A stretch of DNA of 58,766 bases, counting the filler, from Basidioascus undulatus (Eukaryota), in NCBI GenBank assembly GCA_000826855.1. It is 4 parts of 4 records of this genome, joined end to end, with 100 filler letters (N's around TTAATTAATTAA, not from the genome) between each part and the next. Parts side by side here need not be neighbours in the genome. Positions count along the whole stretch, not along the records: positions 9,686 to 39,407 come from JTLS01000124.1; 3 more parts are not named here. One strand, given 5' to 3'. How positions within the stretch are numbered: the first letter of the stretch is position 1; each line of letters starts with the position of its first letter. The notes beneath the pieces were generated by a model. It saw nothing but the letters and a program-made list of their open reading frames with translations, was not told the DNA's origin and ran no database searches. The position numbers and the translations under genes are program-made. Below are positions 1-58,766 of this stretch, one piece after another.

Positions 1-1399
1 CGCCGGGGAGGTGGCGGAAGGAGGAGAGGAAGGAGAAGTGGGATTGACAACGGGATGGATGAACGCTGTGCGCCGAGATGCGCTTGTGCGGATCGTAGAT
101 GAGCAGCTGGCGCAGGAGGTCGAGCGCGTCCGGTCCGGCGGCGGTGAAGAGGTTCTCAAGCGGCTGCTTCGGGTAGTGCTTGAAGGAGACGTAGTCGGGG
201 AGGAGCGGATGACCCTTCAAGCATCACGTGGGCAGATGGAAGTCCTTCGATCCATCAGCATCCCTCGTCCACCCCAAAGCAGAGGGGAGAGGGAGAGGGA
301 GAAGAAGCGGAGCAACGCACAGGCCACTCCTTCTCGTCCGGCGTCCCGAGCGCTTGGAAGATCGTGTTGAGCTGCTCGACGTCCGACTCGCCGGGGAGGT
401 ACGGCGTGCGGAGCATGAGCTCCGCGAAGATGCACCCCACCGACCACATGTCCACCGCGGACGTGTACGCGCGCGCGCCGTACAGGAGCTCGGGCGGGCG
501 GTACCACCTGCAGCATGGCGGCGAATGTGAGCGAAAGCGGAGGGTTGATGGGTGGAGGAAGAACAGACACACCGAGTGATCACTTGCGAAGTCATCTTCA
601 TCCCTGGGTCCGCGAACTCGCGGGCGAGACCGAAATCGGCAATCTTGAGCACGCCGGACGAGTTGATGAGCAAGTTGTTGGGCTTCAAGTCCTGTTCCAT
701 CCCATCCCACGATTCTCCCTGGCGTCAATCGCGCTGTTCACCTCGGAGGAAATGGGGTGGAGGAAGACGAACGCGATGCAAGATCCAATTCCGATGGCAC
801 CACTCCACCCCGCGCAGGGTCATGGCGATCCACGACTTTACGTCTCCCGGCCGGAAGACGAGCGAGCGGTCCTTGATGATCAGCTCGAGGTCGGTCGTGA
901 GGAACTCGAGGACGAGGTTAAGGTTCTGCTTCGAGGAGAACACGTCCAGGAGCTGTTCCGACGAGATACGGTTGACTAGTGAGCACGTAGGACTGAGAAG
1001 GGCAGACAGGGAGAGGGGGAATAGTGCACCTCAATGACGTTCTCGTGCTTCAGCTCGCGCAGGAAGCGCACTTCGCGGATGGCAGACATGTCCAGACCGT
1101 CCTTGAACTGTCCGACCTTGATCTGTTCGTCCTCCCCACAACAGTCGGCCCTCGCATTCTTCAATGATCACGTCGCCCTCTCGCTTTTGGCGGACCTTCT
1201 TGATGGCGACCATCCGCCCCGTTCCCACTTCATGTCCTTGGTACACGGATGCATACTGCGCGGGACGCGGTCAGCGCAAATGAAAAAGGGAGAGTACGGA
1301 AAAGACAAGTCGACGCACGGTACCCTCTCCGACCTTGCGCTCCTTCGTGTACTTCTTCATGATGGCCGCGTTGGCCTCGGAGGAGAGGTCCATCGCCAT
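1..1399 (-). CDS. KIN28: TFIIH/CAK cyclin-dependent kinase (CDK7/Kin28), multi-exon, 3' end runs off the window
   Basis: Spliced fragments read [68 protein letters not shown] and [15 protein letters not shown]. The DMSAIRE helix is typical of fungal Kin28/Mcs6. Start ATG is at 1399 or 1393. Confidence 0.93.
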
Positions 1400-2199
1400 C
1401 CTGGCTGATTGACTGCTCCGACGGGCGGACTTTGGTCGATGGCGCCCACTCCCTCGTGAGCCAAATGAATCAAAGACTGATAGGATTCGAATTTTCACAA
1501 ATAAATCGAGAGAGATGTGCGGTTCTCGTCACTCTGGAGACGATCAGGTCGATTCGACGGGAAAGCGCGCGACGCGAGAAGTCCGGCGCTCGATCCCTGG
1601 ACCGGGGAAAGATAAAAAAAAACGCGGTGAGTTTATTCGGACGAGATACGGATGGTAGGTTCAAGGTAAGTAGCGAGGCGGAGGAGAGGTGATGGTCGTT
1701 TGGGTGGAGGTGGAAGGAAACGACGGCCAGGAGACGCGCCTTCCTCCGCTTCCGTAGGCGCGAGTTTCATTTGTGACTGTGGCGTGTTGGAACTATGCGC
1801 TGGTCGCGGAATTCAAGCACAACTCTTGCCGTCTTTCTAGAGTCTCTATATTCGATGGTTTTTTTGAAGAGAAACCTTTGAGCCATGCATACCGGGGTAT
1901 ACGGGTGCGCAGATTCCCATAGAATCTGCGCAGTGCTGCCCTGTACATTGGAGTTGTAGCCTGCTCTCTTTAACTATGCTATGTTACGACATCATCCAAA
2001 GAGATATTCGTAATGGCAAACATTCTGATTGTCCCTGTGAGAAAGATGTGACAGCCAGTGACAGTTAACTTCGTTGCGCTCATTCCTCACAGCCTTTCCG
2101 CATGCACACAACCTGCCACCTATACTAGCGCCACGACGTCGAGTACTGCTCGGTTTAGCACACTTATCGGAGAATATTGGGTGGATTTCAAGTAAACAC

Positions 2200-2228
2200 T
2201 GTCTTGTCTTGTCTTGTCTTGTCTTGTC
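2200..2228 (+). repeat. (TGTCT)n pentanucleotide microsatellite
   Basis: tgtcttgtcttgtcttgtcttgtcttgtc seen directly. Confidence 0.9.
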
Positions 2229-2229
2229 A

Positions 2230-2650
2230 CGCTCTCGGAGAAGAGCACTTCGCTGTTGAGTGCAACAAGACGCTCTTGCCTCGTCTCCACCTTTGCTCAC
2301 GGCCTCGAGGTTGTCTCGCTTATCTCCGCCTTCGCCGGTCCGTCCACGCTTCATTCCCTCGCCGCCTCGAACAGCCGCACTCTCTCGGACCTCGATCTCG
2401 CTCTTGCGGTTCCTCATCCCAGAATGTCTGGAGCTTTTACCTGGATTTACAGAGCTGCGGAAATGCGATTCAGATAGACTTGCAAGGCCAGCCTCGGCCG
2501 TCTCGCCGACGTCGAAGCCTTCACGCTGCCCAACTTGTGTTTGCAAGAAGTCTTGTCGACCGGGGATGTTGACTCAGGCGCCCCTGACCTCATAGGCTTC
2601 TTGACGCGTTGCACCTTACCGAGCCTGCGAACGGCTAGGTTGTTTTGTCA
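2230..2650 (+). pseudogene. Relic fragment paralogous to the F-box/LRR-like gene at 5059-6015
   Basis: Nucleotide similarity to about 5390-5620 (ggtccgtccacgct.cattccctcgccgcctcga.cagc..cactctc..ggacctc). Peptide AGPSTLHSLAASNSRTLSDLDLAL versus AGPSTLHSLAASSSGTLSDLNIAL. No start codon, and frameshifted. Confidence 0.65.
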
Positions 2651-3081
2651 AGGCCTGCAGGGCCGCTCGGTTTTTAGCATTCGTATCATGGAGCGCACTT
2701 GGACATTTACGAATATCTCACACACCTTTGATAAAATTACCCATACAGGCAAATGAGAGTAGAGTATGTCCAGCTTCAGCAGAAACCTGCGCTCCGCCGG
2801 TGGATGCGAGTATCCGTCCCATACGGCCCAAGAGCGGGTCTTCTTGCCTTGAGTCGGGACGGTTTCCGCTTCTTTGTGTGAGAGCTAGACATGATTACGC
2901 TCCTCGCTTGGGGATGGAGAGGCTGGTTGTGGATTCCGTTGCGCATTTCCTGTAACCTCAGTTGATGTATTCTCAGCCCACCGGATCAGCCACGAAATTA
3001 TTTGAGGCCTCCTCGGACACCTTCCGTTCAGAGTGAGTGACACTGACTCTCCATCCCGAGTAAACTGCCACTGGCCGTCGG

Positions 3082-4480
3082 TCATCCTCTTCCTTTACTG
3101 AGAGCTCCGATCCATCTAATCGCGACCAGAGAGGCATGCATATTGCATCCCCGCTGTTTTCGTGTTTTGACAGTGCAGCGTGCATGGCATGTCCTTGACT
3201 TCGTCTTGTTCAACGGCCTAGGCCTGATGCACCTCCGGATGATCTTGGCAGCCTCTACAACCTCCGGTGTCACGAATCCCGGGATGCAGAGAAAGGAAGT
3301 CCTCCGACTCGAAGCTTGCAGCTTCCAGCGCCCTATGGCTCTCATGTCCCCCAGCCCTCTCAAGAACCAGATCGAAAGCAGCGCGTTCCGCACAGACTGC
3401 GGCCACCACGAAATGAACCTCGTGCGGAAGTGCGGCGAGGCTCGCAAAGCTCGGCTGCTTAGCATTCTCATCAGGTACAAGCGAAAGAAGATCCGGGAGG
3501 CGGTGGCTCTCGTAGTGTCGGAAACGTTCGAGCAGATACGGGTGGTCGGCGGCGTTGACCGGAAGGGTGTACCGCAGTGCGACCACAGTCAGAGATAAAC
3601 GGGTACCTGTAGTTCGGACACTCCAATCGATGACTCTGCGCATGGGAAGGACAAATGGAATGAGAACAGGAAGGCTCCGACTGCGGTAAGTTCTGACTTG
3701 AAGGACGGAGAGAACACGTACCCGGTGAGGTTGAACTCTGTGTCCCAGAACACATTACCCCAGTGCAGGTCCCCGTGGTGAATCGAGAATGGCCCATGTT
3801 CAAGCTCAGAAGGGATGTCAGCGCGCGCGAACGATTGAAGGATGAGCATGTCGCGTAGGTCGAACCCACCGGGTCCGCGCCCGCGGCAGCGACGAAGGAG
3901 ACGACCATCCATGCGAGCAATGAGGTACTCCGAGGCGGATGTGGGGGCAGCTAGAGCGGGTGGAGCGACCCAAATGTCGTGAGGAGGTGTGGTGGTGTCG
4001 ATGACTAGCTCGACCAGAACATTTGCAAGCTGGTCGATCATGATCATCTTCTCCCTTGATTCGACAGGCAGATCGTCGTCCGTCCTTAACCTGTTGCCCG
4101 TCGATCCAGCTCATGAGGGCGCATGGGGCACCCACAGCTCCACTTCAGTCTCAAAAGTGTACACCCTCGGCAGAGGCAGGTGTTTGGAGCAGCCGCATAG
4201 CGAAGAAGGCGACTTCCGCCTCGAGGTCGCCAGGGCTGTGATTGGCGACGTCGGCAGTGGCCTCGAGACCGAGCGAGAATTTGGCAGTCCACTGGACTCG
4301 TCCGAAAAAGCGAAGGCAGTACGCGGCACTGAAGAGGCCGTACTTGGCCGATGAAGGCAAAACTCGACAGGCAGTACCGCCACCCAAAGCAGACGCCGCT
4401 GCGAGCAATGCAGGCTTGGAGACTCCCGCTTCGAGAGAAATGCGAGCAGCTTGAGTCTCTGACGATTCGAATGTAAGCAT
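3082..4480 (-). pseudogene. Aminoglycoside-phosphotransferase (APH)/kinase-like gene, frameshifted
   Basis: Colinear motifs in different frames: GLFSAAYCLRF..WTAKF, PLPRVYTFE, GAPCALMSWIDG, GPFSIHHGDLHWGNVFWD (Brenner HxDxxxxN motif), then an intron and VIDW. Confidence 0.7.
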
Positions 4481-5058
4481 AACGATTGAGTGTTAGAGGG
4501 GAAGAGGCGAGAATGGAGAGGAGAGCGATGTGAGTGTGGCGCGCAAAGAGCTGTTTTGGTCTGCTCGCCGTCGGACTCGCAGGTGGGCAGGAACGTCCCC
4601 ATATGTACCAAGATCAAGGCGACCCGTGATCGACGTCGGAAGTGTCGAAGTGTCGAAGCGGTTCACAGCGAACTCCGAACGTAAACAGGCTCGACAGTTT
4701 ACCGATTTGCATGTCAGGAAGAAATTCTTCACCTTCCTGTTTTTCCTTTGAAGGATCTCTGCCTGAACGTGTATGTGCAATAAAGTGCTGTAAATTTAGG
4801 ATGACCAGTTCTGTCAGGACACGGAAAGTATTGATGGGAGATGAGCCGTCTAGCTATAGCACTGTCCAGCGAGCAGGCTCATTGTCGCAGCCATCTTGTA
4901 TCATCCCGTCTACCGATCGCGCCGATTTCGGCGTTACGACACCCAAGTGACAACTCGCAACCGTGTCAGGGCTCGAGAGGGGGCCGAGCCGCGACCAGGA
5001 TCCCCTTGCTTCACGCCGTCACACACATACACACACTCTTACACTTCTTACTCAAACC

Positions 5059-6015
5059 ATGACCACTTTGCATCTTCCGACCGAGAGCTGGACCCGAATT
5101 TTCGCTCTTGCCGCCCACACCAACCACGCCGGCGGCAAGGCGGAGAGGGCCAAAACAACGACAACGCAACCCTCACTCTCGACTCGCTTCATGTCGGCCA
5201 ACGCTTGGGGTGCCTCATTCGCTGATGTGGTCCATTGTCTACAGGCTTTATCGGAACCTTATCGCTACCACTGCACAGTCCTACACAGTGAAGAATCGAT
5301 CGAGGCCTTCGGCCACCTCCTCATTCGGTTGGGCGTCCGTGGCCGCCGGCCTCTATTACGCACTCGAGGTCATTTCACTTTCAGAAAAGCAGGCCTTGGC
5401 TTTCAGTGCGTCAAGACACTCTTGCCTCCCATCCTCTCCTTTGCTCGTCGCCTGGAGGCTGCCTCGTTCTTGCCGGCTTCGCTGGTCCGTCCACGCTCCA
5501 TTCCCTCGCCGCCTCGAGCAGCGGAACACTCTCGGACCTCAATATCGCTCTCAGGGTCTTCATCCACGAATTTTGCCAAACTCGCGTTCTCTGGAACTCT
5601 TGTCATGCAGAGATGCCGGCCCAGATGTCCCCGATATGATGGGGTATTTCGCCCGTTTCAACCTGTCGAGCCTGGAGAGCGTCACTTTTATGAGCCGTTG
5701 CCCGCTGTCCAAGAGTTTCTCGCCCGCCACGGTGCTCAGCTGCTCGAGTTGCATCCCGGGCTACTTGATGATGAAGTCCATTTGCCGGGTCTTCTGTCCC
5801 TTTGCCCAAAGTTGGAGACGCTCGATATCCTCGCCAAATCGGTCTCAGTTGCACCGGTTGCTGATCAGTTTATCAGGTCTCCCGTCCACGCTGTGTACCA
5901 TTCACTTCGACTTCATCGACTTTCGGCAGGACGCGAACCTCCTTGGTCCTGGTTGTCTGCCATACTGAACGCGATCAAAGATTGCAAGTTACCCTCGTTA
6001 TCAAGTCGCCGATAG
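5059..6015 (+). pseudogene. F-box-like/LRR-like protein, probably frameshifted
   Basis: N-terminal MTTLHLPTESWTRIFALA resembles an F-box start. LRR-like LLSLCPKLETLDI lies near the C-terminus. The segment conserved with the 2.3-kb paralog is in a different frame from the long ORF. Confidence 0.55.
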
Positions 6016-7923
6016 TGGCATGTCTGTTCTATCTAATGACATGAAACTTTGATAGCAGCCAGATTCCAGTCGAGCATATGCCATGAATCCCCCTCGTCTA
6101 GCCAGTATGGCAGAAGCGCAGGTACTTTCTGTATGAAAACACGGTTTTGTCTATTGTGTGCGGGCAAGTGGAAGTTCAAGGCAGGCTCAGTCAACAGTGG
6201 GTATGAGATCCAGCTCAAGCAAGCCTCAGTCGTAGCTGACTTGGGAATGCCCCGTAGCACGCGGATTGGCCATGCCACTCCATGCCCCCAGACTTTTCTG
6301 GAGGGCCCAGCCACTGGTAAAGAAAATTAACGAAATTCTACAGTATACCTTTATCCATCAAACTTACCCACAGCAGTCCCAGAGCGAAACTACAGCTGCG
6401 ATCGCGATACCAATGGGTTCGCCGAATAGAAGCCGCGCTCGGTGCGTGTTGGTGACAGTTGCGGAGATCAGCAGCCCTGATTCTTGGTCTTTGCATCCAT
6501 TTTGTCCCAAGCCGTAGAGTATAGGTCCGGTGCTGTCTCCGATCCGTTCATGAAAGCGCAACCGGTATGCGGTAAGTCATGACCACCTCTTATCCTGGAA
6601 TTCCCCTTCCACCTGCTCTCAGAACCCGCACTCCATTTCTAACCTGCGTTTCTTACTTTTCAGGGCCCCCCACGGCCGCTCGGCGCCATCTTTTCGAATT
6701 GCAAGCGAGTGCTCAACAGACCAGTCGAAGCGCGGCGGTTTGCCGTTCCTCGGGCCAGTTGCCCAAATCCTCTTTCCCGGCACAGTGCAATGAGATATCC
6801 ATATAATATAAGGACACTCCGGATGTTGGCCTCCACAAGTTTGAGGTATCTCCGGCGTCATGTCGGGCGGGCGCACGCACTCGTCGAGGTCATGTCAACG
6901 TTGCAGCCTGCGCAGAAGCCTGGCGGTACCGTAAGTGGGGAAGGGAGTTCAGCGAGGCATACCAGCTCAAGTGAAAAAAGGGGCCGGATGAGTAGTATTT
7001 GGATTTGAGAATAGTTGAGGTGCATCTGTCTTTTCAGGACACTTGGCGTCTGGACGAAAGTGTGCGGCGTGACTGCCGGCAGCGGAGAGGTACTACCCCA
7101 TTTCCAGAGGCAGCGGCCTCTCTTTGGGAGGCTTTTCATTCACAGTCCTCCAGGACGATATTCACTCATTTGAACCTGCGCACTCAATGGTGCTCGCAAA
7201 ACGTCGAGGATGTCCCCATGCATTGCAACGATCGAGCGCTGCGTTCGCCTCCCGTTCTTGGGGGTCATCAGCTTGTCTTTCACACGACCTGTCCAAAGAC
7301 CTCTTCAAATTTTTCACATCAATATTGAGATATTGAAACGCGGTCCCCGTCCACGCGCAGCTCTTACACAAGGTGCCAAATCTTGCGAAACCGAGAATGT
7401 TCAAGTTGCTATTGCCATTCGTGAGAGAGAAAAGAGGCAGGAACGTTGTGCACATCTGGAGCATGCAATACATCCAGCGGGATTAGCCGTGCTGGGGTCA
7501 ACGGCTCGCTCGAGGGTAAGCATGCGCCCGCCTACTCATGCTCGACGTCGCAATGTTGCGCTTAGCCAGCATTGTTATCTTTCCTTTCTCTCCACTTGGT
7601 GCTGTGCCATATCTCACTTGAAGAAGGATCGACACTGTATGCGAGTAGCACCCCTCCCGGGGCTTGTACCCCTCGCGCGTATGACTGGCAAGCACACTGC
7701 TCGGCCCAAGCTTGCGAAAGGTCAAACACGCCAGGCAACGAGCACTGGAAACAGAACGCTTCCAGCTCAGCACCACCGCATGCGGTTCAGTAGAGATCAA
7801 ATTAGTCAATCGCCCAAACAATCAGCGGCTCATCATCACCACACCAAGGCCCGCGCAGCCCTTATATCTGCTCCCTCAGCCCTCGGCGCCACGATCTAAC
7901 CGCCCCGCCTCTCCTGTCCCGCC

Positions 7924-9167
7924 CTACACAGCCTCCGCCTCCTCAACCTCCAGCAGCCGCCGCACCTGCGCGCGCACGCGCCGCTCGTACTCGGGCTTGT
8001 CGAGACGGTAGAGCTTGGCGCAGTCTGTTCGTGTGCAGGCGGTCGGTGGATTGGTTGGCAGGTAGGTTCGCGAGGGTCGGATAGCGAAAATGGAAGAGGT
8101 GAGAGGGAGAGGGGCAAGGTCAGCGTCGCGCGGGAGCATGCGGAAGCCAGTGCATATTGAATGAGAGAGAGAGAAACGCACCGATGTTGGCTGGAGACTC
8201 GACGTTCGGTTCTGTGTGCGGAGGCAGAATTGTCTGGTCAGCGATTCCATCGCTCTTCTTCGGACATCGAACGCAAGCGCACCGGCCAACATGCTAATGA
8301 CGCTCAATAGGACCTATCCCGCCACCGTGCCTCCAGTCTGAATCAGTACAGGGCGGAAGAAAACGCACGAAAGAAGAAAAAGGAAAGAAAATAGGGAAGG
8401 GGAGAAGGAACGCGCACCTTCTCAACGCTTTGCACAGGGCTCCACCGCTCAGACGAGCTCTCGTACATGAGCGGGTCGTCGCCCGGCGCGTGGAGGATCG
8501 AGATGCAGACCTTGCCGTCGGGGTAGACTGGCGGGCGGGATATCAGTCGAGAGGGAGATGGGAGGTGGAGCGCGGGGGCATGAATGCACTGTTAGGGTGG
8601 AAGAGGGGCGGGTTGAACTGCATCCTGTTGGGAGAAAGAGAGAATATAAGTGGGCGAAGTTATGGGGAGGAGCGGGGAGAAAGGAGAGGGCGGAACTTGA
8701 ATGGTGCGAGGGGGTAGTCTTTGGGCTGTGGGACGGGTGCAGTCAAGTCGCCGGCCCGGGTCGGAGAGGGCAAGTGAGGTGAAAGTGGAGACGCACGAAG
8801 CTCAGATTCGCAGCAAACACGCCTCCCTCCTGCATTCCGCCGCCGTCCCATGTTCAGTTCAGAGCCGCATAAAGGTGAATGAAGGGGAGGGGCAAGTGAG
8901 GAGGACGACGCACGAAGGGCGTGTCGTCCGGACCCTGGATGACGGCCTCCCACTCAAACATGTTGTCCTCCGATATCGGACCTGATGTGTTCAACACCCA
9001 GTCCCACCATCCCATGTCCCGCATTCGCATCAGCGCCCCGAACACGAGCGAGCGGAAGCTGAAGATGGATGCGAACCGGCAGTGAACATGGAGTCCTCGC
9101 CTGTGCTCTGAGAGAGCTGCTTGTACTCGGTCATGAGCCTGCGCGCGGCGGTAGAACCCTTTGACAT
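7924..9167 (-). CDS. UBC7: E2 ubiquitin-conjugating enzyme Ubc7/UBE2G, about 8-9 exons
   Basis: Exons give [97 protein letters not shown] (catalytic Cys plus the acidic loop), [18 protein letters not shown], and a stop after EVEEAEAV. Confidence 0.95.
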
Positions 9168-9428
9168 GGTGTCTTTGGAATATATATCGGAGTCGGTGGT
9201 GATGAATGCGATGTAAATGGGCAAGCAGGGGCAAGATGTCGTCGAGGTGCGGAAGTAAGTGCGGCCTGCCCGGCGGATGACCAGCGGGTGGGCTACAGCG
9301 CGTGGGAATCGCGAGCGAGCAGCCAGCGTGCATTCCCAACTCGCTGCTCGCCTCCCTTCCTCCATCTTGAACAACAACACTCAGCCCCCCTCCCTTTATT
9401 TTACTTTCTTTTTCTCTTCATTTTCAGC

Positions 9429-9585
9429 ATGTCCACAGCTGGCGCGTCTTCCCCCCGCCCCCCCCCCCAAGGCTCCCCAACCGGCCCACAAGGCCAGCCC
9501 ATCCGCCTCCCGCCCAACTTCCGCCCGCCGCCAGGCATGACCCTCCAGCAGCTGCCCCCCGGCGTCCGCCCGCCGCCCCAGCTGC
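9429..9585 (+). CDS. 5' fragment of a proline-rich protein divergent from UBC7, cut by the contig end
   Basis: ATG follows a pyrimidine-rich leader. MSTAGASSPRPPPQGSPTGPQGQPIRLPPNFRPPPGMTLQQLPPGVRPPPQL is open up to the gap, with high GC3. Confidence 0.6.
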
Positions 9586-9685
9586 NNNNNNNNNNNNNNN
9601 NNNNNNNNNNNNNNNNNNNNNNNNNNNNNTTAATTAATTAANNNNNNNNNNNNNNNNNNNNNNNNNNNNNNNNNNNNNNNNNNNN
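9586..9685. other. Artificial contig spacer N44-TTAATTAATTAA-N44
   Basis: Exactly 100 nt; the central 12-mer has stop codons in all six frames; occurs three times. Confidence 0.97.
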
Positions 9686-12600
9686 ACGATGAAGAAGATG
9701 ACCGTGGACAGCATGAGGTAGAGACCGTACGCAATCGCGTAAATGAAGATCTCGACGAGGTCCCATGCGTCGGGCTCCATCGAAGGAAGGACCCGGTCGA
9801 CGGAAAGGGTCATGATGCTGTGTGTTTGAGAATCAGCTTCCGAAAACGAGCTCGACTGAATCAAGGAGAGCACGCACGTTCCGTCGTTGAGGAGCGCAAT
9901 GACAAGGACCATGAACGGAGGGAAGTCGAACTTGTACGCAAAGACCAAGATCGCAAAGCCGGTGACAATACGGATCGTGACGGCGCAAGCGTAGATCTGG
10001 GGAGGGTGCCCGGGATGAGAGCCGACGCGGGAATGGTGAATCAAGGCAGGTACGCACCGAGTAGTTGCGCATGCGTTGGAAGATGATACGGGAACCGCGG
10101 ATGGCGTGGACGATGGTGGAGAGACCGGGCTCGGTAAGGACGATGTCGGCGGCGCCGCGAGCAGCGTCCGTGGCACCCTCGACGGCGATACCGACGTTGG
10201 CGCGCGAAAGAGCAGGAGCGTCGTTCGCGCCGTCACCGGTCATCGCGCAGAGGTGGCCTGGAACGAAGTTCGCATCAGCGACCAGCTCGAAGAGGACGCA
10301 AAAAGGCTGAAAACTCACCCTGAGCCTGGATACGCTTGACAATCTCGTACTTGTGCTCGGGGAAGACACCAGCGAAGCCGTCGGCGTCCATGATCATCTC
10401 GTCCAGGGAGAGGTGCTTGGTGCCGGGCTCGGGACCGTCCTTGAGGACCTTGGCGGGGTACATGTGGTCGCCGAGACCGAGACGGCGACCGGTCTCCTTG
10501 GCGATGGCGAGCTGGTCACCGGTGACCATCTTGACCTTGACGCCGAGCGCCTGCGCGTCGTCGATCGTCTGCTTGGTGTCGGAGCGGGGCGGGTCGAAGA
10601 TGGCGAGGAGACCGATGAGCTCGAAGCCGGTGCCCTCGGCCTCGTGGTGGTCGCCGTTGACGTCCTCGTACGCGACAGCGAGAGCGCGAAGACCGCGGTT
10701 CGCGAACTCCTCGACATCGGCCTCGAGCGCGTCCTCGACCTCGACGGTCTTGTTGCGGGTGCAAAGCTCGATCTGAGATGGATGGACAATGTCAGGAACA
10801 GTCTCAAGAATTGCGAAGAGGGATGCACGCACGATGATACCAGTCATACCCTTGGTGACGCGCTTCAGCTTGCCAGAGGACTCCTCGCGGTAGGTGATCT
10901 CGGTACGCTTGGAGACGGGGTCGAAGGGCTTGAACTCGAGGAGGGTGATGCCCTCGCGAGCCTTGCCGGCCGCGACCGACTCGACGACACACTTGTCGAT
11001 GGCGTCCTGGTTCTCCGTGCGCGACGCGTAGGCGGCGAGGAGCATGACCTCCTCGGAGTTGAAGGGGCCGTAGGTCTTGACGAGCTCCTTGTCGATCGTG
11101 AGCTTGTTGGTCGTAAGCGTGCCGGTCTGTTGGAAGGTTGCGGGAGTCAGATACGGTCAACAGCGTGCGGTCAGAAGGATCCAGAACGCACCTTGTCAGA
11201 ACAGAGGATGGTGACACCCGCAAGCTCCTCAATAGCCGTGATACGGGTGACAATCGCCTTGTACTTGGCGAGCTGCTGAGCACCGATAGCGAGAGTAACC
11301 GAGAGAACACTGATCAAAGCGGAGCGTGGAGGATCTCAGCAATCATGCCAAAAGGCGCAGAAGCAGCTGGGTATGCACGTCGGCATGGCGATGGGGATAC
11401 CACCGACGAGGAGCACAAGGATGTTGTCGATACCGCGGCGGTAGTCGTAGCGGTGGGCAGCGTACATGACCAGGAGCTCGACTGCGCAGGCAGACCTCGA
11501 GTCAGTACCGAGCGACGCCGCTAGGGCAAAGTCGAGCTACGTACGGACGATGAAGAGACCGATGGAGCCAAGGCAGAACATGCCGATCTGCGCAAGGACC
11601 TTTTGCAGGTGACCGGTCGTGTCGTCATCCTGGCCGACGAGGGAGGCAGCGCGACCGAAGAAAGCTAGGGAACACAGACGGCAAGGTCAGCGGCCGCAAA
11701 CTCGAGCAGTAGACGTTGATAAGTGACGTACTGTTGCCTCCGGTGGAGATGACGACACCCTCAGCCTCACCCTGCTTGCAGGTCGAGCCGGAGAAGCACT
11801 GGTCGCCAAGCTTCTTGTTGACGGGGAGCGACTCGCCCGTGAGGGCGGCCTGGTCGATCGAAACGTTGAGGGCCTCCGTGAGACGGCAGTCCGCCGGAAC
11901 GATGTCACCAACTGTTGGAGAGGATGATCAGCTTGCGTACGCCGTGAACTTCGGGGTAATGGCTCGAGACGCACTCTTGAACGCGATCATGTCACCGGGA
12001 ACCAGCTCGGCAGACTCAATCTTCTTCCAGCTGCCGTCGCGCTTGACCGACGCCTGGGGCGCGAGCGAGTCCATGAGGGCCTTAACGGCGGAGCCGGCGG
12101 AGCGCTCCTCGTAGAAACCGATACCAGCGTTGATGAACAGCAAGAGGACGATACCGACGAAGTCCTGCCAGTCGGGAGGCTTGCCGAACCCGTTCGACAG
12201 GCCGATGGCGACGAGGGCGGCACCCTCCATGACCCACGAGAGCGGGTTCCACATAAAGGAGAGGAACTGCGTGGAGCTTTCCCGTTAGAGCGCACGGGCG
12301 GGAAGAACGCGGGCGTCGACGTACGTGGAGGAACGCGTTCTGCTCCTCAGCCTCAAGCTTGTTGGGGCCGAAGATGTCAATACGGCGCTGGGCCTCCTCT
12401 GTCGTGAGACCCTCCTCCGTAGCCCTGGCGGTGCAGACGATCAGCGCGAGGTCTCAAGGGGAAGATGGAAGCTTGAGCGCGAGACACGACGCACTGGAGA
12501 AGGGTGAAGACATCCTCGACGACGATGGTCTCGAGGTCAACCTTGTCCTTGTTGTACAAGTCCTCGGCCTTGAGCTCGATCTAAATATCGTGGAGAGCAT

Positions 12601-13093
12601 CGTCGGAGGCAGCGTCGAGGCGATTGAGAGGTCGGCAGAGCGCGTGGAGGAGGAACCAAGAATAGCATCAGCGACCTGACCAGCGATCGCGCTTGATTAT
12701 CTTCCCCAGCACGTGAATGATAGCGAGCGCATCCACACGACCAGCAACCATTCCACCGCAACGTCCTCCCCGTATCGCAACCTCGAGTTGCAGAACCGCG
12801 GTCGAGGGCGCGATGTGGCGCCGCCAGCGCCGCCATGCCAGCCCGACCAGCTCCGCGAAACAGAGGCAAGACGCACCTCGCTCATATCGACCAGCGCGTG
12901 CGTCGGCTTCTCCTCCTGTGAACGCACGCATCGTCAGTGCTCTGGGTGCACAGGCAGCAGCTCAAGTCCAACGCACCTCATGGCCGAAGTCCTTGTACTC
13001 GCGCTTCTTCTTCTCCGGCTCGGCGGCAGGGGCCGGGGCCACGTCAGCGGGGGCGTCGCCGCCCTCCTTTTCAATCTTCTCGTGGTCAGACAT
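9686..13093 (-). CDS. PMA1: Plasma-membrane P3A-type H+-ATPase, multi-exon, 3' end lost at the gap
   Basis: MSDHEKIEK start, [37 protein letters not shown] (phosphorylation motif split by an intron), [51 protein letters not shown]. Confidence 0.97.
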
Positions 13094-13611
13094 AGTGCGC
13101 GCGGGGGGTGGGGGGATGTCGGGAATGGGTGATTAAGGTAGGAATGTAGGAGGATGGGCGGTGCCGGTGAGGCGATCGCCTTTGGCGGGATCAGAGAATA
13201 GGAGGGGGCGCGACGACTGGGAAGTTGGGGGAACGGGGCAGAGAAGGGCTTGTCAGCGCCACCTTCTGCGTAGTCGTCTCGACTACTGGTGGTGGGGGGA
13301 GGGAGAGAGGGGGACTGGTTCTCACTGAGGGAAGGGAGGTAAGAGCGGAAGGGAGGAAGGCAAAGGGAGAGAGAGGCAAGGTGGGAAGAACGAAAAGAGC
13401 GGGCTGGCGGGTGGGATTGATATTCAGCTTGACTGAGATGCAGCCGCCCTGACCACGGCGGCCTCGCGCCTAAACCCAAACGATTCACCGAGATCACGCC
13501 CGGTTTTCCTGCCGGCGCGGCGAGCGGGTCCTCCGAATTTCGACCCCCGCCCGTGCCGCGGCGTCTTGCCAAGGCCAGGACAAGATTCACAACGTCGCCT
13601 CCTCGGACCGG

Positions 13612-13626
13612 CCATATATATATTAT
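13612..13626 (-). promoter_or_regulatory. TATA-like element upstream of PMA1
   Basis: Isolated atatatatattat run in GC-rich DNA about 520 nt upstream of the PMA1 ATG, followed on the minus strand by a long pyrimidine-rich leader. Confidence 0.5.
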
Positions 13627-16600
13627 CCACGGTGGGGCTGCCTCTTGCCCCCCGCGTTCCATTTGCAGCCAATTTCAAGCGCCCTCTGGGCAGGTCCCGC
13701 CACTTGCAAGGCCCCGCTGGGGTTCGGCTCGGCGACGTCTCCCGGCCAACCGCCCCGCCTCTTCTTGAGCAAAGACTTGGCAGTCTCGCAATACGGCCGT
13801 GGTATGCGAACAGGTTTTTCAGCCCATGTTTGTCGAAGGAAACATAACACAGGAGCAGTTATATCTCGGGTTGTCCAGTTCGAAGGCACAACTACGACTG
13901 TCGCAAGATAACATAAAAGCACGGAGCCACACCATTCCCCACAGGCCGGCTTGCAAGGGACTGCGGAGCCCGCCTGTCGCAGCGCTTTGGAAGCCAGTTC
14001 CTAACTTCAACCAACTTAAGCCTCCTTCACTTGTTCATTAATAGTCTTCCTGAGGCATGACGCATTAAACGCTGTACTGCCAGCACAATGAACAAGTACA
14101 GACCTTCAAGCGAAATACTGCACTCTGCCAGCCCAGCCCGGAAGAACATTGCTGTAGAAATTTCACTGCACTCCTCATTCGCAACAAACAGTACGGCCGT
14201 GGTGGTGAGAATACGGACTTCCTTCTCCGTGAGCAACATAACGCAACACTGCGTTGGGGAGGAATTTACCCGGTTTACAGTCGTGCCCCTGTTGGATGGC
14301 GTTCTTGGCGCGCCCGTGTGATGCTGGCCCGGCTCGCCTTCGCAGCACTTGCCCTTTTCGTTATGGTATCGGTAATTGTATGCGGCGGCAGCGCTGGTAG
14401 CGAATCAGACAGCGGAAGACAGATAAGGATTGCGTAGCTTCGTCAAGCATCGTGAAATTTCGCAGCCGCCAGTAGCCGCCCTTCTTTTCACAACCACAAG
14501 TGGTGATCTGCAGCTTCCTATCGACCACTTTTACAACGGTGAAATTTTTGCTTCTCAGTATGTTTTTCCGAATTATTCAATACTCCTGTCTGGTTTTCAG
14601 CCGCCTCTTTGTGCAACATTTCTCCTCTGGAGCTATGTTTCGGGGGAAGCACTGCCTGTGCCAAGAGCGCTGCTCGTTCGCGTTCTGCTGCGTGTGTCGT
14701 GCGACCTCCCCTGTTGTGCCAGATGCCAGCAGCGGCATGATGTTACTCGTTTCGCTTACAGTAGCACAGGGAACACCGCGGTACTCTATTCTTCACGTGG
14801 GCCCGAGAATAGCCCATCGCGTATTGCGCCCTTGGCATTGCGCGCACAGGCATCCACGACTGCAAGTGACTGCTGCGAACTTGCACGGCGCCGCACGGAT
14901 CATCAGCGTCTTATCGTGCCGCGGAACGGTTGGAGACTGACGTCGTTCTCCTACTCAGCCTGCGCAGATCCCAGCTTGATAAACAAGTTCAGCAGGTACA
15001 TCGCTTGAGCGCGAGCCGGCGGATTGGAAGTCACGAGCGAGCTCGAGGTTGCTTCTCGTGTGCATAGCTCAGGAAGGGCCGAGAGGAACGGACTGCGAAG
15101 CGCGCAGATTGCAATCCGGCACACAGAGCAGGAGAGAAAACCCGCTGTTTTCAGGGCAGCGGAAGACGGCATTCTTGGAGAGGTTTGGACTTGAGCGTCA
15201 TCGCGGTCTTGTCTTACGGTGATGTAGCCGCACGCCGCGATGGTCGAAGCGTTTGCTCATTGCCGCAGGCATACTAATCTCGCACGCTCAACACGCAAAG
15301 CACGATTTATTGTAGCGAGTGCTTTTTGCTTGCCTTGAACTTCAAGAGATCACCGTCCACGTTCACCACGTTCAGGTATCTCATGAAAGTGCTGTCCCCG
15401 ACACCATAGAAAATTATTACAATCTGGCTCGGAGCAAAGCGTTGCAGTGGAGCACCAGAGAGGACTGCGAACTCTTCCGAATCGTTCGACCAGACGTGAT
15501 GGCTCTTCATCGCGCCAATGGCTCTCGAGGGTGCGTACCACAACATGTTCACAACCAACTGCAACCATGAGACCACTCAATCCTTTCTTGTCTCCTTAGT
15601 ATTGAGGCCCAAGAAACCTTGCCGGGATCCTCCGACTTGCTGCCCGCATCTTTTCGAGGCCGGTGTGTGGCTGGGTAATGCACCGAGATAGGCAGCGGTA
15701 AGCCAAGGTTGCCGTTTCTCTTGAAAACTGAAAATTGTCCCAAGCCATCAGTCGCCCCCCGCCCGCGATCATTCTCCAACCCAACGTATCTTTCTGCGAT
15801 ACCGGGTGGCTATCATGCACTGCGGCTCGCACAGTCCCGTCCATTCAATTACGCAGAAGAATCGCTGGAGACTTCACATTTACTTTATTAAAAGGTCAAG
15901 AGAACTTTGACGAGAGCTAACTTTTAAGTGGCATCTTTCGAAATGTGCGATTGTGTATCGCCATATTGGACATATCGCTCGAGTGCTGGTTTGCGCTTAC
16001 CTTCTACTTACCCGTGGCGCTCTGTCCGCTGAATAAGGAAATTCTCCTGCAGGCCTGACCGAGAATCAGATCCTGACATCACGTTTTGAAGTTCGCATTG
16101 GTCACACTGAACTCCCGCAGTGCCTCAGATGAGCCAGGACGAGTCAATTTTCGACTAGCCAAGGTTCTCCGCACCTCAGAAGGTGCCTTGAAGCGCTACT
16201 TTGATTTAAAAAAAAACCGAGAGCTCGCCAGTCGTATCATCCTGAGAAAGCAACATCAGCCTATCCCACCATCAAAGGAATGGCGGCCGCCTTGAGACCC
16301 CTCAACGCCGAAACTGTAGCTCATGAGCATGACCTCTTTACACACCACAATTTATGGCTTTTAAAAGGAAGTTCATATTGGCAAAGCACTATCTGACCAA
16401 ACAGCAGAGGTCCTGCTAGGTTCAGGTCGTGCCGCCGCCACGTCGTCGCCTCGCGAGTGTGCGCTATCTCGATCTCATCCGATCATCAGCTACTCGTCTG
16501 ACATTCCCATAGCTTGAAACGAGCAGGCCTTACTGCGTTTTCCTTCCTCTCCCCTCTCGCCCCCCCTCCCCCTCTTTCTCTCGGATCCCGCACGAGCTGT

Positions 16601-17400
16601 GTTAGGTACGATAGCGTGCGGCCCTTAGTTTGCAGTCACTGCAGGTGTTGCGCATGTGTACGTTCGAACGTTTTCACACCACTTAAGCAGGCACTGAATC
16701 CATTTGAGGGCAATGTGAAGCGCTCTGATAGTTATCAACGGGGGAAGCTGGCGCATTCAGTAGTTCTTACGTCTGCGCCATGTCGAAAGTCCCCGCTCAC
16801 GCGCTTCCAAGCTGCCATTCGCCCGCGCGCTGCTCCCCCATGACAATTCAACCAATAACGTTCATATGAAAGGGCATGTCAAGCTTCTGAAGGAGCAAGG
16901 TGTGTCTCTTGGTGTGCAGAATCACCTCGCATCCTGCGAGTTCCGACAAGCCATGCTTTTATCAGGCCTGAGCTCCTTTCCTACCATTCACAAGAGCAGC
17001 AAAAGGCTGATAAACAATAGTGCTGTACCTCTTTCTACGTAATTTCGTCCCTTGATCGATGATCATGACAAATCTGTGGACGAAAGCCGCCGTTTCGCGT
17101 TCATGGGCTGTGTAGTAACGGTGATCACGTCAATGAAGTTGCAGGTGACCTCCCGTTGCCCAATTCAGAACTTAATGCCTACAGAATTTACGCTGGGCTC
17201 TCCCCTTGGAGGATGTCTTGGCTTGGACAGCCCGCTGAGAGGTGCGGAGGCGGACGCTGCGCAAACTAGCAAGTGCAGGCGACCGTACTGTTGTCCCAAG
17301 GTTTAAATCATTCAAGTATCCGGTCCATTGTACATTTCGGTGTTCAAGGTTGATGTGTCCAATCACCTTGCGGCCTGCAATGTCCTTGCTGATGGCCAGA

Positions 17401-18812
17401 CTAGTTGCCGTACTGTAGAGTCGCAGCGCGGTGGGTCAGCGAAAGCTCCGATCTCACGCTGGATGGTGCTAGTGCCATGGACTGCACCTTATTCCTCGTC
17501 CTTCTTCTTGTCATCGTCCTGATTAGGATGGTTTCAGCCCCACACACGGGATTGATACGCGTACAATGTTGACTGCACCTTCTTTTCATCCTTTTTGTCC
17601 TCGTCCTGAATAGAGGAGGTCAATGAAATCTCAAACTTCACTATGGACACAGCTAAGGCATTTAAGGCACCTTCTTCTTGTCGTCGCCCTAGGAAAAAAA
17701 GTTCAGTATTAGATACGCTATCGATATGAGTAACGTTGACTCAATGTACTTTCTTCTCGTCCTTCTGATCCTTCTTCTCCTCGCGCTTCCGCTTATCATC
17801 TTCCTTCTTCTCCTCATCCTGAATGGAGAAAGTCAGTGCAAGCTCAGACGTCCCTATGGACACCAGTAAAGCATTGATAGCACCTTCTCCTTCTTGTCTC
17901 TGGATGGAGGAAGTAAGCAACAGCTCAGACTTCACTATGGATCTATGGGTGCAAGTGAAGCATGGAGCGCATGGACAGCACCTTATTCTTGCCCTCGGCC
18001 TTCCTCTTCTCATCATCCTGACGAGGACGAGGTCAGCACGAGATGGATGCACGATGGATATGTGTAAACGTTGAATGCACCTTCTTCTTGTCCTCGTCCT
18101 GATGGCGCGCGTCAGCGACAGCTCAAACTGCACCATGGACGAACGTAAAAGTTAAAAGCACCTTCTTTTTCCTCGCGCTTCGTCTTCTTCTTGTCCTCGT
18201 CCTGACGGGGGAGTCAATGACAGCTCAGACTCCTCTATGAATGAAGCATCGAAGCACCTTCTTTCCGTCACTTTCCTCCTTCTTTTTATAATCGTCCTAT
18301 TAGCTCGCTTTGGGTCAGCAACGGCCGACAACCCAGGCTAAATGGACCATCAACTATACCTTCTTCTTCGTGTCCTCATCCTTCTTTTTGTCGTCATCCT
18401 GTGAGATCGCGTTGGGTCAGCAACAGGCTACACTCCAGGTTGAATGCAGCCTCAACCGTACCTTTTTCTTCTTGTCCTCAACGTTCTTGTCCTCGTCCTA
18501 GTGAGGATGGGATCAGGGAAAGCCAGCTGGATGTGGGTGGCAAGTGGAACGTTGATGTACCTTCTTCTTCTTATCTTCGTCCTTCTCTACCTCCTGTATT
18601 AACCCAAACAGTTTGCCGTTAGCATCACTGCGTCCTGCAAGTGGCCCGAGGCAACGTGCCCTCTTGAAGTTGTCATTCCAGTGACGCTTGCCCAAATCAC
18701 CCGCATCACGACGGCTCAGCATGTTGGAGCCGGTCACGACGTCGAGCGGCATGGCCGCTGCCATGGCGGAGGCCGAGAAGGCAACGACGGCAAAGATGGA
18801 GCTGGTGCGCAT
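17401..18812 (-). CDS. Secreted Lys/Asp/Glu-rich precursor encoded by a tandem micro-exon array (about 14 exons)
   Basis: Exon 1 (18812-18660) reads MRTSSIFAVVAFSASAMAAAMPLDVVTGSNMLSRRDAGDLGKRHWNDNFKR. Micro-exons bounded by YAG and GT, with CTRAY-like branch sites: 18593-18561 EVEKDEDKKKK; 18497-18462 DEDKNVEDKKKK; 18398-18360 DDDKKKDEDTKKK; 18296-18258 DDYKKKEESDGKK; 18201-18162 DEDKKKTKREEK(+1); 18098-18081 DEDKKK; 18017-17982 DDEKRKAEGKNK; 17899-17884 (+1)DKKEK; 17818-17750 DEEKKEDDKRKREEKKDQKDEKK; 17688-17671 GDDKKK; 17605-17579 DEDKKDEKK; 17518-17488 DDDKKKDEE*; 17412-17401 YGN*. Confidence 0.8.
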
Positions 18813-20626
18813 TTTGAGTGGAGTGGGTGGGGAGCGTGTGGATTTGAGGAAGTCCAATAGGCTTGTGTATAAGTGTTTTTGGAGAGCTTGGGAGAAAGCT
18901 GGGTGATGAAGCTTTCCAACCTGTTGAACGCTGGCCTTTTTAACGGGGAAAGGAGCAGAGATGCGCACTGCAGCGGTGACCACAGTCTGTGGCACCAGGT
19001 TGTCCCGCTGCCTGACTTCACTTGAAGACATTCATAGCGAAAGTTATTTGCGTCAGCATGAAAAGGTGGCGTGCACTCTCTCGTGAATCAAATACTACCG
19101 TTGCTGATCGCCCAACTAGCATGGGCGTCTCCATGGATGCGGAGCAAAGTCAGGCACCGCTCACGGAGCCACGGGATCTGTTCGATGGGAGACAAATTGT
19201 GCAATCGCGATGATAGTACTTTCATCACAATGTTTCCCGGCTTCGAGAAGGCTCCGACCAAGATCTGAAGCCGGCCGCATTGCGGGAGGGGCTCGCGGTG
19301 CGACTCTGGTGCTTGCGCTCGCTGGCATGGACCAGCTTTCCAGGAGGCATTACGGGGGCAAGAGCTGTGATGACCCTGAAATAGACCAAGGATTTTCATT
19401 TACAGCATCCTCCCTTGTGCGACCGCCGAAGATCGATCAGCAATCCACGAGCGACCAGTGCGGGGCAGTCAACCTCTGATCTTCTCGGACTATTTTCGCA
19501 AGGTCTTGGCGAAGCCTCTCCACCAGAGCCTGAAAAAGTGTTAAATATGACGCCACGGCCGTTTAATATGGTCTCTCATTCATGCGATCCTTCTGCGGCT
19601 GCCCATGCAGCGAGACGGACGCGGCGCCCTGTAAGCTGCGAGGTGTTGGTTGGCCTGGAAGAAGGCAGTGGGTACGCACGTCAGGAGACACAAATTCGGA
19701 AGACAAGATCGAGATAAGCATGATAAAGACGGCAGAGAGGCAGAAGGGAAGGCACAAAGCTGAACCTCTTTCTTGGACACAACTGGTCAACTTGCTGGAC
19801 CTCGATCGACTCATGATTATCCAACATCATCACGGACCGCCAACCCGCCCGGCAATCACCATCGTTGGCGAAAGACCATCGCAGAGCAAGGCGGAACGGA
19901 CGCCAATCGAGCTGTCGTACCGTCCTGTCTCCATCATAGTCCTCCGCCGCGACGTGATCTTGCTGCAGTTGCAGATTGACGAAGCTCCTTTGCTTAAGGC
20001 TATTACTCATCCATCTCATGCGAGTCCTCCGAGACGTTTTCATACCGCCAAGTATCAGGTCGCGTGAATAGTTGCGTATGTAGAGGCCAATTGAGTCGTG
20101 AAGACGGACGCGACACGCTTTCGCTGCAGCATTCGATTCGTGACGAACATCTTAGCATGTGCGGAGCAAACCCCGATTCGGTGATGACCACCAAGTGATG
20201 AAGACTTTGAGCAGTGAGAAATTTACCAGCCGTGCCTCGAATAGCTGGGTGGAACGCGAGCCAAATAATGAGTTTGGTTTGAAGGCCATCAGCGAACGCC
20301 GGATGCGAGCGTTACGAGCAGCGACCCTAGATGTATGGAACAGCACCATGTCGGGCGATACGTCCATCGAGGGATACACGCGACACGTCGAGCGAAAGGA
20401 ACACGAGGGCAGCGTCGACGTCAGTATTGCGGCGAAGCAACCAGGTCAAACAAGTCAAACGTGAGCACGCCCGAGCGGTCGTCGTCAATCGCATGCCTCA
20501 CATAGGACCATAGGGCAGAATCAGTAGGGAATGGTGTACAAACCGCACGCCGGACGGCCTAAGTTCGACATGCGGTAGGGCTGGATGGGATGGTGCAGGT
20601 GACAAGGAAACCGAAAGAGGACACGC

Positions 20627-21236
20627 TCAGAACTGCCGACGCCCCAAACCGCGAAGGTTAGCATACAAACTTGGGAGCGGAGGCCTAAAACGGGGTAGAC
20701 GCACCCGGAGCTGGGAGAAGAACCAGCGGTTCTTGCCAGACTGGTACCGGTCCTCAAGCAGCTTCTTGACGACCTTCTTGGCGTCCTCGCGCTGCGAAGG
20801 CTCCTTGAAGGTGTCCTGGGTCACGACACCCTTGAGGCCCTCAAGCTCGAGCGCGTAGCGGGTCGGCATCAGGTGGGTGTAGTTGACCGACTGTTCGCTC
20901 AATCCCTCCCGTCAGCTCCCTGCCACCGGAAGGATTCGACTGGACCAGAAGCGTACCTTGATGAAGGGCTTGACCTTGGAGCGGCGCGAGACCTTCTTGG
21001 CGCCCATGCGCTTGGTCACCTTGCGCGGGTAGCGCTCGATGCCGGCGACGCTGTCGTTCCCACCAAACGTAAGTGCCAGCTCGCTTCAGTCCCCGGCGAG
21101 AGAAGACGGACATGGCGTGGCCGTAGGGGCGCTCCTTGGTCCCGTCGTCGTACTGCTTGATGACGACGACCTTCTTGCCGGCGAAGCGGCCTGAGAGGAC
21201 GACGGCGACCTTGCCAGCCTTGTAAACCTTCGGCAT
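20627..21236 (-). CDS. RPL27: 60S ribosomal protein eL27
   Basis: [103 protein letters not shown]; the last exon is only TTC TGA. Confidence 0.97.
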
Positions 21237-22794
21237 TCTCTGCGGGATTGGCAAAAAGGAGGTCAGCTTGCTTTCGGGCTGCGGCGGATTGGAGTCCAGC
21301 CCGGCGGGCGGTGGACGGGCAGTGGTGTAATGCTCCCCGTTGGGAAATTGAGAACCGACCCAAGCCCCACGACATTCAGAAATGACCCTCAAAGCCATCG
21401 CTGCTCCTATACGCGGAATTGCGGGCGGTCGGACGAGCGCGCGCCGACCCGTGCCAGGTTTGCACTTCCCCAACATCCGCGTGTGCCCCTTCTTCAACCC
21501 GTCTGTCCTCCAACCTCCGTGCTGCAGCACGAATCTGGCGCGGCCTCAAACCAGCACCGGCTCGCCGGAGACTCTCAAGGCCAGCCCCGAACCCCCTGCA
21601 CGCTCCCTGTACAGCTTCTGGGGAGGCAGACTCACGACTTCTGTTCGAGAGAAACGGAGCGCAAAAGTGCACGACGGCGCACAGAAGGTAGGGTGTGCGG
21701 TGGTGCAGCGGAGAAAGAGGACGGATGGGTCGAGGGATTCGGAGAAGGCGCAGGGAGGTCGGCAGGGGCAGAGGGGACGGCCGTGCGTCAAGGCGGAATG
21801 CGGTATCGGGAGAAAGCGACAGCGGAGGGGATGAAGAATATGTGGATCGGAACGTCAGTACATCTGCCTCGTGCAAAAAGTCAGTATGCTGTTTACCAAA
21901 CGCACGAGGATGGGCGACGAGGTGGGGCGGAGGAGGTCAGCACGCTCAGTTCGAAAATGTGCCTGCTCACGTTTGGCCTTTCGGTGAAAGCTGAATTCCC
22001 CTCGGGCCGATGACCACCCTCTCCATCTTGCAACTTGCTTCCTTCAACCCATCCATTTCTTCCACATTGAAATTATCTCTTTGATCAATCTTGTACCTTC
22101 TTTTGATCAGAGTCTGATTTATAGAGACAAAGAGCGATTCCGAGTCTTCAGTTGATGCGACCTCGATGCGTACGCGGGAGCTGATAGCGATCCTTTGCAT
22201 GTCTTGTTGGCCGTCGTGCAGAGTACTAACGAAACATTTAATTTGGTTCAATGAAAATAGTCGAGCTTCCAGTCCAGGACAGTGAGAGGATCTTATCCCT
22301 TGAAGCCTCGAGGTCGGGATGAGAGATCGCTTTTCCTCGCGCAGACATGCCTTCCGAGTCGTCCCTTTCTCTTTCACTCTAGATTGATGTGGACGATTCT
22401 GATACAGCATTCCATGCTCTTGGAAGTGTGTCCAGACTAAATGGGACGGGCGACGGTCAGTTCTTGCTCTGAGAGCGGCGTCGTCCGCCAAAGGGGCCCT
22501 CAGTGAGGAAGGCTAGCTGCATCGCTCACAGGATCAATCCGGTCAATCGTCTCACGGCAAATCAGCCCCTTAAGCGAATGGTAGTAAGACTGCTTAAGCA
22601 TTATCAGGGCTCCGAATTAAGCACGGGTTTTCGGTTCGATCATTCACATTCTCTGCACAACTCGACTACACTTAACATCGTGTCGAGCAACCAAGACTGG
22701 CTATGCCGATTCTGTGGCCTAGAGACAGGAATGTTATTCGAATAGTCAGCCTCGTTGCTCGCTCGAAAGGCTCAAAGGACGCACCGGCACTCAC

Positions 22795-23467
22795 CTAGAA
22801 CGGGAACGTAGGCACGACGGCGCCTGTCCCTCCCGCTCCGCCAGCCCCAAGGCCTCCGAAAGCCGCGCCTGTGTAACAGAGAAATTAATCCCGCGCCTCG
22901 GGTTAATCATGTTGCGTTCAGCTACACCAAGCTCACCTCCTGTCCCCGGCCCTCCTCCCGGCCCAACACCCCCTAAGCCCGCGCCCCCCGCCGCACCGCC
23001 GCCGACTGTTCAAGTATTTCAAGTATTTCAGCTCCACGTCGGTATTGAATTAGAGTATAAGCAAGCTCACCTCCAGTACCACCGACTGGGCCAGTAGGCG
23101 GTGCCGACCCGGCTCCAGTAGCCCCACTTCCCCCTACCCCCAATCCTCCGAACGCCCCGCCTCCTTGTCCCGCCCCACCTCCCAGCCCGCCTCCTACTCC
23201 AAGCCCACCTTGCGCCCCGCCCCCAACGCCCGTCCCCCCGATCCCGCTCCCGATGGGGTTGAAAGGAGGCGGCTGGCCAGGCGCTGTCCCTCCGAAGCCT
23301 GGGGGACGAGGTACCTGCGCTCCGAGCGCGCCGCTTCCGCCTACCCCTCCACCACCTACCGCAACGCCGCCTGCACCAGCCCCGCCGGTCTGAGGAGCGG
23401 GGGCCGCGTGCGCTGCAGAGAGCGAGAGAGCGAGGAGAACGAACTGTGTGAGGCTGGCGCGATGCAT
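22795..23467 (-). CDS. Small secreted glycine-rich protein (3 exons, 179 aa)
   Basis: Signal peptide MHRASLTQFVLLALSLSAAHA. Exons 23467-23071, 23005-22937 and 22868-22795 splice in frame via GTGAGC...CAG introns and end VVPTFPF*. A TATAA element lies about 60 nt upstream. Confidence 0.85.
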
Positions 23468-26400
23468 TGTGTAGCGAGACTGTGATGCTGTCGATCGAAG
23501 TTGGATAGCGTACAGTCGGACCCCTTATAAACATTTCGGAAAGACAAGTGTGACTCCGTCAGGCCGTGAATACCACGGCCTCCCTGCCCGCTACAGACCG
23601 GAAGAAGCTGCAGGCCGGGGGTTGACTCTGGAAACTCCGGGGCGCATCGGCGAAGAAAGTTCTCTCAGGTACCCACGACTGTCGGAGCCAGGGGCCTGAA
23701 AAACGCTGTCTCTTCGATGTCCTGCCATTTTGATTTAAATAAAGGCCTGTAAGTACTTTACTGGCATTGGTAGCGACGGACGGTGACCATCATGGCGGCG
23801 TACCGGAGCAGCGGGCGGAGCTGGGCGCGAGAAAAAGACTCCAGGAAAGGGAAGCAATGCCATCAGAAACTGCCGGTCTGTCGTAGGTGGCTAGGGAGAT
23901 GGGGGTAGATGGGGGGAAAGGTGAGGAAGGCGCTTACCGACCCGGACTGCAGAGCACGGCACTTTGTTGCAGACCTCACCGAGGTTAAGCGGGTAAGGGA
24001 ATTGCCGTGAAAGAACCGACTTACGGTGAAAGAACATCTAGGAATGTGCAAGTGCTCGGCCGCTCGGCAAGGCCTGCGAACATCAGCCTACCCATCAGTC
24101 CGGTCCACCCATCAGCCCAGTCCCCGCGAATGCAATCCGACTCACGTGTACCCACCTTGTCATCCTTGTCCGCGCCGAATTTCCATGCGCCCTAAAGCTT
24201 TGGGGCCTGCGGGGATAGCCGAGGGTGGAGACAGACACTCCAGAGGCGCTGGCGACAATTGTGGACGCATCTGCAGGACCTCCATCCAGCCAGCTCCTAG
24301 CATGATACAGCGATCTCTGTCTGCAGCAGAGTGCGAAGCGACAGTGGCACTGGCGGAGACCATGTCGGTGATGGCGATAAGTAGGGGACGGAGAGACTCA
24401 GGGACTAGGGGCCACGATGATGGCGGCGGGAGGCAAGCAGTGCCAGGCGGACTCAACGCTCGAAGACGCGACGGAGAGTGCGTAGCGACGGGGCTTTTGA
24501 ATGCGTGAAAGGCACGCTGCAGGCTTCCGCCGTGGAGTACCTTGAATTTTTCGGCAGAGCTTGGAGAACGCAAGGATCTTGAACATGTTCTGCATATTAT
24601 GAATCTTTCACAGATTTTCTGCGGAAAGATGTCGTCTTGCACGCTCACAGTGCTAGTAGTTATCGACAAGGTGCGGGGCGAGCTCTCCACGTCGGTTACT
24701 TATCCAGATTGCGGCGGCGACAGGGTACACAACAAAACAGAGAGCGTTTCTGTGCGGTCCTTCCTAGGCAGGGATGTATGTACTTGAGGGGGGTTGCGCC
24801 GCCGCCTCGCGAAGCATGTGCGTGGCGACTTTGTCAACACCGTTTTTCCTGCTTTCCTTACAGACCTATGTCACGAATATATGTGTCTGGTATTAGAGCA
24901 TGCAGGTACTCAGGCCTACAAACAACTCTGACATGCTCAGCCGCATGTCAACAGAAAGATCATGTGGAAGTTGACAGCAGTCCTGAGTGTCCAGTTCAAT
25001 CTGGCTTTCTAGTTAGCAGCATCCAGCTCACATGCAAAAGATCCTACTCTGCCACGATTTGACTTAGTTAGCAGTTGCGTCATAAGGGTTACAGTGTTCG
25101 CAACGGGCGGTGCCACTTCAGCCGATAAAGCCTGCGAGACAAGTGAAAAACTGTGCAGCCGTGCAAGTCAATATCCGTTTGAGCCCGCGTGAATGCCAAA
25201 AAAAAGCATGTAACCACAATTTAAAAGCCCACAAATTAAAAGCCTTTTAAACATTCGGAGCTCGATCCTGAGCACAACCAGACAAACGGGGCCTTTCGGA
25301 ACAATACTGTTCCAAGTACACTGCTTTGCACGCTTCTCAGCCGACACTGCGATGCACCCTGGCCGCCAGTCCTTGTTCCGCTTGAAAATCAATTGAATTT
25401 CGTCTCAGAAAATCAGAAACGTTCTCTCCCCAGGTTCGGAGCAACCCACCGTCAATCCCAAGTGGTTTCCTGGTTTACCTCTTCCGCCACCCACGCACTG
25501 ACCCCTAGCGGTGACGGGGTATGACCTGCCTGGACCTTGCTCGTCGCACTCGAGATCCGAAAGATTACGGGGGAGGCTTCGATGGCTCGAAATTTGGTGC
25601 CCAACTGTTCGAAGATGGCTGCGTGCGCACCGTCGAAGAAGGCGAGCATGGAGGCTGGGAATGAAGTGGACTCGGTAGATCTAGAGGCGGTGCGGTTAAT
25701 TGACTTCGTTGAGGGGTGAAGAACTTGACGAGAAGCTCGAGGGGAACGATGTAGAAACGTCGTCGCTCCCTCAGAAGTGGGAGAGATTGAGGAGGAAGAG
25801 GACGGAAAGGGCCGCCGCTGGGAAGCAGCTGCGGGGGATAAGGAGGGCGAACGTCGGCACTGCTTGCCCGATTCCCGCTGAAGCCGAAGCAGGGCGTTGG
25901 CCCAGTTTCGTTCCTTCTTGGCCCCTCATCGTGGACGACTCGTCCGCTAACCACCAGCGCAGCGCCCGCGTCGCCCGTCTCAACCTGATGATAGCGATTG
26001 CGATGGTGATTATGTGCTCGAGGGACAGGACAAATAGACCCGGTAGCGACGTTTTAGCAGGGCGGCCACCACTTGACGCGGGCTCTCCCGGAATCTCAAC
26101 TGGCTCTGGATGGGCCAGAGAGCACCCAGGTGGCGCAGCGTCTGGATGGCACAAGGACGCAGCGTAGACGTCAACGAAGGCGCTATCCCAATGGTAAGAA
26201 CCTGCGTGTGCTTTAACTGAAAGTTGAGCTCGAGAATTAAGGTATGTGGGCGATTACGATGGCGTGGCCGAAGTGATCGTGTAATTGGTGTTCAAGAAGA
26301 GTTCCAGCGTCCAAAAGGAGCAGCCTGGGCCTTTCGGATCTTTCCCCCCAGTTCGAAGTGTGTGAAATGCCGTTGTGTATGGCCAATTCATTCTTTCTGG

Positions 26401-28912
26401 GCCAGTACTATATCCTTGCCGCAACTCTTTGGGACGTCTTGCTCGAACGACTCGACAAGGTTATGCCCGCTGACAGTACTGTACTTTTCATACCTTCCTC
26501 TCTCTCCTTGGAAAGTGGGTTAATTTTGTTGAAAATCTACACCCAAATATATACCCCTTGTCAGCAGGCCTCAGAAACGGTTTTCACGACGAGCTTGATA
26601 TTTTTACGGTGCGCTACTTGGCCCGACCCTGCGACGGTCGAGTTGCACTTAAAAGCCGACTCTTAATAAATAGACCTAAGCAACATAGTATCAATTTTAC
26701 CCCAACTTTCTATTCCGCCTCCCTGCTCCTTATCCACGTTTCCGCGAGCCTCCCAGCGCAGAGCATGCCACCTCTCTCCCAACTCGTCCCAGTAAGCCAC
26801 CCCAAGCGCCGCATCAGGCCCGATTGCCTCTAGTTAGCCTTTATAAGAGAGAGAGTGCGAGAAAGTCCAACGGAGGGGTCACCCAGCAGTGCTTCCGCCA
26901 ATTGACGCCGTTGGATGTTGAGCAAGCTTGGCTTTGCTGTTGCACACAGGCACTCGGCCGTCCAAATCCTTATCAGACAGTTTGTACCTCGTCGTTGGAA
27001 CACCAAGATTGGAATGGGAAGGCACGGGTTCTTCGTTGCTTGTGATATCCGACTTCTGCGATGAATCGGTGGACGCCGAGTCTGTATTGAGCCCACTGGC
27101 ATACCACTCTGCTAACGAAGGAATCCGGCACTTTGAGCTGAAAAAATGACAACAAGAACAAGCAATTAAACAGAAATAATGTGATTCAAACCTTCGCTAC
27201 GTTAGTCGTTACCGTGGATGCAAGACAACGCCGACGGTCCCACGCCGCCGGCCTGCCGACTTGCGAACTGCATGTAACGCAGTCCACTCCGCGTTAATCT
27301 AGCTCACGAACGCCTTCTGCCGACCGAGATGCATGTCGGTCATGCGTTTCGTCCAAGTGCCCACAGGCACGCACAGCCTACTTCGCTCTCTTGCTCAACC
27401 TTCTACTCCCGTTCAAGCACACAAACGCAAGTCTCACGCCCCTGGCGCAATCCTTCTAAAGCTCTTGATTCTTCCGTCCCGCCCGCTGCCCAACAAGCAC
27501 CTACAAAACCCAGCGCGCCCGGTCCACAGGCGCGCCTTCTGCCCTCCCGCTCCTCCTTCTCTCCGTCCGCACAAGCACGACGATAACGGGCGCTTAGAGG
27601 GCAGAGGCACCGGTACTGTTCGTCGGGGGCACGTTAGTTACCCGATCAGCAAAGCAAGAATCATGCGCAGAGAAGGCGAAGGAGAGAACTGGGGAAGGGG
27701 AGAAACGAAAAGGGGGAGAAGACGAAGACGGAGCCGGAGCAGGCTCCTAAGGAGGAGGAGAAGCCGGCGCGGGCGGAAGAGGAGAAGGTTGATGAGGCAG
27801 GTGGAGGAGATCGTAGAGCGTGCGGAAGGCGGCGTCGAGGGAGCCGCCGGCGGCACTGCAGGAGGAGGAGGTCGGCGGGGAGACAGAGAAGGGGGACGGT
27901 GCGGAACAGCAGTAGAGGGGTTTCCCAGTGGACACGAACCTTTCGGATGAACTTGAAACATACATTAATAGAGTAACCAACGAACGACGCAGAGGCAGAG
28001 AGAGGTCTTCGACTGCCGGCGAGCCAGCGACTCTGCCGCCCGCACCGTCTTCTGATAGTCACACTGCCGTCGGTTTGGAATACCTGACTAGCGACCCTAT
28101 GGCTACGTTCCTTTTAAATTTTCCAGTGCAGAAAGTCAGTCCCCGGCATCCGTTTGTATTGCGCAGTGAGGCTGCGAGGGCGAAGGCTGCGAGAACTCGG
28201 CGAACTCTCCAACTATCTTTCGGCACGTCCTTGATAACCTTCCCACACACAAACTATTCTAGGCCCTGCACTCAAACAGCCTTTGTATCAGCTCCATGGG
28301 CTTGAAGGATGGCAGGGAGGGCTGCCATAGTCGAGGCCGTCCACCGTGCGGCGCTTCTCGCCCCAGCCGGCCGGGCAAATGGGGGGCGTTGAACTCTTCT
28401 GTCAAATATGATAAGGTGAGATTAACCTTTATGAGTTGCTTATCAGATCGCGAACATCTATATCAAACCCGGAACGCAAAGGCTGAGTCGAATGTTCCAG
28501 CGGCGAAGGCGCGCTGGGCTTCACTTGATCTTCTTCATTGCCTTGAGCAAGCAGGCGTACTGCAACCCGAGTATTCCTTTCACATAATAAGGGCTACTTG
28601 GACAGTTCATCCAGGACGTGAGCTCGGTCGACGCGAATGGAACATGCGACCATGATTGTGCCAGCAGCGACCGCTATGCGTGATGTCCGTATGGAGCATC
28701 AAGGAGAATGCGGGACAAAAGATACTCGTGCATGGGAAGGCTCGAGATATAGAAACATGTAATATGGGAACGACAGAGGCAAGCATTGTTTCAGGAAACA
28801 CCATAAAGACTAAACGCAACTTAGACTGGCGGGGCGGTGTCCGACCTTCACCGCACAAGGTCCAACTCCTACGACCTGCTGCGAAGGCTCCCCACTGCAA
28901 TTAAAGAATATG

Positions 28913-29353
28913 TTATGAAAACTCGGGCAAAACAGCGAGATGTTGGGTTGCGTGGCGTTCTCCACAAAGAGGAAGCATCTCATGTCGCTGAGGAAGGACT
29001 AGAACGCAACGAGCAGTCTGCGCGCACTGGTTGCAACACCCCTCCGCAGTAGTGCCGGTACTTCCAAATCTCTGGGTCACGAGAGTCTCATCGAAGTTGA
29101 CCGAGTCGACTTGCGTCAAGGACGTCGATTGAGCACAGACGTCAGAAAAGCAGGTGAAGCTTGCCGGAAAGAGCCTCCAAGGCACACAGGCTTCTTATCA
29201 TAATGCTTCTTTGGATTGAGCACCTTCTCGACTGCGCCAACGAGCGTAGTTCCGACCTGCGCGAGCTCCTCGCCGATGTCCGGAACGGCGGTGACGATCG
29301 TCACCGCGAGGACGAAGATGGCGATAGCTGCTGCGTAGGGTGGAGAGACGTAT
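28913..29353 (-). pseudogene. Small secreted cysteine-containing protein (PAN/Apple-like CCxxC motif), start codon damaged
   Basis: ATA-CGT-CTC-TCC-ACC-CTA (I/M-RLSTL), then after one extra base AAAIAIFVLAVTIVTA-VPDIGEELAQVG..KKPVCLGG. A downstream segment reads VDSVNFDETLVTQRFGSTGTTAEGCCNQCAQTARCV. Confidence 0.5.
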
Positions 29354-30237
29354 TCTCGTGGTAGCGGAGATAGTGCGTCTCTTTGGTGGAAGGCGGAGTG
29401 GGGAGAGGATGAACGGACAATGTCGATTGGCGTCTGGCGGCTGGGTGGGAGAGAAGCAAACACGCTGTCAGACTATAAAGTTCAGTGAGAGGTTTACTGT
29501 TGGGAGAGGGATCTGTTTACAGCGACGGTTGGTGTTATTTGTTTGCTGTCTAGGATGGGACGCCAAGGCAATACGAGGCTTGGCCCCACCTTTGACAAAC
29601 GACGGCCCTGTAAACGACCACATGATGCAGGGATGTTAAGTGGCACGGGTAATTTTGAAAAATAAACAGTTTGGGAGAACTAGTGAAAACTCGCCCGCTA
29701 TTGCAGCCTCAAGACGCACCATTTTCATGCTGGAAGTATCCTTTCCTTCATTTTGGGCATTTGGCAAAAGGTCTTCATTCTGCTCGCCCCAGTACCTGTA
29801 TACATACAATTTCAATGCACATACTAGTAATTCGGCTCAAAATGGATGCTGTTCGGCCTTGCCAGTAGCAGCCTGGGGGTCTGGCGGGCAGCGATTGGGG
29901 GGGAGGGGAGTCGCAGCATTCCCCCGCGTGCCTCCCGCTTACTACGAGCGCACAACGCGCCACACAGTGGTTGCTCAGCAGTTGGTCTGGCAGCTGAATA
30001 GAAACTTACTCGATTACTCTATGAACCCATGCCCCACAAGTCTTTCAGAAGCGAGGAGCGTGCGTGAGGAATTCAATGCCTGCATGAAGGTGCTGTGTCG
30101 CAAGTTTAATTTCATGCGGTCGTCGATGGGGTAGAGGTCAATGTGCGTGGATCCTTTCCGATGTGATATTTCACCTTCTCTTCACGTATCTGAACAAAAG
30201 CTGGTCGCATAGTTCCTACAACCGCCCAACAGCACCT

Positions 30238-31164
30238 TCAACACCAATGCTCGCCTGCTTCCGACCCCGCGGCCTGCTTGCCCACCTCCCTGGTCGCCAC
30301 CCACCAAAGCGCCTCCTCGACCAGTTCGGTAAAATGGTGAACGTTGTACCGAGTCTTGACGGGGTCGTCCGTGAGCGGTTGCGGGCGGATGAAGAGCACC
30401 GGAACGGGACGCTGCGGATTCGCCTTCTTCGCCTGCGCGAGGGAAGTGTAATAGATGTCGTTGCATGTGAAGCGTCCGGCGTTGGTACTGGGCTTGACAT
30501 GCTGCAGGAATAGAGTAAGCTAAAATATTAGTCAATCAAAGATAGTGTAGAAGCGGGGGGTTGACGCCGCAGACTCACCTTGAATACCAGTTCGCCGTTG
30601 AGGAACTCCAGCAGCGCATCAATATCCACGCTACTCTTCTCCTCCAGCTCAAAGCCCTCATACCCTTCCCCTCCAAATCCGCGCACCCCACGTCGGACCT
30701 CAGGCGGAAGCGACCCATCCACTCCCTTCACCTCGTACCCCTCCTTGATCCCGAAGGCGCTCGAGCTCAACCGGCCCGGCGTGGCCGACGCCGACGTGCA
30801 CGACTGCGTCGAAGGGGGGTGATGCGGTGTGCAGGGGCGGTATGAGGGTGGATATGGCCTTGTACGATACTGGCACTTCGAGCTTGTGGATGTGCAGCGT
30901 GTGGAATGATGGGGAGCAAGCGAACGAGCAAGGAGGGGAGATGAGCGTTGAGGGGAGAGCCGAGACGACTTCCCAGGAGGGGTTGGTCTTACTGATGGAA
31001 TAGCTTGACAAAAGACATGCCCAGCAGAAAAGTCAGAAATGTATCTGTCCAGTCTATTGATCCGAGAAAGGAAGACGCACCCCGAAGCCAGTCACCAAGA
31101 TTCGAATAGGCTGCGCATCGGCGACGCCCTCTGCGTGTTCCAGGACAAGCGGTTCCTCAGACAT
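30238..31164 (-). pseudogene. Pyroglutamyl-peptidase I (peptidase C15) homolog with a frameshift and a His-to-Arg change
   Basis: IRILVTGFG, NPSWEVV, LEVPVSY, AVVHVGVG, VELER, then a +1 shift near 30757 into FGIKEGY..VDG. STNAGRFTCNDIYYTSL keeps the catalytic Cys. VLFIRPQP stands where FxHVP is expected. Confidence 0.8.
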
Positions 31165-32115
31165 TTATTTAAAATATGATCTGGGAACCAAGAACAGGGA
31201 GCGTTCGGATTGTCGTTCTTTAATCTTGCGCCGCAGAGTCAGACCGGATGGACTTCAACGGGCTCTCGGCTTCTGTCACGGTTCCCCAGCTACGCCATGA
31301 CCGCTGGGAATCGCGCTCTAACTGAGTCATAGCATAGCAAAGCTAGGATCACCTCAGATCAACTGAATTGGCGACAACAGCATGTAGCCGGGCATCAACG
31401 GGCATCCGGGTTCTATCGGTGGACAGCGCGCTGGAACACGGTACATTCTTCCCAGACGATTTCAAAGACACTCACTGTAATTTTAGTTGACTCATACCAA
31501 GAACTTTCAGAAGCACCAGCACATCGACGGGCATCCGGGTTTTGCCTCTTCCCACTTATTTGCCAACGGAAGCTCGCGTGGCTCACGCCCAATTGAAGCC
31601 TCGTCCGGATACATCAAGGAAGCCTGCTCCTGAGTATATCATAGCATAATTATTGTCTGCAGCGGAAATGGGAGCGGTCTTGCCAGCTGGCATCTACTGC
31701 AGACTCTCCGCTTCACAAGCTCCGCCACGCAGCGTGGCCTTCTCCTCAACTTGCTTCTTACTGTCTTGTTTCAAATCTACGAGCGCTACAGGATCTATTC
31801 TTGCGTAATTCATCTGATATAGCGCTTACGTGCCAGCCTTCTGTCTGCCAACAGTCTACGCTGTCGCCTCCCTCCGTAGCTACTGCTCTCAACGCGCAGC
31901 GGCCCCGATCCTCAAACACCCCCACGTCCAAATACATGAGAGACACGCCCGTCCGAGATTCCAAGTCCACCTCCATAATTAGCATATATGACGTAGAATC
32001 TATCTAAACTCCCGCATCCCGCGGCGTCTAGTCCAGTGTAGCATCTATGTCCCCCATCTCTATCCAAGTCCCAAGTCCTCCATAGTCCTCCAAATGGTCC
32101 AGATACCGGAAACTC

Positions 32116-33975
32116 CTAAAGTCTCGCCCTCGTCTTCTCCCCCTCCGTCCTTCCCATCCTCAAGACCGGAGCGTCCCCGCCCGCCAACACCCGCCCCAAG
32201 AACATTGCCATCGCCTCACCCAGCTCTTTCGGCTTCTCCTGTACGATCTGCGCCTCCTCCCACGCATCAGCGTTCTCTCCCTCTCTCTCTCCCTCCCCCC
32301 AGTTCACCTCCTTCCAACCCCGACATACCAGATGCCCCGCCCCCTCCAACACCCCATTCTCTGCCCCCGGCGCGCGCCAGACGGTCTCAGCGCGGTGTTC
32401 CAGCGAACCCATCACCCCTTCTCCGCTGCGTTTGCGGCCATCGTCCACCTCGTCCGCTACGACCCAGAGCACGGGGAGGGACGCGGGCAGGGAGGGGAGG
32501 AGCGCCCACGCCTCGTGCGGGGTGAGGTCCTCCGCGAAGACGGAGGCTTCGTGCGGGGAGGGGGTAGCGAGGGTCACCTCTTCCTCCGAGGAAGTGGCAG
32601 ATAGAGAGAAAGAAGAGGTGGTGGAGGAAGAGGATGGGGTGGGGACGAATCCGTGTTTAATGTATACCTCCAGGACCTTCGGATCCCACCGCCCAAAGAA
32701 CGATGAGCGGGCGAGGAGCGTGTGCGCCGCGGAGGGGGAGGGGAAGGTGTGTCTGCGCGAGAGCGCGGCGCGCACTAGGGATGAGTGGGTTGCGCCGGCG
32801 GAGGAGCCAGGCTTGAGGGGAGTGAGGGTCGGGGAGGAGAGGGTGGGGGAAGAGGGGGAAGAGCAAGACCAAGAGGTGGGGGTAGGGGGTGAGGGAGGAG
32901 GACGAATGACGGGGTCGATGAGGATTAGGGAGTGGAAGAGCGTGGGGTGGGCGGCGGCGAGGCGGGCGCTGAGGGAGAAAGATTAGTGAGGTGGGAAGAA
33001 GGGGAGAGGGAAAGCGGTGGGACGCACATCGAGCACCCCCCGAACGAGTGGCCGATGGCGATCAGCTTGCGGGGCCGCGCCTCAGGTGGGGTGGTGGAAG
33101 ATCGGGAGAGAAGCGTGGGTGAGGAGGTGGTTGGGGTGGGAGGGAGGTGCGAGATGAGGGAGAGGATGTCCCGGGCGTTGTCGGACCAGTCGACTGCGAA
33201 TCACCGCAATCGTCAGCTCGCAAGGCAGGCAGGGGAATGATGAGGATAGGTGAGAGTCGAAGAGGGGAGGGGGGAGACGAACAGACCAACCCCAGCTTCC
33301 CAGCGTTCAGCTGCGCGGACTGCCCATGCTGCACCGAGTCGAGCGCCCAGATCTCGTCGATGGGCAGGGGGCCGGCGTAGTGCTCGAGGAAGCTTTGCAG
33401 GGTGGGGTCCCATGTCTATTGTATTGCTTCAATTATTGAACCAAAATGAGAAAGGAATGGGAAAAACTGCAACGTACCTCCTTCGGCATTCCATTCGCAT
33501 GTGCCAAAACGAGCGTGACCCCCTCCCCCGTCGCCCCGCGTCTCACAAACCTCTCCACCACCACGCCCAGCTGCTGCCCGCCCTCCTCCGCCCCTCTGCT
33601 CCCAGCCTCCATCCGGAGCCTCACCAGCTCCGCCCGTTCGCGCTCCACGCGCGCCATCCGCGCCTCTTTGTCCTCCCCTTCCGGCGCCTTTTCCAGCACG
33701 GGCGAAGGCGGCGCAGTCGAGTGCTGGAGCGTGCGCGGGTGGGCGGCAGGGTAGATGTGCGTTGTCAGGGCGTAGTTTGGGATTGGGGATGAACGGGAAG
33801 CGGGCGGGGTAGAAGGGGGGGAGAGCGCGAGCGGGGCTTGGAGGGGAAGGAGCGGGCGAGGGTGGATGTGAGGGGGTGTGGGGGTGAGGGCGGAGGTGCG
33901 CGGGAGGGACTGCATGGAACGGGATAGGGGAAGGAAGGTACGGAAGCGGGGAAGAGGTCGATGGAGGGTATGCAT
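32116..33975 (-). CDS. Alpha/beta-fold hydrolase (Abhydrolase_6/Lpx1-like) with PTS1
   Basis: LVLAHANGMPKE/TWDP, EIWALDSVQHGQSA, DWSDNARDIL, GHSFGG nucleophile elbow, LILIDPVI, WDPKVLEVYIKHG, GAGHL/IVQEKP; C-terminus ARL*. Confidence 0.88.
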
Positions 33976-36469
33976 TTGGGAAAGGAGGGATGGATGAGGA
34001 GGAGGGAGGCCAAGAGAGAAGACGCGTCGATCAGGGGAGGGAAAGCCGGCTGCCGGCTCAAGCAGAGCCGGTGCTGCTCGCTCAGCGAGAAGGCTGTATT
34101 CGGACTGAGGAGTGCACTCTGGTGTTTGTATCTTTCATGAATGGCGGAGGCAGAGAACATTCAGAGAAGCATATCTGGACGGTCGGGCTCTGGCTACGGT
34201 ATCAGACGAACAGCCACCTTCTCTTCCGAGTCGGACCTGCGGCACTTTCTTCGTCAACAACTTGAGCGAGAGCAACCAATACCAGCCGCTTTCCTAAAAG
34301 ATTTTGGCGCCAGTACTTTGAGTCCTGATAAAGCAGCGACATAAAAAAAACCACCAGGGGCGCTTGAACGTAGACCTCTGCTCTGATGTTGAAGAACCCG
34401 CAAGTCTAGAGTCCTGGATGCCTTGCTCGCACCTTGGCTCTCCCGCTCAAAATATATAAGTAAAAATCCTGGCCAATTAAATCTTGGGGTGAAATAGGGG
34501 ACTGATGACTTGCTGGCCAGTCGGTGTGCAAGCCTGAAAAGGATTGCAGGTTCGTGTGAGTTGATCCTTCGTCCTTAGGGCTCAACTGCCGACCATTGTC
34601 GGTGCCTCCGAGTCGACCAGTTGGTGTTTCGATCTGCGATGCGCGAGGAGGATGGTGGATGGTATGGGCCATCTCCGTCTCAAATCTACCAGCCCATACC
34701 ACCTCGGGCCTTAGGTGCAGCAGCGAGACGCAGGAGCGAGGTGCGGGCAGCAGCGGTGCAGCAGGTCTGCGTCAAAGGTCCGCCAGGTCCGCTCGCGGTT
34801 CATATCCGTATCCTAGTCCAAATCATCAACGAGAACCTCTATCAGGAATCGGTGCTTTCAGGCTGTCGAGGTCCTTCTAGCATCATCTCGACCAGCGGTG
34901 AGTGCCTTTTTCCGGTGCGCCTTACCATGTTCACTGCCGCGGCTGACGGCAGTGGTTGTGCACTCCAGGAACCCAATGGCTTGTTCAAGCAGTATCTCGA
35001 GCCTGTCACCGATGGGGGTGGAAAGGTGACCTGGCTACGCTGTGAGTATTTATCAGTCCGTAGATGTGCTGGTAGGGGGGTCTGTCGTCAGTACTGATCA
35101 GCTGCACGATGGGCGGGCGCCTACTTCCAGGCGTCTTCTGCCAGAACTTACCCGAGCCCGATGCGTCGAATGCGCACACCACCATTCCTGTTCGGCGAGT
35201 ATACAGCCTAAATTCCTCTAAACGACTATCGTTGATCTGCTCCCATTCTTTTGTCTGAGGAAGCATATCCCCGCTTGCAGGGGGGCAGTCCGGATAGACC
35301 TCCGCACACCCGCTTCCCGTCCTCGGACGTCCTCATATTTCGAAGGTGCGTTGTTCCGCTTGGTCGAACATGAAACAAAAGAGTTTGGAATGACGGCTTC
35401 TTCCGCAGGACTACGGGAAACGTCGGCAGCCGCACTGGCGCCACCTTGTGGGCCGCCTCCGCCGCCGTCGCCGCTGGGGAACGACGTTGCGCTGCGACTG
35501 GCAGAGTTGGAGAGCCGGGTGCTCGACCGACTCGCGTTGGCGCAACGAGCTTGCAGAGCTCAAAAAGTAGCTCAGCGACTTTGGGAGACGGTTGCACCAG
35601 CTCTTAGGTAAGCCGTTGGTGCATTAAGTTCGTCTTCTTGCGGACGTTTCGGTGACGGAGTTTGGATGTTGGATGTTGGTGCAAAAGAGCTACTGTTGGA
35701 ACTTCGCGGGTTCCAGCTACACCTCAGACTTGCGACGCCGACGTCCGGATATTCTCCAGTGGACTTCCTCCTCCTCCACACCCTTCCATCTACGTCCCAC
35801 TCGATCCGTATCCCCTCCCGCCGACCAATCCCGCACCTCCTCATCCAAATCCGCTCGGCTTGACGGCAACTCACGACGAGCTGTTTGCCTTCTCGGGCAT
35901 CCCACTGGATGACTTGTACCAGAACTCTCATGCCCATATGTGACTAGACAGCCTGGCAGGCACGGAGAAGCAGCTCGTAATGTAGATGGCTTTGAGCAGA
36001 GTCCCTGTCGTGAACGCAGGCTTGGTCCTATGGCTGACCGTTTTTCGTCGATGCGTGACGCCCTTCATTTTATGCCAGCAACCTGCATCGTATGCTCAGG
36101 TGCGCACTCGAACACACCCTATCCTGGTCCCTCCTCATTACGCCCCCCTCACATCCAAGTCCAGAACTTCATCTCGACATCGGCGGACTCGTTGACCTTT
36201 ATCTCGGTCTCGGAGAGCCTCTTGATGAGAATGATCGAGAACGGCTTCTGGTATCCTTCGCTGCCTGTTGGACAGGCAAGACGAGCGTGTTAGCAGCAGC
36301 GCATGAGGCGGGACAACGAAGCGTGCCGTGGCATCTACACATCCAGGAATTGCGAGGAAGGTGAGATACCAGTCGAAACATGGCTTTTTGAATGGCGAAG
36401 CTGTAGGGGCAGAGGCTTTACATGACAGGCAGCAGCGTTCCGAATCAACTGGAAGGCCTTACTCCTCGC

Positions 36470-38440
36470 CAAAGAAGCACAGGCTGCCATGGTTCTCAAT
36501 GTCCGCCTTCTCATAGCGATATACAGGGCTTGAACGTACCATCACGATCCGCTCGAGCTCCCCGGCGACCGCGGCGCGGTCGGTGAGCGGAGGGCCCTTT
36601 GGCGGACCGACAGCTCTTCCAGCTTGTTCAGGATGGACTCGTCTGTGGGGTACTTTATGTCTGTAATGTGTCCTTGCTCTCAGGGTATTGTCGGAGAAAT
36701 TAAGTGGGTGGGAGATGCGCCTAGACGGCGGCGGCAGTCAAGAAACTACCGCACCTTGACGACGCGAAAGACGGACTTAGATTTGTAGCGTGCGGGAGAG
36801 GATCTGAATCTGACTCGGCAGACGCCGCATTCCCGCGGGAGGCACCCTTTTCCTCCAGAAATCCATTCAAGGTTCCCATTCGCAACGGATGCATCGAGAA
36901 GAGAAAGGCGCGGCTGGCTCTCGCGGTGGCAGCTCGCAGCTCCTCCAGCACGACGAGGTGTTAGCTTTGAGAAACCCCCCATCGGATTGCACGTATCATT
37001 AGAAATTTACATCATGCGCAAATTTGATTGTACCTCCAGGCGGGCAAGGTGAAGCAATCCAAGTTGAAGAGTGCTTCGTACAGCATCTCCATCGCGAACC
37101 CAGCATGCAGTCATCTCAATTCCCATCCCCCCATCTTGTCTTCGTAAGACTCAACGACCATGGCCTTTCTTCCCGCCGCCCCAACCATCATGATGGTAAT
37201 CAACTTCGGGTATTCGTTGTTTCCTGTAGTAACACAAGCCAGAGGCGCACGTTAGCAGCAGGGGCGCAGGAGGTGCGACGGCGACGGATGGACGTACCCT
37301 GCACGCGGCGCATCCACGCATTGTGCGGGTGGCATGGACCGAGCATTTGGATGGCGCGGTAGATATCCAGGCTGTTGTGCAAGATACGTTGGACGGGGAA
37401 AGCCTCACGTTGCGTAGAAGAGAGGACTCACAATCCGCCGGAGAAGCACAGACTGCCGTGGTTCTCGATGTCCGGGTTGGGATGTCTTTCATCACAAGCC
37501 TACCACAAAATCATATTCAGGCTGGTGTACCGGACTTTGTTGAGTAGCGGGAAAGTGGACGCACCATCACGAGCCGCTCCAACTCCCTTTCGACCGCGAC
37601 GCGGTCAGCGAACGGCGGGAGGTCGGGCGGACTGACTCCTGCGCGGAGGCGCGCGTTGAGACCGTCCGCGGTGAGGATGATCGTGAATCTGAGAAAGAAG
37701 AAACAAGATTGTTCGGGGCCGTTGAAGAGAGGGTGGAATCCCAAGAGCTCACGCTACGATTTCCCGAGGATCGGCCTCCTCCACCAGCGCTTTCATCTTG
37801 TTCAGGATGGACTCGTCTGTGTAGTTCGTCATGCTCGACGGGGGTTGTGATGGTTACGATGGCATCCTGAGTTATGTTAATTCCGTGTGACTTATCGGCC
37901 ACGCGCTGGGACTGGCTGCTGTCCGCCTTCATGAGCTCCAGGCGGGTGCAGTCGTAGCATTGGCCACCCGGGTAGCGGGCGGTGCGTATGCATGAGTTGT
38001 AGAACCCGAGCCTGTGGGTGTAAGCGAACGGCGCCTGACCTCGCCTACTACGGGGCTGCCTGTTCCCAGATTCCTCGTTTCTAGGGAGCGGGGGTGGGAG
38101 CAGATCTGGCAGAAGCGTCGGCAACCCCAAAGTCGTCGTCGGTGTCCACGTACCAGCCCGGTGTGCACGGGATGGACCACGTCGCTCCTGCGAAGAGATC
38201 CATGCATTGGTTCTTGAGCCATGAGTATGGGTATCATCAGTGAAGATCAGTGGGTGGGAGATGCGCCCTCGCTTGTTGCAGACGGGTAAGGCAGCCACGG
38301 CTCTGGGATTGGAATTAGCGGGGATGATAGGAAGGAATTGGAGGTCGAAGGGAACCGTCAGGGAAGGTGTAACGAATGCCGTTCGGTCGCCGCGGGCAGG
38401 GAACGACAGTCTGAAACTTGACTCGGCAGCGCGCAGTCAT
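36470..38440 (-). pseudogene. Two tandem decayed copies of an unknown spliced gene
   Basis: Blocks shared in the same order: DIENHGSLCF (about 36475 and 37445), DR.AV..ELER.VM (about 36540 and 37565), TDESILNK (about 36620 and 37795), agtgggtgggagatgcgcc (about 36703 and 38249). Confidence 0.55.
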
Positions 38441-39407
38441 GCCGGATGCATGCTTCTCAGCTCATACTAAGGGGTGGGATTGAGTATTAACCGCATAAGG
38501 TAGAGCAGTAATGCGTGCTCTCCTAGTCCATGGACAGAGCGCCGCATCTGGCTGCGCCGCTGCGCACACCACGACAGGTTGAGCTGGATAGACGCTGCCG
38601 AGGTCGAAGTTGCGACACGCAGATTTGGAAACTCCTTGAGCGAATCGAAGGCGCTAAGAGAGGTGTTAGCTATATGAGTCGAGTCGCGCCATGCCACGTC
38701 CAACGGTTTGGACGTAAGCCCAACGTGACCGTTGCGATACTCACTCTGAAGTGCAGTAATAACTTATCATGTCTGCCGAAGTTCAGTAAGCGTCGTAACG
38801 AGAGTGGTGAGTTTGAGGTTCAGGAGTTTGCGTTCATTACCCCTGACAGGGCTCGTCAGTTCAACTACCACGACGGTGAGATGAGGAGGCTCGACGGTGC
38901 CGTGGGTAACCTCGAGATTGCACGCTCGAAGGCGCCTCTCCACACTCACGTTGCAGCAGCAGGCAGGCTGATGAGCTCGATCGATCTGTGAAGGGATTCG
39001 AAGACTGGAAGTGATGATTGGTACGAGACTAAAGCGAAGGGCAGTCGAGCACGGTGAGCCGACAGCGGCACCGCCCACCCCTTCAACCGCGCGCCCCTCA
39101 GCGCGCATCGCAAATAATCTCATCAGCGCACATCACCCTCCTTCTCCCCCTGCTGCGGAGCCCCATCCTTCTCCAGAACGCTCCCCAGTCCCTTAACCAA
39201 AAACCCGTCCCTATCCAGCGGACCCTCAACCTCCTCCCCGACAGCCCCTCCCTGAAGCAAGAACGAGAAGCTCTCCGCCCTGATCCGTCCCGAGGGGGTC
39301 CTGGGCAAATAGGCGGCCGGGGGCTGTGTCTGGTTCGTGGGTGGGAGAGGCGGGGGTGTGAGGGAGGGTGTGGGCAGGGCTGGGGAGGGTGTGCGTGATG
39401 GGCGCAG

Positions 39408-39507
39408 NNNNNNNNNNNNNNNNNNNNNNNNNNNNNNNNNNNNNNNNNNNNTTAATTAATTAANNNNNNNNNNNNNNNNNNNNNNNNNNNNNNNNNNNNN
39501 NNNNNNN
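39408..39507. other. Artificial contig spacer N44-TTAATTAATTAA-N44
   Basis: Same 100-nt linker. Confidence 0.97.
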
Positions 39508-39604
39508 GCTGCCCATGTCCCGCTCGAACTCGATCTCACCTGTCAAGGAGTCGACGAGCCTGTGGGGCATCGCCGGCGCCGGCGTCAATCGCGGCGTTTG
39601 GTAA
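39508..39604 (+). CDS. 3' terminal fragment of an unidentified gene
   Basis: High-GC3 frame LPMSRSNSISPVKESTSLWGIAGAGVNRGVW* right after the gap, followed by a long pyrimidine-rich 3'UTR-like tract. Confidence 0.45.
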
Positions 39605-40454
39605 TCCTCCTCCCTCTCTCCTCGCCCTATCTTCATTCGCCGCCCGCCTCCTTCGTGTTGTTCCTCGTCACCTGAAGCAACATATTGAGTCTCGCCTTTC
39701 CGTTCTTTTCGGTTATTACACCCTTAGATTCGTGGTTCTTGTTCCGATCTCTTTTCGCGCTTGCTCGTACCCAACTCAAGCACTGCATTATTCCCGCTTC
39801 CCTTCCCGCATTCTTGGCCCGTGCCCGTCCTGCGTTCGTCCTTCCATCCTTCTGCCTCAACGCGCACGCGCAAAAACCCAAACGTTGATATAAAACACAC
39901 TCGTTTCCGTTCTCGTCCGTCCGTCACATCTCATCGTCGCCGTTGTAGCAAAGCATCATTTTTCTACTCCCTACCGTCTCCATCTCATCATGCCCCACCC
40001 TGCATCACTTTTTTAAACCTGTTCTCTTTCCACTCCCTCTGCATCTCGCCTTCTTCCACCCCACCCAATGTTCTTGCAGTAAAGTTTTGTTTCGTTGAGC
40101 AGCAAAGACCAAAATGAAATATCGAATGTCGCAGTCGTTACATCTGAACCATCGCGTGCATAGCGCAAGGTGTTCTGGGTTAAACATGTTCACTTTTTGT
40201 CTGGGCACCAAGATGAAATCGACCGAAACTTTCTCAGCTGCCGGCACAGTCCTCGAGTAAGAGCACCTGGGGGGCATTCAGCTGTCCAACATCGTGCACT
40301 GTCTCGAGCCCCTCTGTGGACTGTCTTCTACTTCTACTTCTCTGCTCGGTGATCCTGTTCCTCAGGCCTTTCAATCTTCTATCGACCATGTTCATGCATA
40401 CCAGGTGAGGTGATAGACACAGATTCTTAAATTTTCTAGAGTCCTTTTAAACAA

Positions 40455-40532
40455 GCTTGGGTGGGGTAGTGGTAACCTGGGTCGTTGCCATAGAATTTCG
40501 ACCCGCCCCGTGTTCGATTCACGGTTCAAGCA
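40455..40532 (+). tRNA. tRNA-Gly(GCC) with a very short intron
   Basis: Acceptor GCTTGGG/TTCAAGC-A, D arm GGGT-AGTGGTA-ACCT, anticodon stem GGTCG-TT-GCC-A[tagaatt]T-CGACC, T arm CCGTG-TTCGATT-CACGG, and a TTTT terminator at 40537-40540. Confidence 0.92.
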
Positions 40533-40763
40533 GTCCTTTTGCCTGTCATCTCCCTCGAATGGTGTTACCCATACATCGATGGAACTTCGCAGCAACTGGC
40601 TTTTCCTCTGGAACCTTTATTATCCCTGTTCTCTTTTTCCTTTCGTAAGAGGGCATACGAGAATTGGAGGCCTTCGGTCCAGCGTGGCGACAGTCGCGAC
40701 CTTGCGCGACCGGTCGCGTCTTCTCTTTTCTCTTGACCACCATCATCCACGCATGCTCCTGCC

Positions 40764-42390
40764 ATGGCACATACCCCTCCCTCATCTAATGCCCTCGCAT
40801 CGCTCTCGCCTGAGCTGCTCGGCCTGTGCTGCTCTTTCCTCTCCCCGCGCGACGTGCTCTCGCTCTCCCTGACGAGCAAGGCACAGTCTGCGCTCACCCT
40901 ACCCCATTTATACTCGACCGTGCGCCTCAATGTCGCCCTCAACCAGCCTTCTCTTCCACTAGACCGCGAGCCGCCCATCCGCCGACTCGAGCTGCGTCTG
41001 CACAACTTTGATCTCTTCACGCGCAAGAAGTACAACTCGGGCGGGGAGATCGCGACGCCCCAAAGCAAGGAGACGTGCTTTGCTGCTGTGGAGAGACTCA
41101 AAGGGGCGGTCGAGTTGCTTGTGCGGCTCGGAAGGAGTAGCCAGCTGAAGGAAGATGTGGTCGATGAGGATGTCTTGGGGCAGGAGGACTTTAAGCTCGC
41201 GGCGAGACTCGTCAGGGCCGTTTCGCTTGTGCGGGACTTGCAGCATTTGGATCTGTGTCTCGCATTCCGGTGTCTCGATGGACTTGCAGCACCGTCGATC
41301 GAATAGTCGAACGTTAAAGAAGACGCGATCGAGCCTCTTCCAGCGCTCCGCTTGCTTGTCCTCACCGGCGAGCGCTGGCACCGCGCTCCCTGGCTGACGA
41401 CCTTCGCCTCCCGCCCATCGCATCCTCGTCCTTGACCTTGCAAACGCTCACACTCGCGCACCCCTATCAGGTGGAGCAACAACATGCCTCCATTGCTGCC
41501 CTCGCTCCGGACCTCATTCCTCCCCACTACGAACGCCTCCCTCCACACCCTCTCCCTCACAGGCCTGAGCCTACCCCCCGACCCTGAATCTGCATTCCAC
41601 ACTTTCCTTCTCGCCCATCCCCACTTGACCTCCCTCCGCTTCAAACTCTTCCTCCGGGGCCAACCTCCGCACTGCGCCCCTTCCGCGACCTCCTGCTCCG
41701 TGGCTCCCCGCGCGCTCAAATGCAACATCCCAAATGTACACGACCTCCTCTCGACCATCTCCCCCCCGAAACACCTCATGACGCTCTCCGCACCAGGCGC
41801 ACTCGATCCCCCCGTCCGCGAGCTCCTCCAGCTCGTTCAGAAGCAACATACCCCGCTCAAAGCTTCTCCGCTTGGCATTCATCGAGGACCGGAACCGCAA
41901 AGTGCTCTCTGTCCATGGACACTTGCGTCATGCTGACTGATTCGCTCGAGATCCTCGATTGCAACTGGGAGATTCCGCGCATGAAGGACGTTGTGCGTTC
42001 CCCCCTCCCTCCTCTTCTCTCATGAACGACCTCTGCTGACTCATACGCACAACCCCGCGCGCAGCCGGAGCTCATCCAGTCCTCCCTCAGCCCCCTCAAG
42101 AGCCTCCGCTTTGCGAACCTGCACTACTGGGTGAACCTGACCGCCGAGAGGAGATGCGCGCGCTGGCACGGGACGTGAAGAAGAGCGGGTGTCGCACGCT
42201 CGAGGGGCTCGCGTACAAGGGGCCCGTGGCGGAGCTTGGGCAGCGAGGGAGGCGGGAGCAGTTTGGGAGGAGGAGATGGACCAGGTAGACCAGGCTTTGG
42301 AGAGGTTGAATGGGGGAATTTTTGAGGCGGATTGAGGGCAGGAGAGAGAGGCGACGGTACATGCTGGGGTTTGCCTTTGCTTGCACATAG
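40764..42390 (+). pseudogene. F-box protein with LRR-like C-terminus, disrupted
   Basis: F-box LASLSPELLGLCCSFLSPRDVLSLSLTSK..LPHLYSTV. There is an in-frame TAG at 41304, and LRR-like text continues ([44 protein letters not shown]) in shifting frames. Confidence 0.7.
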
Positions 42391-43132
42391 CGTGAACGCC
42401 GGCGATATGGAATACGCGCAATCTGGTGCGCATGCAGCATTAGCTGAGGTTTGTCGGCGCCGCTTTGACAAGTGACCTCGAAACGATGGCGGCTCAACGT
42501 CGTGCAGCTCACTCCTTGTGGGTATATAGCACGGTGTCACTGTTCTGCTTGAACTTCCCGAACATTTATGTATTTATAATTCTGCTCTAAGATTTGCCCT
42601 TTCTAATATTTCCAGGTTTTCCTGGGCAGTTGCACCTTCAAGACCCATCACACACCGGAGATGCGAGTGCGCAATGGTACCAACTGGACTGTGTGACAAC
42701 CCTTGCTCTGGTTTACATATTTACTCACAGATGTCCTGGGTTATTTTGCAGGTTTTCAATTTTTTCCTGTACTAATATCGTGGGTTGACTTGACGACTTG
42801 CGGGATGTTCCCTTGGACATTCGCAGCGCAGCGGCATCCGGAGTAGTGCCGCTTAAGGGAGTATGGTGCTCGGCTCCCGAGGGAGACTATTCAGACTTAA
42901 CAATTGCAACCGATAGGTGCTGGGAGAGTCGATGTGTATGGGAATTGCTTGGGCGTGTGTAGTTCTCAGACGCCCTGCGTTGCTGACGGCATGAAATTAC
43001 TTTGTATGTTTTGCGTAAACCAATGCTTCTAACCTGTCAAATCGGCCCTGGGACGTACCTGTTCAAGGCTGAATGCCGATCTAGGCCAGCCTTTTTTACC
43101 CCGGCCTTCTGTTCTGCCGCCAATTCGAAAGA

Positions 43133-43459
43133 CTACTGACCTGACGGATTTGACAACCGTGCCCTCGGCCCCAACCCCACCTTCTTCTGCCCCCCGTCCG
43201 TTGCTCCCTCCCACGCCTGCGCTTCCTTAAAGTCGCCCTTGGTTCTCGTGCTCTTCAAGAAAACTCTCATATGGACACACGCCTCCGCTCGCTCCCAGCA
43301 TGCCGCCAAACGTTCAGCCTCAGCCTCAACCTTACTCGTCCAAATGGCCGCCCGGCTGAGTACGTTCCCTCCTTGAAGCTCGACGTAAACCGAACGTACC
43401 CGGGCGGGCGTCCATTTGAACGTGTTGAGGTTGGGGTGAGGCTGAAGGGTCGAAGGCAT
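43133..43459 (-). CDS. Hypothetical 108-aa protein overlapping the inverted repeat
   Basis: ATG after a C/A-rich leader, reading MPSTLQPHPNLNTFKWTPARVRSVYVELQ...; no recognisable family. Confidence 0.3.
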   Translation of the reverse strand: MPSTLQPHPNLNTFKWTPARVRSVYVELQGGNVLSRAAIWTSKVEAEAERLAACWERAEACVHMRVFLKSTRTKGDFKEAQAWEGATDGGQKKVGLGPRARLSNPSGQ

Positions 43460-43465
43460 GCTGGG
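43294..43465. repeat. Long imperfect inverted repeat (arms about 43294-43367 and 43392-43465)
   Basis: cccagcatgcc..ttcagcctca..caacct..caaatgg..ccgcccgg..gtacgttc is the reverse complement of gaacgtac-ccgggcgg..ccatttg..aggttg..tgaggctgaa..ggcatgctggg. Confidence 0.85.
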
Positions 43466-45676
43466 TGCGTGTCTGGCGGTGTGTGTGGGTTGTCGCGAGG
43501 AGGGCGAGTGCCGAGTGCTGCGTGAAGGAAGGGCAGGTGGAAGGAGAAGTGGATGATGTCTGTTGGAGCTTTCGATTCAATACATTCGGCGCATTCAATA
43601 TACTCGGCGCTTCCAGTCCCACCCAGGGGTACGGCAGCCGACGGTCGTTCATGCGGGTGACGCCCTGGTGCTTCACGGGGGAGCACTGTCTGCGTCGAAA
43701 GCATGATACACTTATCATTCGGTACTACCGTACCTGGCCGCACCACCAGGCACCTTTGCTTCCTTTCTTTTCGTGATATATCCCTCAACAGATGCGATGC
43801 TTGCGGTGCTTGTTAAACGACTCGCAAGTATCATATCCGTCTTGTACGGTGCAGCGCCCAGACCACGGTATCCATCCTTGCCCAGGGTCTGCCGTCCCGT
43901 ACTTGGGAGGGTGGACAAGGCAAGTTTCATGCTCAGGGACAGCAGGTTGTGTCGTTCTAGAGACGGTGTCATGGCTCATCTGTCGCACCGCGGGAACGTC
44001 CGGGCAACCAGCTCGGAATACTTTCCAAAAAAATCAGTGGGTTTCTAGGAACCTTCCTTCTTTTCTGCAATGGTGCGGTATACTGTCCAGTCGAGGAAAC
44101 GACCGATCTTTCTGGTGTCTTTAAGCTCATAGACTCCCAAAAGAGCTTCATGTATAGGAAATTTTGGGAGATAGGGTCGGACGCTCAAACATGATAGGCT
44201 CCAGCTCGAGGGTGCAAAATCGTTTGCGGCATTTTGCTCACTGGAATACTGCACATGGGCACACTTTGAAGTTCCTGAATGGCGAACAGTAAATTTATTA
44301 AAACATCATAATTATGAGTGTGGCCCTTTAAAGCGTCCCAGCAACCGGCGAAAGGCAATGAGGCAAAGCCACATCCTTCTTTCTCGCTTGTAAAAACGTG
44401 GCACTTGAGAAGCTCCTCAAGGAGATTGGTGCCTTTCCGGAGCCATGAACTCCCGCGAAAACCTATCTGGGACCTAAAAGCGTTCATTACCGAAAGCTTT
44501 TGGCTCTACGTCAATATTTCCATGCTGGGAAATGGGCTGCACACCACGCCTTGAGGTTGAAGCATATACAAATCACGTGCCCAGCACTTGCATCAAAGTC
44601 GCGTAGGAACCTACTATAAAAAGAAGGCTATACATACTCCCGCCATCGGATATATGCACAGCAGTTCTCTAAAAGCCTACAGTACTCCTCAGGACGTAGG
44701 CAGTCAGGTAAGTCCACCCATGTGCAGGAAGGGAAGTTTCGCTACTGCATCTTCCTTCTACTTTTAAGACGGCGGGCAGGCGCAATTGTGCTCATAGGCG
44801 GAGACGTGACCCTCGACCTCAACGACTCTGCGATCTGCCGCCTGCCGTGAGCATCTCACTGTGGATATTATTATGCTGCGCATCCTGCAACTTTGCACCT
44901 TGGGTATTAGGGAAGTACCACAGCGATTCGCACCATTCAACAAGGTTCGTCTCATCACACCCACCAGCAGAGAACACGCTGCCACGCCACGCCGCTCGCT
45001 GCCCAGCATTCGCCTTCCGCGCCGACAGCAGCGCAATGAATTCTTTCCATCAATCACCAACACACACCCAGACACAGCCGATGGTCCAAACGGAAGAGAT
45101 GTTCCTGCATCTAATTTCGAACACCCCACGAAGTACAAGGAGTCGCCCGAACTCACGACGAGGAAAGGTGTGCTCTGCAAGCACTCGTGCCGCCGCGACA
45201 TGCGAGCATGCGAGGGGGTGAAGAGACAGGACCGTCAGGGGTGGGGTCGGATCCGTCGTCGTCGTGCTTGGTGGAGAACAAGAAGGGGAAGGGAGAGGAA
45301 GGAGGAAGACGCGGGGGCGTCGGCGATTAGAAGCTGATTGCGGGGAGGGAGGAGTTCTTGGGGTCGATAGCTGGCTCGCTTAGGGGATGGGCCGGTGCGG
45401 CGCTGTTTCGTACTTTTGGGAGCTCAGCTCCTCTTGATTAGGCGCAAAAGCCTTCCGAAAGTATTTTGTATATCACTGTGCCATGAAGAGATGCCGCGTT
45501 TGTGCAAAATGTTTTGATATGGACCCGTTACGTTGTTCCTCGAAGCGAGAAGCCGAGCGCCCTCGGGCCCTTCCCGGCTCGCGCCATGGCCGGCCTTCGC
45601 TGTCCCCAGTCCCACTCCATCCTCACCCTCACCCACCCCATCTCCTCGCATCTTCTCCTTTCCCCCCCTAATCGCC

Positions 45677-47804
45677 ATGCTCCGCTGCGCCTTTGCCAAG
45701 GTCTGTACACCGTGCTCATTCTACCCGTGCAAACACGGCGGTGGCAGCGGCGAGGGGAAGACGTTGACGCTGGCATCTTGGCCCACCGCCAGTCCTTCCC
45801 CCGCCCGGCGATCGCCCAGGTCCAGAAGCGGTACCTCTCCATCCACGAGTTCCGCTCTGTGGAGCTGCTCAACCAGGTCAGCTCACGTTTCATTCCGGCC
45901 GCGTGTCTGACCTGGACACGGCTCATTCGAAAGAGGGATGACAGTACGGCGTCGCGACCCCCAAGTCCGTCCCCGCCTTCTCTGCCGATGAGGCGTTCAA
46001 CGCTGCCAAGAACTTTGGTAAGTTGCGTGTGACGTGAGGCGGGGGGGATGAAGGAGAAGCAGGGGGCGTGGTAGCTGATGCTTGAATGGAATGAACGCCA
46101 GGCAAGGACAAGCTCGTCATCAAGGCGCAGGTCCTCGCTGGCGGCCGTGGCAAGGGCCACTTTGACAACGGCTTCAAGTCGGGCGTGCACTTGATCGACT
46201 CGTGCGTCGGCTGGTCGACGCGTCCATGTGGTGTAGCGGAGGGGCGAGGAGCTAATGTGGGGTGCTTGTGCGGGGGAACCAGCCCGGAGAAGGCGAAGGA
46301 GATCGCGAGCAAGATGCTCGGCGCGAAGCTCATCACCAAGCAGACGGGCGCGGGCGGCCGTCTTTGCAACGCTGTGCGTCTTCTCCCCTCTCTCCCACCC
46401 TGCTGTCGGCCGCACAGACTGAGGTTCTTTTCCGCAGGTGATGCTCGCGGAGGCGCGCACGCCCGAGCACGAGTATTACGCCGCGATCCTGAACGACCGG
46501 TCCTCTCTCGGGCCCGTGCTCGTGACGTCGCGCGAGGGCGGGATGAACATCGAGGACGTCGCGCGGGACACGCCCGAGGCGATCATCACCACCCCGATCG
46601 ACTTTGAGAAGGGCCTGAGCACGGAGGACGCCACGGCGGTCGCAAAGAAGCTCGGGTTCAAGACGGACGAGGCGCAAAAGCAGGCGGCTGAGATCTTCCA
46701 GAACTTATACAAGGTCTTCAAGGACAAGGACATGACCCAGGTCGAGATCAACCCGCTCGCTGAGACCCAGGACGGCGCCGTCCTCGCGTGCGTCTTCTTT
46801 TTCCTGCCCCTCCCTGCCCCTCTCCTTCACCTTTCTGGGACTCACCTGCACATTGCTGATTCCGTGCGATTTTGGGCGTTGGGATGGATGCAGCATGGAC
46901 GCCAAGTTCGGCTTCGATGAGAACGCCGAGTTCCGGCAGAAGGAGATCTTCAAGCTGCGCGACACGACGCAGGAGGACCCGCAGGAGGTCGAGGCCGCCG
47001 AGTCTGGCCTCAACTTTATCAAGCTCGACGGCAACATCGGCTGCCTCGTCAACGGCGCCGGCCTCGCCATGGCCACCATGGACGTCCTCACCCTCCACGG
47101 CGGCCGCCCCGCGAACTTCCGTGAGTCGGGTGCACCGGAGCGGCGGGGTTGGGAGGAGGGCGCGGGCATCCGTGTGCTGATGAAGGGATTTGGGGGATGC
47201 AGTCGACGTCGGTGGTGGTGCCAACAAGGACGCCGTCAAGAAGGCGTTCGAGCTCCTCCTGACTGAGAAGGCTGTCCGGGCTGTACGTGCATTTTCTCTT
47301 CTGGTCTCCTTTCGAAGTCCGACTGCTCAACCGTCGTTTCTTGACTGCAGATCTACGTCAACGTGCGCATTCATTTCTTTCGTTTACTGGCTATACTCCC
47401 TTGCCCAGCCGGCTGACATGCCTTTCCACTCCCCTCCTTCAGATCTTCGGTGGTATCATGGTACGCCCGCCCTTCCTTCCCAAGCGCACCCTACCTTTTG
47501 CTCATATGCATGTGTTGGTATAAACAGCGCTGCGACGTCATCGCCGAGGGTGTCATCGCTGCAACCAAGGAGCTTGACCTCCAGATCCCGCTCATCGTCC
47601 GCCTGCAGGGCACCAAGTCGGACATCGCCAAGAAGCTCATCCAGGAGTCCGGCCTCAAGATCCAGGCGTTTGACGGTGCGTACCTCCTTCCCAGCCAATC
47701 TACCTACACCTTTCTATGGTATGCAAGGGAGGTTGAGACTTATGTGACTTGGACCAGGCCTCGACGAGGGTGCGCGCGCGGCTGTGGCGGCTGCGAATGC
47801 TTAA
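45677..47804 (+). CDS. LSC2: Succinyl-CoA ligase beta subunit, mitochondrial, multi-exon
   Basis: Presequence then [119 protein letters not shown]. Confidence 0.97.
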
Positions 47805-48180
47805 GGGAGCGGTTGTTAGTGGAGGGGAGGATCCGAAGGGAATTCGGGTGGGAGTTTGGATATGGTGCCTAAATAATGGGATGGCGAAGAGGACAGGGGG
47901 AGGGGATGGACTTGAGGCGCTCGCTTTCTCAGTTTTCTTGTTTTTACATACCTCTTTAGTGTATCATTTGGCGAAGGAGAGTGGCGCTATGTGAAGGATA
48001 AGAGGAGGGAAACGCAGCATTGATAGACTTAGCTTGAGATGACATGCAATACGTGTGCTGTAAATTAAGGAAGAGGAGCAGGGGCGTGGCAAGGAGGTCC
48101 GGCCCAGCACACGCGTCACTGCCGCGCCGCGTGCGAGTCGAGCGACCTCCTGGCAACTCACCCTCATCACTGACTCTGCC

Positions 48181-49090
48181 ATGGTGCGTGTGCAAGTTGA
48201 ACTTAGGAGACATAGAACTGAATATGATGGGTGTTCCAGTCATCATCTCTCGCCTCAGCCAACCCGGCAGTCAAAAAAATCAGCCAACCCGAATGGACGC
48301 AGCGGCTGAGCGAAGTCCACGTGTCAAAGTCGTACGCCCGTTCGCATCTGTCTCCTTCTCCTACATCTGAAAGAATACCAAACCGGAGCAGGGACCTGAA
48401 CCGCCTTGTGCTCGACTACCTCGTTGTGGAGGGGTACGCGGACGCGGCGGCGCGGTTTGCGGACGAGGCGGGCGTGCGTATGGGGGAGGACGATTTGAGG
48501 TTGATTAGGGAGCGGATGGACGTGAGGGAACGGATGAGGAGGGGCGATGTGAAGGGCGCTATGGAGGGTGTGAATGAGATTGATCCAGAGGTGCGTTTGG
48601 GGTGCGACGAGGTGCTTGTGGTGGCGGTTGGGAAGCTGATGCGTGAACGGGGGTGGCTGACCAGATCCTAGACCACAACCCGACGCTCCACTTCCACCTC
48701 CTCCTGCAACAGCTAATCGAGCTTATCCGGACGCGCCAAACCTCGGACGCGCTTTCCTTCGCGCGCTCCTCGCTCGCTCCGCGCGCCGCCGCGCAGCCGG
48801 CGCTCCTGCCCTCCCTGGAGCTGACCATGTCCCTCCTGGCCTTCGACGACCCGCTCTCGTCCGCGGTGCCCCCGCACATCCGGGGCCTGCTCTCCGAGGA
48901 GGAGCGCGAGCGCCGCGCGGGGGAGCTGAACCGCGCGATTCTGGAGAGCCAGGGGCGCAGCAAGGAGGCGCGCGTGAGGGGCGTGTGCAGGCTCCTGGCG
49001 TGGGGGGAGGGGATGCTGGAGGGGAAGGCGGAGTGGCCGAGGGTTGAGATGGGACGGGGGTATGCGGGGGAGGGGGAGGGGGAGAGGAGA
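48181..49090 (+). CDS. GID8: GID/CTLH complex subunit Gid8/TWA1 (LisH-CTLH-CRA), cut near its C-terminus by the gap
   Basis: ATG-only first exon, then LisH DLNRLVLDYLVVEGYADAAARF, CTLH GDVKGAMEGVNEIDPE/ILDHNPTLHFHLLLQQLIELIR, and CRA LELTMSLLAF..RAGELNRAIL. Confidence 0.9.
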
Positions 49091-49190
49091 NNNNNNNNNN
49101 NNNNNNNNNNNNNNNNNNNNNNNNNNNNNNNNNNTTAATTAATTAANNNNNNNNNNNNNNNNNNNNNNNNNNNNNNNNNNNNNNNNNNNN
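49091..49190. other. Artificial contig spacer N44-TTAATTAATTAA-N44
   Basis: Same 100-nt linker. Confidence 0.97.
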
Positions 49191-49246
49191 CCCCCCCCAG
49201 AGAGCATTACGAGACATCCACCTTGCTGCACTTCTGAAACCCACAG

Positions 49247-49517
49247 GCACGCTCCACCTCCACGGCCTCAAGTATGTACCTTCCCTCTTCCTCCTCCTCT
49301 CTTCCCCCTCTGCTCCCCTTATTTTGCGCCCCACATCGTCTGAGTCGCAGTGGAAGTTTTAAAACGCGCACGCTAACGCGGCTTGAATGCGGCCCGCAGG
49401 CCCCAGAACTGCTGCGCTATGGGCTGGTACGAGATGCATGGCAGCAGCTCCGCCGAGTTCAAGAAGCCCAGGCCCGGCCAGGAGCGCAAGATGCTCGACC
49501 TCAACAAGCGGATGTGA
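49247..49517 (+). CDS. 3' two exons of an unidentified gene
   Basis: cag|GCACG..CTCAA|gtatgt ... ctaac..cgcag| splices to TLHLHGLKPQNCCAMGWYEMHGSSSAEFKKPRPGQERKMLDLNKRM* with strong GC3 bias. Confidence 0.5.
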
Positions 49518-52500
49518 GGGTCGAAGCCGACGCGGGTTAGTCGCATCCCTACCCTCCTTCCGGACCGCTCATTCCCTCCCACTCCCTGCTCACTTCGGAC
49601 TGCCCCGCATTTTACAGCGATGCGTTTGAGGAAGGGAAAGCTTGCGAAGAGAAGCTTTATGACTGCTTTATGACTGCTTCAGACTGCTTGACTGCGACGT
49701 GTGCGATGGTGCAGCTCTTAGAATCTCGCGAAGGGCGAGAAGTAAGGTTATGCAACTGAACGACTTGCATCCTTCGACAGTCTGCACGTCGAGCATGCAA
49801 TTTACATGCGATCGATGCTCTCTTCCGGACGTGTGGGTGCTACGCTTTGTTGAATTCTTGAGAGCCCAAGTTGAAGCGTTGCGTTGGACTGGCTCCCAAT
49901 CCAGAGCAAGCAACATTACTGTTTCTCAGACTTAGGATCGTTCATAGGAACAGTGTACATGACTGTGAACTGGAGACCAAAGTTATTCCTGGATTTGGCT
50001 GACTAAAAGTATTCGGTGAATACTGAAACAAAGATAAAATTATCTGAGGGCTTCTAGACTAATGGATGTGGGACGTGGAAGAGGCCGATCATGGAGGCGT
50101 TCTGGCGGTTCAATAGAAACGACCGTTGTGCTCGCAGGAGCAAGCGAGCGAGTCTCATGTTCTTCTCTTGCTGAAGTTCGAAATATTAAGGTTTGAACAG
50201 CTTTGGGATGTCCTGATGGTCATCTTATTCTTCACTATTTAGGCAGGTCTGAGCCAGACCTTGGCCGTCGGTACCACAGGGTGTGGTATCAGCTGTTTGT
50301 GGGCAGGAAAACTGAACCTCTAGCGGAACGCGCCTATGTGAAAGCACGTTTGAGCTTTGTTGAGGGGGAATTCTCGCTTACATGTGCCTCAACAGACCGG
50401 ATCCAAGCACTGCGGTTGCTGATGCCGTGCCACGCCCTGCGGTGGGTAGAACCGGCCAACCGATTCCACTCGCCCCCGCACCGAGGCTGTTGGACTTGCC
50501 TTCCCCTCAACTACGCGACACCACTCCAGCTGCAGTCGCGGTTCGGTTTGCTTATGTGGGAATGTTCGAGCGGGTACTTAAAAAGAATCTGTTGAGCTCT
50601 ATAGTTCAGAACTTTCTGCCTTAATGTTCTTCAAGATGGCAGAGTTCAAGTTCTCTGACAATAGCGTATGCGCGAAATCGCACCGCCCTGCTCCCGACGA
50701 CGGTACATTTCAGCTCAAAGAATTAACCGGTAACATTACATGAACGTCTTATGGTTGCATCACATCAACCTGGTGCGCCAAAATAAAGCCTAAACCCGAC
50801 GTTGACAGGCAGGGCGCGCTGACGTGCCGTTCACAGACCGGCTGGCCGATTGAGAGCATGTACACCAAGAACGCGGTCAACGGCGCAAAGAACCCCGCCA
50901 ATGTGAGGGACTTCAGACATCCCTTGAGTGCGTCACAATTACTGGTTTCCGTGCTGAACTCCGTCCGCCCGCAGCGACTTTGCGTGCTCCACCAACTCGT
51001 GTACACCTCTGGCCTACCATAAACAATGTTCATCGTTTTGGGAAGGTAATGATGCATACCGAACCAATCCTTCACGCTCGAAGTTTTGACGAGACCTGGA
51101 AGGTAGGTTCAGTTCTCTCATCCCGGTCTGAATCGTCGTTGAAATATGGCCATTCTGCAAGAGTAATACGGCGGCGTCGGTGAGCTCCAGTTTTCGATCC
51201 TTGATCATCACTTCCATCTGAAAATGGCTGACTGTCTGCTTTGTGCAGAGCCATACTGGGGCCAGTACACCAACAATGGGACTCTCAAGGACATCACTGT
51301 CCCCACTTGTCTCGGTGCGTCTTGCTTTGCCACTCTTCTTTCCGCAAGCGGTCTCACTCACAAGCTGTACCTTTGATCCCTTTTTCAGTCGAATCTCCGA
51401 CTGTTCGCTCTGCCCCCACCGACTCGAGCTCGCACTCATCCTCGAGCAACGCCAACAGCGCCGCTGAGCCCATGCTTGGCTGTGTCCCTCGGCGGCATGC
51501 TGGCCGCTGCGGCGCTTGCTGCTGCTACTTGCTTGCCTCTTGAAAGGTCTTTCGTATCAAAAAAGGTTGACCTATCTTCCGATTTGGACGTTCTCTTCGG
51601 ACGCACGCACCCCTGTGAGCTGCTCGCACCCAGACCCCTTCCTGAGATCCAGAGCATGCACTGCACTCCCTGTGGACCGACTCCTGTCCCTCCCCCCAAA
51701 GATGGGCTGAAAACAATTATTCTCGGTACCCATATTAGTTAATTATTGGAGGGAATCTCGGTCCGACGCCCTGCTCCGAGACCACGTCCCGTCTCTGCCA
51801 ACTGTTGCCAACCCTGTTAGCCCTATGAACTATTCCGGCGCAGAATCCGTCCTCGCTCGCAGGGATGCCGGAGTCCCAGCCATGTTGAAATTCATGCAAT
51901 TTATATTTCATGCCTCCGTGTGGGACGGACGCAGGGCAAACGGCGGTAGTGCCGTCTTCAAACGGTTCAGCTGCCGTGCAACACGGAGTGTCACTGTGAG
52001 GCAGTTCGCATCTCCCGCTTCTGCTCCCTCAAAGATTCCCCACAAAGTTCCGCGCACCGGCCCTAGAGCATACAGATGCTCGGACATTATTTTCGCTCAA
52101 CCGTCCGACCACTCTGAGAATTAAACTTAACTTGCGAGATCCATTAAAAGTTTCTGTGTCAAGCAACGTTGCAGAGCTGTAGCAAGTCACCGCTGAACGG
52201 GCTCCTAAACAGACAAGTACTTATTCCCGAATTCTGATCATCAGGCCCGCAGATGGCTGTCTGGGCTTTTACGTTCCTTGTAGACTCGTTGGGGCGGGAA
52301 ACTGGCTAACAGTACGGAAGACTAACGTCCCTTGCGCTGCTGGCACCGGGCACCGCCGCACTCAGGTCTTCTATCCCCAGTCCTCTTACCTGGTAATGAG
52401 AAATAACGAACTTTTCCTCCTTAATTACCTTGTATCTTGCCCCCCCCATAACCTCTGCAAACCCACCCACGAATCTTCGGATGCCAACAAGGCGCACCGA

Positions 52501-54079
52501 GACCCCCAATGACTCCGAACATGCCTTTTACTTAGCTTGCTTGAAATTGCAGAATTGTTGTCGAGAAGATTTAAGTATTGCTGGAGTGAGCGCATTATAT
52601 TGCATGTAGAGTTTGAGTGCTCACTCAGGTAGACTCTGCCATACACTCGCACGGGAATGTCCGACAGCTTGCATGACCACTCAAGGGAGTCTCGTCCGAA
52701 CCAGAGCCTGAGGAGCGGTTCGGAGAAAAGAAATTACAATTAAATACTGAAGAGGTCTCTGAAGGACGAGGGCGGGGGGAGCAAGCGCTGGCAGTATTGG
52801 GATGATCTCAAAGACCTTCATCTCAGCGCGTAAAAAAGTCAGCCTTCTTGGGAGGTGCCTTTTTTGTGAAGTTCGTTTGCACAGAGACGCCGATAACTAG
52901 AGGACCCATTGTAGGGGGCTGTACGGATAGTTACCTTAAGCTTGGAATGCACTGCTGGAAAAGTTACAGCGCTGCAGCCGCAGTCACTTTCTCTTGCGGA
53001 TATCGTTTGCACTGCCTTTTGGTAACTTACGTGCTCAGAGGCTCTCTGCAGACTACCCCAGGAATGCAGGATGTGACGCTTACGAATGAATTGAACTTCT
53101 ACTGGCTCCATATGATGGCTTGCAGTTCCAAGAGGATATCGCGTCGTACACCGGCGTCGGTCGCTCCCGGGAGCCCATGAAGCCCCCCAAAAGCGATGTT
53201 CGTTTTCACGTCTGCGTACGATGGCGTTTGCGTGTACGGAAAAGGGGGTCGCGGCTGGAGCGCAGCCACTGGATTGCAGTCCTTTCAGCGGTACTTTCGT
53301 TAGCGTAAGGGCACAGCGACGAGGCTGCGGGGTTTGCTCCCGATTCACCGTTGCATGCTTTGCAGACGACAACATTTTGCTGCTGAACGACCCATATCGT
53401 CGAACTGCTCTGACGGGAGTGCTGGCTCTGGAAAACGTTCGACGACCCGCAACCTACGGCGATAATATGCGATAATTATCGAGGTTGACAGATGTTCATC
53501 AAGACGAGCAGCAGAGAGAGAGACATCCCGCGTCCGGCTGAGTGCGATGACATCAGGGCACGAGGAGGCCCACACTCGCCGTCGCGCTTGGCCCTTTGGC
53601 AAGTGTGCAAGCGAGATGGACGGTTCAACTTCGTTCTTTTTATCACATTCCCATCCTCAACCGTCACCAGCTCACACCACGCAGCTCACCGTCTGCACCG
53701 CCGCCGCCGCCATCGTCAACGGGTCCGCCGTGCCAATTCATCCCGACTGAGCATTCCGGCCTGCGCTGCTCTGCGAGTCTCCCGCGCCAAACACGGCTGG
53801 GGTCGTATCACACCACGCCCCGACACGACTCGTGCGGGATAGCGCCGCGTAGATTTTGTCCTATGTGTGTTCGTCCCCGCTCCGTTCTCTTGCTCTTCTT
53901 CGGTCGCCGCCAGGAAAGTACACCGAGCGGACACTGATCGCCGTCGTGTTCGGCCCCGTGTGGAACGCTCGTCTTGGACCACACAGTAACGAATCTGCGT
54001 AATCCAACGACCGACCGTCCTGTACATTCCAATACCCGCCACGTCGGCAGCAACCCCATAATCCGTCAGCAGACTCAGC

Positions 54080-55096
54080 ATGTCCTCAATGGTCCTCCCA
54101 CCGTTTGACGTCTCTCGTCCCCGTCACCTTACTGTGAGTGCGAGTTCCAGTCCCAGGCGCCGCCGCGTGCTTCCCCTCCCGCCCTCTGACACCGGAACCA
54201 GTCCAACCCCAGCTACACCTCCGCCTCGACGGACTCGTCCATGCACGAGGAAAGCGGGCTTTATGTGCGTCTTTTCTGAGGATGGCGAGCCATGCACCCC
54301 GAGAGGTCCTCACACCTCATGCTGCGCCCACAGCCCTCCTCCGCTGTCATCCCCCCCTCGCCCCCTGCGGGCCTGCACCCGCAACAGGCGCATGTCCGCT
54401 CGACCCATCGCATGCCCATCCGGGGGTCGTTCCACATCGCGACCGGTCACGCATTCCATCAGGCCGAGTCCGAGACGGAGGCGGCCTTGCAGGGCCCAAG
54501 CGCGCGGTTCGAAACCAATGACGGTTACGTAGATGTTCGGGTGCGTAGCAAGCTGCTCTGTGATCGGGGGACGGACAGGAAGCTGACCTGCGCTGGTGGC
54601 GGGGATAGATTTGGGTTAGCGGTGGGGCTGGGATGGCGACGATTGAGGCATCGAGCAAGTCGGGCAGGGTCAAGGTCGAGGTGGTGAGTAGGTCTTGAAC
54701 ACACACCCTGAGGACTTGCTCACGACCATCTCCGTAGGTTGACTGTCCAGCGCGACTTCCTCTCCGCCTCGCTGCCCGGTCAACGAAGGGTTCTGTAGAG
54801 GTCCTGCTACCACCCTGCTTCGTGCGTACCCCTGCGTCTCCGTCCGCAGTGCGTGCAAACCTTGGCCAATGCCCTCACCCCGCCAGGCCGGCCTCCTCGT
54901 CGTCGACAGCCCAACTGTGAACCTGTCCGATAGCGTGCAGCGGCGCACAGAGGCCTCACGGCCCAACCAGTTCATTATTCAAGGGCTAGACGGCATCGCG
55001 CGGGGCGGGTCCGAGGTCAAGGTCGAGGCGCGCTTGGGGACGTGCAGAGTGGCCTTTGCGAGAGAGGACGAGTGGGACGCGGACCCGCCGCAGTGA
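54080..55096 (+). CDS. Hypothetical spliced protein with repeated beta-strand motifs (adhesin/DUF4097-like pattern), possibly damaged
   Basis: Segments PIRGSFHI, ARFETNDGYVDV, IWVSGGAGMATIEASSKSGRVKVEV|gtgagt and EVKVEARLGTCRVAF repeat an x-T/S-x-x-G-x-V-x-V pattern; several GT..AG introns are visible. Confidence 0.45.
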
Positions 55097-55553
55097 TTTT
55101 GCCTATCTTCTTATCTAGAGCGAGAATGATTGAACGCGGAGGTCAAAGCATGAACGGACGGACACTTGGAGTGTAGTTAATAGGCGCGGGGAGGATGCGC
55201 TGTAGACTTTTGCCCTTTGTACACCCCTCCGACCATCTAGGACTCCTTGCATTCGATTTCCCTTTGCATTTCTGACTGTAGTGAAGTGGTCCGGGTGAAC
55301 ACGCTGAGACGCAGCGCGAAGTCAGCTCCGAAGTCCTAATAGAGATACTAATCGAGGAAGCGACAGGTCTCGAGCCCCGCAGCTCCCCTCGTCGCCGCCT
55401 GGCCCATCTCGCCCCTTGGCTCTTGACCTCTTCCACCGCCCTCCTGCTCCCCCCACCCTCCGCAAAATACACCGCTCCTTTCCATCTCTCCATATCCTTG
55501 CTTTTCCTCACCTCCGCCGGATCTAACCTCGCTATCTCCCGCGCCGCCTCGCG

Positions 55554-55717
55554 ATGAGTTGGCAACAACCACAGCCCACAGGCTGGCAGCAGCCTCAGGC
55601 GACCGGCTGGCAGCAGCCGCAGCCCACGGGCTACCCGCCGCCGCTCCAGCAGATGCCCCAGCAAGCTCCGCCGACGTTCCTCACCGCCGCGCCGACTGGT
55701 CTACCCGCCGGCTACGG

Positions 55718-55752
<35 letters not shown>

Positions 55753-57723
55753 TGATCGCGCAGCAGACGGGCTTCCAGCGCCCGATGGCGACGGGCTACC
55801 CCCAGCAGCAGCCGCAGCAGACGGGCATGCTCAACCCGGGCATCAACCGCTCGTTCCTCTCCGCCTCGCCGACTGTCCCGCTCCAGCCGCAGCAGACGGG
55901 CTGGCAGGGCGGCGGCGGGCTCGCGAGCGGCTTTGGCGGCGGCGGGCTTGTCGTCCAGCCTACGGGCATCCCGAACCCCGCGCTCCAGCTCATGACCAAC
56001 ACGTTCCTTCGTACGTCCCACACGCTCTAGTAGAATGGGAATACGTGTCACTGATGTTCATGCGGGGACCAAAGCCGCCAACCCGTCCCAGCCGTACGCC
56101 GCGAACGGCGCAATGCAGTTCAACCAGACGCAGCAGAACCTCGGGCTCTCGCTCGAGCAGTCGTTCGCGCAGCACAACCAGCAGGCTCGGGGCACGCCCG
56201 CGCCGCGCATCCCGTGGACGCTCACGCGCGAGGAGCGCAAGAACTACGACCAAATCTTCCGCGCGTGGGACCAGCAGGGCTCGGGCTTCATCAGCGGCGA
56301 CGTCGCCCGCGAGGTCTTTGGCCAGAGCGGCCTTGGCTCGGAGGACCTCATGCTCATCTGGTTCGTTGATCTCTGTGCTGGGATGGGAGCTGCGTATCGG
56401 GCATGTGCAGAACTGACGCGGGACTGGCGGGAACAGGAACTTGGCTGACGTCGACAACCGCGGCAAGCTCAACCTCGCGGAGTTTCACGTTGCTATGGGT
56501 CTCATCTATCGCCGTGCGTTTCCTTTGATCAAACAGGTCATTCAGGATGCTAACGTAGGGGCGCGGCCAATTCAGGTCTGAACGGCAACCCCATTCCCGA
56601 TGAGCTGCCTGACGAGTTGGTCCCGCCGTCGTCCCGCGACCTCAACATGCAGGTCGACATCCTCAAAGACATCCTGAAAAACGACGCGCACGTCCGCTCG
56701 ACCGGCGGCTCGGGCTCCTCTTCGCCGTACGGCACGTCGACGCCGGGAAGCCGCAAGGACGCCGTCGTCTACAAGCACGACGACTCGAGCAGCACGGGCT
56801 ACCGCTCGTCGTCGCGGCACCTGGACCGCAAGACGGTGCGCTTTGGCGAGTCGTCGCAGGCGACGGACCTCGAGGACATGAAGCGCCAGTTGGAGAACAC
56901 GTCCAAGATGCTCGACAAGGCGACGACGCTCGCGGGCCAGCGCACGGAGGAGGACGAGGAGGCGGAGCGCGAGCTCGACGACCTTAAGTACCGCATCCGG
57001 CGCGTACAGGACGACATCGACTACGTCTCGCGCGGGAGCCGGACGAGCGCCAAGGACGAGGAGCGCCGCAAGCTCGAGCGCGAGCTCCTCTACCTCATGC
57101 ACGAGCGCCTCCCCGAGGTCGAGAAGAAGATCGCGGCTGCCGAGCAGCGCAGGAAGGACACCGAGCGCGAGGCGCTCCGCAACCGCGACGCCCGCAACGA
57201 CCGCTACGGCCGGTACCGCGAAGAAGACCGCGACCGCGAGTATGACCGCGGGTACTCGTCGTACCGCCGCGACCGCAGCCGCGACCGGTATCAGGAGCCC
57301 GAGCGCGGGTACATGCGCTCGACGTACAACGATCGGTCGCGCGACCGCTCGCGGGAACGCTACGACCGCCCTCGCAGCCCGGAGTCTGCTCGTTCACCCC
57401 CTCCCGCACCGCTCGCACCTGCCGTGCCCATGTCGAAGCCCCCGCCTCCGCCTCCTGCTGCACCCTCTCCCGCCCCGTCCGCCTCCAAGTCGATGACGCC
57501 CGAGGAGCGCAAGGCGTTCATCCAGGCCGAGGCGCAGCGCCGCGTGCAGGAGCGTCTCCGCGCACTGGGTGTCGGCAGCCCGAGTGCGACGCCCGAGCTC
57601 GACACGAGCGTGAGCGACCGGCTCGAGCGCGAGAAAGCGCGGGGCGGGAGGTGGAGATGCAGCGCGAGCGCCCGCGCGATCGGGAGCAGCGGGAGCGAGA
57701 GCGCAACTTGCAGAGGGGCCTGA
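55554..57723 (+). CDS. PAN1: Endocytic EH-domain scaffold Pan1, N-terminal half only
   Basis: QPTG/QQTG long repeats; EH domain [73 protein letters not shown]; coiled coil; [19 protein letters not shown]. Confidence 0.9.
55719..55751 (+). repeat. (CAG)11 poly-Gln tract in PAN1
   Basis: Uninterrupted cag repeats encoding [11 protein letters not shown]. Confidence 0.9.
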
Positions 57724-58461
57724 CGGGCCCGACAAGAAAAAGGGATAGCTGGGGGAAGCGGAAGTCGGTGCCAAGGAGGGAGGGGAACGAGGACACGGAG
57801 ATGGTGAAGTGGAAGTCGTACCTCGGTGAAATGTTCGGCCTCCCCCTTGAGAGCATAGGGACCTGATGTTGTACTTTGGTAACGCTGCTCTCGTCGGTAG
57901 ATAATTATGACGCTTAGTCGTTACGCGCTGTGTGTCGGTTGTGCAGCAGGGTGAAAGTCGACTGTGTGTCCGATGTAGCAGGTTCTGGGCGGGGTGCGAG
58001 ATGGTTTGCATAATGCATGTGTCAGAGGCTTTTAACTTCCAAAAGAGTAAGGGACTGCCGGCCTGCTCAATGTTCGGAAGAGGTAAGAGGAGCGGCATCA
58101 GGAGTCGGTGTCGACGAACGAGACCAGAAGTTGGGGTCGAATGTCGGTGCTCGCATCCGGGCTACCACTCGAGGCGACTGAAGACTGGGACCTGATGCTT
58201 CAATTTGACTTCGCAACGCATACCACTGAGTCCCTCTTCTTGTGTATCGATGAGCGGGTGAAAGTCGACTGCGTGCCAGGCGCGGAATGTTCATGGCGTG
58301 AAGATGGGAGCTGCTAAGTCTCGTTGAAACACAAGGCACGTAAGAGCCGGAATCCGTATGATATGATATGATATGAGGACAATCCAATAGCGGAGACATG
58401 CGGAGATAAAGCAACGATCAACAATGCGAGTGTGACAGGCGAAAAATGAAAACAAAGTGAG

Positions 58462-58504
58462 AATGCGAGATGGTATGCGGAATGCGAGATGGTATGCGGA
58501 ATGC
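58462..58504 (+). repeat. Tandem 20-nt duplication (aatgcgagatggtatgcgg x2) near an (ATATG)n tract at about 58357-58376
   Basis: Seen directly. Confidence 0.8.
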
Positions 58505-58766
58505 ATGTATCATGATCTTTTGAGCCCAGAATGGAAATGGTCCGTAGCCCCCTGCAAGCTCAAGGCTCATCGTAATACGACCCGACAAACGCCCGGCTGC
58601 CGAGGAGCATCGACCGAGGCGAAGGCAGCGGCTGCCCGACGTGCTCACTCACGCGTGCGTGGAGATTGAGGCTCTTCATCTTGGGTCGGGACGCGGCATC
58701 AGTGAGTCCGAGTCCAAAGAGCGGGTGGTCGTTCCCGAGGGGCGGGAGGGGCGAGCGGCTCGCGAA

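Follow-up and report, generated by a model that had tools for sequence, protein, structure and literature searches.

A putative secreted polyampholyte gene with a tandem micro-exon array in Basidioascus undulatus

Introduction

What does a row of tiny, charged-residue-rich blocks, each separated from the next by an intron-like spacer, encode in a fungal genome, and is it a gene at all? This question is raised by a locus in a 58.8-kb stretch of Basidioascus undulatus DNA, called the window below and meaning the whole of the stretch that was analysed. The host genome is basidiomycete-like and the window is fungal. A first-pass annotation had described the locus as a signal-peptide exon followed by a series of tiny exons, and had likened it to the micro-exon genes (MEGs) of Schistosoma.

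Short exons alone would not make this locus special. In Coprinopsis, ~9% of gene models contain a micro-exon of 15 nt or less (PMC12230235). Functional microexons are stated in another study to have been undescribed in filamentous fungi before 2024 (PMC11121469). Micro-exons per se are ordinary in basidiomycetes, and what is unusual is a repeat region laid out as a tandem micro-exon array. Here, we describe the locus, weigh the explanations for it, and compare it with known systems.

Layout of the locus

Sequence analysis of the window reproduces the signal-peptide-like exon and the array of tiny exons on the minus strand, with the whole feature running from 18812 to 17401. It consists of a 252-nt exon 1 and 11 clear, purine-rich micro-exons of 16–69 nt, separated by internal introns of 56–82 nt, and it is the single array in the window. 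The predicted features are as follows.

18813..19031, minus strand: probable 5′ leader, C/A-rich
18561..18812, minus strand: exon 1, 252 nt, 84 codons; start ATG at 18812-18810
17519..18560, minus strand: span with the 11 internal introns, of 63, 63, 63, 56, 63, 63, 82, 65, 61, 65 and 60 nt
18462..18497, minus strand: micro-exon 2, 36 nt, DEDKNVEDKKKK
18360..18398, minus strand: micro-exon 3, 39 nt, DDDKKKDEDTKKK
18258..18296, minus strand: micro-exon 4, 39 nt, DDYKKKEESDGKK
18162..18201, minus strand: micro-exon 5, 40 nt (3n+1), frame-breaking
18081..18098, minus strand: micro-exon 6, 18 nt, DEDKKK
17982..18017, minus strand: micro-exon 7, 36 nt, DDEKRKAEGKNK; a TGA here ends the all-exon reading at codon 143
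17884..17899, minus strand: micro-exon 8, 16 nt (3n+1), frame-breaking; DKKEK from its second base
17750..17818, minus strand: micro-exon 9, 69 nt, 23 codons, D/E/K/R-rich
17671..17688, minus strand: micro-exon 10, 18 nt, GDDKKK
17579..17605, minus strand: micro-exon 11, 27 nt, DEDKKDEKK
17488..17518, minus strand: micro-exon 12, 31 nt, DDDKKKDEE, then TAA (17491-17489) and G, then a further GT donor
17413..17487, minus strand: intron-like spacer 12 (75 nt), GTGCAG...CGCTGAC...CTACAG, 3′ of the TAA
17401..17412, minus strand: terminal piece, 12 nt, YGN and a stop (TAG at 17401); the last exon of the first-pass annotation

The twelfth spacer would be a 3′-UTR intron, or a coding intron in a frame-shifted reading. 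In predicted isoforms without exon 12, or in those read in a shifted frame, the 12-nt piece beyond it closes the reading frame.

A 22-nt exon motif has 10 matches in the window, all within the array, where 0.01 would be expected, and all four matches of a 22-nt intron core in the window likewise fall within it. The array is not due to chance, and the first observation of it largely stands. Furthermore, the spacers align as homologs of one another, and Tandem Repeats Finder reports a period of 102 nt. The units are mutual duplicates and are therefore not independent, so that the question becomes what was kept since they were duplicated.

Splice signals kept on a diverged background

All 12 intron-like spacers, of which 11 lie between exons and the twelfth follows the last micro-exon, start with GT and end with AG. 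The donor is of the form GT[A/G]C in 11 of the 12, with C at +4 in the same proportion (11/12), and the acceptor is YAG. On the exon side, the donor is preceded by AAG in 11/12 cases, exon 9 being the sole exon with AAA at this place. Positions +5 and +6 are sub-optimal throughout the array donors, and G at +5 is present in a single one of the 12.

The branch motif of the spacers is CTGAC-like and falls in one column of their alignment. A strict CTRAY motif lies 13–20 nt 5′ of the acceptor in seven of the 11 internal spacers, and the other four carry one-mismatch variants in that column (TTGAC, CTTAC, TTGAC and CTGAA). The longest intron (82 nt), which precedes exon 8, has the CTTAC variant.

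These signals stand out from what surrounds them. Pairwise global identity of the 12 spacers is 0.62, as against 0.54 (sd 0.04) for shuffled spacers, and besides GT, AG and the +4 C, none of the anchored positions from +5 to +12 and from −30 to −4 is kept in more than 10/12. Because identity between spacers is barely above that of shuffles, the splice signals are conserved on a near-saturated background. RNAalifold found no pairs and hence no conserved secondary structure in the 12 spacers, and a search of Rfam for a known RNA family at the locus gave only a chance-level match to a lncRNA (E 0.71).

Are the donors of a kind that this fungus uses elsewhere? The neighbor of the array, PMA1 (plasma-membrane H+-ATPase), was delimited by tblastn with a Coprinopsis homolog and offers an independent comparison. 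Six PMA1 donors could be read in gaps between matches (HSPs), four GTGCGT and two GTACGT, with G at +5 in 6/6. The unusual GT[A/G]C is thus the donor type of this genome, common to PMA1 and the array. Five of the gaps measure 58, 73, 55, 67 and 62 nt (55–73 nt, compared with 56–82 nt for the introns of the array), and the PMA1 branch motifs (CTGAC, CTAAC and CTGAT) match those of the array. The matched stretches of PMA1 include exon-sized ones of only 36–93 nt, and short exons are therefore routine in this genome.

Coding signs in the micro-exons

The length is divisible by 3 in nine of the 11 micro-exons, for which a binomial calculation with lengths drawn at random gives a probability of ~0.0014; the lengths of 40 and 16 nt break the frame, and the 31-nt exon (3n+1) holds the stop. 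To arrive at the ten multiples of 3 counted earlier, the final 33 nt of exon 1 and the terminal piece (12 nt, 17412-17401) have to be included; among the clear micro-exons the number is nine.

Slippage of a purine-rich triplet repeat is a process that could also keep lengths in threes, without coding.

As had been noted, the micro-exons tend to start with an Asp, Glu or Gly codon and to end in KK: the first codon is GAY or GGC in 10/11, and most end in AAG-AAG. The sense codons of the micro-exons number 132, of which 115 (87%) specify D, E or K (55 K, 34 D and 26 E). Their choice of codons is G/C-ending as in PMA1, with ratios of 49:6 for AAG:AAA, 22:12 for GAC:GAT and 19:7 for GAG:GAA, where the PMA1 exon has 20:0, 18:1 and 27:0, respectively. 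Read-through from an exon into the next spacer meets an in-frame stop within the spacer in 11/11 cases, and the blocks can therefore not be a single unspliced frame. In the D/E/K frame, a TAA follows within the last unit (exon 12).

These observations bear on an explanation without a gene, namely that the locus is a non-coding tandem repeat of ~80–130 nt whose purine-rich part merely resembles codons, lying beside a chance open frame. The units are clearly duplicates with a regular period, and GA-rich sequence, with few T (18 of 369 nt), leaves every frame open, as this explanation would have it. Against a non-coding repeat stand the selective conservation of GT, AG, the +4 C and the branch motif on a nearly randomized background, donors of the genome-specific type, a preference for G/C-ending codons in the D/E/K frame, an in-frame TAA in the last unit, and a signal-peptide-like frame that enters the first block in phase. 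We consider it very improbable.

Exon 1 and its start codon

The ATG at 18812, in the context CAAAATG on the minus strand, opens the 84-codon frame of exon 1. Its N-terminus (residues 1–20) is signal-peptide-like, with an arginine at residue 2 and a 15-residue stretch of hydrophobic and small residues; an 11-residue Kyte–Doolittle window reaches a maximum of 2.19. ASA/AAA motifs, with small residues at −3/−1, are compatible with a cleavage site. The signal peptide was judged by inspection, from hydropathy and small residues. The pro-region that follows has RR, KR and KR sites, and the exon ends in the first D/E/K block (EVEKDEDKKKK), immediately 5′ of the donor GTACAT, so that coding ends exactly at the GT.

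An in-frame ATG, which the first-pass annotation did not mention, lies 73 codons further upstream (19031-19029). We take 18812 as the probable start, because GC3 is lower between the two ATGs (0.53, compared with 0.68 in exon 1), the context of ATG 19031 is poor and there is no further ATG between 19031 and 18812. Use of ATG 19031 would bury the hydrophobic segment. An intron within exon 1, ending at TGCTAAC...ACAG, was considered and rejected: the only in-frame donors are GTGACC (144 nt) and GTCGTG (147 nt), and because neither is of the local donor type, exon 1 is treated as continuous.

The reading frame and its lesions

According to the first-pass description, the spliced product would have about 200 aa and consist nearly wholly of D, E and K beyond the pro-region. 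This does not hold as it stands, because three exons of the 3n+1 class (40, 16 and 31 nt, which together sum to a multiple of 3) had been overlooked. In the all-exon reading, the 40-nt exon throws the following exons out of frame, and a stop is reached in exon 7 at codon 143. Without the 40- and 16-nt exons, the reading is 187 aa long, consists of D/E/K throughout the array and ends at the TAA in exon 12. In the tail of this reading (114 residues), the fraction of charged residues is 0.895 and the net charge per residue is −0.018. Of the products that run to 17401, one alone comes to about 200 aa (198 aa); it retains the 40- and 16-nt exons but lacks exon 7, and its C-terminal half, including the last 50 or so residues, is arginine-rich rather than D/E/K.

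The two odd lengths are probably real and not errors of assembly, because the long exons of PMA1 have 0 frameshifts. They look like single-base insertions, since removal of one A from the A5 run of the 40-nt exon would give it an EEKK end like other exons, and the 16-nt exon yields DKKEK once its first base is passed over. Beyond the 16-nt exon, the four remaining exons have intact splice sites, coding lengths that are multiples of 3 up to the stop, and the same codon bias.

Such insertions are what a decaying pseudogene would show, in which the exons of 40 and 16 nt represent frameshift lesions of a former micro-exon gene that is now inactive and yields nothing useful. Two of 11 micro-exons break the frame and leave a premature stop in the all-exon reading, the donors of the array are weak at +5, and protein searches with exon 1 returned no homolog to show that the family is maintained anywhere. 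Still, all 24 GT and AG dinucleotides are intact despite near-random divergence of the spacers, and the four exons past the second lesion have kept length and codon bias up to the stop. The 142-aa product of the all-exon reading would still be a signal peptide with a polyampholyte, and omission of two exons restores the 187-aa frame with its TAA in the last micro-exon. Taken together, we regard decay as unlikely.

The same exons could instead be seen as switches. In such a scheme, to which we give little credence, the 3n+1 exons (40, 16 and 31 nt) would act as frame switches while the symmetric exons set the length of a secreted polyampholyte, and one locus would yield neutral or strongly cationic products by splicing: the micro-exon gene principle in a fungal version, with short introns and weak donors. 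Under this frame-switch reading, the 198-aa protein has a D/E/K polyampholyte as its N-terminal half and an arginine-rich polycation as its C-terminal half, and ends exactly at the TAG at 17401.

Free skipping of exons

The first-pass annotation went further and proposed a combinatorial generator. In this reading, weak donors and symmetric exons would permit free skipping and produce a ladder of charged isoforms as in Schistosoma MEGs. Nine of the 11 micro-exons can indeed be dropped in frame, sub-optimal bases at +5 and +6 are common to the donors, and the full-length D/E/K frame needs two exons to be skipped. On the other hand, any retained array intron leads to a stop, and the exons are near-synonymous, so that skipping would alter the length of the product and not its kind. 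Skipped exons make up ~3% of alternative-splicing events in 23 fungi, where a missed site leads to intron retention (PMC3925392); for these two reasons, free combinatorial skipping is a priori unlikely in a fungus. Weighing both sides, we find a combinatorial generator quite improbable here. The first-pass interpretation is half right: the anatomy fits a spliced gene with a putative signal-peptide exon and many symmetric micro-exons for a neutral D/E/K polyampholyte.

Searches for relatives

No homologs of exon 1 were found among proteins of 46–147 aa or of 148–2000 aa, and sequence searches of Pfam and the PDB with exon 1 gave no match. A scan of 1.84 billion representative proteins with exon 1 returned two weak matches (E 5e-7 and 2e-5), both of them internally repetitive proteins matched in 5–6 near-identical stretches, which we take to be chance matches. 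The better-looking one (P0002) matches through a 25-residue motif at 52–56% identity, a score that we judge to be inflated by repetition. Both fall below the curated cut-offs of Pfam: P0002 has no family, and P0001 has a sub-threshold hit to DUF7427 (21.4 bits, cut-off 27). A metagenome locus (L001) was likewise set aside as spurious, being a single 19-residue match in unrelated GC-rich DNA.

How much such a blank means can be gauged from PMA1. The closest protein in the same collection to a PMA1 exon of this genome is 77% identical, and because even the nearest PMA1 protein is no closer than this, the missing homologs of exon 1 carry little weight. Neither the protein searches nor the open-access papers and bioRxiv yielded a similar protein or a fungal gene built in this way.

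A model for the gene

The explanation that we favor, and hold to be reasonably probable on the strength of the sequence features above, is a gene that is real or was so very recently: a lineage-specific, spliced gene on the minus strand that has grown by unequal crossing-over of a phase-0 exon and intron unit. Its product would comprise a signal peptide and a short pro-region, followed by a polyampholyte tail of neutral charge.

The array would have arisen as a single unit, made up of a phase-0 micro-exon and its roughly 63-nt intron, was repeatedly duplicated in tandem. Transcription would start within about 200 nt upstream of ATG 18812, and the short introns would be removed singly by intron definition. 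The resulting mRNA would specify either a truncated protein of 142 aa and similar character, or the full 187 aa if the 40- and 16-nt exons are omitted. The N-terminal hydrophobic segment is predicted to be a cleavable signal peptide, with cleavage around Ala16–Ala20, and the pro-region carries three classical dibasic sites (RR, KR and KR). What remains would be a charge-neutral, highly charged and disordered tail of alternating acidic and lysine triplets, with 1–2 modules per exon. The tail may be cut further at KK/KKK by proteases of the Kex2 or yapsin type. As to its role, we infer that the product would most likely be a secreted or cell-wall-associated hydrated polyampholyte.

Comparison with known systems

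Schistosoma MEGs (bioRxiv 10.1101/2023.06.21.545858) have a signal peptide, many symmetric exons of 3–81 bp and introns of 0.1–5 kb. The array resembles them in its very short internal exons (16–69 nt, next to an exon 1 of 252 nt, compared with 3–81 bp), in the symmetry of most of these (9/11), in having the bulk of its coding sequence in them, and in a predicted product of less than 200 aa and a structure that is hard for automatic annotation; its signal-peptide-like N-terminus may be a further point in common. It differs from them in that its introns measure 56–82 nt instead of 0.1–5 kb and MEG splicing is exon-defined, and in that MEG proteins carry hydrophobic or aromatic motifs whereas the product of the array is 87% D/E/K. 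Moreover, MEGs are specific to Schistosomatidae and have documented isoform variation, and there is no sequence similarity between them and the product of the array. The likeness that had been drawn therefore holds for architecture (a signal-peptide-like exon and symmetric micro-exons) and fails for intron length, taxon and sequence; on these grounds, the array is best taken as an analog of Schistosoma MEGs in architecture only, and not as a member.

The Kex2-processed repeat proteins (KEPs) of fungi offer a further comparison. Examples are Ustilago Rep1, Laccaria MiSSP8 and the α-pheromone precursors, and the Methods of PMC7329392 define KEPs for mining by a minimum of three repeats, each 8 aa or longer, delimited by KR/KK/RK/RR sites. 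Much as in KEPs, a signal-peptide-like N-terminus is followed by tandem repeats with dibasic ends, and the pro-region has RR, KR and KR. In the 187-aa reading, however, 4/20 inter-dibasic segments reach 8 aa, two of them in the repeat part, and most are 2–5 aa long; the product of the array thus falls short of the repeat length in this definition, and its boundaries are KK/KKK rather than KR. Unlike the array, KEPs are not described in the available text of that source as having one repeat per exon (PMC7329392).

In composition, the tail can be placed among the strong polyampholytes, a class with a fraction of charged residues (FCR) above 0.35 and a net charge per residue (NCPR) below 0.30 that is reported to be over-represented at the C-terminal ends of effectors and of proteins secreted by animal pathogens (bioRxiv 10.1101/2025.10.01.679754). 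With 0.895 and −0.018, the 114-residue tail lies within both thresholds, like the strong-polyampholyte regions of fungal secretomes (Das–Pappu class). The class as described there is compositional and not a family, and the work is silent on gene structure; the composition of the array is far more extreme.

Fibrillar collagen genes are built of 54-bp phase-0 exons with one repeat per exon; they are animal genes with long introns, and their product is a structural triple helix. They share with the array the coupling of a repeat to an exon and intron unit that unequal crossing-over can amplify in frame, and they have no relationship to it in sequence or function.

Significance

The practical value of this putative gene is modest at this stage. 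Should transcription and splicing follow the prediction, the locus would give a fungal example of a repeat region put together from micro-exons in tandem array, and a disordered secreted protein would in that case grow by unequal crossing-over of exon and intron units under intron definition. The array would also provide a natural test of the fungal spliceosome on twelve consecutive donors, of which one has G at +5. Finally, a true gene of this kind would mark a class of secreted proteins that is missed by ORF-based and by many model-based annotations.

Gene neighbourhood and local splice signals

Two genes on the same strand as the micro-exon gene, our minus-strand candidate with a D/E/K-rich predicted product, could be recognised in its surroundings.

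9700-13012, minus strand: gene for the plasma-membrane H+-ATPase (PMA1), located by tblastn with a Coprinopsis homologue
20627-21545, minus strand: gene for ribosomal protein L27e, with Pfam Ribosomal_L27e and a KOW motif

Going upstream from the micro-exon gene, the first gene that can be recognised is that for L27e, identified by a frame at 20627-20911 (Pfam Ribosomal_L27e, E 1.4e-26) and a KOW motif in 20841-21545, both on the minus strand. For PMA1, residues 24-777 of the Coprinopsis homologue were matched across nine pieces. Its long exon (10275-11156) reaches at most 77% identity to any protein in the collection searched, and the matches at 74-77% are nearly all from Agaricomycotina. These matches mark the window as basidiomycete-like and show that the collection contains no close sequenced relative. 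Both in PMA1 and across the window, 5′ splice sites follow a GTGCGT/GTACGT consensus that has C at +4, unlike the textbook donor GTAAGT/GTGAGT. When the window was scanned de novo for stretches resembling short introns, the most frequent donor hexamer was GTGCGT (15), followed by GTGAGT (9) and GTGCGC (7).

A shared core in the spacers

In addition to splice signals, four of the 12 intron-like spacers of the micro-exon gene have a mid-intron core in common.

17626-17647, 17920-17941, 18118-18139 and 18220-18241, minus strand: 22-nt mid-intron core, at most 3 mismatches

No conserved pairing was found among the spacers. The duplications behind these four copies may be more recent, or the core may be an element connected with splicing.

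Exon 1

Within the pro-region of exon 1, residues 35-59 (18650-18710, minus strand) form a 25-residue motif that is 52-56% identical to a motif occurring five or six times in P0002, a weakly matching, signal-peptide-bearing protein of 392 aa. The linkers of P0002 are K/D/E-rich as well, and P0002 matched no Pfam family. This likeness is probably due to chance, inflated by repetition.

Upstream of exon 1, an in-frame ATG lies at 19029-19031 (minus strand), 73 codons before the presumed start, and positions 19059 and 19035 each begin a tiny upstream ORF. The uninterrupted reading frame of exon 1 contains a good signal made of branch site and acceptor (TGCTAAC, 21 nt, ACAG; 18594-18640, minus strand), which sits immediately ahead of the final 33 nt; its in-frame donors, at distances of 144 and 147 nt upstream, are both poor. 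An ancestral first intron that turned coding may have left this signal behind.
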